From Candidatus Oxydemutatoraceae bacterium (lineage in GTDB: Bacteria; Pseudomonadota; Gammaproteobacteria; Poriferisulfidales; Oxydemutatoraceae): a DNA stretch of 64,000 nt. Below, one piece after another: positions 1 through 64,000 of the stretch (positions within the stretch are counted from its first letter, which is position 1; each line of letters begins with the position of its first letter). The notes beneath the pieces are model-generated. The model had not been told where the DNA came from. It did no database searches and saw only the letters and a list, made by a program, of their open reading frames with translations. The position numbers and the translations under genes were made by a program. The DNA is taken from assembly GCA_965218975.1 (NCBI GenBank), contig OZ244717.1, forward strand, positions 1,984,001 through 2,048,000. The letters are read 5' to 3'.

Positions 1-1105
<1,105 letters not shown>

Positions 1106-4100
1106 TTAATTACCGAAACGAATATCTTTACGCGATTCCAGCTCAATATTGATCCCCATTGATCGCACTTCTTTAACTAAAACATTAAAGGATTCCGGTA
1201 TGTTGGCTTCAATACTGTAGTTGTTGTTCGTAATGTTCTTATACACTCGGCTACGCCCGCTCATATCGTCCGACTTAACGGTCAGCATTTCCTGCAATAA
1301 ATACGCCGCGCCGTACGCCTCTAATGCCCACACCTCCATTTCACCAAACCGCTGTCCGCCTAATTGTGCTTTACCGCCTAACGGTTGCTGTGTGACCATG
1401 CTATAAGGTCCTGTGGAGCGTGCATGCATTTTGTCATCAACAAGATGATTTAATTTCATCATATACATGTAGCCGACCGTCACCGGATGATCAAATGGCT
1501 TACCTGTTCGCCCGTCAAACAAACGAATCTGACCGGAAATCGGGAAACCCGACATTTCAAGCATTTTCTTGACTTCTTGCTCATGCGCACCGTCAAACAC
1601 CGGTGTCGCCATCGGCACGCCAGCCACCAGATTCTTTGATAAGGTGATCACTTCACGATTCGTCAACGTATCAATCGCTTCTTTTCTACCCTCGCTCGTG
1701 TTATATATTTCATTTAACAACTTGCGTACTTCAGTCTGCCGTGTATTCTCGTCAATAAGCTTTTTAATTTTCTTGCCAAGATGTTTTGCAGCCGCACCGA
1801 GATGTGTTTCCAACACTTGCCCGACATTCATCCGCGAAGGCACTCCCAAAGGATTCAGTACAATATCAACCGGTGTTCCATCTTCCATGTGAGGCATATC
1901 CTCAACCGGAACAATCATTGAAACAACCCCTTTATTGCCGTGGCGTCCGGCAAGCTTGTCACCCGCCTGCAGGCGACGCTTCACCGCAAGATGAACTTTA
2001 ACAATTTTGATTATTCCCGGCGCAAGATCATCCCCCGCTGTAAGCTTTTCTTTTTGCGCTTCGAGTTTCTTCTCAAATCGCTGACGCTGTATCCTGATCC
2101 GTTTGATTAAAGCTTCAAACTGCTTGCTGATCTTCTCGCTCTTCATCCTGATTTTGAGCCATTGAGCGCGCTCCAACCCATGCAAGTACTCACGAGTTAT
2201 TTTGGTTGAGGCTGACAAACCTCCAGGCCCTCCGGCAGCAATTCGGCCAACAAGCAATTTTTCAATCCGGTCGTAAATATCGTTCTCATAAATCCTTAAC
2301 TCATCATTCATGTCCTTACGAATTCTTTCGATTTCCACCTCCTCGATATTCAATGCACGCGAGTCTTTCTCTGTTCCTTCGCGAGTAAATACTTGAACAT
2401 CAATCACTGTCCCTTCAACTCCGGACGGGACTTTTAAAGAGGTGTCTTTCACATCGGAAGCTTTTTCGCCAAAAATGGCACGCAGAAGTTTTTCTTCCGG
2501 TGTCAATTGACTTTCACTCTTCGGCGTAACTTTCCCGACAAGAATATCGCCGGTTTTAACTTCAGCGCCGATATATACAATTCCGGATTCATCCAGCTTC
2601 TTCAAAAACCCTTCGCTGACATTAGGAATGTCGGCGGTAATTTCATCCGGACCAAGCTTAGTGTCCCGAGCAATACATGTCAGTTCTTGAATGTGGATTG
2701 TCGTAAAACGATCCTCTTCAACTACTCGCTCAGAAATAAGGATGGAATCTTCAAAATTGTATCCGTTCCATGGCATAAACGCGACTAATACATTTTGCCC
2801 CAACGCAAGCTCGCCCAAATCGGTTGCCGAACCGTCCGCAAGCACATCCCCGGTAACCACACGATCACCTCGACTGACCAAGGGGCGTTGATTGATACAG
2901 GTGTCTTGATTGGACCGCCGGTACTTAGTCAATTGATAAATATCCACCCCCGAATCATCGGCAGTATTCTTCTTTTCATCAACGCGTACAACGATGCGTC
3001 CCGCATCAACCATATCCACCACACCGCCACGATGAACAATCACAACGGTTCCCGAGTTTACTGCCACCGCACTTTCAATCCCAGTGCCAACTAAAGGTTT
3101 CTCCGGACGTAGTGTCGGTACCGCCTGCCGTTGCATATTGGACCCCATCAATGCGCGGTTGGCGTCATCATGCTCAAGAAAAGGAATCAATGACGCGGCA
3201 ATTGAAACAATCTGCTTAGGCGATACATCCATGTATTCGACACGTTCCGGCGGAAGTAAAGAAAACTCGTTCTTATGCCGGCAAGAAACCAACTCGTCAA
3301 CAAGTTTGCCTTTGTCATCAACAATGGCATTCGCTTGAGCAATCACATAATCGCTTTCTTCAATTGCCGAAAGATACATGATTTTATTAGTGACTTTGCC
3401 ATTGGAAACTCGTAAATAAGGTGTTTCTAAAAATCCATATCGATCTGTTCTTGCGTAAACCGCCAATGAATTGATCAAGCCAATATTCGGCCCTTCAGGG
3501 GTTTCAATCGGGCACAATCTGCCGTAGTGCGTAGGATGCACGTCACGCACCTCAAAACCGGCATGTTCGCGCGTCAGCCCTCCAGGCCCCAGCGCTGAAA
3601 TTCGGCGCTTATGAGTCACTTCCGACAACGGATTATTTTGGTCCATAAATTGCGACAACGGACTGGAGCCAAAAAATTCTTTGATGACGGCGGAAACTGG
3701 CTTCGGATTAATCAAGTCTTTCGGACTCAGATCTTCGGTTTCCGCCAGCGTCAGACGCTCCTTTACCACTCGTTCAATCCGCGTCAATCCGTTTCTGAAA
3801 ACATTTTCCACCATCTCACCGACACAACGGACTCGGCGGTTGCCCAGATGATCAATATCATCAACCTTCCCCTCTCCGTTACGCACCGCAATAATCTTTT
3901 TCATCACATCAATAATGTCTTGCTTATTCAACGTGCTATTGCCGGTTACTTTCTTATAGCCTACTGCCGTATTGAATTTCATCCTACCGCAAGCAGATAA
4001 ATCATAGCGTTCCGGATTTTGAAACAAATTGTAAAATAAAACTTTAGCGGAATCTCTTGTCGGCGGTTCGCCCGGTCTGATCACACGGTAAATGGCCTCT

Positions 4101-5209
4101 TGCGCTTGCTCCTCATTTTCGGTTTTATCCAGCCTTAGAGTGTTAGAAATATACGGCCCTCGATTGATCTCATTCACGAAAATCGTGTCAATTTTCTTAA
4201 TTCCCGCCGATTGTAAGGCAGTCACTAAAGCTGCGGTGATTTCAGTATTTACCGGAGCTAAAATTTCACCGGTCTTTTTGTCAACAATCGCACTGGCAGT
4301 TACTCTCTCATATAAATACTCATACGGTACTTCCAAAACTTTGAGGTGAAACTCCTTCATCCGTTTGACATGGCGCTGGGTGATACGATTACCGGATTCA
4401 ACCACAGTTTTACCTTTGATCTCAATATCGAACTGCAACAACTCGCCCAGCAGACGATCAGGGCTCAATTCCATTTTGCAACTATCTTTGCCCAGCCTGA
4501 TACGATCCTTTTCAAAGAATGTATCTATGATTTCGTCGTTGCTCATACCCAAAGCATGTAACAGAATTGTTGCCGGTTCTTTACGTCGTCGATCAATGCG
4601 GATGAATAGGTTGTCGTTGATGTCAAACTCAAAGTCTAGCCAGGAACCACGATAAGGAATAATACGTGCGGAGTAGAGTAATTTTCCCGAAGCGTCGGTT
4701 TTACCCTTGTCGTGCTCAAAGAAGACTCCGGGAGAGCGATGTAACTGTGAGATGACTACCCGTTCAGTGCCGTTGACAATGAACGTGCCGGTCTCAGTCA
4801 TCAGCGGAAGATTACCTAAGAATACTTTGTCTTCTTTAACTTCTTTCACTTTCTTGACATCGTCTTTCTTCGTTGACTTCTCATACACAACCAACTTCAA
4901 TGTCACGTATAATGGTGCTTCATAGCTTTTGCCCCGTAGCTTACATTCCTTCACCTCAAGTTCAGGTTCGCGCAATTCATAACCGCTATAAAGCAATTCA
5001 ACATTACCCGAATGACTGACAATCGGAAACACGGAATGGAATGCGTTGTTTAAACCAACTTTTCCTCGTTTACCGGGTTCTTTATCCGCTTGTAAAAAAT
5101 GTGCAAAAGAATCTGTTTGAATCTGTAAAATCGGAGGTATTGCAAGCTTCTCAACCCGCTTGCCAAAATTCTTCCGTATCCTTTTTTTCTCAGCATAAGT
5201 ATATTTCAT
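1106..5209 (-). CDS. rpoB: RNA polymerase beta subunit
   Basis: 1367 aa; [30 protein letters not shown] and GGQRFGEME motifs. Confidence 0.99.
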
Positions 5210-5305
5210 AGGTCACTATTGGGTTATCAATTAAAAATAAGCGCCCTTGCCGGATATTTGCCGCAAATGCACAATAATTTAACATCCGATCCGGCGATGC
5301 CTTTA

Positions 5306-5683
5306 TTACTTTAATTCAACCGTCGCTCCGACTTCCTCAAGTTGCTTCTTAACCGTCTCCGCTTCTTCTTTTGCAACACCCTCTTTGATTGTAATCGGGA
5401 CTCCTTCAACCATTTCTTTAGCCTCTTTTAGCCCGAGGCCGGTAACAGTACGTACCACTTTAATTGCTGCAACTTTATTATCGCCAAATGCGTTCATTAC
5501 GATATCGAACGCATCTTTTTCTTCAGCAACGGCGGCAGAATGATCTCCGGCAGGGACAGCCGAGGCAACCATCGTTGCAGCTGATACTCCAAATTTTTCT
5601 TCCATTGAAGAAACAAGATCAACAATATCCATTACCGACATGTTTGAAATCGTTTCAATAATTTCCTCTTTTGACAAGGACAT
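5306..5683 (-). CDS. rplL: 50S ribosomal protein L7/L12
   Basis: [10 protein letters not shown]...[20 protein letters not shown]; start moved to ATG 5683 after GGAGG. Confidence 0.98.
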
Positions 5684-5719
5684 AACAACCTCCTTTAGGT
5701 AAATGTTTAAAAACAATAA

Positions 5720-6262
5720 TTATTTTTCTGGTAAGGCGCTTTGCTCTTTTTGTTCCTTGACCGCCGCAAAGACACGTACTAACTTTGATGGCACATCTGT
5801 TAAGACGCGAACGAACTGCGTAATAGGCGCTTTCATAGTCGCCATCAGCATTGCAATAGCCTCATCGCATGTCGGCAAATTAGCCAAACGGTCAACCATG
5901 GATATATCCATCAACATCCCTTCGACAGCAACCAACTTGACCTCAATGCTATCGTGTTCTTTAGCAAATTCTTTGAATAATTGAGCCGCCGCACCAGGAT
6001 CTTCTTGCGAAAACGCCCACACTAAGGGACCAGTCAATTTATCACTCATGCACTGGTAACTAGTGCCGCTGAGACCGCGACGCGCCAAAGTATTTTTTAT
6101 CACACGTAAATATATATTTTGCTCGCGCGCACGAGAACGTAATTGGGTCATTTCAGAAACAGTGAGTCCCCTATAGTCAGCCGCAATCGCCGAATGCGCA
6201 TTTGCCGCGATTTCATTGAGATCCGAAACAATCCGCTGTTTCTCTTCCAGAGTCTGTGCCAT
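5720..6262 (-). CDS. rplJ: 50S ribosomal protein L10
   Basis: ADYRGLTVSEMTQLR...VIKNTLARR; operon position. Confidence 0.97.
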   Translation of the reverse strand: MAQTLEEKQRIVSDLNEIAANAHSAIAADYRGLTVSEMTQLRSRAREQNIYLRVIKNTLARRGLSGTSYQCMSDKLTGPLVWAFSQEDPGAAAQLFKEFAKEHDSIEVKLVAVEGMLMDISMVDRLANLPTCDEAIAMLMATMKAPITQFVRVLTDVPSKLVRVFAAVKEQKEQSALPEK

Positions 6263-6344
6263 TAAATTGTCCTCCTGAGCGTCAAAAACAGACTATCCGG
6301 GCTAAAGAGCGATGCCTTGTCACAAGACACAACTTGTAGCAAGT

Positions 6345-6410
6345 AATACAGCGTCTGCGCAAGCATGAAGTATTAAGCATCAAATAGCATGCGGCTTTTA
6401 ACAACTCCAG
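6345..6410 (-). promoter_or_regulatory. Probable L10 (rplJ) leader autoregulatory RNA
   Basis: Minus strand ...CCGCATG...CTTAA...CTTGCGCAGACG in the rplA-rplJ spacer resembles the L10 leader; bounds approximate. Confidence 0.55.
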
Positions 6411-6482
6411 AGCCTAGCCTCCGGAGAAAAAGTCTGTCATTTTTTTGGTGTTGCTGATCCACTGTCGTACCGGCTTCTTATC

Positions 6483-7178
6483 TCAATAAGCTAATGCACT
6501 GCGATCAATCGTCAAACCCGGTCCCATCGTCGATGAAACTGTAACTTTCTTAAGATAAACCCCCTTCGCTGTCGCCGGTTTTTCTTTTAATACGGCGCTA
6601 AGCAGTGCATTTAAATTGTCGACGAGTTGGTCGGTCGCAAAGCTCAACTTACCGATAGTTCCATGAACAATACCGCCTTTATCGGCACGAAATTGCATCT
6701 GCCCGGCCTTAGCATTTTTAACCGCAGCAGATATATCGTCGGTCACCGTGCCGATTTTCGGATTCGGCATTAATCCTTTCGGGCCAAGTATTTGGCCAAG
6801 CTTTCCAAGCGTAGGCATCGCATCCGGTGAAGCAATAGCCACATCGAAATCAAAGTCACCCGATCTTACACGTTCGGCGAGGTCCTCTAAGCCGACGACA
6901 TCAGCGCCGGCTTCTTTGGCAAGCGCAACTCGATCACCTTCGGTAAATACCGCAACTTTCACAGTCTTACCTAAACCATGCGGAAAATTGATAGAACCGC
7001 GTACCGTTTGGTCGCCTTTTTTCGGATTGATGCCTAAATTAATACTCGCATCTACTGATTCAATAAATTTTACCGCTCCGCATTCTTTCAATAAATCAAA
7101 AGCTGCGACTGGCATATATGCTTTTTTTGCTTCTAATTTCTTAGAAATATTGCGCATTCTTTTCCCCGATTGACTCAT
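6483..7178 (-). CDS. rplA: 50S ribosomal protein L1
   Basis: LGQILGPKGLMPNPK and SSTMGPG motifs. Confidence 0.98.
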   Translation of the reverse strand: MSQSGKRMRNISKKLEAKKAYMPVAAFDLLKECGAVKFIESVDASINLGINPKKGDQTVRGSINFPHGLGKTVKVAVFTEGDRVALAKEAGADVVGLEDLAERVRSGDFDFDVAIASPDAMPTLGKLGQILGPKGLMPNPKIGTVTDDISAAVKNAKAGQMQFRADKGGIVHGTIGKLSFATDQLVDNLNALLSAVLKEKPATAKGVYLKKVTVSSTMGPGLTIDRSALAY

Positions 7179-7182
7179 GGTT

Positions 7183-7614
7183 TTATCCTTCCTCAACATT
7201 AAGTCCCATACTACGAGCGCTACCGGCTATGGTACGAACTGCCGCCTCAAGATTAGCAGCAGTCAAATCCGGCTTTTTTGTTTTAGCAATTTCTTCAAGC
7301 TGCCGCCGGGTAACGGTACCAACTTTCTCGCTGTTCGGTTTGCCACTGCCTTTGTCAACCCCTGCCGCTTTCTTTAACAACACCGATGCGGGCGTTGTTT
7401 TGACAACAAAAGTAAAACTCTTATCTTCATACACGGAAACTACCACAGGCACCGGCATTCCTTTGTCAAGCGTCTGAGTTTGCGCATTAAACGCCTTGCA
7501 GAAATCCATGATGTTTAAACCATGCTGCCCTAATGCGGGGCCGACCGGCGGACTTGGATTGGCATTGCCTGCCGGAACTTGCAATTTCACGTATTTGTCA
7601 AACTTAGCTACCAT
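7183..7614 (-). CDS. rplK: 50S ribosomal protein L11
   Basis: [15 protein letters not shown] motif. Confidence 0.99.
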
Positions 7615-7641
7615 TGTAATCAGCGCTTTCCATATTGAACG

Positions 7642-8178
7642 TCAAATCTTTTCAACCTGACCGAATTCAAGCTCGACCGGGGTTGAGCGTCCGAAAATTT
7701 GAACAGACACAAGCAACTTATCTTTTTCATAGCTCACCTCTTCAACCACTGCATCAAAATCATTAAACGGACCGTCTATCACCCGTACCGCTTCACCTGC
7801 TTCAAAAAGGACTTTGGGCTTGGGTTGTTCGGCGCCAGCCTGAATGCCCTGCAGGATCGCTCGCACTTCCGCCTCCGAAAGCGGTATCGGCTTATCCCGG
7901 TTACCGCCGATAAACCCTTTAATTTTCGGCACACTATTCACCAAATGCCATGTTTCATCAGTCATGTCCATATCTACCAAAATATAACCCGGAAACAACT
8001 TGCGCGTCGTACGTCGTTTTTTACCCGAACGCATCTCAATTACATCCTCACAGGGCACTAAAATGTCACGGAACCGATCGCTCATGCCTGAATTGGCAAT
8101 TCTTTGCTCAAGCACGGTTTTCACCTGTTTTTCAAAACCAGAGTATGCCTGTACTACAAACCATCCGAATGCCATCAT
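7642..8178 (-). CDS. nusG: Transcription elongation/antitermination factor NusG
   Basis: [21 protein letters not shown] motif [18 protein letters not shown]. Confidence 0.98.
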
Positions 8179-8186
8179 CCATACCC

Positions 8187-8549
8187 TCAGTAAATAACTA
8201 AACCCATGAACCAACTTAAAAACAAATCAACCATCCACAAAAATATCGCAACAACAATGACCGCAACAAACACGATCAACGTTGTCTGCAAAGTTTCGGT
8301 CTTAGTCGGCCATATCATTTTGCGCAACTCAAGCCGTGCCGCCTGCAGAAAATCAGCGGCGAATTTGCCTTTCTCAGTTGTAAAAAAGATGCTTGCGGCA
8401 ACTACAAAAGCAGCAACCAAACCCAACACGCGGAAAAGAAAAGAAACTTCACTAAAGTAATAAAATAATACAGTGGAAACCGCAAGCAAACCGCTCATGG
8501 TAACCCACTTAATTCTATCTACCGCCGATATCTTTTCCGCTTGCGCCAT
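8187..8549 (-). CDS. secE: Preprotein translocase subunit SecE
   Basis: Three TM segments, ELRKMIWPT motif, upstream of nusG. Confidence 0.96.
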
Positions 8550-8604
8550 TTTGGTTACCTCTTAATTAATCTCTACAAAAGCGCTGACATCAACTCTATT
8601 GCGG

Positions 8605-8677
<73 letters not shown>

Positions 8678-8704
8678 TCGTCACGACACTTACCTCTGCC
8701 ACCC

Positions 8705-9889
8705 TTATTCGATCACTTTTGTGACAATACCCGCACCGACTGTGCGGCCCCCCTCGCGTACCGCAAAACGCAAACCCTCTTCCATCGCAATCGGCGCGAT
8801 CAGATTCACTACCATCTTGATATTGTCTCCCGGCATCACCATCTCAACATCCGACGGTAACTCTACTTCACCCGTTACATCCGTTGTCCGAAAATAAAAC
8901 TGCGGACGATAACCCTTGAAAAAAGGTGTGTGTCGCCCCCCCTCTTCTTTCGACAAAATATAAACCTCCGCCTCAAACTTCGTATGCGGCGTAATACTGT
9001 TCGGCTTACATAATACTTGACCGCGTTCCACTTCATCGCGCTTCGTGCCACGCAATAATATCCCAACATTGTCACCCGCTCGACCCTCATCCAATAACTT
9101 CCGAAACATCTCGACTCCGGTACACGTCGTCTCTTGAGTCGATTTAATTCCTACGATCGATACCGTATCTCCAATCTTTACCATGCCGCGCTCTATACGC
9201 CCCGTGACAACCGTCCCGCGACCCGATATCGAAAAAACGTCTTCCACCGGCATCAAAAAGTCTCCGTCTATCGCACGCTCCGGTTCCGGAATATAACTGT
9301 CCATCGCCACCACCAACTTCTCGATTGATTCCTCCCCCATACCGTCGCCTACCAAAGCCTGCAATGCCGAACCGGAAATAATCGGCGTCTCATCTCCAGG
9401 AAACTCATAACGGCTCAATAAATCACGCACTTCCATTTCCACTAACTCCATTAACTCCGCATCGTCCACCATGTCCGACTTGTTCAAATACACGACAATA
9501 TACGGAACGCCAACCTGACGCGCCAACAAAATGTGCTCACGCGTTTGCGGCATCGGACCGTCCGCAGCGCTTACAACCAGAATCGCACCGTCCATTTGCG
9601 CCGCACCCGTAATCATATTCTTGACATAATCCGCATGCCCCGGACAATCCACATGCGCATAATGACGCCGGTTCGATTCATACTCAACATGCGCCGTCGC
9701 GATTGTAATCCCGCGTTCGCGTTCTTCCGGCGCATTATCAATATCTTCATACGGCTTGAATTCACCGCCTTGCTTTGCCGACATCACTTTCGTCAGCGCC
9801 GCCGTCAATGTTGTTTTGCCATGGTCAACATGACCTATCGTGCCTACATTAATATGCGGCTTCGTTCGTTCAAATCTCTCTTTAGACAT
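8705..9889 (-). CDS. tuf: Elongation factor Tu
   Basis: [21 protein letters not shown]; 394 aa. Confidence 0.99.
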
Positions 9890-9909
9890 TACGGTTCTCC
9901 TTGTAAAAC

Positions 9910-12012
9910 TTATTTAGTAAACTTATTCTTTATGACTTCTTCGGCAACATTGTTTGGCACCTCAACATACTTGGAAAACTCCATCGTATAGGTTGCTCTA
10001 CCTTGTGTCGCCGAACGTAAGTCAGTTGCGTAACCGAACATCTCTTTTAGCGGTACTTCTGCGGCGATAACTTTACCGAGTTGGGCATCCTCCATGCCGT
10101 TTACTAACCCGCGACGGCGATTTAAATCGCCAACGACATCTCCCATATAATCTTCAGGCGTAATCACTTCAACTTTCATCATCGGTTCAAGCAAAACCGG
10201 TAATGCCTGTATCGCACCCTGCTTAAAACATTGAGCGCCGGCAATTTTAAAAGCAATTTCAGACGAATCAACCTCATGAAAGGAACCATCAAATAAAGTA
10301 ACCTTAACGTCAACCAGCGGATAGCTTGCAAGCACGCCGTTTTCCATTTGCTCACGCACACCTTTATCAACCGCAGGAATATATTCGCGAGGGATAACAC
10401 CGCCTGCGATCTTATTCACAAACTCATAACCAGCGCCTCTCTCACGAGGTTCAACTCTAAGCCAAACATGCCCATATTGGCCACGCCCGCCGGATTGCCT
10501 AATGAACTTCCCTTCGTTCTCAACTGTTTTACATATTGTCTCACGATAAGCAACTTGCGGCGCACCAATATTGGCATCCACATTAAACTCACGTTTCATT
10601 CGGTCAACAATAATTTCGAGATGCAATTCGCCCATACCGGAAATAATCGTTTGCCCGGATTCCTCATCCGTCGCAACTTTGAAAGACGGATCTTCTTGCG
10701 CCAACTTCTGCAAGGCAATCCCCATCTTCTCCTGGTCCGCTTTAGTCTTCGGCTCCACTGCCACGGAAATAACCGGTGCGGGAAACTCCATCCGCTCCAA
10801 TACAATATGATTGTTAACGTCGCATAAAGTCTCGCCGGTGGCAATATCCTTTAATCCGACTGCCGCTGCAATGTCGCCGGCACACACTTCCTTGATTTCT
10901 TCGCGTGCATTGGAATGCATCTGCAACAGTCTTCCGACCCGTTCTTTTCTTTTCTTATTTGGATTGTATATTGAATCACCGGATTTCAACACACCTGAAT
11001 AAACCCGGAAAAAAGTTAATGAACCGACAAAGGGATCGGTGGCAATTTTAAATGCAAGAGCAGCAAAATCTTCATCATCGGATGATTGTCTTATGGGAAC
11101 TCTCTTACCATCTTCGGCAACACCCTTCACCGGCGGAATATCAATTGGGGAAGGAAGATAATAAACAACCGCATCAAGCAACGCTTGCACGCCCTTGTTT
11201 TTAAAAGCCGAACCGCATAGTACCGGAACCACCTCATTTGCCAAAGTACGTAACCTCAAACCTTGGCGAATTTCATCCTCAGATAATGTTTCCGATTCAA
11301 GGTATTTATCCATTAAGTGCTCATTAGCTTCAGCAGCAGCTTCTATCATCAGATGCCGCCATCGGCTACATTCCGCTTGCATCCCTTCTGGAATATCCTT
11401 TGTTTGATAGCTGACGCCTTTGTCACTATCATTCCATAAAATCGCTTTTTGGCCAACTAAATCGACAACACCCACAAAATCACTTTCTTTGCCTATCGGC
11501 AACTGCACCGGAACGGGGTTAGACCCGAGACGATTCCGAATTTGATCAACCACCCTTAGAAAATCAGCGCCCGAACGATCCATTTTATTGACAAAAGCAA
11601 TGCGCGGAACATAATACCGCTCCGCTTGCCGCCAAACTGTTTCGGATTGGGGTTCAACGCCGCCAACTGCACAGAAAACGGCGGTCGCCCCATCCAATAC
11701 ACGTAACGATCGTTCAACCTCGATAGTAAAATCAACGTGTCCCGGCGTGTCAATGATATTAATCCGATATTCCTTAAACTTCTGATCCATCCCTTTCCAA
11801 AAACAGGTCGTTGCGGCGGAGGTGATAGTAATTCCACGCTCCTGTTCCTGTTCCATCCAGTCCATTACCGCAGCCCCATCATGCACTTCACCAATCTTAT
11901 GCGAGATGCCGGTATAAAATAAAACGCGCTCGGTAGTAGTGGTTTTACCCGCATCAATGTGTGCCATAATGCCTATATTGCGGTAATTATCTATGGGGGT
12001 TGTTCGCGCCAT
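9910..12012 (-). CDS. fusA: Elongation factor G
   Basis: [17 protein letters not shown]; 700 aa. Confidence 0.99.
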
Positions 12013-12061
12013 TGCTTAATTTCTTAATTTGCAGTTTGTATTGTCGAGCCAAACGGTAAAT

Positions 12062-12538
12062 CTACCAGCGATAATGTGAAAACGCTTTGTTGGCTTCGAC
12101 CATTTTCATGGTATCTTCGCGCTTCTTAACAGCCATTCCTTTATTTTCCGCCGCACTCATTAACTCTTGCGCTAATTTTAAACCCATAGACTTATCGCGA
12201 CGTTTGCGTGCCGCCTCGATCAGCCAACGCATCGCTAGAGTACCCTGACGGGTAGGACGCACCTCAACGGGTACCTGATAAGTTGCTCCGCCAACTCGTC
12301 TTGACCGCACTTCAACTTTGGGCTTCACGTTATCCAACGCAGCATTAAATGCTTGTATAACTTGTTCATCGGTTTTACATGTTTTCAGCATGTGGTCAAA
12401 TGCTCCATAAACGATGCCTTCTGCGATCGATTTTTTGCCGTTTTTCATCACAATATTGATGAACTTGGCAACCGTTACATTCTTATATTTAGGGTCATGC
12501 GTGACCTCCCTCTTAGGGACTTCTCGACGCCGTGGCAT
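12062..12538 (-). CDS. rpsG: 30S ribosomal protein S7
   Basis: [11 protein letters not shown] motif. Confidence 0.99.
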
Positions 12539-12550
12539 ACTCTCTATCCT

Positions 12551-12925
12551 TTACGCCTTTGTTCTCTTAGTGCCGTACTTAGAGCGTCCCTGCTTGCGAT
12601 CTTCGACACCTTGCGTGTCAAAACTCCCGCGTACAGTATGGTACCGAACTCCCGGTAAATCTTTGACTCGACCACCGCGAATCAACACTACCGAGTGCTC
12701 TTGAAGATTATGCCCCTCTCCTCCGATATAAGCAGTCACTTCGTAACTGTTTGTTAAGCGAACACGCGCAACTTTGCGTAAAGCCGAATTTGGCTTTTTA
12801 GGCGTCGTCGTATAAACGCGGGTACAAACGCCCCGCCTTTGCGGACACCCCTCTAATGCCGGCACATTACTTTTAATAGTTTTTTGTTTCCGCGGTTTAC
12901 GCACTAACTGATTAATAGTTACCAT
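12551..12925 (-). CDS. rpsL: 30S ribosomal protein S12
   Basis: [11 protein letters not shown] and RVKDLPG motifs. Confidence 0.99.
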
Positions 12926-13037
12926 ATTGTCATATCATAGTGGTAGAGGTATTTTCAGTGGCTGAACCCTACGGGCAAATCCAACTCCTTAAGGTGCCAA
13001 ATTCAGGACCACCTCTGTCGATAAATAAAAGCAGAAT

Positions 13038-13066
13038 ATTCTATTAAAAAAAAGTTAAACAGTCAA
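13038..13066 (-). promoter_or_regulatory. sigma70 promoter of the rpsL operon
   Basis: TTGACT (13066-13061), 17-bp spacer, TAGAAT (13043-13038). Confidence 0.8.
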
Positions 13067-13178
13067 TATGCTTGTACGATGCCACCCTAAATGGGATTTC
13101 TGAAGGGCTTCGGGGGAAGCGTTCGGCAAGTAACATTCGGATCGGTGCTTTCTGTCCGTTGCCGGCATGAGGACGGCG

Positions 13179-13284
13179 CAGGGTGAGACGCGCCCGGAAA
13201 ACCGATCGGTTTTCAGCGGCGAACGACCCGACAAGGATGTCGGGGCTGGCGCTCATTGACAGAACCAAGTCTCGTCATGGACGA
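13179..13284 (+). repeat. ~107-bp hairpin unit, copy A1
   Basis: CAGGGTGAGACGCGCCCGGAAAACCGATCGGTTTTC...GTCATGGACGA. Confidence 0.95.
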
Positions 13285-13285
13285 G

Positions 13286-13392
13286 CAGGGTGAGACGCGC
13301 TCGGAAAACCGACCGGTTTTCAGCGGCGAACGACCCGACAAGGATGTCGGGGCTGGCGCTCATTGACAGAACCAAGTCTCGTCACGGATGAC
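13286..13392 (+). repeat. Hairpin unit, copy A2 (tail extends to ~13438)
   Basis: Tandem to A1, same unit with substitutions. Confidence 0.95.
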
Positions 13393-13637
13393 AGACACTT
13401 TGCTGATAACACACCAACAAACACAAAACGGTTTCATAACCGGTCATTGAATGCTTCCGTATCGGCGAATAGCAGGTCTTCTGCATGATCGATACAATCT
13501 TCTTGGACGGTGCGGTTGAAGCGCTCGATGTGCGCGTTCATTTTTGGACACTTGGGATAGGTCAGCCACTGCTCAATCACGGGTGATTCCCGGATGAGCC
13601 GGGCAAACTGTCCTTGAAACTCACTCCCGCCGTCCGT

Positions 13638-13744
13638 CAGGGTGAGACGCGCCCGGAAAACCGATCGGTTTTCAGCGGCGAACGACCCGACAAGGACGTC
13701 GGGGCTGGCGCTCATTGACAGAACCAAGTCTTGTCATGGACGAC
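13638..13744 (+). repeat. Hairpin unit, copy A3 (tail extends to ~13832)
   Basis: Same unit, joined at CAG within the L-T-D-G-G codons. Confidence 0.95.
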
Positions 13745-14127
13745 AGGCACTTTGCTGAAAATCCGGCAGCAAACACAAAATGGTTTCATCAGCTCAAAGA
13801 CTTTACTGCTGCCGAAATTCTGCCAGGCGCAGGAATGCGGCTGCGTTGCGGCTGTTACAGCGGTTGGTTGCCACTGCTATTGCCATTCGGGTATAGACAT
13901 CAATGGCCATTAAGACGTAGCGGCGCACTCCGTGCTGATAACGCACAATCGTATCCAGGGCGATGCAATGCCCCGGATACTGTGCTTTGAAGTGTTTCGG
14001 CTTGCGTGCCCTGCAACGGCGCTTGAACAATCGTTTTGTTTGTCCTTTGGCATTCAGCCGCTGCGGAATACAGCGCATTTCATCCGGCGCATCCGCGATC
14101 AGGCGCGCAATCGCGCGGACACTCGGG

Positions 14128-14234
14128 CAGGGTGAGACGCGCCCGGAAAACCGATCGGTTTTCAGCGGCGAACGACCCGACAAGGATGTCGGGGCTGAGG
14201 TTCATTCGCAGAACCAAGTTTCGTCACGAACGAC
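14128..14234 (+). repeat. Hairpin unit, copy A4 (in frame with transposase, one TGA)
   Basis: Between KPFC and PCPS codons; ORFs 14202-14414 and 13803-14183 share a frame. Confidence 0.95.
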
Positions 14235-14324
14235 AGACACTTTACTGACAACACGGCAACAAACACAAAACGGTTTCATCAGCTCAAAGATTTTACTGCT
14301 GCCGAGATTCGGATAAGCCTGGCA

Positions 14325-14431
14325 CAGGGTGAGACGCGCCCGGAAAACCGATCGGTTTTCAGCGGCGAACGACTCGACAAGGACGTCGGGGCTGGCGTTC
14401 ATTGACAGAACCAAGTCTCGTCATGGACGAC
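14325..14431 (+). repeat. Hairpin unit, copy A5 (tail to ~14452)
   Basis: Same unit. Confidence 0.95.
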
Positions 14432-14842
14432 AAGCACTTTGCTGACAATCCGCTGGCACCTCTTACGCGGCACTTTGCCGCGATCATGCAAGGCGCTGAG
14501 GCCAGTGCGGCGATAACGCCGGCGCCAGCGGTACAAAGTACTGCGACCGATCTTGAATGCGTTCGGGAGTTACAACCCTCCCAAAATAATAGGGCATCAT
14601 ATTTCTGTTGAGCTGTTGTGTTCATAATAGCCTCTATATAGCCTCTATTTTTGAAGCAAAATTGGCTCATATAGAAACCTTTGATGCGGTGGCCGATGTG
14701 CTGATATTGCATATCGGTTACCTTTTTGAGTCGTGCCGTGAATCCCACATGTATCTGGCACTGTACACTGGATAAAAATGGGCTAAAATTAAGGTTTTAA
14801 TCCGGTTATCCGTACATTTCCGGAGATCAGATTGGATGGAAT

Positions 14843-15538
14843 ATGAGAATTCAGCATGTAAATCCGAGCACTACCCCGATGCAGAGACAAGCCAATCTGG
14901 TCTTATTCGACTTAGACAATACTCTGTTGGATGGCGATAGTGACTACGAATGGGGGATATTTCTCTGCAATCATCAATTAGTGGATGCGGATGAGTACCG
15001 GAAACAAAACGCGATCTTTTACTCGGAATATTCCTCAGGAAATCTTGATATTCATGATTATCTACGGTTTGTTCTGAAAACTTTTACACAGCATTCGAAA
15101 GAACAATTATTGGAATGGCGAAAACAATTTGTCAATGAGGTTATTGAACCCTTAATCTCACCGGCAAATAAAGCTCTAGTGAGCCGGCACAAAGAAAACG
15201 GTGATATAACAGTAATTATTACTGCGACTAATCAATTTATCACAGAGCCTATCGCAGAAATCTTTGGCGTTGACGATTTGATCGCGACAGAACTGGAAAT
15301 AGTCAATGGGCAGTTTACCGGCCATCCGCAAGGAACGCCCTGCTTCAAAGACGGTAAAGTCATTTGCTTCAAACAATGGCTAAAACGAGTCCGAACACAG
15401 TTTAGGCAACTCTGGTTTTACAGCGACTCAATAAATGATCTGCCTTTACTTGAATACGCGGACAAACCAATTATAAAAAATGGCGAGGCGGATATCGTTG
15501 CGATTGCCAAGCAACGTAATTGGTCTGTCCTGAGATAA
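14843..15538 (+). CDS. HAD-IB family hydrolase (SerB-like / histidinol-phosphatase-like)
   Basis: FDLDNTLL motif I, ITATN, FYSDSINDLPLL. Confidence 0.9.
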   Translation: MRIQHVNPSTTPMQRQANLVLFDLDNTLLDGDSDYEWGIFLCNHQLVDADEYRKQNAIFYSEYSSGNLDIHDYLRFVLKTFTQHSKEQLLEWRKQFVNEVIEPLISPANKALVSRHKENGDITVIITATNQFITEPIAEIFGVDDLIATELEIVNGQFTGHPQGTPCFKDGKVICFKQWLKRVRTQFRQLWFYSDSINDLPLLEYADKPIIKNGEADIVAIAKQRNWSVLR

Positions 15539-15791
15539 CACCATTATTAAGAAAATCTCCTATTTAATATATAAAAAGAACTCAAGTGGCTATCTGTGGA
15601 AAACGAGGCAAAGGTTTTTTGTCTTTGACAGAAATTCTTCGGGCAAAACATGACGGATTTCATTAAACATTGATTTGCTCTTAAAAAACTGTCGTACTGA
15701 ACAATATCGTTTAGACACGATATACCACCAAGAATTAATCGAATTAATTATCCCGATATCGGACATAACCCATAAAAAAAACAGGAAGCTA

Positions 15792-16727
15792 TCAACAGAA
15801 ATCATAGCCAAATGCTTTATTGAACTGCGTAAAAAAATCTTCTTGCAAGAAAAAATGATGTTGCGTTCCTTTGCAGCTTACTTTGATCGCACCCATCAGG
15901 GAGGCAATTCGTCCGGTCGTTTCCCAATCCAAATCTGCAAGTAGACCATATATCAAGCCGGCACGATAAGCATCGCCGCAACCGGTGGGGTCCACTACCG
16001 CCGTCGGCGTTGCCGGTGGAATCTCCACTTTTTTCCCTTCTATATAAATTGCTGACCCTTTGCTACCATAAGTAACAAATACTGCCCTTACCCGTGTCGA
16101 TAGCTGCGTTAAAGGTAAACCTGTTACTTTCATAATTACATTAGATTCATAGTCATTGCATGCCAGCCAATCGGCGCCCGCAATCAGCGTATCCATCTCA
16201 ACGGGATCAAATAGCGAAACCCCTTGTCCCGGATCAAATATGTAAGGAATTTTAGCATCTCTAAGTTGTCGGGCATGAAGCAACATCCCTTGGCGCGCTT
16301 CAGGAGAAACTAACCCGATACGGATGCCCACATCAGTCGGCACATCCACCAAATGACAATACTTCATCGCACCGGTATGAAATGCGGTAATCTGATTGTT
16401 GTCCAGATCGGTCACAATGAAGCTACATGCCGTAAATTCATCATTGATTTGTTTAACATACTTACGACAAATTAACCGTCGATCCAGCCATCGTGCATAC
16501 TCGCTGAAATCTTTACCGACAGTCCCCATCGGATATGCTTCTATCCCCAATAAATTAAGATTATAGGCAATATTTCCCGCACATCCGCCAAATCCTCGGT
16601 GCATTTCCGGAACTAGAAAAGAAACGTTTAAAATGTGTGATTTTTCCGCGACAATATGGTCCTTAAACTGGCCCGGAAAAACCATAATATTGTCGAATGC
16701 CAATGAACCGCAAATCAGTACAGACAT
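15792..16727 (-). CDS. PfkB-family carbohydrate/adenosine kinase
   Basis: GGCAGNIAY and DPTGCGDAYRAG PfkB signatures. Confidence 0.92.
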   Translation of the reverse strand: MSVLICGSLAFDNIMVFPGQFKDHIVAEKSHILNVSFLVPEMHRGFGGCAGNIAYNLNLLGIEAYPMGTVGKDFSEYARWLDRRLICRKYVKQINDEFTACSFIVTDLDNNQITAFHTGAMKYCHLVDVPTDVGIRIGLVSPEARQGMLLHARQLRDAKIPYIFDPGQGVSLFDPVEMDTLIAGADWLACNDYESNVIMKVTGLPLTQLSTRVRAVFVTYGSKGSAIYIEGKKVEIPPATPTAVVDPTGCGDAYRAGLIYGLLADLDWETTGRIASLMGAIKVSCKGTQHHFFLQEDFFTQFNKAFGYDFC

Positions 16728-16732
16728 CGCCC

Positions 16733-16921
16733 TTACTCTTCATCAAGCTCAACCATATCAAAGTCAGTTTTGCCTGCACCGCAATCCGGACATACCCATG
16801 TATCGGGGATATCCTCCCAATAAGTGCCCGGTGCAATTCCTTCGTCAGGAAGGCCTTGCTCTTCATCATACACCCAGCCGCAAACCAGGCATACATATTT
16901 GTGATATTTACGAGTTTCCAT
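16733..16921 (-). CDS. Rubredoxin
   Basis: CLVCGWVYD...WVCPDCG two-CxxC pattern. Confidence 0.96.
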
Positions 16922-16935
16922 GCCTCGATTTAATT

Positions 16936-17568
16936 ATGCTCTTATCGGGTCTCTACATCATTGCCGACACTTCTTTCCCCGTGTTACAGCCATTCACTGA
17001 AAAAGCGGTTTCCAATCTACTCCAGCCTGGCGTAAAGTTGCTGCAATACCGTGACAAGCATTTATCTATGCGGGAGCGCAAGAAACACGCAACCGTACTC
17101 CGATCTTGTTGTAGGGAACATAGTATACCACTGATTATTAATGATGACATCTACCTAGCGCAAGAAGCCGATGCCGATGGAGTACATCTTGGCAAATTCG
17201 ATATGCCGGTTGCGCAAGCGCGTTTATTACTAGGTAAAGAAAAAATTATCGGGGCATCTTGCTATCAATCATTGAAGCGAGCGCAAGCGGCGCAAAACGA
17301 TGGCGCCGACTATGTCGCATTCGGTGCGGTATTTCCTTCCTCGACCAAACCCGAAGCAAAAGAAATCTCACTCTCAACAGTTACAAAGTACCAATGCCAT
17401 CTAAACTTGCCTATTTGCGCAATCGGCGGCATCACATCCGTTAACATTGCCAAAGTCTTCAATACGGGCATTGATATGGTAGCGATTGCAAGCGATATTC
17501 TTGCAGCGCCCGATCCAATCCGGCAAATAAATCTATGCCTGGAAGCGATTAAAAAGATGGAAAATTAA
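16936..17568 (+). CDS. thiE: Thiamine-phosphate synthase
   Basis: GLYII, QYRDK, IINDD, DGVHLG, SSTKP, AIGGI; likely start ATG 16936. Confidence 0.94.
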   Translation: MLLSGLYIIADTSFPVLQPFTEKAVSNLLQPGVKLLQYRDKHLSMRERKKHATVLRSCCREHSIPLIINDDIYLAQEADADGVHLGKFDMPVAQARLLLGKEKIIGASCYQSLKRAQAAQNDGADYVAFGAVFPSSTKPEAKEISLSTVTKYQCHLNLPICAIGGITSVNIAKVFNTGIDMVAIASDILAAPDPIRQINLCLEAIKKMEN

Positions 17569-18389
17569 TGGCGATACGCTTGTACCGCGGCTATGACTTC
17601 CAATGTTTGGCGATGTTCAAATATGTCATGGACTCGAAAAATATGCACTCCCGCGGCCAAACCGATTGCTGTCGTTGCGCAACTTCCGGCAACTCGTTTT
17701 TTGGGGTCCGACGACTGATAAATAGAATCAATAAAACGTTTGCGGCTAGCGCCTATCAAAACAGGAAAACCAATCTCAACGATACGCTTGAGATTGGCCA
17801 ACAGCAGCAAATTATGTTTCAATGTCTTGCCGAAACCGATACCCGGGTCCAGAATAATCCGGTTGGCTGTGATTCCAAATTGTATCGCAGCCTTGGCACG
17901 TTCGCGTAGAAAATCGCACACTTCAACCACGACATCATCGTAGTGGGGGCGATCCTGCATCGTCTGCGGATTATTCTGCATATGCATTAAACAAATCGGC
18001 GCTTCTCTATCCGCGACAAGACGCAAAATCTCAATATCATCACGCCCTGCGGAAATGTCATTGATCATTTCGGCGCCAGCATCAAATGCGGCAGTCGCGA
18101 CTTCACATAGTGTCGTATCGACACTAATCAATGTGTCGGGCAATGCCGTTGAAATCGCTTTAATAACCGATACGACACGCCTTTTCTGCTCAGTTGCCGA
18201 TACTCGCTTCGCCCCGGGGCGCGTTGACTCCCCGCCGACATCAATGATATCGGCTCCTTGCCGAACTAACTTGATTGCATGCGCCACGGCACTTTCATCA
18301 TTAATATAATCGCCGTCATCGGAGAAACTATCCGGAGTCAAATTTAAGATCCCCATCAAACGAGGTTTAGAAAAATCGAGTGAATTCAT
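17565..18389 (-). CDS. folP: Dihydropteroate synthase
   Basis: GILNLTPDSFSD, GGESTRPGA, DPGIGFGK, SRKRF, FRVHD. Confidence 0.97.
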   Translation of the reverse strand: MNSLDFSKPRLMGILNLTPDSFSDDGDYINDESAVAHAIKLVRQGADIIDVGGESTRPGAKRVSATEQKRRVVSVIKAISTALPDTLISVDTTLCEVATAAFDAGAEMINDISAGRDDIEILRLVADREAPICLMHMQNNPQTMQDRPHYDDVVVEVCDFLRERAKAAIQFGITANRIILDPGIGFGKTLKHNLLLLANLKRIVEIGFPVLIGASRKRFIDSIYQSSDPKKRVAGSCATTAIGLAAGVHIFRVHDIFEHRQTLEVIAAVQAYRH

Positions 18390-19309
18390 CTGGGGCGTTG
18401 ATACTCGACAACCGTGTCGCCGATATCGAATGCCATCAAATCACGACCCACTTTCACCGGAACTCTGTGTCCTTTGGAAACTCTTTGCAATAATTCCTCA
18501 TCCGACGCATCGAAGACAATTTTGTGTGTGAGAACGACTTGCTTCGGCTTTGCTGCTGCTAAGATAATTGCCAAATCTTCGGGATGGGTGTGATAATGCA
18601 AAATATCTCGTAAGCGCGGATTATTTTTTTTTAAAGATTCGTTAATTAAAGCAACCTCATGGATTAGTAAATCGGCGTCGACAGCATGTTTCAGCACTGC
18701 CGGCGAATATCGAGTGTCGCCTGAAATAACCACCGATCGCCCGGCATATTCAATCCGAAATCCGAACGCATGTTTGACCGGTTGATGATTGACCGAGAAA
18801 GCAATAACTTTGAGTCCGTCACGCTCATAAATAATCCCGCCGGAGATTTCATATACTTGATAAGTAATTCCTTCAGGAGGTAGCTTACTGTAATCTTTGC
18901 GTAATTGAATATCAACCTCATAAGCGCGGGTTAAATAATCAAGATGCGCCGAAATTCCAACCGGCCCCCATACCTCCAACGGTTTTTTGCGCTGAAATTC
19001 CCAGCCGGACAACATCAAATCCGGTAATCCGATCAGATGGTCATAATGTAAATGTGTGATAAAGATTTTTGTCACTTCAGGGAAAGGAATATATAACTGA
19101 TAAATGCGTTGCGCTACACCTCGCCCGGCATCAAATACCAACTTTTGATTTCCCGCTTCAACCAATACCGCAGGTCCGAAACGTTCCACCTCAGGCTGAG
19201 GCATTCCGGTACCGAGCAAAGTAACGCTTAAAATCTGCGCCGTAAGCACTGTGGGAAAGATACAGAACAACAACGCCATAGTTCCATAAAGAAACAAATA
19301 TTTCTTCAT
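18386..19309 (-). CDS. Exported MBL-fold metallo-hydrolase (RNase Z/arylsulfatase-like)
   Basis: Signal-peptide-like N-terminus, LLGTG, THLHYDH, SGDT, LIHE. Confidence 0.85.
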
Positions 19310-21093
19310 TGCTGTACTTTCAGCATTGAAAGAAACGCTTCTTGCGGAACATCAACTTTACCTAATCTTTTCATGCGTTTTTTCCCAGCCTTTTGTTTTT
19401 CCAAAAGTTTACGCTTGCGTGTAACGTCACCGCCATAACACTTTGCAGTGACATTTTTTCTCAATGCTTTTACCGTAGCGCGTGAAACAACCTGTGAACC
19501 AATTGCCGCTTGGATTGCAACGTCAAACATCTGCCGCGGAATTAGGTCTTTCATTTTCTCAACAAGGTCTCTTCCTAGCGCATGTACTTTATCACGATGA
19601 ATAACTGCAGCGAGCGCGTCCACCGTATCGCCGTTGATTAAAATATCCAATTTGACCAACGATGCGCTCTGGTAATCCGATAAACGGTAATCAAACGAAG
19701 CGTAGCCGCGAGTTACAGAATTGAGCCGATCAAAAAAATCAAAAACCACTTCATTCAGAGGTAATTCAAATTCAATTGCGACTTGCCTTCCGGTATATCG
19801 AATCTTCTTTTGTTGCCCTCTCTTGGAAATGCACAATTGAATCACACTGCCAAGATAATCCTTTGGGAGCAAAATCGAGGCCTCTATCATCGGTTCATAG
19901 ACTTCCGCCAACACGCCGGCCGCCGGAAAATCCGACGGGCTATGCACTTCAACCTCTTCACCGGATCGCGTCACTACCCGATACACCACCGTCGGGGCAG
20001 TAGTAATCAAGCTCAATCCATACTCCCGCTCAAGTCGTTCCCGAATAATTTCCATGTGCAAAATCCCTAAAAAGCCGCAGCGAAAACCCAAACCTAAAGT
20101 TTGCGAAGACTCCGGCATGTAATGCAGCGACGCATCGTTCAAACTCAATTTATCCAATGCATCACGCAGGGAAGCATATTGATTGACATCAGTGGGGAAA
20201 ACTCCAGCAAACACCCGAGGCTTCACCGCTTTAAATCCCGGTAGTGGTATCTGCGCCGGGACTGTAGCTGAGGTCAGCGTATCGCCGACCCGCATCGCAT
20301 GTATATCCTTTACTCCGGTAATCACAAACCCCACCTCGCCCGTTTCAAGCACTTGCTTCTCAAGCCGGTCCGGAGTAAAAATACCGACTGCTTCAGCCGC
20401 ATAAACTTCGCCGCTTGAAATCAATTGTATCTTTTCTCCTGAAATAATTCGGCCATCAAATACCCTCACCAAAGCAACTATGCCGATATAATTGTCAAAC
20501 CAAGAATCAATTATCAATGCGCGCAACGGTTGATCTATACTACCCCGCGGAAAAGGCACTTGCGTCACAATATTTTCTAGCAATTGAGAAACTCCCGCAC
20601 CTGTTTTTGCACTGATCGCAACTGCCGCGGAAGCATCAATTCCAATAATATTTTCAATCTCACGCTTTACTCGCTCCGGATCGGCGGCAGGCAAGTCGGT
20701 TTTATTCAGTACCGAAATAATTTCAAGCCCTTGATCAATTGCCGCATAGCAGTTTGCCACGCTTTGCGCTTCGACTCCTTGCACTGCATCAACGACTAAC
20801 AAAGCTGCTTCACAAGCAGACAAGGAACGTGAAACCTCATAACCGAAATCAACATGCCCGGGAGTATCAATGATATTGAATTGATATTCTTGACCATCTT
20901 TTTGATAACGTAGCGAAACAGATTGCGCTTTGATGGTAATGCCCCGTTCGCGCTCAATATCCATGGAATCTAAGACTTGAGATTCCATCCTCCTTTCACT
21001 CAATCCGTTACACAGTTGAATAAAACGATCGGCTAAAGTCGATTTGCCATGATCAATATGTGCAATAATGGCAAAATTACGGATGTGTTGCAT
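19306..21093 (-). CDS. lepA: Elongation factor 4 (LepA)
   Basis: [14 protein letters not shown] and [18 protein letters not shown]. Confidence 0.98.
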
Positions 21094-21133
21094 GGATAGT
21101 TGCAAAAAATTTAGAGGATGCAGCTACTCTTCA

Positions 21134-22549
21134 TTAAGGAATTTTAATTGCCAAAAAACGCGTCATACCATCGCGCATGATTAAAACAGTAAGAAATTTC
21201 CCTCTGGGTAAATCTTCAACAATGTCAACAAACTCGCCAAGGTCATCAAACTTGCGATTATCGATTGACTGTATCAAATCGCCCGACCGTATGCCCGCCC
21301 TGTATGCGATACCGTTTACCGTAACTTTTTTAACCCTCAATACCGTATCTTCAATCTCCATCCGCTCATATTCCTCCTTGATCAATTCCTCTACAATCAT
21401 TCCTAAATCTTCCAACTCCGCAAGTCTATCTTCCTTCGGAAATTGTGAATCTTGCGAGGATTCTTCTTCTGACGGCAGTACGCCAACCTCCAAGGAAAGC
21501 TTAATGACTTCCCCGCCGCGCAAAACCGAAACCGATACTTTTTTACCGGGTTTAGTCCGTCCGACAATCGGCGGCAATTCGCCGACGCGTGTAATCGTAT
21601 GACCATCAAATTCCAATACCACATCGCCAACTTTCATATCGGATTCTATCGCCGGGCTATCGGGCAACATGCCGGAAATCAAAGCACCCTGAGGCTTATC
21701 CATACCTAATGATTCGGAAAGTTCTCGGGTAATCTCCTGAATATAAACCCCAAGCCATCCGCGTGTCACAAGCCCGTCGGTTTTCAATTGATCAATCACA
21801 TGAACCGCCAACTCAATCGGAATTGCAAACGATAACCCCATAAATCCGCCGGTTCGGCTGTAGATATGCGAGTTGATTGCGACAACTTCGCCTTGCATAT
21901 CGAATAAAGGTCCTCCGGAATTACCCGGATTAACCGCAACATCGGTTTGGATAAAAGAAATGTAGTTTTCAGAAGGTAAAGTTCTGCCGATTGCACTGAC
22001 AATACCGGCGGTAACCGAATGCTCAAAACCAAACGGAGAGCCGATTGCCATCACCCATTGACCGACTTTTAGCTTTTCCGAAGAACCGATCTTGATGACC
22101 GGCAAGTTATCAGCATCTACTTTTAGCAGCGCAATATCCGCTTGTTTATCCAATCCGATGACCTCCGCAGGTAGTTCACGACGGTCACTTAGCTTTACAA
22201 GAATTTCCTGTGCTTGATCCACTACATGCGCATTGGTCACGACATAACCATCCGAAGAAAAAATAAATCCCGAACCAACCGTCTGGGTATCAAAAGGCGG
22301 CGGCACGCTTTCTCCATGTTCTTCAAAAAACTTTTTCAAAAAATCAGACCACGGACTATCTTCTGGAATCGGCCAATTCGGTAGAACCGGAATACCATTT
22401 TTACCGGATGCCTTCGGAACAATACTAACATTCACTACCGCATCCGAGATTTGAGTAACAAGATCGGAAAAATCCGGCAGATTGCGTGCCATACTTTCGA
22501 CCGGAATATACAGCAGGCAAATCAATGAAAGAAATAAGCGAAATTTCAT
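21134..22549 (-). CDS. mucD: DegP/MucD periplasmic serine protease with two PDZ domains
   Basis: TNAHV, DIAL, GNSGGP catalytic triad; between rseC and lepA. Confidence 0.92.
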   Translation of the reverse strand: MKFRLFLSLICLLYIPVESMARNLPDFSDLVTQISDAVVNVSIVPKASGKNGIPVLPNWPIPEDSPWSDFLKKFFEEHGESVPPPFDTQTVGSGFIFSSDGYVVTNAHVVDQAQEILVKLSDRRELPAEVIGLDKQADIALLKVDADNLPVIKIGSSEKLKVGQWVMAIGSPFGFEHSVTAGIVSAIGRTLPSENYISFIQTDVAVNPGNSGGPLFDMQGEVVAINSHIYSRTGGFMGLSFAIPIELAVHVIDQLKTDGLVTRGWLGVYIQEITRELSESLGMDKPQGALISGMLPDSPAIESDMKVGDVVLEFDGHTITRVGELPPIVGRTKPGKKVSVSVLRGGEVIKLSLEVGVLPSEEESSQDSQFPKEDRLAELEDLGMIVEELIKEEYERMEIEDTVLRVKKVTVNGIAYRAGIRSGDLIQSIDNRKFDDLGEFVDIVEDLPRGKFLTVLIMRDGMTRFLAIKIP

Positions 22550-22975
22550 TTAGGAGCACTCCTTTGTCAAAGCAAATCGATCGCTTAAACACTTCATTCT
22601 GCCCGCAGCATAAACTTGACACAAAAATAGCATAGCGAACCCGATTGCAGCACAAATCATATCGCTATACCCTGCGAACATTGCTCCCAAACTACCGGCA
22701 AATAGCGCAAATAATGGCAGACCATAGCAATAAAATGCCATACCAATCAAAGTAGGTTCGGAGACTATTATGGTTGCTTCTTGCGGAACTTGCGCGCTAC
22801 AGGATATCGAATAGCTTATTTTATTCAATGCATTCGGAATGGAATAGTTTGGGGGCATGAAAATTTTTTGTGATAATGCGCACTGATTTTTGCAGACCGC
22901 ACAATCCGATGCTATAGAACAAAACTGAATAGCCTCCGGAGTGTATTGAATGATTTGGACACGTTTCTGAATCAT
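22550..22975 (-). CDS. rseC: RseC/MucC family membrane protein
   Basis: CxxC...C motif, YGLPL then two TM helices; upstream of mucD. Confidence 0.75.
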   Translation of the reverse strand: MIQKRVQIIQYTPEAIQFCSIASDCAVCKNQCALSQKIFMPPNYSIPNALNKISYSISCSAQVPQEATIIVSEPTLIGMAFYCYGLPLFALFAGSLGAMFAGYSDMICAAIGFAMLFLCQVYAAGRMKCLSDRFALTKECS

Positions 22976-23042
22976 GAATTAGTACTTACATTAAAATACA
23001 GATAATAACCTAAAACCGAAGTGATAAGAGAAAAAGAAACAG

Positions 23043-24653
23043 ATGAGTACAATAACTAAATTCGGTAGTTCCGCAGAGTATCAATTTGACGTTTTAATCA
23101 TCGGTTGCGGCGCTGCAGGGCTTAGTTTAGCGCTTAAACTACCCGACACGCTGTCAATCGGCCTGTGCGTTAAAGGAGACCTGAAGCAAAGCAGCACATA
23201 CTTAGCACAAGGCGGCATTTCCGCGGTTGTCAGCGATGAAGATTCGCTTGAATCGCATATCGACGACACCATCAATACCGGCGCCGGTTTATGCGATCCT
23301 AAAGTGGTTGCAGCGGTAATTAGTCAAGCGCCATCCACAATTGATTGGCTATGCAAAATCGGAGTGCCTTTTACAACATCACAGGACCAATCCGCCACAC
23401 TGCATCTGCATCAAGAAGGGGGGCACAGCCGAAGGCGCATTGTGCATAGCTATGACCGAACCGGCAAAGCAGTACAAACAGCTTTATATGATTGTGTAGG
23501 TAAAAAAAATAATATCCGCATCATCAATAATCATATTGCCGTCGATTTAGTATTAAATGAAAAAAATGTTTGCGTCGGCGCCTATCTATTCAACTCTGTT
23601 GAACGACAAGTAGAATCGGCGATTGCTCGTATTGTCGTTCTTGCAACCGGCGGCGCGGGCAAAACATATTTATACACGAGCAATTCCGACGGGGCGTCGG
23701 GTGATGGAATCGCAATGGCATGGCGGGCCGGCTGCCGTATCGCTAATATGGAATTCATGCAGTTTCATCCGACTTGCCTCTACCACCAGAAAGCAAAATC
23801 TTTCTTGATCAGTGAGGCATTGCGTGGGGAAGGAGCAAAGCTTCTATTGCCGAACGGCGAGAAATTTGTGCATAAGTTTGACTCACGCGGTGAAACAGCG
23901 CCACGCGACATTGTCGCACGTGCAATCGACTTTGAAATGAAACGACTTGGGCTAAACTATGTTCTCTTAGATATCTCTCACAAAACAAAAGTTTTTCTAA
24001 CCGAACACTTCCCCGCCATTTACCGCCGTTGTCTTAAATTCGGTTATGACCTTGCTAAAGAGGCAATTCCGATAGTGCCCGCAGTACACTATACCTGTGG
24101 CGGCATTATGACTGACCTTACCGGACACACCGATGTTAAAAATTTATATGCGATCGGTGAGACTGCGCATACCGGTTTGCATGGAGCAAACCGAATGGCT
24201 AGTAATTCTCTGCTGGAATGTATTGTTTTTGCGCAATTTGCCGCAGAGTCAATTGCTCACAATATTAATCGGACAAAAACAGCCGGCAATTTCGTCGCCT
24301 GGGATGAAAGTCGCGTTACCTCATCTGAGGAAGAGATAATGATCACACAAAACTGGTCTGAACTCAGACAAATCATGTGGAACTACGTTGGCATTGTACG
24401 CACGCAACAACGCTTAACCCGAGCCCGGCAACGAATCGAATTGCTGCATGCCGAGGTCAACGAATATTATAAAAATTTTCGTCTTAATAAAAACTTAATT
24501 GAACTAAGAAACTTGTGCTTGGTTGCAAGCTTGATCGTTCAATCGGCACTGTCCCGGCATGAAAGCAGAGGATTGCACTATGTCAAAGACTACCCCAATC
24601 TCAACTCGGAACTAAACGGTATTATCACAATATTGAAACCACCTGCTCGCTAA
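23043..24653 (+). CDS. nadB: L-aspartate oxidase
   Basis: GCGAAG, AQGGI, EGGHS, QFHPT, LHGANRMASNSL, ESRGLH. Confidence 0.97.
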   Translation: MSTITKFGSSAEYQFDVLIIGCGAAGLSLALKLPDTLSIGLCVKGDLKQSSTYLAQGGISAVVSDEDSLESHIDDTINTGAGLCDPKVVAAVISQAPSTIDWLCKIGVPFTTSQDQSATLHLHQEGGHSRRRIVHSYDRTGKAVQTALYDCVGKKNNIRIINNHIAVDLVLNEKNVCVGAYLFNSVERQVESAIARIVVLATGGAGKTYLYTSNSDGASGDGIAMAWRAGCRIANMEFMQFHPTCLYHQKAKSFLISEALRGEGAKLLLPNGEKFVHKFDSRGETAPRDIVARAIDFEMKRLGLNYVLLDISHKTKVFLTEHFPAIYRRCLKFGYDLAKEAIPIVPAVHYTCGGIMTDLTGHTDVKNLYAIGETAHTGLHGANRMASNSLLECIVFAQFAAESIAHNINRTKTAGNFVAWDESRVTSSEEEIMITQNWSELRQIMWNYVGIVRTQQRLTRARQRIELLHAEVNEYYKNFRLNKNLIELRNLCLVASLIVQSALSRHESRGLHYVKDYPNLNSELNGIITILKPPAR

Positions 24654-24655
24654 AA

Positions 24656-25213
24656 TCAATCCGATAACCGACGCTTTAGAAAGTGTTCCCGGTAATATTT
24701 CAGTTCGGCAATCGAATCGCGAATGTCATCCAAGGAACGATGCTTGCTTTTTTTGCTGACTTGCAATTCCGGCATCCAGCGTTTTACCAACTCTTTCAGA
24801 GTACTAATATCTAAATTTCGATAATGAAAAAACCTTTCCAGATTCGGCATCAAACGTGCTAAAAATCGGCGATCTTGACAGATACTGTTACCGCACATCG
24901 GCGATTTCATAGGCAATACATAGGAATTTAAAAATTCCAGCGCATGTCGTTCGGCTTGCTGACAATCCAACACACTCTCACGTACCTGCGCAAGCAAACC
25001 GGATTGGGTGTGATGGGATTTATTCCATTCATCCATCCGACCTAAAACGTCGTCCGTTTGATAAATCACAAAAGATGGGCTCTCTGCTACAATTTCAAGC
25101 GCATTATTCGTTACAATTAACCCCACTTCTAAAATGACATCGTTGACCGTATCAAGTCCCGTCATTTCCAAGTCTATCCAAGCAAGGTTATTTTCAATAT
25201 TATTGCGCTGCAT
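24656..25213 (-). CDS. orn: Oligoribonuclease
   Basis: [29 protein letters not shown]. Confidence 0.97.
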
Positions 25214-25279
25214 TTCAAACTTAATAAGACCTTATGATAAAGTTACTGAAAATCATTCTAACAGTTTCCGACAAACAAC

Positions 25280-26023
25280 TGTACGATGCCGATACATTCC
25301 GGATTTTTTAGGGTTGTTTGGGATCAACATCCGGCACGGCGGCTGTCAACCTAAACCGGCATGCGGTCGGCGCATATTGTACCACTTCGAATATGACCAT
25401 AAACACTGTCCCGTCCTAGTGGGATATCTTAGGCGCAGACGACGGATTTCCCTAATCAGGTTTGCGGCCGGATAAAATGCGCTGTATTCCGCAGCGTCTG
25501 AATGCCAAAGGACAAACAAAACGACCGTTCAAGCACCGTTGCAGGGCACGCAAGCCGAAACACTTCAAAGCACAGTATCCGGGGCATTGCATCGCCCTGG
25601 ATACGATCGTGTGTTATCAGCACGGAGTGCGTCGCACCATCTTAACGGCCATCAATGTCTATACACGTATGGCAACAGCAGTGGCAACCAACCGCTGTAA
25701 CAGCCGCAGTGCTGCCGCATTCCTGCGCCGGGCAGAATTTCGGCAGCAGTAAAGTCTTTTGAGCTGATGAAACCGTTTTGTGTTTGTTGCCGGATTTTCG
25801 GCAAAGCGTCTGTCGTCCATGACGAGACTTGGTTCTGTCAATGAGCGCCAGCCCCGATGTCCTTGTCGGGTCGTTCGCCGCTGAAAACCGATCGGTTTTC
25901 CGGGCGCGTCTCACCCTGCACCGCCCTCATGCCGGCAACGGACAGAAAGCACCGGTCCGAATGTTACTGCCGAACTCTTCCCTCAAAGTGCTTCAAAAAT
26001 CCCATTTAGGGTGGCATCGTACA
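25280..26023. mobile_element. Hybrid IS481-like remnant (locus B): minus-strand 3' end of one subtype fused to plus-strand remnant of the locus-A subtype
   Basis: Minus 25280-25410 reads LWSYSKWYNMRRPHAGLG*...SGMYRHRT; plus 25470-26023 reads MRCIPQRL...CIALDT...RPHAGNGQK...SHLGWHRT; both ends start TGTACGATGCC. Confidence 0.82.
25812..25918 (-). repeat. Hairpin unit, copy B1 (tail to ~25722)
   Basis: Reverse complement of the unit; antisense to the plus-strand transposase as in the other loci. Confidence 0.95.
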
Positions 26024-26048
26024 AAGACGATAACCTGTCGCGTTCGTG

Positions 26049-26057
26049 TGATATAAT
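26049..26057 (+). promoter_or_regulatory. Extended -10 promoter upstream of the GT2 gene
   Basis: TG-A-TATAAT, 28 bp from the IS end at 26023. Confidence 0.6.
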
Positions 26058-26102
26058 GTTGATCTGATTGTTACCCCATTCCTAGCGGTGTGGTTGTACA
26101 CA

Positions 26103-27269
26103 ATGAAACCGACCAAGCCTATGTCGCATCCTGAGCTGACAGTTTTGATTCCTTGTTTGAACGAAGAGGGCGGAATTGCCGAGTGCGTACTTAAAGCACG
26201 GAAGTTTATACAGAACAATGCAATTAACGGGGAGGTTTTAGTAGTTGACAACAACAGTGACGACCGTTCTCCCGAACTGGCGAAAGAAATGGGAGCAAGG
26301 GTTATTTATATTGTGGACCGAGGTTATGGGAGGGCTCTCATCGGTGGCATTGAAGCGGCTCAAGGACAATTCATCATCATGGGAGATGGCGACGGAACAT
26401 ACGACTTCAATGCGCTGGAGCCATTCCTGGAGAAGCTGCGTAACGGCTATGACTTTGTGATCGGCAACCGGTTTAGAGAAAAAATGCATTCCGGCACTAC
26501 AATGTCGTTGCTGCATCGTATCGGCAATCCGTTGTTGTCGGGTATCGGGAAATTATTTTTTCGTTCGCACGTAAATGATTTTCACTGCGGGTTGCGCGGA
26601 TTCAGAACAGCAAGTGTGCGCGCTCTTGCATTGCAGTGCCCGGGCATGGAATTTGCCAGCGAGATGATCATTAAAGCCGTCTAAAGAAACATGCGTATCG
26701 CTGAAGTACCGACTGTGCTGCACCATGCAACCGATACTCACCGCACCGCTCACTTGAGGACTTGGAGAGACGGATGGCGTCACCTGGTTTTGATGTCGGT
26801 ACTGTCTCCCCGCTGGCTGTTTTTATATCCCGGTTGCATCTTATTCTCGATGGGCGGTTTAATAGCGACGGTTGCTCTTACGGATACTGCAGAAAACAGG
26901 TTCGGGGAATATACCCTGATATTCGGACTCGGGGCTATGACCGGCGGATTGCAAATCGTGGTTTTTTCATTGATAGCAAAGGTTTTTTATGAACGTATCG
27001 GCCTGGCCGTTGAAACACGGTGGCTGAATAGATTGCAACAGTACCGCACGCTTGCAATGAGTCTGTTGCTGGGTTTGCTGCTGCTGCTGCTTGGAGGAAT
27101 AGGCAGCGCATGGAGCTTTTTTATATTGACGCAACTCGTGGAGAGCGATTACGAAATAAGACGGCGTGTTTTAGCTGTTTCCATTATGCTAATGGTCGCT
27201 GGCCTGCAGATTATTTTTTCCAGTTTTCTGCTGACTTTATTGGCGACGCAGAAGCCTTTCAAGAACTAA
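26103..27269 (+). pseudogene. GT2 polyprenol-phosphate glycosyltransferase (DPM1-like, C-terminal TM domain) interrupted by in-frame TAA
   Basis: LIPCLNEE, VVDNNSDD, MGDGD, DFHCGLR, MEFASEM; ...IIKAV*RNMRIAEVPT... TAA 26682-26684 with same frame downstream. Confidence 0.85.
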
Positions 27270-27311
27270 GTCCCCCGTCAATCGTTATCGTAGCGCTGCT
27301 TTATTTATGGT

Positions 27312-27680
27312 ATGAAAACAATCAATTATTTTTATCTGGTTTTACTTCCCCTGCTCTTATCGGGGGGACAGTTTTGCTTCAAGAAAGCGTCAATGTCCGT
27401 CGTCTTCCACTCCTTTACGCGTTTTCTGATCTCGGTCGTCACTAACCAGTATTTTTGGATCGCGCTGTTTATCTATGGCATGGCCACATTATTGTGGTTA
27501 TTTATTTTGTCGCGCGTTCCCCTGAGCAAAGCCATTCCTTTTATTGCGTTGACATACGTGATTGTGCCCGTCATGGCTGCGGTTTTTTTTGACGAGAAGC
27601 TACATTTGATGTACTGGATGGGCGTACTGATCATCATAGCTGGAGTTTATATCGCGGCGTCAAATGTATCTGCCGCCTAA
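27312..27680 (+). CDS. EamA/SMR-type small membrane protein (ArnE/ArnF-like flippase subunit)
   Basis: 122 aa, 4 TM, GQFCFKK, LSRVPLSKAIP, FFDEKL. Confidence 0.8.
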   Translation: MKTINYFYLVLLPLLLSGGQFCFKKASMSVVFHSFTRFLISVVTNQYFWIALFIYGMATLLWLFILSRVPLSKAIPFIALTYVIVPVMAAVFFDEKLHLMYWMGVLIIIAGVYIAASNVSAA

Positions 27681-27771
27681 ACTTGTACGATACCACCCTA
27701 AATGGGATTTTTGAAGCGCTTTGAAGGAAGCGTTCGGCAGTAACATTCGGATCGGTGCTTTCTGTCCATTG

Positions 27772-27878
27772 CCGGGTGAGATGCGCCCGGAAAACCGATC
27801 GGTTTTCAGCGGCGAACGACCCGACAAGGACGTCGGGGCTGGGGCTCATTGACAGAACCAAGCCTCGTCATGGACGAC
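27772..27878 (+). repeat. Hairpin unit, copy C1
   Basis: Same unit. Confidence 0.93.
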
Positions 27879-28121
27879 AGACGCTTTGCCGAAAATCCGG
27901 CAGCAAACACAAAACGGTCCCATAACCGGTCATTGAATGCTTGCATATCGGCGAATAGCAGATCTTCTGCATGATCAATACAATCTTCTTAGACCGTACG
28001 GTTGAAGCGCCGATGTGTGCATTCATTTTCGGACACCTGGGATAGGTCAGCCATTGCTCAATCACGGGTGATTCCCGAATGAGCAGGCAAACTGTCCTTG
28101 AAACTCACTACCGCCGTCCAT

Positions 28122-28228
28122 CAGGATGAGGCGCGCCCGGAAAACCGATCGGTTTTCAGCGGCGAACGACCCAACAAGGACGTCGGGGCTGGTGCTCATT
28201 GACAGAACCAAGTCTCGTCATGGACGAC
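28122..28228 (+). repeat. Hairpin unit, copy C2
   Basis: Same unit, same site as A3. Confidence 0.93.
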
Positions 28229-28313
28229 AGACGCTTTGCCGAAAATCCGGCAGCAAACACAAAACGGTTTCATCAGCTCAAAGACTTTACTGCTGTCGAA
28301 ATTTTGCCCGGCG

Positions 28314-28418
28314 CAGGGTGAGACGCGCTCGGAAAACCGACCGTTTTCAGCGACGAACGACCCGACAAGGATATCGGGGCTGGGCTCATTGACAGAACCA
28401 AGTTTCGTCATGGACGAC
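28314..28418 (+). repeat. Hairpin unit, copy C3
   Basis: Same unit with small deletions. Confidence 0.93.
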
Positions 28419-28763
28419 GGGCGTTTTACCGGGTTGCGGCCGGACGCGCTAGCGCCTCTGGCGCGGTGCTTTGCCGCGGTCATACAAGGTGCGCTGAGTC
28501 CAGTGCGGCGATAACACCGCCGCCAACGGTACAAAGTACTGCGACCGACCTTGAATGCGTTCGAGATTACACCCCTCCCAAAATAATAGGGCATCATATT
28601 TCTATTGAAGTTTAGAGCGCTCATGAGCCTCCATTTTGTTAGCTGAATTGGCTATTTTATAGAAACCTTTGATGCGGTGGCCGATGTGTTGATATTGCAT
28701 ATCGGTCACCTTTTTGAATTAAGCCGTGAGTCCCATATGTATCTGGCACTATACAGTTAAACA

Positions 28764-28867
28764 GGCTATTCTATAGAAACCTTTGATGCGGTGACCAATG
28801 TGCTGATATTGCATATCGGTCACCTTTTTATTGAAAAGTATTTGTCCGGTATGTATCTCACTATGCA
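28764..28867 (-). mobile_element. Extra 5'-end fragment of a related IS copy
   Basis: Repeats GGCTATT.TATAGAAACCTTTGATGCGGT...GATATTGCATATCGGTCACC from 28650-28715; ends in degenerate ...CACTATGCA. Confidence 0.7.
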
Positions 28868-28879
28868 CCGGCCAAGGTT

Positions 28880-29170
28880 ATGAAATACTTATCCGCCATA
28901 CTAATATACATTTTTTTTACAGCAACCGGGTGGGCTGAAAAATTACCTGCACCGCTACACTATACACAAAACTGCATCGCCTGCCACGCACGTATGACCG
29001 GTGGCGACGGGAGCATTCTGTACGGCAGAAAAAATGGGCGAGTGCATAACTTGCAAGCGCTGCGTCAACAAGTTAATTACTGTCGCACATCGCTGAACTT
29101 AGATTGGAGTAAGAGCGAAGAAACGCAAGTCATTAATTATTTAAATCAAAATTTCTATCGGTTCCGATAG
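28880..29170 (+). CDS. Small monoheme c-type cytochrome
   Basis: Signal peptide plus CIACH heme-binding motif. Confidence 0.85.
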   Translation: MKYLSAILIYIFFTATGWAEKLPAPLHYTQNCIACHARMTGGDGSILYGRKNGRVHNLQALRQQVNYCRTSLNLDWSKSEETQVINYLNQNFYRFR

Positions 29171-29184
29171 TCCTCCGAGTCAAA

Positions 29185-29787
29185 CTAGGATGATGAATAA
29201 TCGCGACGTGTGTCAAATGCCCATGAAAGAGTTGTCGCATCAATAAACTCCAGATCACCGCCAATAGGCATTCCTTGTGCCAACCGAGTTACTTTAATTT
29301 TGAATCCCGCTGCTAACTCACTAATGACATGCGCCGTTACATTCCCTTCAACTGTTGATCCGGTCGCAAGCACTAGCTCTTGAACTGCATTTTTCTCCAA
29401 GAGAATTTTTAACATGTCCAATTTAATTTCTTCCGGCCCAATGCCATCAAGCGGCGACAAACATCCATGTAACACAAAATAAATTCCTTGAAAATTCGTA
29501 CTGGACTCTATTGCCGTTAAACTTGCCGGGGTTTCAACAACACATAGCAATTTCTTATTACGTGATTTATCGCAACAGATTGAACAAATTGCTTCTCCGC
29601 TAAACATTCGGCAGTTTTGGCATTCGACAATTTTCTCTAAGGCAGTTCGAATTATCAGTGACAAATGATCTCCTCCTTGACGATCACGTTCAAGCATAAA
29701 ATAAGCAAATCGCTGTGCAGTCCTACGTCCGACTCCCGGTAAAAAAGTAAACGCCTTTATTAACTGTTGCAATAAATCATCTTTCAT
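29185..29787 (-). CDS. recR: Recombination mediator RecR
   Basis: LPGVGRRTAQR, C4 zinc finger, LCVVE Toprim, LSPLDGIGP. Confidence 0.97.
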   Translation of the reverse strand: MKDDLLQQLIKAFTFLPGVGRRTAQRFAYFMLERDRQGGDHLSLIIRTALEKIVECQNCRMFSGEAICSICCDKSRNKKLLCVVETPASLTAIESSTNFQGIYFVLHGCLSPLDGIGPEEIKLDMLKILLEKNAVQELVLATGSTVEGNVTAHVISELAAGFKIKVTRLAQGMPIGGDLEFIDATTLSWAFDTRRDYSSS

Positions 29788-29807
29788 CGCTGATCCGGAG
29801 GCTTCAC

Positions 29808-31529
29808 TTAACCGGCATCGGACTTGGAAGGCTTAATTGAGCCGGGTACGATCGTCGCCCCCATCTGTTTTTGCAACTCTTTGATCTGCGGATTGCTTTC
29901 GATTAATTTACGTACTTGCATATCTTGTTCATACGCTTGACGTTGGTACCGCTGCGCCGGAATTTCTTCTTCAGAAACTCCAACTTTGATTCGTATTACA
30001 ATCTGCCTGCCAAAAAACCGTTTGAACGCTTCCTCAATTTCAGCTTCGCGTTCGCTAGAGCAAAGAGATTCAAACTGAGGATCAACGGTTAAACAAACTT
30101 CCGATGGCGAATTTACCGTAAGCGACGCCCCATAGCATAATTGACGCACCGAATCCTGTAATTGTAATAAATCAATCAATCGAATCCACCCTTCCACGCC
30201 GACAAATGCATCCAATTGCATTGGTGTAACGTTCGTTGTCTTTATTTCGACTGCTTCTTCGGGGGAAGCGGCAGCAGAAGCTGTTGTCGGCGCTTGCGTC
30301 TGCATAACACTCGAAGTCACTACAGGCTTACGATCAGTACATTCGGCACTGCTCTCAGCCATCAATGGGTTCACACTATTTTTAGACGAAACCTGCGACA
30401 CTTTCGAAGTTGACGAGGATGCATTTTCGGTATTGTCTGCATTCGTCAATGGTTTAAAACTAAGCATACGTAACATTGTCATTTCAAAGGCATCCTTAGG
30501 ATCGGGTAAAACCGGTAAATCACGCCTACCTTGAAGAGCAATTTGATAAAATAGTTGCACGTCTTCGGGTGTCAACATTTCAGCAAAGGCAGTCACCTCT
30601 TCCGCTTTGAATCGACCGCTTAAATCAGTCACCGAAGCGGCTTGATAAACAGCGATCTCATGCAACAAAACGATTACATCTCCCAGCAGATTTTCGAAAT
30701 TCACTGCACGAGCGTACAACATTGCAATTTTCTCGAGCAAAGGACCTGATTCATTCTGCACGATCCGACGCAATAATTCCGTCACACAACCATGCGAGGC
30801 GATGCCTAGCATCGCTTCAACTTCAGCAAGCTTGAGTTCACCGTCACCGTAAGCGATCGCTTGATCAAGCAGACTCAATGCATCGCGCACGCTTCCTTCG
30901 GCGGATAAAGCAATTTGGTGTACTGCTAATTCTTCGAATGGCACCGATTCGGATTCGAGTAGATGCATCAAATGCTGTTTTAATTCTGATGGAATCAAGC
31001 GAATCAGGTTAAATTGCAAACAGCGCGATAAAATTGTTACCGGTAACCGCTGCGGATGTGTTGTCGCAAAAAAGAATTTAACATGCTTCGGTGGCTCTTC
31101 AAGTGTCTTAAGCAGTGCATTAAAGCTGTTAGTTGACAGCATGTGAACTTCATCGATTAAGTAAATCTTGAATCTTCCTACCGCCGGAAGGTACTGAACA
31201 TTGTCCAACAGCTCACGCATATCATCAATTCCGGTTCGCGAGGCGGCATCCACTTCAACCAAATCTACAAATTTTCCTTGGTCAATATGGGTACACGACG
31301 AACACTGACCGCAAGGTGTAGCGGTAAGACCTTTCTCACAGTTCAAACACTTGGCAAGAATGCGTGCAAGCGTGGTTTTGCCGACACCGCGCGTACCGGA
31401 AAACAAATATGCGTGATGCAGGCGATTGAGCTGAAGCGCATTGCTTAATGCACGCACCACATGTTCTTGCCCGACAACGGCGTCAAACGTTTTTGGTCGC
31501 CACTTTCGCGCTAATACTTGGTAACTCAT
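29808..31529 (-). CDS. dnaX: DNA polymerase III gamma/tau subunit
   Basis: LARKWRP, GTRGVGKTT, IDEVHML, SRC. Confidence 0.98.
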   Translation of the reverse strand: MSYQVLARKWRPKTFDAVVGQEHVVRALSNALQLNRLHHAYLFSGTRGVGKTTLARILAKCLNCEKGLTATPCGQCSSCTHIDQGKFVDLVEVDAASRTGIDDMRELLDNVQYLPAVGRFKIYLIDEVHMLSTNSFNALLKTLEEPPKHVKFFFATTHPQRLPVTILSRCLQFNLIRLIPSELKQHLMHLLESESVPFEELAVHQIALSAEGSVRDALSLLDQAIAYGDGELKLAEVEAMLGIASHGCVTELLRRIVQNESGPLLEKIAMLYARAVNFENLLGDVIVLLHEIAVYQAASVTDLSGRFKAEEVTAFAEMLTPEDVQLFYQIALQGRRDLPVLPDPKDAFEMTMLRMLSFKPLTNADNTENASSSTSKVSQVSSKNSVNPLMAESSAECTDRKPVVTSSVMQTQAPTTASAAASPEEAVEIKTTNVTPMQLDAFVGVEGWIRLIDLLQLQDSVRQLCYGASLTVNSPSEVCLTVDPQFESLCSSEREAEIEEAFKRFFGRQIVIRIKVGVSEEEIPAQRYQRQAYEQDMQVRKLIESNPQIKELQKQMGATIVPGSIKPSKSDAG

Positions 31530-31556
31530 CCGCACCGTTTATTCGCTGCAAGCTGC

Positions 31557-32336
31557 TTATAAGCCCAACACATCTTCCATTCCATATAAACCCGCAGGTT
31601 TATTATGTACCCATTGTGCCGCACGTGCCGCACCTCGGGCGAAAGCAAGGCGACTCAACGCACGATGTGTAATTTCAATACTTTCGCCATCTAAAGTAAA
31701 TGCAACGGTATGTTCGCCGACGGCATCGCCTGCTCGAATGATTTGGAAACCCAATTTATCTTTCGTTCGCGGAATTGGCATATTACGCAAATCATAAACC
31801 GCCGCGTCCGAGAGGTTTAATCCTAACTGCTCGGCAACAATGCCCCCCATTTTCAAAGCAGTCCCGGACGGAGAATCAACTTTGTTGCGATGATGCATAT
31901 CGCTAATGTCAATGTCGGCAATACCTTTTAATGCGGCAGCGGATTGTTCAATCAGACGAAAGCATAGAGCAACTCCCAAACTCATATTCGGCGCAAATAC
32001 TATCGGAATTACAGTCGCGGCAGATTTAATTTTTGCTTGACCTTGCGCAGAGAAACCGGTCACACCAATAACCATTGATTGGCAATTATCATAGCAAGCA
32101 CTTAGTGTTACGAGTGCGGATTCCGTTAGCGAGAAATCAATTAGTACATCAAAATCCTTATGGATAATTGTTGATGCTTCCAATCGGACATTAGGCATCG
32201 TAGTTTCTGATCCTAGTTGTTGCGAATCGGGGCGGTCATAAGCATGAACAAGCTCGATACCGTCAAACTCTGTCAAAACTTCAATAACCGAACGGCCCAT
32301 TCGACCGTTCGCACCATTCACAGCAATTTTTATCAC
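31557..32336 (-). CDS. dapB: 4-hydroxy-tetrahydrodipicolinate reductase
   Basis: GANGRMG and HHRNKVDSPSGTA. Confidence 0.96.
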   Translation of the reverse strand: MIKIAVNGANGRMGRSVIEVLTEFDGIELVHAYDRPDSQQLGSETTMPNVRLEASTIIHKDFDVLIDFSLTESALVTLSACYDNCQSMVIGVTGFSAQGQAKIKSAATVIPIVFAPNMSLGVALCFRLIEQSAAALKGIADIDISDMHHRNKVDSPSGTALKMGGIVAEQLGLNLSDAAVYDLRNMPIPRTKDKLGFQIIRAGDAVGEHTVAFTLDGESIEITHRALSRLAFARGAARAAQWVHNKPAGLYGMEDVLGL

Positions 32337-32348
32337 AGCATATTCGTA

Positions 32349-33482
32349 TTAAAACGAATGCAGACTGGAAAAAAAACTTTTCACATTATCAAACCAGCTC
32401 TTATTTTTAGGGGAATGCTTTTGCCGATCTTCTTTTAATAAAGCATTAAGCTCTTGTAACAATTTTTTTTGTTTTACAGTTAAATGAACCGGCGTCTCAA
32501 CAACTACTCTGCAAATCATATCACCAACGGCGTGATCGCGCACCGATTGAACTCCTTTCTCGCGTAAACGAAACTGTTTGCCGGTTTGGGTTCCTGGTGG
32601 AACCTTCAATTTCAAGCGACTGGTAAGAGTCGGCACACTTATTTCATCTCCCAGTGCCGCACTGGTAAATGAAATAGGAATTTCCAACAATAAATCGTTG
32701 CCGTCACGCTCAAATACCGGGTGGCGTTCAACCTCAATTAAAATATATAGATTGCCGGCAGGACCGCCACCAAATCCCGCGCCTCCTTCATTCCTTAAGT
32801 TAATCCGATCACCGGTATCAACTCCCGGTGGAATTTTAACTTCGAGCTTCTTATTCCTGTTCACTTGTCCGCTACCACCGCAATCCGGACATTGTTCAGC
32901 AATAATCTTGCCGCCTCCGTGGCAAGCGTTACAAGTCTGCTGCACTGAAAAGAAGCCTTGTTGAAAACGCATTTGACCGGAACCGTTGCAAGTTGTGCAA
33001 GTCTTATAGCGGTTATTTTTAGCGCCTGAACCGTTACATGCCTTGCAGGCACAAGGTAAACGAACATTAATAATACGTTCGACACCTCGAACCGCTTCTT
33101 CAAGCGTCAATTTAAGATGATATTCGTAATTCCGCCCTTGGCGAGCTGAACCATGTTGCTTCCCACTAAAAATATCGTTTCCGAAAATGTCATCAAACAC
33201 ACTGCTGAAATCGCCGAAACCACCGAAACCGTGGGCATCGCTTCGGCTAGAATAACCACCTCGGACTTCATCATGACCATATTGGTCATACACGGCACGT
33301 TTCTCATAATCCGATAAAACTTCGTATGCTTCTTGCGCCTCTTTAAACTTTTTCTCAGCGCTTTTATCAGCCGGATTGCGGTCCGGATGATATTTCATTG
33401 CAGATTGACGATATGCTTTTTTAAGTTCCGCTGCAGTTGCATTTTTGGAAACACCTAATACCTCATAGTAATCTCTCGGCAT
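32349..33482 (-). CDS. dnaJ: Chaperone DnaJ
   Basis: HPD J-domain, four CxxCxGxG repeats. Confidence 0.99.
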
Positions 33483-33524
33483 GCTCCTTCCTGCTTATTG
33501 CACAATTTACGGTACGACCCTACG

Positions 33525-35471
33525 CTACTCCTTAGGCTTTGAGTCATCATTAACTTCTTCAAATTCAGCATCAACAACTTCCGCACCTTGTTTTTCACTA
33601 TCACCGTTGGCTTGTGACTGACCACTGTCACCATCAGCAGATGCTTGTTGTTGCTCTTTATACAATTGTTCGGCAACTTTTGCCGAAGCTTGAGCCAACG
33701 CCTCGGTTTTTTTCTCGATAGCGGATTCTTCATCATCCTTTAATGCCGTTCGCAAGTCGGAAACCGCAGTTTCTACCTGCTGCCTGTCTTCGGCGTTGAC
33801 TTTATCGCCCAAGTCTTTCAAACTCTTTTCACTCGAGTGAATCAATTGCTCCGCTTGATTGCGCAGTGTCACTAATTTATGGAACTTACGATCATCCTCA
33901 GCATGCTTTTCGGCATCACGCACCATATTATCAATTTCTTTATCCGATAAACCGCTTGATGCTTTGATAACAATCGACTGTTCTTTACCGGTCGCTTTAT
34001 CCTTTGCGTAAACATTCAAAATACCATTAGCATCAATATCAAAAGACACTTCAATCTGTGGCATACCACGCGGCGCCGGGGGAATATCCGCCAGATTAAA
34101 CTGCCCTAGCGATTTATTTGCCGAGGCCCGCTCGCGTTCACCTTGAAGCACATGCACTGTAACCGCAGTTTGATTATCCTCAGCAGTTGAAAAAACTTGT
34201 GAGGCGTGAGTCGGAATCGTCGTATTTTTTTCAATCAATTTTGTCATCACTCCGCCTAGAGTTTCGATGCCTAAAGATAAAGGTGTCACATCAAGCAATA
34301 ACAAATCTTTGACATCGCCACCAAGCACACCACCTTGCAACGCGGCGCCAATCGCGACTGCTTCATCGGGATTCATATCTTTGCGCGGATTCTTGCCGAA
34401 AAAGTCGCTAACTTTCTGTTGCACCTTGGGCATCCGGGTCTGTCCGCCGACCAAAATCACATCATCGATGTCCGACGTATGCAACCCGGCATCTTTCAGG
34501 ACCTGCTTGCATGGTCCGATTGTTTTATCAATCATATCTTCGACCAGCGACTCCAACTTTGCTCTGGTGATTTTGATATTCATGTGCTTGGGCCCCGCCT
34601 GATCCGCCGTAATGTAGGGCAAATTTACTTCAGTCTGCTGGTTCGACGACAATTCAATTTTGGCCTTTTCCGCCGCTTCTTTCAATCTCTGCAAAGCAAG
34701 CGGATCATTTGCCAGATTCACCCCTTGCTCGCGTTTAAACTCATCAGTGAGGTAGTTGATCAGCTTCATATCAAAGTCTTCACCGCCTAAAAAAGTGTCG
34801 CCGTTGGTTGCCAACACTTCAAACTGCTGCTCGCCGTCAATTTCAGCAATTTCTATAATCGAAATATCGAAAGTACCGCCGCCTAAATCATACACAGCAA
34901 TTTTGCGATCGTCTCCCTTTTTGTCGACACCGTAAGCCAAAGCAGCGGCAGTCGGTTCATTGATAATACGCTTTACTTCCAATCCGGCAATCTTTCCGGC
35001 GTCCTTAGTTGCTTGCCGTTGTGAATCGTTGAAATAAGCCGGCACAGTGATTACCGCTTCCTTAACTTCCTCTCCTAAATATTCTTCGGCAGTTTTCTTC
35101 ATCTTCATCAACACGCGCGCCGAAATTTCAGGAGGAGCCATTTTCTTATCTTTTACTTTGACCCACGCATCACCATTGTCTGCTTTAACGATTGAATACG
35201 GCACCAAGTCAATATCCTTTTTAACCGCACTTTCATCAAAACGTCTTCCTATCAAACGCTTTACCGCATACAAAGTATTGTTAGGATTAGTAATTGATTG
35301 ACGTTTCGCAGACTGGCCAATAAACACTTCATCACTATTTTGGTCAAATGCAACAACCGAAGGTGTTGTCCGATCGCCCTCAGAATTTTCCACCACACGG
35401 GGGGCATTGTTTTCCATGACTGCGACACAAGAATTTGTCGTGCCAAGATCAATCCCGATAATTTTACTCAT
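33525..35471 (-). CDS. dnaK: Chaperone DnaK
   Basis: [25 protein letters not shown]. Confidence 0.99.
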
Positions 35472-35512
35472 TATTTAGCGCTCCTAGTTTATTCGCGTTA
35501 TTCCATATACAT

Positions 35513-35538
35513 ATATGGGAGTTTTTTAGTTTTTCAAG
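35513..35538 (-). promoter_or_regulatory. sigma32-type heat-shock promoter for dnaK
   Basis: CTTGAA-N13-CCCATAT. Confidence 0.75.
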
Positions 35539-36190
35539 ACTGCGAGTTTTCATCGTCGGATAAAGACTTTGATATCGTCACCATCGCCGGGCGAAGTAGT
35601 CGATCATGCAGCAAATAGCCTTTTTGCATCACTTCAATTACCGAATTCGCCGGATGTTCGGAAGATTCCAGCAAACCCATTGCTTGATGTAGTTTCGGAT
35701 CAAAAATTTTACCGCTCGGATTAATTTCCTTGATGCCAAATTGATCAAAATTTTTTGTCAACAATTTTAGCGTTAAACTGACACCTTTATGGATATCTTC
35801 CAGCGAAGATTCTTCAGAATTACACGCGGATAAACTGCGTTCCAAATTATCTTTCACTTCCAACAAATCGATGACAAAACTTTCCAATGCGTACATCCTT
35901 ACGCTATGGATTTCACGTTCGGCTCTCTTGCGTGCATTATCAGCATCAGCCTGCGCACGGGCGGACAAGTTAAAATATTTTTTAATTTCTCCTTCCAATT
36001 GTTCAACTTTTTTACGTAATAATGCCAATTCATTGTCGTCGGCGTTCTCTTTGGCAGTATTCGCTTCGGCATTTTCCGCTTCCGCCACGGAGTCCTGCGA
36101 CGGAGAATCTAAAGCTTGAGAACTTAACTCTTCGGATTGTGCGGCCTCAGCCGAGGATATATTATTTATGTCATTTTGCTTGTCGTTCAT
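35534..36190 (-). CDS. grpE: Nucleotide exchange factor GrpE
   Basis: FDPKLHQAM and QKGYLLHDRLLRPAMV. Confidence 0.97.
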   Translation of the reverse strand: MNDKQNDINNISSAEAAQSEELSSQALDSPSQDSVAEAENAEANTAKENADDNELALLRKKVEQLEGEIKKYFNLSARAQADADNARKRAEREIHSVRMYALESFVIDLLEVKDNLERSLSACNSEESSLEDIHKGVSLTLKLLTKNFDQFGIKEINPSGKIFDPKLHQAMGLLESSEHPANSVIEVMQKGYLLHDRLLRPAMVTISKSLSDDENSQS

Positions 36191-36230
36191 TTGGAATTAC
36201 TCTTATTCGATTGATCAATGCATGCCAAAC

Positions 36231-36256
36231 TATAAGGCCAAACTATATCATTTCAA
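36231..36256 (-). promoter_or_regulatory. Possible sigma32 promoter for grpE
   Basis: TTGAA-N14-CCTTATA. Confidence 0.5.
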
Positions 36257-36401
36257 CCGCAATCAGCGCCGCCTCTACGCCAAACGCGGAATTGCCCTGA
36301 ATTTCGCGACGCACGAGCGGAACCTCTAGTTCGGCTATAATTTTATCTTAATCAAGGCATTCATACTAAGCAACCATCGTTAAAAACACCCTCATATTTG
36401 A

Positions 36402-37283
36402 ATGGATATCAAAAATTCTCAAAAAATAGGACTCATCATAAAGCCAAATGATGAACGCAGTATCAAAGTTACACAGGACCTAGTTTCTTATCTGCTAAGT
36501 CGCAAGAAAAAAGTTTTTATAGATGAAGAAGCTAGGGTTGATTTATTGGAAAGAAGTGTCGAATCGGTTCATCGTAAAGAGCTGGCAACTCTGTGCAATT
36601 TAATTGTCGCACTTGGCGGTGACGGCACTTTGCTCTGTGCGGCACGTGCAATTGCTCACAGGGAAGTGCCGTTAATCGGCATCAGTCTCGGAAACTTGGG
36701 ATTTTTAGTTGAAATCTCTCCACAACAAATGGTCAGCAAACTAGATCAAATATTTGACAATCACTATCGCCTTGAGGAACGCACGATGCTAGCCGCAACC
36801 CATCTTCGAGGTAATAACACATTGGAGGAATATAACGCTTGTAACGATGTCGTAATCAAACATCATGGAACGGCGCGCATGATTGAACTTAATACTTCAA
36901 TTGACGATTCGTTAATCAGCAGTATCTTATCGGACGGCTTAATCGTTTCAACGCCGACAGGGTCGACCGCCTATGCTTTATCTAGTGGCGGACCTCTCGT
37001 CGAACCCATTCTTGAAGCAACATTAATCGTTCCGATTTGCCCCCATACATTGAGCTATCGCCCATTGATCATTGATGCAAATAAAACTATTGAGATTGAA
37101 TATACTCATTATAATGAAGACCCCGGACTGATATCAATCGACGGTCAGATTAATACGATGTCACAACCCGGCGACCGAGTAACAATTAAAACTTTGCCGC
37201 ACAAATTAAACCTCATCCAACCGCCAAAGCATGACTATTTTCACACTTTAAGAACCAAGTTACGTTGGAGTGAGAAATTATAG
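36402..37283 (+). CDS. nadK: NAD kinase
   Basis: GGDGT, GNLGFL, DGLIVSTPTGSTAY. Confidence 0.97.
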   Translation: MDIKNSQKIGLIIKPNDERSIKVTQDLVSYLLSRKKKVFIDEEARVDLLERSVESVHRKELATLCNLIVALGGDGTLLCAARAIAHREVPLIGISLGNLGFLVEISPQQMVSKLDQIFDNHYRLEERTMLAATHLRGNNTLEEYNACNDVVIKHHGTARMIELNTSIDDSLISSILSDGLIVSTPTGSTAYALSSGGPLVEPILEATLIVPICPHTLSYRPLIIDANKTIEIEYTHYNEDPGLISIDGQINTMSQPGDRVTIKTLPHKLNLIQPPKHDYFHTLRTKLRWSEKL

Positions 37284-37289
37284 ATTCCT

Positions 37290-38993
37290 ATGCTGAAATC
37301 TCTGACCGTAAAAAATTTTGTCATTGTCCGACACGCTCAATTGGAGTTTGAACAAGGTATGTCAGTAATCACCGGTGAAACGGGGGCGGGGAAATCCATT
37401 TTGATCGAAGCATTGATAATTGTGCTCGGACAACGCGCTCCAAACCGGTTAATACCGCAAGACAAAAAACTTTCCGTCAGCCTCAGTTTTGATTTGTCAA
37501 AAAACTCTACGGCAAAAAAATGGCTCACAGCACACAATTTGGATAGTGAAGATGATTGCATTCTGCAACGCATTATTGAGAGCGGTGCACGTTCCCATGC
37601 ATATATCAATGGAATACCGGTTACATTAAATCAGCTTAAAAAGCTCGGAGGAATGCTTGTCGACATTGTCGGACAAAACGCGCACCAACAGCTATTACAG
37701 CCTAAAAAACACCTTGAAATTTTAGATTTACATTGCGGAAATCAAACCCTGACAAAAGAATTACATAAGCTTTGGCAGAAATGGACCTCTTTATCTCAAC
37801 AAATCGAGAAGTGTCAAACTCAACAAGAAAAGACAACCGGATACATTGATTTGCTCCGCTATCAGGTAAAAGAACTTGAAGAATTCTCACCTGAGCAGGA
37901 TGAATTTGAACAAATCGAAAAAGAACATATCCGCTTGGCACAGATTGAGCAATTAAGAAAACAAACCGAGCAAGCATACAACACGCTATATAAGGCAGAT
38001 GAACATAGCATTTATGCACAGATTGCGCAAATAAGCGGCAAACTGGAAAGCTTTTCCACTGCTGATGAAAATCTTGCTAAAGTAAGAATTGAACTCGAGA
38101 CCGCAATGGAATGTATTCAAAATGCGAACGATGAAATGAAAATCTGCTTGGAGAAATCTTTGGTATCGAATGAAGAATTTGACAAAATTGAAAGAAGGCT
38201 ATCCGGCTATATCGAACTATCGCGTAAACACAAAACTGCACCGGGGCAGATTGCCAAACACTACCAAAAACTAAACGAAGAACTGAATCGCATTGAAAAT
38301 CCGGAATGCGATATCGAAGGTCTTAAACAGAAACGCACCGCTTGTGCCGAAACGTACAATCAGTTGGCTTTAAAAATCCGGCAACGACGGCATGAAGGAG
38401 TAAATGCTTTGGAACGTGAAATCAACCAACTGCTAAACCGGTTAAATATGCCGATGGTGCGTTTTGCCGTTCGCTTTAAAAAATGCGACGGAACCCCAAA
38501 AGCCGAAGGACTAGATAATGTCGAGTTTATGGTACGAACCAATCCCGGGCAACCGCTTGCCCCCGTGCGAAAAGTCGCTTCAGGAGGGGAACTGTCTCGG
38601 ATTAGCCTTGCAATACAAGTTGCGTTTGCAAAAAATCATCCGATTCCAACTTTAGTTTTCGATGAAGTCGACGCAGGCATCGGAGGCAAAACCGCCGAAA
38701 TGATTGGAAAACTACTACGCCGACTCGGCTGCAAAACACAAGTCTTATGTATCACGCATCTTCCGCAAATCGCGACATTTGCCAACCACCATTATTTTGT
38801 GAAAAAGCAAAGTTACGCTTCCGCAACGACAGTCGATATAAGGAAATTAAGCACTACTGAGGAACGTAAGCAAGAAATTGCGCGTATGCTCGCTGGTACA
38901 AAAATTACCGATCGCACCCTAGCACATGCGAAGGAAATGCTTGCGCTCAGCACACCGGCACAACCGTCAACCGACATCAATGCAAACGATTAA
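37290..38993 (+). CDS. recN: DNA repair protein RecN
   Basis: GETGAGKS, ASGGELSR, FDEVDAG, ITHLPQ. Confidence 0.98.
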   Translation: MLKSLTVKNFVIVRHAQLEFEQGMSVITGETGAGKSILIEALIIVLGQRAPNRLIPQDKKLSVSLSFDLSKNSTAKKWLTAHNLDSEDDCILQRIIESGARSHAYINGIPVTLNQLKKLGGMLVDIVGQNAHQQLLQPKKHLEILDLHCGNQTLTKELHKLWQKWTSLSQQIEKCQTQQEKTTGYIDLLRYQVKELEEFSPEQDEFEQIEKEHIRLAQIEQLRKQTEQAYNTLYKADEHSIYAQIAQISGKLESFSTADENLAKVRIELETAMECIQNANDEMKICLEKSLVSNEEFDKIERRLSGYIELSRKHKTAPGQIAKHYQKLNEELNRIENPECDIEGLKQKRTACAETYNQLALKIRQRRHEGVNALEREINQLLNRLNMPMVRFAVRFKKCDGTPKAEGLDNVEFMVRTNPGQPLAPVRKVASGGELSRISLAIQVAFAKNHPIPTLVFDEVDAGIGGKTAEMIGKLLRRLGCKTQVLCITHLPQIATFANHHYFVKKQSYASATTVDIRKLSTTEERKQEIARMLAGTKITDRTLAHAKEMLALSTPAQPSTDINAND

Positions 38994-39000
38994 ATCTCTC

Positions 39001-39426
39001 TTAGGCTAATCTAAGACTTTTACATTTCTCGCACCGAACATACATCGTAAGCGTATACTCGACGATGGCTACTTTATAACTACTGGCTATTTTTTCCATT
39101 TGATCAAAGACAATCGTATCGTGAAACTCCAAAATCTTGCCGCATCTTACGCATACAATGTGATCGTGGTGTCCTCCATCCTGAATCAATTCAAACACCG
39201 CAGCTCTGTTATTGAATGAATGGCGAATTACCAAACCCGCAGTCTCGAATTGAGCAAGCACACGGTAAACTGTTGCCAGACTGATTTCCTCATCTTCGTC
39301 CAGTAGCTTTTTATAAATATCCTCAGCACTAACATGCTTACTATCGACTCTTTCCAGAATCTCCAGAATTTTCTTCCGCGGAATCGTAACTTTTAGTCTA
39401 ACTCTTTTAAGGTCTGCTGTTTCCAT
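39001..39426 (-). CDS. fur: Ferric uptake regulator
   Basis: LKVTIPR, SLATVYRVL, HHDHIVCVRCG. Confidence 0.95.
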   Translation of the reverse strand: METADLKRVRLKVTIPRKKILEILERVDSKHVSAEDIYKKLLDEDEEISLATVYRVLAQFETAGLVIRHSFNNRAAVFELIQDGGHHDHIVCVRCGKILEFHDTIVFDQMEKIASSYKVAIVEYTLTMYVRCEKCKSLRLA

Positions 39427-39485
39427 ATTTCTTTACCATGCTGTATGGTACATGCAAATCTTACACTAACAATGCTACTTAAGGA

Positions 39486-39911
39486 ATGCTTCGAAAATCT
39501 TTACGGTATAGCTCATTGTACCTCATGGGGAAAACCTTTTTAGTCGCAGCGCTACTAACCGCTATTTGTGCGTGCTCAACAAAAAAAATTACTGCCGGCG
39601 AAGGAGGCGATTTCTTCAAAAGAATCTTTTCCAAAGACACTTACAAAATTTATCGTATTGACATTCAGCAGGGAAATAACATCACCGCAGTCCAGTTAAA
39701 AAAATTAAAACGGGGGCTGAGCAAAGAACAAGTCCGCTATTTACTCGGCACAACCATCACTCCGACATTATTTCGCCAGAACCGTTGGGACTACACTTAT
39801 TATTTCATTTCAGGCACAAGCTCCAAACGAAAAAAATATAGCCTATCGCTATTTTTTGACGACAACGTCTTAGTGCAGATTTGTCAGACAAAAAAAGACT
39901 CACGTTGTTGA
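39486..39911 (+). CDS. bamE: Outer membrane assembly lipoprotein BamE (start uncertain)
   Basis: Lipobox ICAC, YRIDIQQGN, QVRYLLGT, RWDY; divergent from fur. Confidence 0.9.
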   Translation: MLRKSLRYSSLYLMGKTFLVAALLTAICACSTKKITAGEGGDFFKRIFSKDTYKIYRIDIQQGNNITAVQLKKLKRGLSKEQVRYLLGTTITPTLFRQNRWDYTYYFISGTSSKRKKYSLSLFFDDNVLVQICQTKKDSRC

Positions 39912-40028
39912 ACAGAACCTAAAGCAGGAACATTGAGCAGACGCATCTAAGAAATGCGCACGTTAACATGCTTCCGTCGGGAAAAGTTTATAATGAACTA
40001 CTATCCATCAACAAATCAACAGTAACAA

Positions 40029-40298
40029 ATGATTAATAAAAAAGTTATTATCGGTAATAAATTGGGCTTACACGCCCGCGCCGCAGCAAAGTTTGTTGCA
40101 CTCGCATCTCGCTTTGAAAGCTGTATTAGGCTAAAGAAAAACAGCCAGACTGTCAATGGCAAAAGTATTATGGGAGTCATTATGCTTGCCGCCTCGCGGG
40201 GCACCGAACTCCAATTATTGATTGAAGGGGCAGATGAAATTGAAGCGGAGAAAAAGATTATCGGGTTGATTGATAATCGTTTTGATGAAGAAGAATAA
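40029..40298 (+). CDS. ptsH: HPr-family phosphocarrier protein
   Basis: GLHARAA and NGKSIMG. Confidence 0.92.
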   Translation: MINKKVIIGNKLGLHARAAAKFVALASRFESCIRLKKNSQTVNGKSIMGVIMLAASRGTELQLLIEGADEIEAEKKIIGLIDNRFDEEE

Positions 40299-40301
40299 GC
40301 C

Positions 40302-42023
40302 ATGAGTTTGATTCTAAATGGTGTAGGGGTATCTCGCGGTATTGCAATCGGGAAAGTCCACATACTCAATCGGGGCGAGTTTGATTTACAAGAAGCTCAC
40401 ATTCCAAAAGAAAGTATCGGAAATGAAATCAAACGGTTCAAAGCGGCATTGCAAGCCGCCGATCAACATCTACAGGAGATCCGTAAATCAATTGAAAATA
40501 AGTTTCCATCCGACATTGTCGGCTTTATTGACTCGCACCTACTAATGCTCAACGACGAGCTGCTTGGCGATGCGGTCGTTGATATCATCAAACAACGCCA
40601 ATGTAATGCGGAATGGGCATTACAAATACAACAAAATCAACTCACTGCGGTCTTTGATGAAATGCAGAATGATTACCTAAAGACACGACGCGACGATGTC
40701 GAACATGTCATTCACTTAATTCATCGATTCCTCACCGGGCACAACGGACGCCGCACACTTAGAGTGACACATATCAGAAACCATATTATTATTGCCGACG
40801 ATCTGACGCCTGCCGATACTATCCTTTTGCAGCACCAAAATATCAGTGGATTTGCCACCGAATTAGGCGGGCCGACTTCACATACTGCGATTCTCGCTCG
40901 CGGAATGAACATTCCCGCAGTTGTCGCGGTCAATAACATCCGCACTTTGACCGCTGAAAATGAAACAATCATTTTAGACGGAAAATCCGGCATAATTATT
41001 GCCGATGCGGATACGACATTAATTAATGAATATTATTCCAGACAAAGAAAGGAAAAACAATACGCCAAGCAATTGCTATCCTTAAGCGATAGAAAGACAA
41101 TTACCCGCGACGGAAGAAGCATTACTCTGATGGCAAATATAGAACTTGCCGACGAAATTAAAATTTTGAAAAAAATCAAAGCGAGTGGCATCGGTTTGTA
41201 TCGAACCGAATTCTTATACTTAGACCGAGAATCCGCCGCGATGGAAGAGGAACAGTACCGTACTTATCGTCGCTTGCTTAAAGCGATGGATAGCAAACCA
41301 GTGACAATCCGTACATTGGACCTTGGCGCCGAGAAAGAATTTGACCCGAAATACAAAGCGCCTCTTACCTTGAATCCGGCATTAGGCTTACGCGCAATCC
41401 GCCGTTCACTGAAAGACCCGGAGTCGTTTCTCCAACAACTGAGAGCGATATTACGTGCATCCGCTCATGGGGAAGTACGCATTATGCTTCCGATGCTAAC
41501 TAACATTCATGAACTTGACCAGATTAAGCAACTGATTGAAACCGCAAAATCACAATTACATAACGACAAGAAAGCGTACGACAAAAATATTCGTGTCGGC
41601 GGTATGATAGAAGTTCCGGCCGCCGCATTGTCAGCGGAATATTTAGCAAAACATCTAGACTTTCTTTCTATCGGGACTAACGATTTGATTCAATATACTT
41701 TGGCGATCGATCGCATTGACGAACAAGTCAACTATCTGTACGACCCGCTACACCCAAGTATATTAAAACTAATCAAACTAGTGATCCGTGCCGGAGAAAA
41801 TGCCGGTATACCTGTTGCAATGTGCGGTGAAATGGCAGGTGATCCTAATTACATAAAACTGCTGCTTGGAATGGGGCTCACCGAATTTAGTGTACATTTG
41901 TCCACTTTGCTTGAGGTCAAAAAAATCATTCTGGAAAGCGACACTAAAAAGTTAAAAAATAAATGCCGTAAAATATTCAGCGTTGATCCGAAAAAGATTC
42001 CGGATATTGTCGCAAGTCTCTAA
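40302..42023 (+). CDS. ptsI: PTS enzyme I
   Basis: GGPTSHTAI, GLYRTEF, SIGTNDL, MCGEMAG. Confidence 0.96.
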   Translation: MSLILNGVGVSRGIAIGKVHILNRGEFDLQEAHIPKESIGNEIKRFKAALQAADQHLQEIRKSIENKFPSDIVGFIDSHLLMLNDELLGDAVVDIIKQRQCNAEWALQIQQNQLTAVFDEMQNDYLKTRRDDVEHVIHLIHRFLTGHNGRRTLRVTHIRNHIIIADDLTPADTILLQHQNISGFATELGGPTSHTAILARGMNIPAVVAVNNIRTLTAENETIILDGKSGIIIADADTTLINEYYSRQRKEKQYAKQLLSLSDRKTITRDGRSITLMANIELADEIKILKKIKASGIGLYRTEFLYLDRESAAMEEEQYRTYRRLLKAMDSKPVTIRTLDLGAEKEFDPKYKAPLTLNPALGLRAIRRSLKDPESFLQQLRAILRASAHGEVRIMLPMLTNIHELDQIKQLIETAKSQLHNDKKAYDKNIRVGGMIEVPAAALSAEYLAKHLDFLSIGTNDLIQYTLAIDRIDEQVNYLYDPLHPSILKLIKLVIRAGENAGIPVAMCGEMAGDPNYIKLLLGMGLTEFSVHLSTLLEVKKIILESDTKKLKNKCRKIFSVDPKKIPDIVASL

Positions 42024-42081
42024 GCGTTTTGTTTCCGGCAATAAACGCCATAACATACAAGAACTTTTTTCAGTGATGATA

Positions 42082-42372
42082 TTATTGATACTCTGCCCGT
42101 GCTCGTCGTGCTGCCGTCGGAGATTGCTGTAAGGGACGCAATACTTCAATTCGGTCACCGTCATTTAACTTTTGATCCAAATTAACCTGCTGCCCGAAAA
42201 TTCCAACCGCGAGCCGAGTCAAGTCTAGATCAGGAAAGCGTTCGAACAATTGTGAAACTTCGAGCGCTTCGATCAAACGAGAACCGACAGGCACCCTCAA
42301 GGCTTGATCAAAACATTGGTTCGAATCGTTGTAGACAACTCTGATCCTTATATGCCGCTGAACTTCAACCAT
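42082..42372 (-). CDS. ratB: RnfH/RatB ubiquitin-like protein
   Basis: VGIFG...LNDGDRIEVLRPL...ARRARA. Confidence 0.88.
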   Translation of the reverse strand: MVEVQRHIRIRVVYNDSNQCFDQALRVPVGSRLIEALEVSQLFERFPDLDLTRLAVGIFGQQVNLDQKLNDGDRIEVLRPLQQSPTAARRARAEYQ

Positions 42373-42799
42373 AAATTTCTCGCGCTCGATTGAGAAACGC
42401 TTTGACTAATGAAGCGACAACACGTACGAATATCGGATTAAGCAATTTATCGTAAATAAGATTAGAAAACCGATAATCAAAATCCAACGAAACCTTGCAT
42501 CTTTCTTCCCCCAACGCGTTTAATTTCCAGACCCCTTGCAAATGTTTAAACGGCCCCTCTACCAGACGCATAACGATACTTTCATCTTCAACACTACGAT
42601 TCAGCGTTGTAAAGCTGACACGGATACCTTTGTGGCGAACCTCCAAAGTCGCAAGCACCGAACCATCCTCATTTTCTTTCTCGATTTTAGATTCTTCACA
42701 CCATGGGAGAAAGTTTTTATACAGGTTTATATCATTAATCAAAGTGTAGATTTGCCGACAACTATATGGAACTACCGCTTCGCGATGTAATCGGCTCAT
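42365..42799 (-). CDS. ratA: RatA/Coq10 START-domain protein
   Basis: YKNFLPWC and LVEGPFKHLQGVW. Confidence 0.92.
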   Translation of the reverse strand: MSRLHREAVVPYSCRQIYTLINDINLYKNFLPWCEESKIEKENEDGSVLATLEVRHKGIRVSFTTLNRSVEDESIVMRLVEGPFKHLQGVWKLNALGEERCKVSLDFDYRFSNLIYDKLLNPIFVRVVASLVKAFLNRAREIYG

Positions 42800-44154
42800 G
42801 CAAACTTAATAACTTGATTCAATAAGATAAGAAAAATAACAACCGGACAAACGTAGCGTAACATAAAATGCCATAGCCTATAAAACAACGGATGCGATAT
42901 ATTCAGTTCTTCCCTCAACACAACTGCAGGTAATTTCCAACCAACAAAAATAGCGATAAATGCCCCGCCGAGCGGCAAAATGATATTTGCCGTCAAATAC
43001 TCTAGCGCATCAAATAAGGACACACCTTTAATCGACCAAATTTCGGTATGGGTAAAAGAAAATATAGTGCCTAAACCCAGCAACCAAGCGGTCAACCCAA
43101 CTAGCCAGGCAGCGGTTTTTCTACTATGGTTACGTGTTTCGCATAGCCAAGCAACTGCCGGTTCAACCAGAGAGATTGCCGAAGTCCATGCGGCGAGAAA
43201 TAGTAAAACAAAAAAAATCGCCCCGATGACGTCACCGGCGGGCATACTGCCAAAGGCTAAAGGCAACGTTTTAAATACTAACCCGGGACCCTGTGCCGAT
43301 TCCAATCCGTACTGAAAAACTAATGCAAACACGATGAGTCCGGCAAAAATTGCAACCAAAGTATCCACAACTACAATGATCGCGGTAGTACGCACTATCC
43401 TGACATTGCTCGGCAAATAAGATCCATAAACCATTACCGCCCCTAATCCGATGCTTAGAGAAAAAAATGCCTGCCCCAATGCATGCACCGCCGCTTTAGG
43501 AGTCAGCTTTGTCAAATCAAAGGTAAACATGAATTGCACACTTTCTTTGAAAGCGCCGCCAAACATCACGTAGATTAATAAAAATACTAACAGACCAAAA
43601 AATAACGGCATTGAGTAGCTAATGACACGTTCAATGCCTAATTTTACGCCATTAGCCACAACCATAGTGGTAATCAGCATAAAAATCGTATGCCATGCCA
43701 GTAATTTTTCGGAATCCCCCACCAAATTGTCAAATACGCTGCCAACGCCATCCGCTGTTATATTTTCAAATGCGCCGGAACCGGCTCGGAAAAAATAAGC
43801 CAGCGTCCAACCGGCAATGACACTGTAATACGATAGGATTAAAAATCCGCCGATAACTCCGAACCACCCGAGTAGCTTCCAATTAGGACTTAAACTAAAA
43901 TCGCTGGCAAGACGGTCCATAGTGTTGATAGGACTTCGGCGTCCGCGGCGTCCAAGCAGAATTTCCCCCGTCATCACGGGCAAAATCATCAGAACCGACA
44001 GGATATAAATAAGAATAAAAATGCCGCCGCCAAACTCGCCGACAATGTAAGGAAATTTCCAAATATTTCCGAGGCCAACCGCTGAACCGATAACAGCCAA
44101 TATAAAAGTAAGTTGAGAAGTCCATTGACTATGAACTTTTTGATTTAGCGGCAT
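42796..44154 (-). CDS. Sodium-dependent transporter (SNF/NSS family)
   Basis: GSAVGLGNIWKFPY and GQAFFSLS. Confidence 0.94.
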   Translation of the reverse strand: MPLNQKVHSQWTSQLTFILAVIGSAVGLGNIWKFPYIVGEFGGGIFILIYILSVLMILPVMTGEILLGRRGRRSPINTMDRLASDFSLSPNWKLLGWFGVIGGFLILSYYSVIAGWTLAYFFRAGSGAFENITADGVGSVFDNLVGDSEKLLAWHTIFMLITTMVVANGVKLGIERVISYSMPLFFGLLVFLLIYVMFGGAFKESVQFMFTFDLTKLTPKAAVHALGQAFFSLSIGLGAVMVYGSYLPSNVRIVRTTAIIVVVDTLVAIFAGLIVFALVFQYGLESAQGPGLVFKTLPLAFGSMPAGDVIGAIFFVLLFLAAWTSAISLVEPAVAWLCETRNHSRKTAAWLVGLTAWLLGLGTIFSFTHTEIWSIKGVSLFDALEYLTANIILPLGGAFIAIFVGWKLPAVVLREELNISHPLFYRLWHFMLRYVCPVVIFLILLNQVIKFA

Positions 44155-44267
44155 TGCTTTTTATGCTATAAGTCTTGATTAACTTGCCAGTAAGCGGCAG
44201 TATAGTAAATAACTATTTTAGGAAAATCAAACTTAATTACTTCACGTCAGAGGACGGATGTGATCCA

Positions 44268-44744
44268 ATGAGGCACACAAATAAAAAATCTCCCGCGATC
44301 GCCGCCAATCCAAATGCCGCACGCAATTATTTTATTGAGTCACGTGTTGAAACAGGCATCGTACTGCAGGGATGGGAAATCAAAAGCCTAAGGAAAAATC
44401 GCCTCAATCTGAAGGACGGACATGCACGCCTGATAAATAATGAAGTGTGGTTGATTGGCGCTCATATTTCACCCTTGTCCGACTGTGACCAAAGCGGCAG
44501 CGGAGTCAGTCCGACCCGAACACGAAAGCTTCTACTAAGAAAACATGAAATCGGCCGGCTGGTCGGAGCGGTCAATCGCAAAGGATATTCACTAGTCCCA
44601 ACTCGAGCATATTGGAAAGGAAACTTCGTTAAAATCGAACTCGTTTTGGGCAAAGGCAAGCATGTACGCGATAAGCGCGCCGCTGAAAAACTTCGTAGCT
44701 GGAATCAAAATAAAAACCGCTTGCTAAAAAAACAACCTAACTAA
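44268..44744 (+). CDS. smpB: SsrA-binding protein SmpB
   Basis: GIVLQGWEIKSLR, RTRKLLL, GKHVRDKR; start ATG 44268. Confidence 0.95.
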   Translation: MRHTNKKSPAIAANPNAARNYFIESRVETGIVLQGWEIKSLRKNRLNLKDGHARLINNEVWLIGAHISPLSDCDQSGSGVSPTRTRKLLLRKHEIGRLVGAVNRKGYSLVPTRAYWKGNFVKIELVLGKGKHVRDKRAAEKLRSWNQNKNRLLKKQPN

Positions 44745-44756
44745 TGTCAGCCCAGA

Positions 44757-45014
44757 TTATATTTCGCTTTTAGCGTTGCAAGCATATATTGCTCGGCGCA
44801 TATTTTTTTCTTTAATGTGCGCCATCGCAGCTGTAGCGCACTCATCCCGCGAGGAAAAAATCCCAACCGATTTCCCTTGAACATTGCTGCCTGGCTTTTT
44901 ATAAACAATACTGTGCCAATCTACGTCCACTTGGGTAGAGTGACGGCGTTCTCCTTCTTCGGTAACACAAGCCACTAACAGCGGTAATAGTGCCATTGCA
45001 AATATTAACTTCAT
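44757..45014 (-). CDS. Small hypothetical lipoprotein
   Basis: GGAG RBS, MKLIFAMALLPLLVAC lipobox, 85 aa. Confidence 0.7.
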   Translation of the reverse strand: MKLIFAMALLPLLVACVTEEGERRHSTQVDVDWHSIVYKKPGSNVQGKSVGIFSSRDECATAAMAHIKEKNMRRAIYACNAKSEI

Positions 45015-45097
45015 AGCATCTCCCAATAAATTAAAAATAAACAAAATATCCGGTAGTAATAACAGTGTATCAAAATCACCCCTCATTTGCTCGCGCA

Positions 45098-45979
45098 TGT
45101 ACGTGTCCAATACATTCCGGACAAATGAGGAAGTTGCCGGGCAATGACTTGATACGGGGTCATGTAGTTTAATCCCCGGTGGGAGCGCTCATCGTTGTAG
45201 CGCTGCAAGTAATCAATTATCTGCCGGTTAAACTCACCGATGTCTTCAAGCAGTAATGCTTCCCGATAGCCGATAAACTCTTCCCGGATCGTACGGTTGA
45301 AGCGCTCGTTATAAGCATTCATTTTGAGGCATTTCGGGTAAGTATAGCAGTGGCGGATCTTTCGTTGCCGAAGGTATTGATCGAATGCGCCTTGAAACTC
45401 ACTGCCGTTGGCAGTCAATACTTGCTCGATTTTGCCCGGCAAGATCGTTTGCACCAAGGCGGCAAACCGAGCCGCTTGGGCGCTATTGCCGCGAGGCACT
45501 ACCGACGCGAAAGGCAAAGTAGCTTGAATGATCCGTTGCAGTCGGAATATAGCGTCGGCTGCCTTCGATAAAACGGATAATAGTATCGAAAGCAACACAG
45601 TGTCTGACATGCCTCGCACCGGCTCTGCTATTCAGACGCGGGCGCGGCGACTTACGTCACAACGGTTTAGCTCGACCTTTGCGGTCCAAGCGCTGCGGTG
45701 AGCAACGCATCCGACCCGGCGCATCCGCGATCAGGCGCGCAATCGTGCAGACACTCGGGCAAGGTGAGACGTACCCGGAAAACCGATCGGTTTTCAGTGG
45801 TGAACGACCCGACAAGGATGTCGGGGCTGGGGTGCATTCGCAGAACCAAGTCTCGTCACGGACGACAGGCACTGTGCCGACAATCCGCCGACAAACACAA
45901 AACGGTTTCATCATCTCTTCATCATCTCAAAGACTTTACTGCTGCCGAAATTCTGCCCGGCGCAGGGTGGCATCGTACA
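45098..45979 (-). mobile_element. Hybrid IS481-like remnant (locus D): third subtype, capped by a locus-A-type 3' end
   Basis: VLTANGSEF, NAYNERFNRTIREEF, YNDERSHRGL...SGMYWTRT; ends TGTACGTGTCC (45098) and GGGTGGCATCGTACA (45979). Confidence 0.82.
45760..45866 (+). repeat. Hairpin unit, copy D1 (open in transposase frame)
   Basis: Inside ORF 45657-45914, between KPFC and PCPS. Confidence 0.93.
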
Positions 45980-46215
45980 CTTATGGAAAGAAAAAGACCA
46001 GCGATATCCGATATTGGTCGTAACTGTGACCTTCCCCTCATAAAGACGACCAAAATGATTGAGAGGTTTCCGTACATTTACAAAATAAAAGGCAACTATT
46101 TGCACCCTGTAAGAGAAAATCAAGGAGTCTGGGGTTCCTCTTCTTTTACTCAAATTTTATTAACGTTTAAGCCATAACTAGAATTGCTGTAGTCTTATAC
46201 AAGCAATCTATTTTC

Positions 46216-46644
46216 TCAGGAAGCATCATAAGATATGATTTCTTCTCGAACTTGGTTCATTCTTTGACGTTTTTTTTGTTTGTTACTGATTTCGCACTGC
46301 CAGATTATCAGCACATGCCATCCTGCTTTTTCTAATTCTTTGAAGTTCTCCAAATCTCGTTGCTTATTTCGGTTGATTTTCTTACGCCAAAAATCCCTAT
46401 TCGTTGTAGGCAATTTTCCTCGCGGGCAATCGTGACCATGCCAAAAACAACCGTGAACAAAAACAACAGTTTTATATTTAGGTAACACGAGATCGGGATT
46501 TCCAGGCAAATTGCCGACGTGTTTTCTGTATCTGAATCCTCCGGAGAACAAATACTTGCGGACTACGGATTCCGGTTTCGTATCCTTGCCGGATATATGC
46601 GACATGATCTCGCTGCGTTTCCGGGCGGAATAAATATCATTCAT
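46216..46644 (-). CDS. vsr: Very short patch repair endonuclease
   Basis: RSEIMSHI, DTKPE, LPGNPD, FVHGCFWHGH, IWQCE. Confidence 0.95.
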   Translation of the reverse strand: MNDIYSARKRSEIMSHISGKDTKPESVVRKYLFSGGFRYRKHVGNLPGNPDLVLPKYKTVVFVHGCFWHGHDCPRGKLPTTNRDFWRKKINRNKQRDLENFKELEKAGWHVLIIWQCEISNKQKKRQRMNQVREEIISYDAS

Positions 46645-48476
46645 TTTGCTGCCCGGATGCCCTCTAATTTTTTGTACTTATCTATGAACTCTTGATGGTA
46701 TTTTCTCGCGTTCTCTAGTAGTTCAATATAAGTTTTAACATATACCTCCCCGGACGTTTTGTATGTCTCTATTTTCGATTGAGCAAGTCGTTCGCCGGAT
46801 GGTTTACCGCCGACCACATAAGCAACTACCCGACTTGTTGACTCTGGCGCGCTTCCGACCTGTCTTTCCAAAAACGAACGATAATCAGCCGCCTGATCTA
46901 TATCGTTTGCGCTGATCGCGTGATTAGGTCTTTTTAACTCAATACTGTTGGAAACACTCGTGCACACAAAATCTATTCTTCTGTTGGGTTCTTCCAATTC
47001 TTCATCCGGGTATTTTTCTTTGAGGAGGTTTGAGTAGGAAACCTCATTTCTAAATTCAATGATTCTGGGATCAAGCAACCAAGGAAATTTCTTGAAAAAC
47101 TTATGCAATGCAGGTACTTCCTTGGAATCTTCTCTTATATGTCTATCAAGCTCGTCAATGGTGGAAATTCTGCCCAGGGAGAGGCGATATAATTCTTTCG
47201 CTTCGACAAGTTCCCATTCTTTGAGCAATTCTACAAATTTACTGCTGTCAACCTCATCTGCCTCGGCAATGTCCGCAGCAAAATCTTTGAACGCTTCAAA
47301 CTGAAAAGCATCTTTTACATAGTTAACCAAGCTGCCCGATTTCTCTGTGTCTATACCTTCGTTTCCAATGATTTGATCAACTATTTTTCGCGCCTGCGCC
47401 TACTCATGTTTCGGCAAAGTCTTTAGCCATTCATCAACATCTGTCCCGGTTTTTTCCTTGATTTCCTCACGCCGCTCCGAATAAATTTTTTTAATAACTT
47501 TCTTTAGATAATCTCTAAGCTCTGAAGCAACCTCGTTTTCCCAGATCAATGTTTGCCTGTTGGTTCCGATAATGTCTTGTCCCAAATCGTCGATAAAATT
47601 TACGTTCAGCGACCCGGTTAAATACGCATATCCGTGACTGGAAGCTTTGTCCCCATAAAACTCATGCCTATTTACTAATTTCCCTCTTGAAAACAAGGCT
47701 ATTCCCTTCATTGACGATACAACCGGCTTCTTTGCCGATATGATTTTGCCGGTAATTTGCCCGGCACAATCATATTCAAAATTAACTTCCGAATAAGGAA
47801 AAATCCATTCGCGCTCCGTATCGATACCGTCGTACTTCATTTCATTGGTTACTTTTACAGGCCGCTTATCATTGTGAATAATCTCCGCCTCGAAATCTTT
47901 TTCATTAAAGACGGAAAATACTCTGGCCAAACTGACGGCTAAAGCATCGGGATCAAAAGGAGTTTTTCGTTTGAAACCGGTTAGCGTGACTCTGGTTCCG
48001 GACTGTTTTTCAGCACAAGGGACATTATGCTGCGTTACAGGAGCATGATACTCTTTGTTTGATTTTTTCAACTCACTCCAATCCATTTCAAAACTATTTT
48101 CTTTACTATCTCTTCGGGTAACAATCTCCACATGATCGGCAACTCCGAAAAACGACAACTTTCCGATGCCTTTCTTCCCGATAACCTTTCTGTTCCCGGA
48201 TTCCGAGCGTTGTCCGTCACCTCCTCTTCTATTGCGTCCGATCTTCAGAAATTTAGACTCCAAATCCTCAAAGGACATTCCGTGCCCGGTGTCTTCGATA
48301 ATGATTCTTTTCTCTCTTCGATCCTCCAAAAATATTTTCACGCTCGAAGCATCGGCGTCGTATGCATTCGCTACCGACTCCGCTATCACCGGCGGCAAGG
48401 TACTATACGTCCCGACCCCCAGATGTTCGATGGTGTTGGGATCAAAACTCATCTTGACTGTTTTTTGCTCTGTCAT
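46641..48476 (-). pseudogene. GHKL/MORC-type ATPase fused to putative PD-(D/E)xK nuclease; one in-frame TAG at 47400-47402
   Basis: ESVANAYDA, DTGHGMS, GKKGIGKLS, GTRV; C-terminal PWLLDP, RIDF, IELKRP; ORFs 47400-48476 and 46641-47330 share a frame (KHE*AQARK). Confidence 0.8.
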
Positions 48477-49524
48477 AGTTTGCTTTTTACCTTGTCCTGT
48501 AATGCCAATCCTATTCTTCTTGCCAACTCAGGCGGCACGGCATTGCCGATTAGTTTGGCTATTGTCGTCATACTATCCGAATAGAACATGTAGCTACGCG
48601 GAAATGTTTGTAAAACAGCGCCTTCTCTCAAAGAGATAGCTCTATTTTCCTCCGGATGCCCGAACCTACCGTTAGACAAGCTGGTAAAGCGGGTGGTTAT
48701 CGTAGCAGCAGGCTTATCCCAAGACATCCTGCCATATACATCCCTGAAACAACTGTCTTGCCCCTTGTAGGCATTGATCTGCAAATCCCTGCAGTTACTC
48801 CAAGATTTTCTCGTGCCTCCGTCTTTCGGAGTCAAGGCAAGCCGCTTGAGCATGGTCTCCGATAACCCGGCACAACTGTGCTGAAAATTTGTTTTGTCTT
48901 TATGCCCTGCGGTAATTTTTTTGAAACCGTTCTCAAGCCCTATAAAGCTTCTCACAACAGGACCGGAATTATCCGGCAGCGGTAATTTGATGCGTTTCTG
49001 TACGCGAGAGGCAATCAGGACAAACCGTTTTCTACTCTGGGGAACACCATAGAAGTTAGTGTCTATAACACCTTCATCATAACCGTATCCGCATTTCTTC
49101 AGGAAATTGACGAAAGTGCGCAATTTACTTTTGGCGGCATTACGTTTTATTCCCGGAACGTTTTCTATCACGACATAACCGGGGTTATAGTATTCAACGA
49201 ATTTCTGAAAATAAGCTAGGAGGTTCGTACTTTGTTCGGATTTTCTCCGATCGGTATTAATAATGCTCCAATACTGACACGGGCTACAGCCGATGAAAAC
49301 AAGGTTGTTGTCATTAATCTTAATTCCTATATCCGAGAGGACTGTCATTTTTGCCTGAGTGATATCAACCGGAATAAATCGAGCACATGGGTTATTCTTA
49401 AGATATGTCTTCGCGCAGTTTTTTTATTATCTAAACCGGCCAATACGTTGATGCCCGCTCGCCTCATACCGCAAGTCATTCCGCCTCCCCCGCAGAAAAA
49501 ATCAATGGCTTTCATTCTTTTCAT
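48473..49524 (-). pseudogene. DNA (cytosine-5)-methyltransferase, frameshifted at an A7 tract (49419-49425)
   Basis: Motif I DFFCGGGG in the upstream frame; SPCQ, ENVPG, QSRKR, IGNAVPP in the downstream frame; one extra A restores LDNKKNCAKTYLKNN. Confidence 0.88.
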
Positions 49525-49772
49525 CTTATAAATTTATTCCTTCAACATGCTTCATTTGTTTGGAACAAACTCTTTTTTTATTGGCCTCTGTCATTGTTTT
49601 TATCTCTCATATTTTATCAAAATTAAAATGAAGGTTCATTTGAGTAAAGGAGCCTTCGTTTACTGTATCGACAATTTTCTCTAACTGTCTTTGTATATAT
49701 TGTCGTTCCTTAACGTCTATTATGAAACTAATGATAAAACCGAGAATGAATGAATCTGAGGATGACGCCGAA

Positions 49773-50798
49773 TCAGCCCTTTTCAAACTTATAAAGTCTT
49801 TTAAAATAGGGAAAATAACGTATTATTGTCGTGTATAGCATGATTCTCCAAACAAACTTTAATCTTGCTAAACTGCTGAGTTGACCGCGTAGAGGCAAAA
49901 TCCTATTTTTACTCATATCTTTTGACGACGGATTACTGATTTGAACTAAGAGTAAACACACTTTATTCAGTAATAAACTTATTTTCTTTTTTTTGCCATA
50001 TAACCATTTACTATCATTTTTTTGCGACTCCATAGTAGAAACAATCATATTCATTGCGGTGGATTGTTCAATTCTTTTGCGGGATTCCTCAATACTAGAT
50101 TCGGATGGACTATCGTGGATGATAATTTGCTTCCCTATCAAAGCGTAGAAGAAACTCATTGACATAAAAATATCAAATAATCGGTGATCGATCGGAGTAA
50201 AAATAGGCCCGGATTTTCTTAGGAAACACTCGCAGAATCTTTTTTTCACCAAATATCCTTGAGTGCCATAACTGACAGGAAATGGTATACCGATTCGATA
50301 TTTTTTATAAATCGTTTGAGGTCCTCTATAATGCGCGGGACGGCTGCAATTCGAACGGATACGGTGTTCTCTATAATATAAGGAGGAACACACGCCTGTA
50401 TTATACGCATTTCCTAACTGAACTATTGACCAATATTTTGGAAATCGGTCCTGATGCTTGAAGAAAAAAGTAATATCCTCACTGATAAAAACATCATCTT
50501 CTAAAATAATTGCTTGCGGAATATTCTCTTCACAAATATATCGCATCGCTTTCAAGTGACTTAAATAGCAAGCAATCTCCCTGCGCGCCAAGCGCCGACC
50601 TACATAGATTTTTGCCTTATCTTCATCATAAACCCGTTTTAAATCCCGCGCGGTTAAATCATCAGAACATATTGCTTCAATAAACTCATGCCGCACCGGT
50701 AGTTTTTCCAATTGCTTCTGCATACGAGAACGTTTTTCAATCTCTGTTGCCAGATTGATAACAAATATCGGGGGAATCAATGAGCTAACGGCTGTCAT
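49773..50798 (-). CDS. Glycosyltransferase family 25 (LPS/LOS biosynthesis)
   Basis: FVINL, EIACYLSH, IILEDD, GTQGYLV, PID; start ATG 50798. Confidence 0.85.
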   Translation of the reverse strand: MTAVSSLIPPIFVINLATEIEKRSRMQKQLEKLPVRHEFIEAICSDDLTARDLKRVYDEDKAKIYVGRRLARREIACYLSHLKAMRYICEENIPQAIILEDDVFISEDITFFFKHQDRFPKYWSIVQLGNAYNTGVCSSLYYREHRIRSNCSRPAHYRGPQTIYKKYRIGIPFPVSYGTQGYLVKKRFCECFLRKSGPIFTPIDHRLFDIFMSMSFFYALIGKQIIIHDSPSESSIEESRKRIEQSTAMNMIVSTMESQKNDSKWLYGKKKKISLLLNKVCLLLVQISNPSSKDMSKNRILPLRGQLSSLARLKFVWRIMLYTTIIRYFPYFKRLYKFEKG

Positions 50799-50813
50799 GA
50801 AAAAATTGGGCGG

Positions 50814-50887
50814 GGTGAGCGATGGGGATTGAACCCACGACCTCAGGAGCCACAATCCTGTGCTCTACCAACTGAGCTACGCCCACC
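50814..50887 (-). tRNA. tRNA-His (GTG); genomic 3' end reads CCG
   Basis: G-1 GTGGGCGTAGCTCAG...TTGTGGC...GGTTCAATCC...CGCTCACC. Confidence 0.95.
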
Positions 50888-50977
50888 ACTAGTAATTGAA
50901 CCTGCTACTTTACAGTTCACTCTAAATAAATTTCTGCAATAAAACAACCGCAACATTATGCCAATAATAAAAGATTA

Positions 50978-51054
50978 TGGCGCGCCTGGCAGGATTCGAA
51001 CCTGCTACCCTCGGTTTAGAAGACCGATGCTCTATCCGAATGAGCTACAGGCGC
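50978..51054 (-). tRNA. tRNA-Arg (TCT)
   Basis: Cloverleaf with CT-TCT-AA loop and encoded CCA. Confidence 0.96.
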
Positions 51055-51095
51055 ATACCGTTGCCACATTACCTGGGAAATATCATTGTCAAAAT

Positions 51096-51172
51096 TGGTC
51101 GGGGCAAGAGGATTTGAACCTCCGACCCCCTGCTCCCAAAGCAGGTGCGCTACCAAACTGCGCCATGCCCCG
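51096..51172 (-). tRNA. tRNA-Pro (TGG)
   Basis: Cloverleaf with TT-TGG-GA loop and encoded CCA. Confidence 0.96.
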
Positions 51173-51287
51173 ATCAACTTATAATATCACGCTCGCGCCG
51201 TAGGAGTGAAAACATCCAACTACGTTATAGTCTATAATTACAAACTGTAATCTGGCAAAAAGGTCACTTAAACAATTACTCAAACCA

Positions 51288-51935
51288 ATGAAATCATTGA
51301 CACATTCTCTATTCCTAAAAACTTTTCTCATCTTGGCAGTCTATTGCACCGCTGCTAGTGCGGGGGAGAAAACAAACGTGATAATAAATACAACTCTGGG
51401 AAAGATAGAGCTAGAACTATTCCCCGAAAAATCACCCGCTACCGTGAAAAATTTTCTTTCCTATGTAGAGAAAAATTATTATAGCGGCACGATTTTCCAC
51501 CGCGTCATCAGCGAATTTATGATCCAAGGAGGCGGATTTACCCCGGATATGACTCAAAAGAAAACTGATCCGCCAATTAAAAATGAATCATCGAATCAAC
51601 TAAGCAATGAACGCGGAACGATTGCAATGGCACGTACTAATAATCCGGATTCGGCAACCAGCCAATTCTTTATTAACCAAGTTAATAACTTTTCTTTAGA
51701 TGCAAAACAAGGGAAACCGGGATATACAGTTTTTGGAAAAGTAGTGAACGGAATGGATGTCGTTGACAAAATTGCCAAAGTAGAAACCATTACCGTCCAA
51801 CAACATCAAAATGTCCCTAAGAAACCGATCATTATCAAAAAAATCACTCTCGAGGAACCTATCAAAGGTGGTTTTCGCGGGTACATTAAAAGCAGATTAC
51901 AGCGATTCTTCAAAAAAATATACGGTACTGCATAA
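51288..51935 (+). CDS. ppiA: Periplasmic cyclophilin-type peptidyl-prolyl isomerase
   Basis: Signal peptide, FHRVI, IQGGG, AMART, SQFFIN. Confidence 0.92.
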   Translation: MKSLTHSLFLKTFLILAVYCTAASAGEKTNVIINTTLGKIELELFPEKSPATVKNFLSYVEKNYYSGTIFHRVISEFMIQGGGFTPDMTQKKTDPPIKNESSNQLSNERGTIAMARTNNPDSATSQFFINQVNNFSLDAKQGKPGYTVFGKVVNGMDVVDKIAKVETITVQQHQNVPKKPIIIKKITLEEPIKGGFRGYIKSRLQRFFKKIYGTA

Positions 51936-51941
51936 AGTGAA

Positions 51942-52670
51942 ATGGAAGTAGCGCATACATTATTCATATCCGACTGTCATTTGGAAAAAACAAGACCTCA
52001 CATCATCCGCCGTTTCCAAACATTCCTGACCGAACAAGCGCCGCAAGCCGATGCTTTATATATTCTAGGCGATCTTTTTGATTATTGGATTGGAGACGAT
52101 GACGGTATTATAAGATTTTCAGACAGTATCAAAGCGCTGCGTAAATTAAGCCGGCAAACTCACATTTACTTTATGCACGGCAATCGGGATTTTTTAATCG
52201 GTAAAGAATTTGCGCGACAAGCAAACTGCACATTGCTTAAGCAACCAAAAGCCATTGACTTGTACGGTCAACGCACTTTGATCCTACATGGCGATATGTT
52301 ATGTACTCAGGATCGTGCGTACCATCGTTATCGACGCATTGTACAAAATCCCGTTACAAAATGGTTGCATCAAAAATTAAGTATTAAAATGAGGCTGAAA
52401 ATTGCACAACAGTTACGCAACATTAGCAAAGAAACTGTACAGAATACTCCGCCCTCGATTATGGATGTACACAGCGCTACCGTGATCGCTTATTTTCAAC
52501 GTTACAACGTGAATCAAATGATCCACGGACATACTCACCGGCCAGCGACTCACACGGTAAACCTTAACGACCAGATGGCACAACGCATCGTCCTCGGCGA
52601 TTGGTACCAACGGGGTAGTTACTTGCGTGTTGAGAAAAACGGTCTGAGGTTGGCTAACCTACCGGCATAA
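51942..52670 (+). CDS. lpxH: UDP-2,3-diacylglucosamine hydrolase
   Basis: ISDCHL, LGDLF, HGNRDF, HGD, HGHTHRP, LGDW. Confidence 0.96.
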   Translation: MEVAHTLFISDCHLEKTRPHIIRRFQTFLTEQAPQADALYILGDLFDYWIGDDDGIIRFSDSIKALRKLSRQTHIYFMHGNRDFLIGKEFARQANCTLLKQPKAIDLYGQRTLILHGDMLCTQDRAYHRYRRIVQNPVTKWLHQKLSIKMRLKIAQQLRNISKETVQNTPPSIMDVHSATVIAYFQRYNVNQMIHGHTHRPATHTVNLNDQMAQRIVLGDWYQRGSYLRVEKNGLRLANLPA

Positions 52671-52690
52671 TCCCAAGAGTACGAATCGGC

Positions 52691-53932
52691 TTACCTTGCT
52701 GCTCCGGCATTAAAACCTAGCACCAAATCCATTACATTCGTGCCGGTCGGTCCGGTTTCGATCAAATCATTAGTAGCGTTAAGAAATGTTCCGGCATCGG
52801 CACTACGAAGATGATCCTCGGCATCCAAACCGGCATCACGACCACGCCAAACAGTACCGCTATCTACCAATCCTCCTGCTGCAGAAGTCGGCCCGTCAGT
52901 ACCATCGGTTCCGGCAGCAAGCAAATAAACTCCTTCCATTCCTTGTAATGCAATTGCCGCGGATAATGCCAAATGTTGATTTCGCCCGCCGCATCCCGGG
53001 TGTTCGGGCAAAGTTACAGTGGTTTCCCCACCCCAAACGAACAATTGACCGGGGTTATTACACAAAGTACGTGCCAATTCGGCGCCCGCTTCCGCCGCAT
53101 CACCGGCAAGAAATTGCGACACAACTTTTACTGGGAAACTCCGTGTTTTTGCTTTAGCTGCGGCGGCTTTTTTCGCATCGTCAAGACAGGCGATAATATG
53201 TGTGTTGACGTTTGAAAAGTATTGCACATCTGTTACCGGAGCACAATGGTAGCGGTCGAATATTTCACATGCCGACTGCGAATAAACTGACCGGTCAATC
53301 GGGTCGGCGGAATATGTTAACAAGCCTGATCCAATAACCGCCGGATTATCACCGGGCACGTCTGAAATGAGCAGGTTTAACGTCGGGCAACCTTTTAAAT
53401 ATATGGCAAGTCGTCCGGATTTTATTCGAGACAATGCACAGCGCATCCGATTCATTCGTCCGATATCCAAACCATCGGCTAATAAAGTTTGATTCAGCTT
53501 GCGTAACTCATCCAACGACATGCCGTTCGGCAAACTTTCAACCAAACTTGAGGCTCCACCCGACAACAAAAATAAAAAATGTGTCCCACTTCTTGCTCTG
53601 GTTTCCAAATAATTTAACAATGCGGCACCGGCTCGGAGCGTATCCTCGCCGGGTAACGGATGGTCGGATTCAATGCATTCAAAACGGTTGTCACGAACCA
53701 AATCCGGCAACAGGTGGTTATGTTTAGTAATTACCAGACCATCCCGGATGAAATTGTCACAACTTGCCACCGCACCAAGCGTCATATCCGCCGCCGCTTT
53801 CCCGATTGCAACTAAATTTAACGGCCGGGTCGGAGGATGCTGTGTCAGATATGCCCGAACTGCATCATGACCGCGCACTCTTGCAACACCGGAAAGATAA
53901 CACTGCAACAAAACTTCGCGGATAGCTTTCAT
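52691..53932 (-). CDS. Glycerate 2-kinase (DUF4147/MOFRL family)
   Basis: GKAA, LLSGGASSL, ISDVPGD, GGRNQ, GTDGTDG, TGTNVMD. Confidence 0.92.
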   Translation of the reverse strand: MKAIREVLLQCYLSGVARVRGHDAVRAYLTQHPPTRPLNLVAIGKAAADMTLGAVASCDNFIRDGLVITKHNHLLPDLVRDNRFECIESDHPLPGEDTLRAGAALLNYLETRARSGTHFLFLLSGGASSLVESLPNGMSLDELRKLNQTLLADGLDIGRMNRMRCALSRIKSGRLAIYLKGCPTLNLLISDVPGDNPAVIGSGLLTYSADPIDRSVYSQSACEIFDRYHCAPVTDVQYFSNVNTHIIACLDDAKKAAAAKAKTRSFPVKVVSQFLAGDAAEAGAELARTLCNNPGQLFVWGGETTVTLPEHPGCGGRNQHLALSAAIALQGMEGVYLLAAGTDGTDGPTSAAGGLVDSGTVWRGRDAGLDAEDHLRSADAGTFLNATNDLIETGPTGTNVMDLVLGFNAGAAR

Positions 53933-53933
53933 T

Positions 53934-54512
53934 TCATAATATATAGACCAAGGAATTCACCGACAGTATATCAAACACTTTACACACCTCAATATTGCTC
54001 ATCCGCACACAACCGCAAGACGCCACCCTGCCAATTCTCTGTTCATCAACCGTGCCATGAATATAGATATAGCGATGCATTGTATCGAGAAAATGACCTT
54101 GATTACGACGGTATTCTAGCCCCGCAAGCCACAAAATACGTGTACAAATCGTATCCTCAGAGCTAACCGTCGCCAGCGGATTAACTTTTGCCGTGCCACG
54201 CCGGACCCTACCGACAAAACATGTCATCAAAGGCGCCCGATCGCCTATCTTTGCCGCAACATAATGCATGCCCAACGGAGTCCAACAGGAATGGAGGATC
54301 GAACCGGTGCCAAACCGCGAAGTAGAAACCGGATATGCCGCTATTAAACACAGATTTTCAATCAAATAGATCGTTTGGTAGCGGATGCTGACTAGCGCTT
54401 GGGGAAAACGGGCATATTGCGGGTAATGCTTAATCAACAGCTTGGCAAACTTTTGCCATGAGAACGGCGGACGGCGCATTTTGGTATTCGGCGCTATCAA
54501 GCAATCACTCAA
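53934..54512 (-). CDS. L,D-transpeptidase (YkuD) family protein
   Basis: YPVSTS, TPLG, IYIHGT...SCGCVRM. Confidence 0.85.
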   Translation of the reverse strand: MSDCLIAPNTKMRRPPFSWQKFAKLLIKHYPQYARFPQALVSIRYQTIYLIENLCLIAAYPVSTSRFGTGSILHSCWTPLGMHYVAAKIGDRAPLMTCFVGRVRRGTAKVNPLATVSSEDTICTRILWLAGLEYRRNQGHFLDTMHRYIYIHGTVDEQRIGRVASCGCVRMSNIEVCKVFDILSVNSLVYIL

Positions 54513-54816
54513 CGACTTTTAATCCACCCATTAGTCCCGAGATTGAAGGTTGATGCCGACCAATAATTCGCCGCGGCTATCGTGCCGAAATTTAATGGTC
54601 AACCGACAGCCTTCGTGCGACGTGGCCATAATGAGACCGGGTATATAATTTTGCTCGCGACGACATATCCGGGTAGCAAGACAGACAATAAGATTGACAT
54701 TGCCGGAAGTTTCTTGAACATGACTTCTCTCTCTTATGAAGATGAAAGCAACCCCGACTAATCATACAGACAATGCTCAAACCTGCCGGAGCGCAACCGA
54801 GCTTGGTTTGAAGCAA

Positions 54817-56307
54817 TTAAGTAAGACATGACACATCATCCTTTACCATCCGACGTGTCGCATTATTACGCCGCTCGCTCAGCTTTCGGAAATAATCTTT
54901 ACTCAAGTCATGCGCATACTTCCCATCAAAAACCGAGCATTCAAATGAGCGCAATTTTTTATTCCAAACCTGCACTGCTTTAATCAGGTCGCGGAGGTCC
55001 TGATAAATAAGAAAATCCGCGGCAATGGCATCGCAAACTTGCTGAGGACTTTTCTGGTAAGCAATCAATTCATCCAGGCAAGGCATATCAATTCCATAAA
55101 CATTAGGATAACGCACAGGAGGAGAAGCCGACGCAAAATAAACCTTTTTAGCTCCTGCATCCCGTGCCATCCTGACAATCTCACGCGATGTCGTGCCACG
55201 CACAATGGAGTCATCAACCAGCAATACATTCTTGCCCTGAAACTCAATGCCTAAAGGGTTTAGCTTCTGACGCACCGAACGGCTACGTTGCTGCTGTTGC
55301 GGCATGATGAAAGTCCTGCCGATATAGCGATTTTTAATAAACCCCTCACGACATGCGACACCCAAATCGCTTGCAAGTTCGAATGCGGCGGTGCGACTAG
55401 TGTCGGGTACCGGCATCACAACATCAATATCATAATCGGCCCATTCTCGCTTAATTTTCTCTGCCAAACAATTCCCCATATGCATCCGAGCTTTATGCAC
55501 AAATACATTATCAATCATCGAATCTGGGCGCGAAAAATATACGTACTCAAAAATACAGCTGCGATAACGCCCTTTATTATATTTTTCAGTATAAAAATCG
55601 CCCGTTGCGGTAATATAAACTGCTTCGCCGGGTTCAAGATCGCGCACTTTTTCAAACCCGGCGGTATCCAACGCAACACTTTCCGAAGCGATCATATATT
55701 CAACCCCCTGAGGTCCCTCTTTTTTTCCATAAACAATCGGGCGAATTCCGTAAGGATCACGAAACCCAAACACACCGCCGGCTGCTATCAACCCCACCAC
55801 CGCATAAGCGCCTAGGCAACGCTCGTGCACTCTTCTAATCGCACGGAAGATTTGCTTGGGGTCTAACATCAAAGAACGACTCATCAGTAATTCGTGCGCC
55901 AAAACATTGAGTAAAATCTCAGAATCGGAGCCAGTATTGATGTGCCGTAAATCTTGAGCAAACAACTCATTAACTAAAGTATCCGAGTTTACTAAGTTGC
56001 CGTTGTGCCCTAGGGCAATGCCATAAGGACTATTCACATAAAAAGGCTGGGCTTCGCTAATCTCGTGAGTTCCGGCAGTCGGATAGCGCACGTGCCCGAT
56101 ACCAAAATCGCCGCGTAATTTCTCAATGTGACCGGCATGAAACACATCGCGCACCAAACCATTTCCCTTGTGTCGATAAACATGCCCCGCCTCATCGCAA
56201 GTCACGATCCCGGCAGAATCTTGTCCACGGTGTTGCAGCACTGTTAGCGCATCATATAGCTGCACACTGACCGGGGGGTGACCACAAATTGCAACAATAC
56301 CGCACAT
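54817..56307 (-). CDS. purF: Amidophosphoribosyltransferase
   Basis: MCGI, QHRGQD, VDDSIVRGTT. Confidence 0.98.
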   Translation of the reverse strand: MCGIVAICGHPPVSVQLYDALTVLQHRGQDSAGIVTCDEAGHVYRHKGNGLVRDVFHAGHIEKLRGDFGIGHVRYPTAGTHEISEAQPFYVNSPYGIALGHNGNLVNSDTLVNELFAQDLRHINTGSDSEILLNVLAHELLMSRSLMLDPKQIFRAIRRVHERCLGAYAVVGLIAAGGVFGFRDPYGIRPIVYGKKEGPQGVEYMIASESVALDTAGFEKVRDLEPGEAVYITATGDFYTEKYNKGRYRSCIFEYVYFSRPDSMIDNVFVHKARMHMGNCLAEKIKREWADYDIDVVMPVPDTSRTAAFELASDLGVACREGFIKNRYIGRTFIMPQQQQRSRSVRQKLNPLGIEFQGKNVLLVDDSIVRGTTSREIVRMARDAGAKKVYFASASPPVRYPNVYGIDMPCLDELIAYQKSPQQVCDAIAADFLIYQDLRDLIKAVQVWNKKLRSFECSVFDGKYAHDLSKDYFRKLSERRNNATRRMVKDDVSCLT

Positions 56308-56330
56308 GATTAAATTTTTTCCATACCGGA

Positions 56331-56858
56331 TTAGCGATGAACGGAAGGGAATGAGAAGTAATTACTATAATCGGTCGGCAACTGCATCACCGTAAAATGA
56401 GCGAATGTTTCAAACATCGGTAGCAATTCGGACCTCTTCCATACATCAGATAACGGCAATTTAGTCAATCCAGCAATGGCAACCAATAATATAATTACGA
56501 CACCGCCGCGCGTAATTCCGAATACCAGGCCCAGAAAGCGATCGATATTGCCCGTGCCACTCATCACAACTATCCGACTGATACCGGCGCCAAGCAGGTG
56601 ACCTACTATCAACGTGCCTACGACAATCGTGATGAACGATATAATAAAACTCACATCATGACTGTCAACCTCTTGATTGAAAAAAAACCACTGCATTGCG
56701 GGCACCCATTGCGCAGGAACCGAAGAAAAATAAAATGCTAAAACTAATCCTCCGACTAACGCGATAATTGCAACTAGTTCTCTAACAAATCCCTTAATCA
56801 AACCAATCACCGCAGAAATAATAATGATTAGCAGCACTACGGCATCACTGATTTCCAT
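56331..56858 (-). CDS. cvpA: CvpA family membrane protein
   Basis: GFVRE and DRFLGLVFG; upstream of purF. Confidence 0.92.
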   Translation of the reverse strand: MEISDAVVLLIIIISAVIGLIKGFVRELVAIIALVGGLVLAFYFSSVPAQWVPAMQWFFFNQEVDSHDVSFIISFITIVVGTLIVGHLLGAGISRIVVMSGTGNIDRFLGLVFGITRGGVVIILLVAIAGLTKLPLSDVWKRSELLPMFETFAHFTVMQLPTDYSNYFSFPSVHR

Positions 56859-56871
56859 ACCGTCAGCCTAT

Positions 56872-57366
56872 TTATTGCTTTTTAAGCAATACATCATCCA
56901 ACCCTAAATTGCTTTTCAACTCTTCTGCCGCTTGTTGCATCTTTTGCTTATTATCGGGCCCGATTTCAACGAAAAACTTTTGCACACCCGCTTGAATGAG
57001 GCTTCGGTAGCCAGCAGCATAACCTTTTTCTTCCAGCATTAGAACTTGGTATTTTGCATTTTCCTCATTGGCAAATACACCAACTTGAACTTTCCATTGC
57101 CTTTCCGTTACAGATTCAAGCGGAGAGTTCTTAGTCACCGTATTGAGATCAATCTTCTCACGCAAACGTTGTAGCCCAGCTTTCCCTGGTGCCGGCAACA
57201 TATCAAACCTCTGATCAATCGTAATTTCCGGCTGCGCTGGAATATCCAGATTCATATCCGGTAGTTGTTTGTAGCCGCTGCCGTCAAAAATCAACGGAAG
57301 AAAAATTATAGCCAGCGAAACAATTGTAATAGCGCCGGCAAGCCTTTGCTTAATTTCCCGCTCCAT
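56872..57366 (-). CDS. dedD: DedD-like SPOR-domain cell division protein
   Basis: KQRLAGA + TM + WKVQVGVF; between folC and cvpA. Confidence 0.88.
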   Translation of the reverse strand: MEREIKQRLAGAITIVSLAIIFLPLIFDGSGYKQLPDMNLDIPAQPEITIDQRFDMLPAPGKAGLQRLREKIDLNTVTKNSPLESVTERQWKVQVGVFANEENAKYQVLMLEEKGYAAGYRSLIQAGVQKFFVEIGPDNKQKMQQAAEELKSNLGLDDVLLKKQ

Positions 57367-57388
57367 CAGTCGCTCGTGTCAAACAGCA

Positions 57389-58651
57389 TTATACGCCTGC
57401 GGCGATTGCTTCGGCTACTGTAACCATAGAGCCGAAAACAAGCAACCTATCTTCACTCTTCATCATCGCAAGTGCATTATGACAGGCATCAGATACCGAA
57501 ACTGTGTCATAAACCGGAACCCGGATTTTGTTTGCCTCCACAATCTCTTTCAGAACATCCAATCTGAGCGCTCGACTGGTATTGGGTTCAGTCAAGTACC
57601 AAACATCAACTAATGGAATAGTTTCACGTAGTATGCCGTGCACATCTTTATCCGAGAGTAACCCGAACACTGCATAAGTGCATCCTTCACATGGCAGATC
57701 GCGCAGGTTGTTTGCCAACACCGCTGCGCTGTGTGGGTTGTGCGCGATATCAAAAATCCGTAATTTCGCTCCTTGCTTAATCTCAAAACGGCCCGCCAAT
57801 CGCACTTGTTGCAAACCATCAATAGTTGCTTGCCGAATGACCGGCAATTGATCACGGATACAATGCAACGTCATCAGCGCAGTGGCAGCATTACACAATT
57901 GTGCACGACCAAATAGCGCAGGTTTGGGAACATCCCGAACGAGTTCTTCGCCTAAATGAAAATCGCATTTTTCTCCGACGGATATACAAGAAAAATCAGT
58001 CCCTTGACAATATAGATTCGCACCTTTTTTGCCGGCCACCTCGACAATCGTTTGCGGCAGGTCCGTATCACCGCATATCACCGGTTTATTGCGTCGCATG
58101 ATACCGGCTTTCTCGTATGCGATTGCTTCCCGGTCATGCCCCAACCACTTGACATGATCAATCCCTATACTAGTGATAACCGATGCCACCGGTTCAACAA
58201 TGTTGACCGCATCAAGCCTTCCGCCTAATCCGGTTTCTAAAATCATCATATCGAGCGGGAAACGCTTAAAACAATATAATGCCGCCAAAGTGCCAAATTC
58301 AAAAAAACTTAAACTAGTGCCATAGCGTTTACGATCAATAAAATCAAATGCTTCACATAACAAATGATCTTCAACCGCGCCTTCGTCAATACAAATGCGT
58401 TCGTTGTAACGCAACAAATGCGGCGATGTATAACTTCCCACATGATAACCGTGGGCGCACAAAATAGATTGTAAAATTGCAACGGTTGAACCTTTTCCAT
58501 TAGTCCCTGCAACCAGAATCACCGGTGTCTCAACCGGTAAAAGCCGGCAATTCTCGGCAACTGTACGAACGCGTTCAAGACCCAAATCAATAGCGATCGG
58601 ATGCAATTTTTCTTGCCACGCCAACCAATCAGATAATCTTGCGTGTCTCAC
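57389..58651 (-). CDS. folC: Folylpolyglutamate/dihydrofolate synthase
   Basis: GTNGKGS, ETGLGGRLDA, DIAHNP. Confidence 0.97.
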   Translation of the reverse strand: MRHARLSDWLAWQEKLHPIAIDLGLERVRTVAENCRLLPVETPVILVAGTNGKGSTVAILQSILCAHGYHVGSYTSPHLLRYNERICIDEGAVEDHLLCEAFDFIDRKRYGTSLSFFEFGTLAALYCFKRFPLDMMILETGLGGRLDAVNIVEPVASVITSIGIDHVKWLGHDREAIAYEKAGIMRRNKPVICGDTDLPQTIVEVAGKKGANLYCQGTDFSCISVGEKCDFHLGEELVRDVPKPALFGRAQLCNAATALMTLHCIRDQLPVIRQATIDGLQQVRLAGRFEIKQGAKLRIFDIAHNPHSAAVLANNLRDLPCEGCTYAVFGLLSDKDVHGILRETIPLVDVWYLTEPNTSRALRLDVLKEIVEANKIRVPVYDTVSVSDACHNALAMMKSEDRLLVFGSMVTVAEAIAAGV

Positions 58652-58699
58652 AACCGTATCACCAACGCTTTACGGATCACTAATCCTTGCAAAATAAAA

Positions 58700-59554
58700 T
58701 TATCTTAATGGAACATGAAGCAGTGAAAGAATGCTACCGATGCGATCCTTTAGTTCATGCCGCGGCACGATCATATCAATTGCGCCATGTTCAAGTAGAA
58801 ATTCACTACGTTGGAATCCCTCAGGCAAGTTCTCTCTCACGGTTTGCTTGATAACTCGAGGGCCGGCAAAACCAAGTAAAGCGCCGGGCTCGGCAATAAT
58901 CACATCTCCAAGCATTGCCAAACTTGCCGAAACTCCCCCCATTGTCGGATCAGTCAACACCGAGATAAACGGCAAGCGATGCGCCGAAAGTTTTTCCAGC
59001 ATTGCGGCAGATTTCGACATTTGGAACAGCGACACCAAAGACTCTTGCATCCGGGCGCCACCACTAGTCGCAAAACAAACAAGGGGTAATTTCTTAGCGA
59101 TACAATGATCAACCGCACGCCTGAAACGTTCGCCGACTACTGCACCCATTGATCCCCCAATAAACGAAAATTCAAATGCGGCAACAACCAGCAGCCGACC
59201 CAATAATTTGCCTTCCATTATTATCAAAGCGTCATTCTCGCCAGTCTGCTTCTGTGCTTGACTGAGACGATCGTTATATTTGATACGATCTTTAAATTTC
59301 AGGAAATCAAGTGGTTTAATTTGTGTGCCCAGTTCTTTTCTGCCATCCGGATCAAGAAAAGTATCCAACCGCTTACGTGCGCTAATCCTAGTCATGTGAT
59401 GACACTTGGAGCAAACGTACAAATTCTGCTCTAATTCGGGTTTATACAGCATTGCACCGCAAGCATCACATTTCTGCCACAGTCCTTCGGGTACCCGGCG
59501 CGTTGCCGTTGATTTTCTAATTCTTGATGGAATTAGTTTCTTATACCACCCCAT
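58700..59554 (-). CDS. accD: Acetyl-CoA carboxylase carboxyltransferase beta subunit
   Basis: C4 zinc finger, [13 protein letters not shown]. Confidence 0.98.
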
Positions 59555-60380
59555 ATTGAAACCTGGTTTCAGTCATAGTTGCATCGATTGTCTGACGAAT
59601 CGCAGACAATGCCACTAAAACTTTTTCGCGACGGGCAGCAATACTCAACGCCGGATTGCTAATAATCTTTACCAACGCGCTCCCAATCACAATACCGTCG
59701 GCAAAGCTTGCAATCTGTGCCGATTCCGTCGCGCTCTTGATACCAAATCCAACACTAATCGGTAGTTTGGTATGCCAGCGAATCATCTGCAGGTGTTGGC
59801 TCACATCTTGTATATCCAAATGCCCTGCGCCGGTTACGCCTTTTAATGCGACATAATAAATAAATCCCCGACTCACGTTGCAAATTTCCACTACTCTTTT
59901 TTCGGAAGTAGTCGGTGACAATAAAAATATCGGATCAATCCCTCCCGCCAGTAATGCCGCCCGACTTTCGGCGGATTCTTCCACCGGCAAATCAACCGTC
60001 AACACCCCGTCAACCCCTACTTGCTTGATCTGCTCGACAAACTCTTTCTGCCCGATCGCTTCAATCGGATTCTGATAACTCATCAGAATAATAGGAGTCA
60101 ACGAATCGCGCTGACGAAATTCACCTACCATACGCAATATGGCGGAAAGATTAACCTCGTGGGATAAGGCTCGCTCATAGGCTCGCTGTATTACCGGACC
60201 ATCGGCGATCGGATCGGAAAAAGGCACACCGAGCTCGATCATATCGGCCCCCGCTTGCACCAATGTATGCAGCAAACCGACAGTTTCTTGCGGATGCGGG
60301 TCACCGGCGGCGATATAAGGAATCAAAACACGTTTGTTATTTTCTTCAGCAGCGGAAAAACAATCGCTGATACGACTCAC
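59541..60380 (-). CDS. trpA: Tryptophan synthase alpha subunit
   Basis: [26 protein letters not shown]. Confidence 0.98.
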
Positions 60381-61582
60381 AGCTCCATACCCTCAATTTT
60401 TGCAACTGTCGTCAAGTCTTTGTCTCCACGACCGGATAGATTAATCACAATGCTTTCATTTTTTGGCATTCTTGCGCAAAGCTTTTCCGCATAAGCAATC
60501 GCATGACTAGTTTCCAATGCGGGGATAATCCCTTCGCAACGCGTTAGGCGATGGAATCCCCGCAATGCTTCTTCATCGGACACAGCGACATATCGGGCGC
60601 GCTTGGTATCTTTCAAATAAGCATGCTCCGGCCCGACACCGGGATAATCCAAACCGGCGGATACGGAATGCGTCGATAAAATTTGCCCGTCACGCGACTC
60701 TAATAAATAGGTGCGATTTCCGTGTAACACTCCGGGTGTTCCCGCTACCAGCGATGCCGCATGTTTTTTACTATCCAGCCCCTCGCCTGCCGCTTCAACG
60801 CCATATAACGCAACACTCTCATCATCAAGAAACGGATAGAACAATCCCAATGCGTTCGAACCGCCACCGACACAGGCAACCAGAGCCTGCGGCAAATTCC
60901 CGGTCATCTCCAAAATTTGCTGTCGAGTTTCCCGACCGATAATCGATTGAAAGTCACGCACAATGGTCGGATACGGATGCGGACCGGCAACCGTCCCGAT
61001 AATATAAAACGTGTTATCAACATGCGTCACCCAGTCACGCATCGCTTCATTCATCGCATCTTTCAAAGTGCATGAACCTCCGGTTACAGGCACCACTTCG
61101 GCCCCTAACAAACGCATGCGATATACGTTGGGACTTTGCCGTCGGATATCTTCGGTCCCCATGAACACCACACACTCAACCCCTAAACGCGCAGCAACGG
61201 TCGCCGTTGCAACGCCATGCTGTCCGGCACCTGTTTCGGCAATTAAACGAGTCTTCTGCATACGCTTTGCCAACAATGCTTGTCCTAAAGCGCTGTTGAT
61301 CTTATGCGCACCGGTGTGGTTTAAATCCTCTCGTTTCAAATAAATCTGCGCTCCCCCGATTTCTTCGCTCCAGCGCTGTGCATGATATAAAGGACTGGGA
61401 CGCCCAACATAATGTTTAAGTTCATAGTCAAGTTCCGCATGAAATTCAGCATCATTTTTATAACGTTGGTAAGTCTCTTCCAGTGCATACAACGGATGCA
61501 TTAAGGTCTCGGAAACGAACCTCCCGCCATAAATGCCAAAATGACCATCTGCGTCAGGCATATTCTTTGTTTCATCCGACAT
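60377..61582 (-). CDS. trpB: Tryptophan synthase beta subunit
   Basis: [33 protein letters not shown]. Confidence 0.98.
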
Positions 61583-62219
61583 GCATTGAATCCTCATCAA
61601 TCTTGCGCACCACGCAAACAAATTGTTTCATCAACTGCGGGTTTTTAATACCTTTTTTTGCTTCAACACCACTTGAAACATCTACTGCATACGGATGTAG
61701 ACATCGAATGCTATCGGCAACATTATCCGCTGTCAGACCACCGCTGACAATCAACGGTACTTGCGTGTTCGGTCGGCATTTCGACCAGGCAAAAGTCTTA
61801 CCGGTGCCGCCGGCCTGTCCTACTTGATTCGAATCAAGCACAAACCCACTGGCGGTCGCAAGATACTCGTCAACATACGCGGCAAAATTGCCGACGGTTC
61901 CCATTGGAACCGACTTCCAATACGGCATAGCAAATGAAGCACAGAAATTCTCATGCTCCGACCCATGAAACTGCAAACAATCAAACGGTACATTTTTGAC
62001 TATCCGCATAATGTCATCGTACCGCGCATCCATAAATACGGCGATAGCCGACAATGACGGCGGTTTGCGTTCCAATAACTTTGCCGCATCTTGCGGCGTG
62101 ATATACCGCCCGCTAGAAGGATAAAACACCAAACCGATCGCGTCCACTCCGAGTTGCGCCGCAATTTCCATATCTACCTGACGGGTAATGCCGCATATTT
62201 TGATCCGTGTGCGCACCAC
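61572..62219 (-). CDS. trpF: Phosphoribosylanthranilate isomerase
   Basis: IKICGIT, QFHG, GGTG, DVSSGVE; start GTG ~62219. Confidence 0.96.
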
Positions 62220-62223
62220 TTCA

Positions 62224-63039
62224 TTATCCGCTTTGCGATATATCCTTACGGCAAGGAAAAGGAAACATACGATCAAACATTGTTACTTCAGGCAAATTAC
62301 ACCGCATATCATACTGCACGCCGATTAAATAAAGGCCGCTAGCCGCTGCGGTAAACCCGCCGTAGGTCCGATCACGCCGTGCAAGTAACTCGGCAAGCCA
62401 TTCAACCGGCATTGTCCCATTACCTATTAGGATTAAATTGCCAACAATGTTACGTACCATATGTTGAACAAAAGCATTAGCGCAGATATCAATCACGACA
62501 AAATCGTCCCAACGTTTGACCCTCACCTCAAATACACGACGCACCGGGCTTTTGGAATGACATCCTGCCGCACGAAAACTGCTGAAATCATGCTCGCCAA
62601 CCAGAATCTGAGCCGCTTCATGCATCAAAGCAGCAGATAAGGACTGGTACACATGCGTTGTGAAATGGCGTATCAATGCATGTTTTTCATTGCAGTTCAA
62701 TATTATATAACGATAATATCGGCGCACCGCGCTATAACGTGCATGAAAATCATCACGAACATTTACTACCGTTGAAATTGAAATATCTTCCGGCAAAAAA
62801 GATCCTGCACCACGCTGCCATTGATTAATACTGCGTTGCGCCTCGGTCGAAAAATGAATCACTTGCCCAAGCGCATGCACACCGGCATCAGTTCTCCCGG
62901 CACAAATCAATGTAACCGGATGGTTAGCTACCTGAGAAAAAGCATTTTCAACGCAATCTTGGATATTACGTGCGTGGGATTGGCTTTGCCAACCGCAAAA
63001 TTTTGTTCCGTCATACTCAATGACTGCGGCATACTTCAT
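62224..63039 (-). CDS. truA: tRNA pseudouridine(38-40) synthase
   Basis: YDGT..GWQ, AGRTDAGVHA, FHARYSA. Confidence 0.97.
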   Translation of the reverse strand: MKYAAVIEYDGTKFCGWQSQSHARNIQDCVENAFSQVANHPVTLICAGRTDAGVHALGQVIHFSTEAQRSINQWQRGAGSFLPEDISISTVVNVRDDFHARYSAVRRYYRYIILNCNEKHALIRHFTTHVYQSLSAALMHEAAQILVGEHDFSSFRAAGCHSKSPVRRVFEVRVKRWDDFVVIDICANAFVQHMVRNIVGNLILIGNGTMPVEWLAELLARRDRTYGGFTAAASGLYLIGVQYDMRCNLPEVTMFDRMFPFPCRKDISQSG

Positions 63040-64000
63040 TATTCAGACTCATGCCGTCTGTTATGAACGATATAACGTCCGATAACCATCAAAAAACCAA
63101 CACCGCTTACCATTGCCAATCCCCACCAGAAATAGGGTAATGCGACCCACTGATAAAATTTCGCTTTCCAAGTGGATTGCTCATGCGGTCTCGAAACTAT
63201 CGGAATCTCCTCTGATCGAACTGTTTCGCTTTGCGCGTATGCCAACTGATTTTCCAATACCGATAACTGACGTTGTAACATTTCCGCCGAAACTGCCCCG
63301 TCGTCTGTAAGCCGCTCGGTCAAACCTTCCTGCAGCAAACGATTCAGCAGAGGCTTTCCCGATACCGAAAACAAAATGTTGGTGACCGCCGCGGTCGCAC
63401 CGCGTTCAAGTTTTTGTGAAAATAGCTGCTCCTCTTCAAAAGTCATTAACGCACGTAGCCCTTCCGTAAACTCCTTATCAACGCTGTTTTCTCGTAAAGC
63501 GACAATCAGTCGGCGCTCACCTGATCGCATAAAATCATCCGTTTGCAAAGAACGTAGTTCCGCCATAACTTCAGCATGTGTTAAACCTTGATCAGCGCTT
63601 AACAAAACCAACAACTTCGATAATATTTCCGGCGCTGTTAGCGTTCTCTTCGGAGAAACTTCCGGCTCAATAATCGGCGCTCGCGTCAAGCGGATATGAC
63701 AGGGCTCAAACCGCACTGCTTCTGCAGTATCGATCTCAAGTAAAACTGTTGACATCTTTTGATTGAGCACGCCGATCGAACTGATAGCAACATAGGCGGG
63801 AACGGCGGAAAGTACGGGCTCCACCAAAATACGCCGATGCAAATCAGTGTAGGGAAGATTACGCTCTTTGTAATGCGCCGACGAAGCATGACGAAACCTC
63901 ATCTCCGCCAGCTTATCGCCAGCCGCATCAAGCACCCATCGCGCATCAAGGGTCTGCCCGAGATAACTATCAATTTTTAAGCGGCAGGTCTCAGCGACAG
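63039..64000 (-). CDS. Short, divergent FimV-like membrane protein (5' end beyond window)
   Basis: Frame open to the window edge; LKIDSYLGQTLDAR resembles the FimV N-terminus; C-terminal TM; upstream of truA. Confidence 0.55.
   Translation of the reverse strand, partial: VAETCRLKIDSYLGQTLDARWVLDAAGDKLAEMRFRHASSAHYKERNLPYTDLHRRILVEPVLSAVPAYVAISSIGVLNQKMSTVLLEIDTAEAVRFEPCHIRLTRAPIIEPEVSPKRTLTAPEILSKLLVLLSADQGLTHAEVMAELRSLQTDDFMRSGERRLIVALRENSVDKEFTEGLRALMTFEEEQLFSQKLERGATAAVTNILFSVSGKPLLNRLLQEGLTERLTDDGAVSAEMLQRQLSVLENQLAYAQSETVRSEEIPIVSRPHEQSTWKAKFYQWVALPYFWWGLAMVSGVGFLMVIGRYIVHNRRHESE

Follow-up and report, generated by a model that had tools for sequence, protein, structure and literature searches.

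A hairpin-forming repeat unit in place of transposase sequence within a decayed IS481-like family of a Candidatus Oxydemutatoraceae genome

An IS481-like element, referred to here as copy A, lies at positions 13073–14768 of the window (the whole 64,000-nucleotide stretch of DNA that was analysed), with its transposase on the minus strand. Read along the plus strand, its modules follow in the order left end (LE), delta units, C-terminal fragment, gamma unit, middle fragment, beta unit, native tail, alpha unit, and N-terminal fragment with the right end. LE (13073–13178, plus strand) holds the terminal inverted repeat and the final transposase codons (RRPHAGNGQKAP...), and it meets unit delta-1 (13179–13285, plus), which begins CAGGGTGAG, within a GCAG microhomology. 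A tandem copy with a period of 107, unit delta-2 (13286–13391, plus), comes next and is extended by a delta tail of 46 nt (13392–13437, plus), made up of ~32 nt from the 3′ part of the element described below and 14 nt of native beta flank coding MKPFC; the tail ends in a CAT microhomology. The transposase fragment CF (LTDGGSEF...FNDRL; 13438–13639, minus) is then joined within a CA microhomology to unit gamma (13638–13743, plus). The 90-nt gamma tail (13744–13833, plus) consists, in order, of the element's 3′ part, native beta flank (LGSSKIFELMKPFC) and 13 nt of the native alpha region, and its right joint falls within GCGCAG. The adjoining fragment MF (PSVRAIARLIADAP...AAAFLRL; 13834–14130, minus) terminates in the bases GGGCAG, which an empty copy shows to be native. 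At the beta site, a ~135-nt element (14131–14265, plus), comprising the unit from GGTGAG on and a further ~32 nt, has replaced 18 native nt; its limits were set by comparison with the copy at genome position 210298, whose beta site is empty. Beside it lies a native transposase segment (CQAYPNLGSSKIFELMKPFC; 14266–14324, minus), which is the source of the "tail" at other sites and where relatives read ...YPNMSAPKIYYLLKPWC... The map closes with unit alpha (14325–14430, plus), an alpha tail of 22 nt (14431–14452, plus) that is a truncated 3′ part of the element with its right joint within ATCCG, and the right part, RE (14453–14768, minus), which carries the transposase N-terminus (...STLYRWRRRYRRTGLSALHDRGKVPRKRCQR) and the right terminus. 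Among family models, the fragments of copy A score best with NF033577 (IS481), at 36 bits, and they also match rve and rve_3. At three of the four sites of copy A, the reading frame of the unit continues in frame into the downstream transposase fragment.

Other remnants in the window carry the same unit. Remnant C (25467–26023, transposase on the plus strand) is made up of LE, one unit (25813–25918, minus), a gamma-type tail and MF, and its CF segment is missing, having been lost between two units. In remnant D (27684–28829, minus), LE breaks off near its position 91, where a unit (27774–27877) follows directly, with more units at 28122–28227 and 28314–28417. A remnant of a second IS481-like lineage (45083–45980, minus) contains a transposase C-terminal ORF (45083–45619), an MF-like piece, a unit (45760–45865) at the homologous beta site followed by a tail, and a 15-nt inverted LE terminus at 45966–45980; its score against NF033577 is 82 bits. 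Units in the window thus begin on the plus strand at 13179, 13286, 13638, 14128, 14325, 27774, 28122, 28314 and 45760, and there is a single minus-strand copy at 25813–25918, the ten sharing 89.6–100% identity (E 1e-35 to 1e-51). An earlier note, made from the sequence alone, had listed ten copies, each inside an IS481-like remnant and uniformly oriented. All ten were recovered at these positions, and in 10/10 the transposase lies on the opposite strand.

Across this small closed genome, the ~107-nt hairpin-forming unit occurs as 328 copies at 96 loci, 303 of them full length. Almost always, the units sit between the LE and RE of a decayed IS481-like element and in a single canonical order. 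One junction class outside the window is exceptional (genome positions 326244, 1216597 and 1751423), in that the unit is co-directed with a second IS481-like transposase and target loss is almost nil. The unit itself is the conserved core of a hairpin-rich element of ~135–143 nt that has no gene, terminal repeats or enzyme of its own.

The two ends of the unit behave very differently. When 318 units were sorted by upstream flank, they fell into 44 classes, of which 41 were non-tandem, meaning that the flank was not another unit. In 31 of these 41, the unit starts inside a 4-nt window (G-C-A-G) before GGTGAG; six of the remaining classes start at offset 4–8 and four are truncated at 8–38. The proposal of one fixed end therefore stands, with a 5′ border confined to 4 nt in 31/41 classes, with one correction to its sequence: in CAGGGTGAG, the CAG belongs to the native flank at site 14128. 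At the 3′ side, 70 exit classes are spread over unit-plus-tail positions 22 to 197, a range of 175 nt, and only about six exits fall at unit positions 71–81. The variable tail that had been described is borne out by these exits, but its first ~32 nt belong to the inserted element and not to the transposase. The unit has neither a terminal inverted repeat nor a target duplication, as had also been claimed, and it is not itself a MITE: the ends of the unit and of the 135–143-nt element are not inverted repeats, and the joints show target loss. The idea that the unit start might be a pseudo-end of the IS was rejected, the two having only AGGGTG in common.

The carrier, by comparison, has the hallmarks of a transposon: its ends are inverted repeats, and some copies are flanked by a short target duplication. 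Its termini, TGTACGATGCCACCC and ...CACTGTACA, are common to 93 left ends with unrelated outer flanks, and the IS termini TGTACGATGCCA... and ...TGGCACTGTACA, read by eye, match at 10 of their first 12 positions. Of 37 elements, five are flanked by an exact 5-bp target duplication, whereas 500 shuffled pairings yielded 0. That no more than 5/37 elements keep the duplication counts against the explanation favoured below. The carrier transposase has rve, rve_3 and HTH_32 domains, and the window fragments match NF033577 better than any other family, at 36, 36 and 82 bits (cut-off 224); even intact relatives reach only 184 and 190 bits, below the 224-bit cut-off, with IS3 second at 109–114 bits. 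No intact IS481 transposase was detected in the genome, where 118 fragments occur and the best scores 90 of the 224 cut-off bits.

Many carriers have been reduced still further. Relics of the form LE-unit(s)-RE keep both IS ends without any transposase, and they are small, dispersed and flanked by target duplications, as MITEs are; examples include an LE-U-U-RE relic of 664 bp with the duplication TCAGT at genome position 1959013, and LE-U-RE relics of 541–616 bp. Tandem arrays between LE and RE number 1–7 units. The repeat is, in effect, a minisatellite inside MITE-like IS relics. Where the sites can be scored as filled or empty at delta, gamma and beta, all three two-of-three combinations are present, which requires exchange between IS copies. 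Unit identity is 93.8% between sites of one IS copy and 91.5% at the same site across copies, and unit variants are not partitioned by site, so the order in which the sites were filled is unreadable from the unit tree. Pairwise identity is 92–94% for units and 92–95% for the backbone (12 complete copies); the units thus show as much variation as the IS backbone, and nothing points to a sweep of their own. Relative to the replichore, as judged by GC skew, 60/96 loci lie in one orientation, and this mild replication-strand bias was set aside as evidence, being equal to the usual co-orientation of the transposase gene and deciding nothing.

Empty-site paralogues in the same genome reveal what the units did to the transposase. 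At four sites, unit and tail have replaced 18–57 nt of transposase sequence: 22 nt coding WEYLAWYK at delta (six empty copies, the empty joint being found also in contigs of runs X2 and X3), ~36–43 nt coding TLAVLPPPVKYI at gamma (two empty copies), 18 nt coding HRHQLL at beta, and ~50–57 nt at alpha (the last two judged from the empty copy at 210298). Replacement in preference to insertion, as the earlier note had argued, is thereby established at delta, gamma, beta and alpha. The short junctional microhomologies that it had reported are likewise present, at 2–6 nt. They comprise GCAG and CAT at delta, CA and GCGCAG at gamma, and ATCCG on the right side of alpha, so that five of six secondary joints carry microhomology (4, 3, 2, 6 and 5 nt), the left joint of alpha having 0–2 nt; the chance of at least k nt of microhomology at one joint is roughly (k+1)/4^k.

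The tails also point to a donor. Because delta copies carry 14 nt, and gamma copies about 58 nt, of flank that is native only beside beta, the evidence supports a site of the 14128 (beta) type as the donor. Beta may have been the first site, or it may be just another site entered through GCAG and CAAAA microhomologies. The four main joints are unchanged across 15–55 loci each, which indicates that most copies were inherited or exchanged and are not new events; with the main joints recurring at dozens of loci, a few dozen founding events are enough. "Repeatedly overwriting", as the process had been called, is thus an overstatement. Within the main IS family, secondary copies point the same way as the donor, as would be expected for switching within aligned copies. 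In the second IS lineage, the inverted junction class looks as if the whole element had been inserted almost cleanly, with only 3–5 nt of donor flank per side.

As single-stranded DNA, the unit is predicted to fold at −26.9 kcal/mol (z −4.1), a stability reached by 0/200 shuffles, and the fold starts at unit base 3. Two adjacent IS segments gave z-scores of −1.2 and −0.3.

The observations to be explained are the mosaic anatomy, the replacements with their microhomologies, the asymmetry of the two ends, and the transposon ends and target duplications of the carrier, in a genome where no dedicated enzymes were found. The mechanism has to be read from the scars, and the reading that we favour, with a probability of roughly 0.55, is template switching that was primed by microhomology and had its anchor at the unit's structured 5′ border. 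Multiplication would then most likely have come about through copying slips of host replication or repair and not through an enzyme of the unit's own. Under this reading, the element would first have lodged at the beta site in the transposase gene of an IS481-like element, replacing 18 nt, and from there it would have been copied a limited number of times to other places in the same IS family, by template switching during replication or gap or break repair between paired IS copies. Synthesis would have crossed the donor from a fixed point at the structured 5′ border to a variable point in the downstream tail; rejoining to the recipient at a 2–6-nt microhomology, a few dozen bases off, would have overwritten a short native stretch. 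Disabled IS copies may subsequently have spread by transposition, using a transposase supplied in trans that is extinct today, while filled and empty sites were presumably shuffled via recombination or gene conversion between IS copies. Slippage could account for the tandem multiplication (periods of about 98, 107, 152–163 and 197 nt), and unit-to-unit recombination that removed the interior could account for the MITE-like LE-unit(s)-RE relics. The founding events are nearly all in IS481-like DNA, for which homology-guided pairing is proposed; a targeting mechanism would fit as well. RecA and MutS are present in the genome, and the only SbcD-like match is below threshold (49 of 77.65 bits), a repair background that is suggestive at most. 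Among the observations that sit uneasily with template switching are the preference for the 5′ border over the 3′ base of the fold, the 0–2 nt of microhomology at the left joint of alpha, and the inverted junction class, which resembles what a discrete mobile unit would leave.

Another means by which such joints could arise involves no templated copying at all. A hairpin-directed break at the 5′ border, one-sided resection, microhomology end-joining, and unequal crossing-over or gene conversion between misaligned IS copies would make every joint a deletion or duplication derived from a single ancestral arrangement, and would explain the nested truncations of LE that end at a unit start (LE of about 105, 91, 60, 43, 30 and 0) and the microhomology at the joints, with the tandem periods perhaps coming from unequal exchange; the sub-threshold SbcD-like match would also allow for atypical hairpin processing. 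This series of events cannot, however, put a unit together with beta flank between CF and MF, or between LE and CF, with a loss of just 22–43 nt. A copy step is needed for that, and we regard breakage and joining alone as unlikely.

It is also conceivable, if decidedly doubtful, that the element acts as an enzyme-free "overwriter", whose 5′ border is a built-in switch point at which host replication or repair is led to copy the structured DNA and some of its flank over short pieces of homologous IS481 transposase genes, and which, as a hyperparasite, spreads through the IS family and kills it via biased conversion in place of transposition.

A third alternative is that the unit belongs to a non-autonomous mobile element with one enzyme-defined end, moved with read-through by an HUH, IS91 or Helitron-like enzyme or by a reverse-transcribing enzyme that has since been lost. 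One-ended rolling-circle capture has just this pattern, with a fixed 5′ end and a variable 3′ end that takes donor flank along, and the DNA present in the inverted junction class corresponds almost exactly to the 143-nt element, without clear target loss. The closed genome (one contig, 99.4% complete) was searched for the enzymes concerned. It gave no match to Y1 HUH (PF01797; control positive in 6 of 14 genomes), the transposase that defines REP/REPIN-RAYT and IS200/IS605 systems, and none to reverse transcriptase (PF00078; control positive in 3 of 14 genomes), the gene on which retrons, group II introns and DGR-like retroelements depend. IS91-type Y2 (PF04986, NF033538) gave no match in a search whose control genomes were silent too, which leaves this alternative some room. 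Rolling-circle movement would entail a specific short target and no target loss, but 18–57 nt were lost at the four sites, the joints of these replacements show microhomology, the flanks of the units share no target motif, and the units are as diverged as the IS backbone. Target loss with microhomology joints is not expected from rolling-circle transfer or from retro-insertion. The mobile-element reading is accordingly quite improbable. The earlier note had inferred copy-and-overwrite with one defined end; that pattern holds, but of the three mechanisms it offered, only hairpin-linked template switching fits. HUH or rolling-circle one-ended transfer is at odds with the target loss and microhomology, and no Y1 HUH enzyme was matched; for reverse transcription of IS mRNA, no reverse transcriptase was matched, and the junction class that is inverted relative to the transposase is evidence against copying from IS mRNA.

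A functional role might also be considered, in which the element would have been kept by selection as a means of disabling or regulating the IS family or neighbouring loci, for instance as a structured RNA, terminator, protein-binding array or IS silencer. The hairpins are conserved, the units break the transposase frame at four places, and an in-frame unit reads into the downstream transposase fragment at the 3/4 copy A sites noted above. At gathering score, however, Rfam returned four tRNAs only in the whole window, and nothing in 13000–14800 at E up to 1. Neither RNAalifold nor pair counts over 261 distinct units gave a covariation signal; pair-preserving changes were not in excess (32 vs 28 in paired columns) and compensatory pairs were almost nil. 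A structured RNA gene was consequently rejected, given the empty Rfam result, the lack of covariation and the weak RNA fold z-scores (−2.2 and −2.3). None of the public sequencing runs listed as containing the sequence was an RNA data set. The element was found only in this genome among the collections searched: an exact 24-mer had 0 matches in a collection of one genome per species, a degenerate 37-mer had 0 in metagenome contigs and 0 in viral contigs, and BLAST with 222 nt had 0 in 40 related genomes. The first hairpin (21 nt) has four exact matches in unrelated taxa (two Streptomyces and two Clostridia MAGs), which were rejected as a lead to its origin, being near chance for a palindromic 21-mer. 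Absence from 40 related genomes and three collections, together with divergence equal to that of dead IS DNA, makes selection for a function very improbable.

Finally, an assembly artefact, with the mosaic a chimera of collapsed repeats, can practically be set aside: no single public read or contig spans the whole 1.7-kb mosaic, and short-read contigs end 28–30 nt into each unit (the reach of public contigs on the unit side of native-to-unit-start joints), but the genome is one closed contig, X1 contigs bridge unit–unit (over 13255–13343, the delta-1/delta-2 joint), tail–CF, tail–MF and tail–RE without differences and with at least 31 nt on each side, X2 and X3 contigs, which come from a different study, connect the left flank with LE, and the architecture is repeated at many loci with different flanks and private substitutions.

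If anchored template switching is the true explanation, the family preserves, in a bacterium, a natural record of templated replacement anchored by structure and mediated by microhomology, with some two dozen independent joints that a transposon burst later amplified. The 5′ border of the unit would then offer a testable sequence for where and why replication or repair switches templates, and the relics would trace a concrete route by which, in a decaying genome, an IS family ends up as disabled, MITE-like, minisatellite-bearing remains. For annotators, about 90 loci of the genome that look odd, each a transposase fragment with a repeat, are explained as one family.

Several known systems share parts of this picture. 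The carrier resembles the IS481 family (NF033577) in having an rve DDE transposase, for which IS481 is the best match at a sub-threshold score, ends that form imperfect inverted repeats and begin with TGT, and target duplications of 5 bp; it differs in that no intact copy is present, even intact relatives fall below the curated cut-off, and internal repeat arrays are not a family feature. IS91/ISCR elements and Helitrons move by one-ended rolling-circle capture, with a fixed end, a variable end that drags donor flank, and no target duplication. Here, target DNA is lost, the joints show microhomology, there is no target tetranucleotide, and no Y2 or Rep enzyme was matched in searches with silent controls.

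Replication-based template switching is known as slipped misalignment and copy-choice in E. coli and as FoSTeS/MMBIR. Structure-driven SD-MMEJ (PMC5728401) and slippage-prone symbiont genomes (PMC4948707) belong to the same context. With template switching and SD-MMEJ, the present case shares 2–6-nt microhomology joints, templated insertion with short target loss, a structure-forming sequence at the switch point, and a donor that is nearby or homologous. It differs in that one donor border was reused in some two dozen contexts and the products were transposon-amplified; a literature search returned no bacterial case of a single donor border reused in many contexts and then amplified by a transposon.

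BOX-type repeats (boxA-boxB(n)-boxC) and the hairpin VNTRs of endosymbionts likewise have a head, tandem hairpin units and a tail, vary in copy number and are non-coding; unlike the unit described here, they are intergenic and lack a transposase remnant. To our knowledge, overwriting of a host gene with donor flank has not been described for such repeats. The family has the conserved head and tail, variable tandem units, species restriction and non-coding character of the BrickBuilt/BOX kind.

A likeness in plan is also seen with BrickBuilt, a minisatellite that Porphyromonas gingivalis carries within a MITE (PMC4596501). BrickBuilt is species-restricted and non-coding, places tandem units between a "leader" and a "tail" with small inverted-repeat ends, and occurs in many copies with a variable number of units (PMC4596501), all of which applies to the present family. 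The family differs from BrickBuilt in its unit of 98–107 nt with hairpins (23 nt in BrickBuilt), in a carrier that is a recognisable IS481-like element with transposase remnants, in the presence of the unit at four separate sites by replacement and with a fixed 5′ border, and in its about 90 carriers, against 19 for BrickBuilt.

Copy A, an IS481-like insertion sequence at window positions 13073-14768 with its transposase frame on the minus strand, carries five copies of the unit, a hairpin-forming repeat of ~107 nt, each starting CAGGGTGAG. Two lie in tandem at the site called delta (13179 and 13286), and single ones occur at gamma (13638), beta (14128) and alpha (14325). Three further IS remnants in the window contain five more (at 25813-25918 of the minus strand, and at 27774, 28122, 28314 and 45760). 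All ten copies counted in an earlier, sequence-only note are present (89.6-100% identity, E 1e-35 to 1e-51), with the unit opposite to the transposase in 10/10, the constant orientation it had described. A profile search of the closed genome that contains the window (2.081 Mb, 47.7% GC, 99.4% complete) returned 328 matches, 165 plus and 163 minus, at 96 loci; 303 are full length, and nearly all lie between the left end (LE) and right part (RE) of the carrier. When copy A was divided into LE, unit (U), tail (T), two transposase fragments (CF and MF) and RE, and these modules were located across the genome, nearly all units fell into the canonical order LE-U(n)-T[1-46]-CF-U(n)-T[1-77+]-MF-U(n)-T-U(n)-RE. 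Internal deletions are frequent among IS copies, the smallest form being LE-U-RE.

Some unit loci have a structure of their own. Three tandem repeats of 302-303 bp (genome 1035012-1035698), composed of unit positions 1-81 and 221 nt of other sequence, adjoin a 43-nt LE stump. Unit arrays at genome 149158-149830 and 153059-153849 lack both transposase remnant and LE; in one of the two, another short repeat (…CCAGTGAAT), which is found next to LE at other places, adjoins the unit start. Relative to the replichore, unit orientation is the same in 60/96 loci (from the cumulative GC skew, whose minimum lies near 270 kb and maximum near 1.5 Mb).

The carrier itself acted as a transposon, since exact 5-bp direct repeats flank 5/37 LE/RE pairs and none were seen in 500 shuffled pairings. 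LE starts TGTACGATGCCACCC at 93 genome places with unrelated outer flanks, and the RE terminus is ...CACTRTACA. By blastx against intact relatives, canonical-orientation transposase remnants accompany 79/96 unit loci and some same-strand match another 5/96; a protein match is absent at 12/96, 7 of which retain an LE piece in the module map. The best model for window fragments and intact relatives alike is NF033577 (IS481), every score being below the curated cut-off (184-190 bits vs 224 for the relatives). Such relatives, 356-386 aa in length, occur in 10/18 genomes of the same family, and the Pfam domains of the carrier transposase are rve, rve_3 and HTH_32. The genome's own 118 IS481 transposase fragments score at best ≤90 bits, and no working transposase of the carrier type was found, the longest open frame on a CF-query match being 246 aa.

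In remnant D (27684..28829) the terminal ~100 nt of RE occurs twice, tandem-like (module map: RE <16> RE[223-280]), and this RE-terminal repeat family occupies 14670-14767, 28658-28755 and 28772-28869. In the second IS481-like lineage, at window 45941-45980, the tail after unit 45760 passes directly into GGGTGGCATCGTACA, the last 15 nt of the LE terminus inverted, with the joint at an AGG overlap; the right side of this remnant is thus an LE-type end. An ORF at 46216-46644, starting MNDIYSARKRSEIMSHI..., adjoins it and presumably resembles a very-short-patch-repair endonuclease.

IS copies whose sites are empty survive in the genome and display the native sequence; these paralogues show that units replace DNA rather than insert into it, as had been proposed, in the same manner at all four sites. 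Delta lies between FNDRL and RPHAG, where six empty copies consist of LE, 27 nt and CF and encode ...FNDRLWEYLAWYKLHRPH...; the empty joint is also present in contigs of two public sequencing runs, X2 and X3. In filled copies, unit(s) and a 46-nt tail stand in place of 22 nt between GCAG and CAT. Gamma, between AAAFLRL and LTDGGSEF, is empty in two copies, and when filled holds a unit and a 90-nt tail in place of ~36-43 nt encoding TLAVLPPPVKYI. In the IS copy at genome 210298 both beta and alpha are empty, and its native beta, KPFC-HRHQLL-CPSV, has the same length as KPWC-EERGLP-CPKP of a relative. Filled beta carries ~135 nt (window 14131-14265) in place of 18 nt, and filled alpha a unit and 22-nt tail in place of ~50-57 nt. 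From the native lengths, the earlier estimate of 8-12 missing codons between paralogue motifs was right for delta and gamma.

The empty beta site also delimits the element. There, GGGCAG before GGTGAG is native transposase sequence, which restarts at CAAAACGG (MKPFC) past the element; what was inserted therefore runs from GGTGAG to ...CAACAAACA, that is, the 107-nt unit plus ~32 nt containing a small expandable motif of 10-11 nt. The tail had been taken for a transposase segment, which holds for its distal part but not for these first ~32 nt. The motif (ACAATCCGSC-like) differs in length among copies (window 13392-13420; genome 279380-279440; downstream of 326244) and is a microsatellite nested within a minisatellite element. 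Considering that the delta copy includes 14 nt of beta-native flank and the gamma copy ~58 nt, 13 nt of them from the alpha region, and that both have 1-4 nt of beta flank on the 5' side, these copies descend from a beta-type donor. The alpha copy ends within the element. A further junction class, at three places in the second IS481-like lineage, joins nearly the entire element to only 3-5 nt of beta-type flank per side, with unit and transposase oriented in the same direction; judged by the lengths of relatives, the target lost little or nothing. Given this class, the element may have entered beta from elsewhere via GCAG and CAAAA microhomologies.

Comparison of donor, recipient and product gave joint overlaps of 4 nt (GCAG, left) and 3 nt (CAT, right) at delta, 2 nt (CA) and 6 nt (GCGCAG) at gamma, and 0-2 nt and 5 nt (ATCCG) at alpha; unit-to-unit tandem joints likewise fall at GG or CAGG-like overlaps. 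Junctional microhomology, already noticed from the window, is thus 2-6 nt long at all of these joints except the left one of alpha. The earlier picture of one fixed and one variable end was also borne out. Upstream flanks of 318 units formed 44 classes, three of which (120 units) have another unit upstream; among the other 41 (198 units), the entry point is confined to the 4 nt G-C-A-G ahead of GGTGAG in 31 and lies at offset 4-8 in 6, and in 4 the unit is truncated at 8-38. Downstream exits, in contrast, make up 70 classes over unit-plus-tail positions 22-197. Several upstream classes vary a single homologous site, so that we read about two dozen distinct upstream contexts; these include nested LE truncations, every one ending at the unit start.

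To speak of repeated overwriting is too strong, since most unit copies are inherited rather than new, as the main joints recur unchanged: LE to unit in 55 units, tail to unit in 28, CF to unit in 25 and MF to unit in 15, while 11 units share a second LE joint. No partition of unit variants by site was found, and units at different sites within one IS copy are 93.8% identical, against 91.5% for the same site across copies (227 units). Mixed states also occur among IS copies: an empty delta beside filled gamma and beta, an empty gamma beside filled delta and beta, or empty beta and alpha beside filled delta and gamma. Together these observations require that sites, and also IS copies, have exchanged sequence with one another. 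That the unit swept separately at a later time is unsupported, since in 12 complete copies its divergence (92-94% pairwise identity) equals that of LE, CF and RE (92-95%).

Segment replacement with microhomologous joints is the signature of illegitimate copying during replication or repair. When modelled as single-stranded DNA, the unit folds with unusual stability at -26.9 kcal/mol (z -4.1; 0/200 shuffles as stable), starting at unit base 3, the fixed border, and two neighbouring IS segments have ordinary fold stability. HUH/rolling-circle transfer and reverse transcription had been suggested as routes, and neither a Y1 HUH gene nor a reverse transcriptase gene was matched in the genome by searches that were positive in control genomes; two IS91-type models matched neither this genome nor the controls, and so are silent. 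From the lack of Y1 HUH and reverse transcriptase matches, the replacement with microhomology and the fold at the fixed border, we infer copying by template switching, in one direction or the other. In one variant, a 3' end would prime in a paired IS copy, at the unwound border of its structured unit, and would depart after a variable distance; in the other, a polymerase arriving from the tail would drop off when exiting the fold. That events cluster in IS481-like DNA would follow if the partner were located by IS homology. One-ended copy-and-overwrite, as first interpreted, is thus partly supported: the replacement and the fixed end stand, and of the three proposed routes template switching linked to the hairpin is the one that fits. 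RecA and MutS are present in the genome; the sole SbcD-like match (genome 1290403-1290744, inside a 421-aa open frame) scores 49 bits vs a cut-off of 77.65, and this canonical hairpin nuclease may be missing or divergent.

An assembly chimera is unlikely, because the identical architecture recurs at many loci with private substitutions. Contigs of the public run X1 bridge unit-unit, tail-CF, tail-MF and tail-RE joints with zero differences and at least 31 nt on each side, but at three native-to-unit-start joints reach only 28-30 nt into the unit. Contigs of X2 and X3, from another study, join the left flank to LE, and none of the public contigs compared holds the whole mosaic in a single record. 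Reading the unit as an RNA gene is ruled against by the lack of an Rfam match and of covariation.

Searches of 40 related genomes, of a large collection sampled at one genome per species, and of metagenome and viral contigs did not turn up the unit; the first hairpin alone has 4 exact matches in unrelated taxa, near chance. A full-text literature search found no description of the element, nor any account of an anchored overwrite within an IS. Such copying may be compared with bacterial copy-choice, FoSTeS/MMBIR and the IS91/Helitron systems. Structure-driven SD-MMEJ is treated in PMC5728401, and a symbiont genome prone to slippage in PMC4948707. The nearest described kind is BrickBuilt of P. 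gingivalis, a minisatellite within a MITE (PMC4596501).
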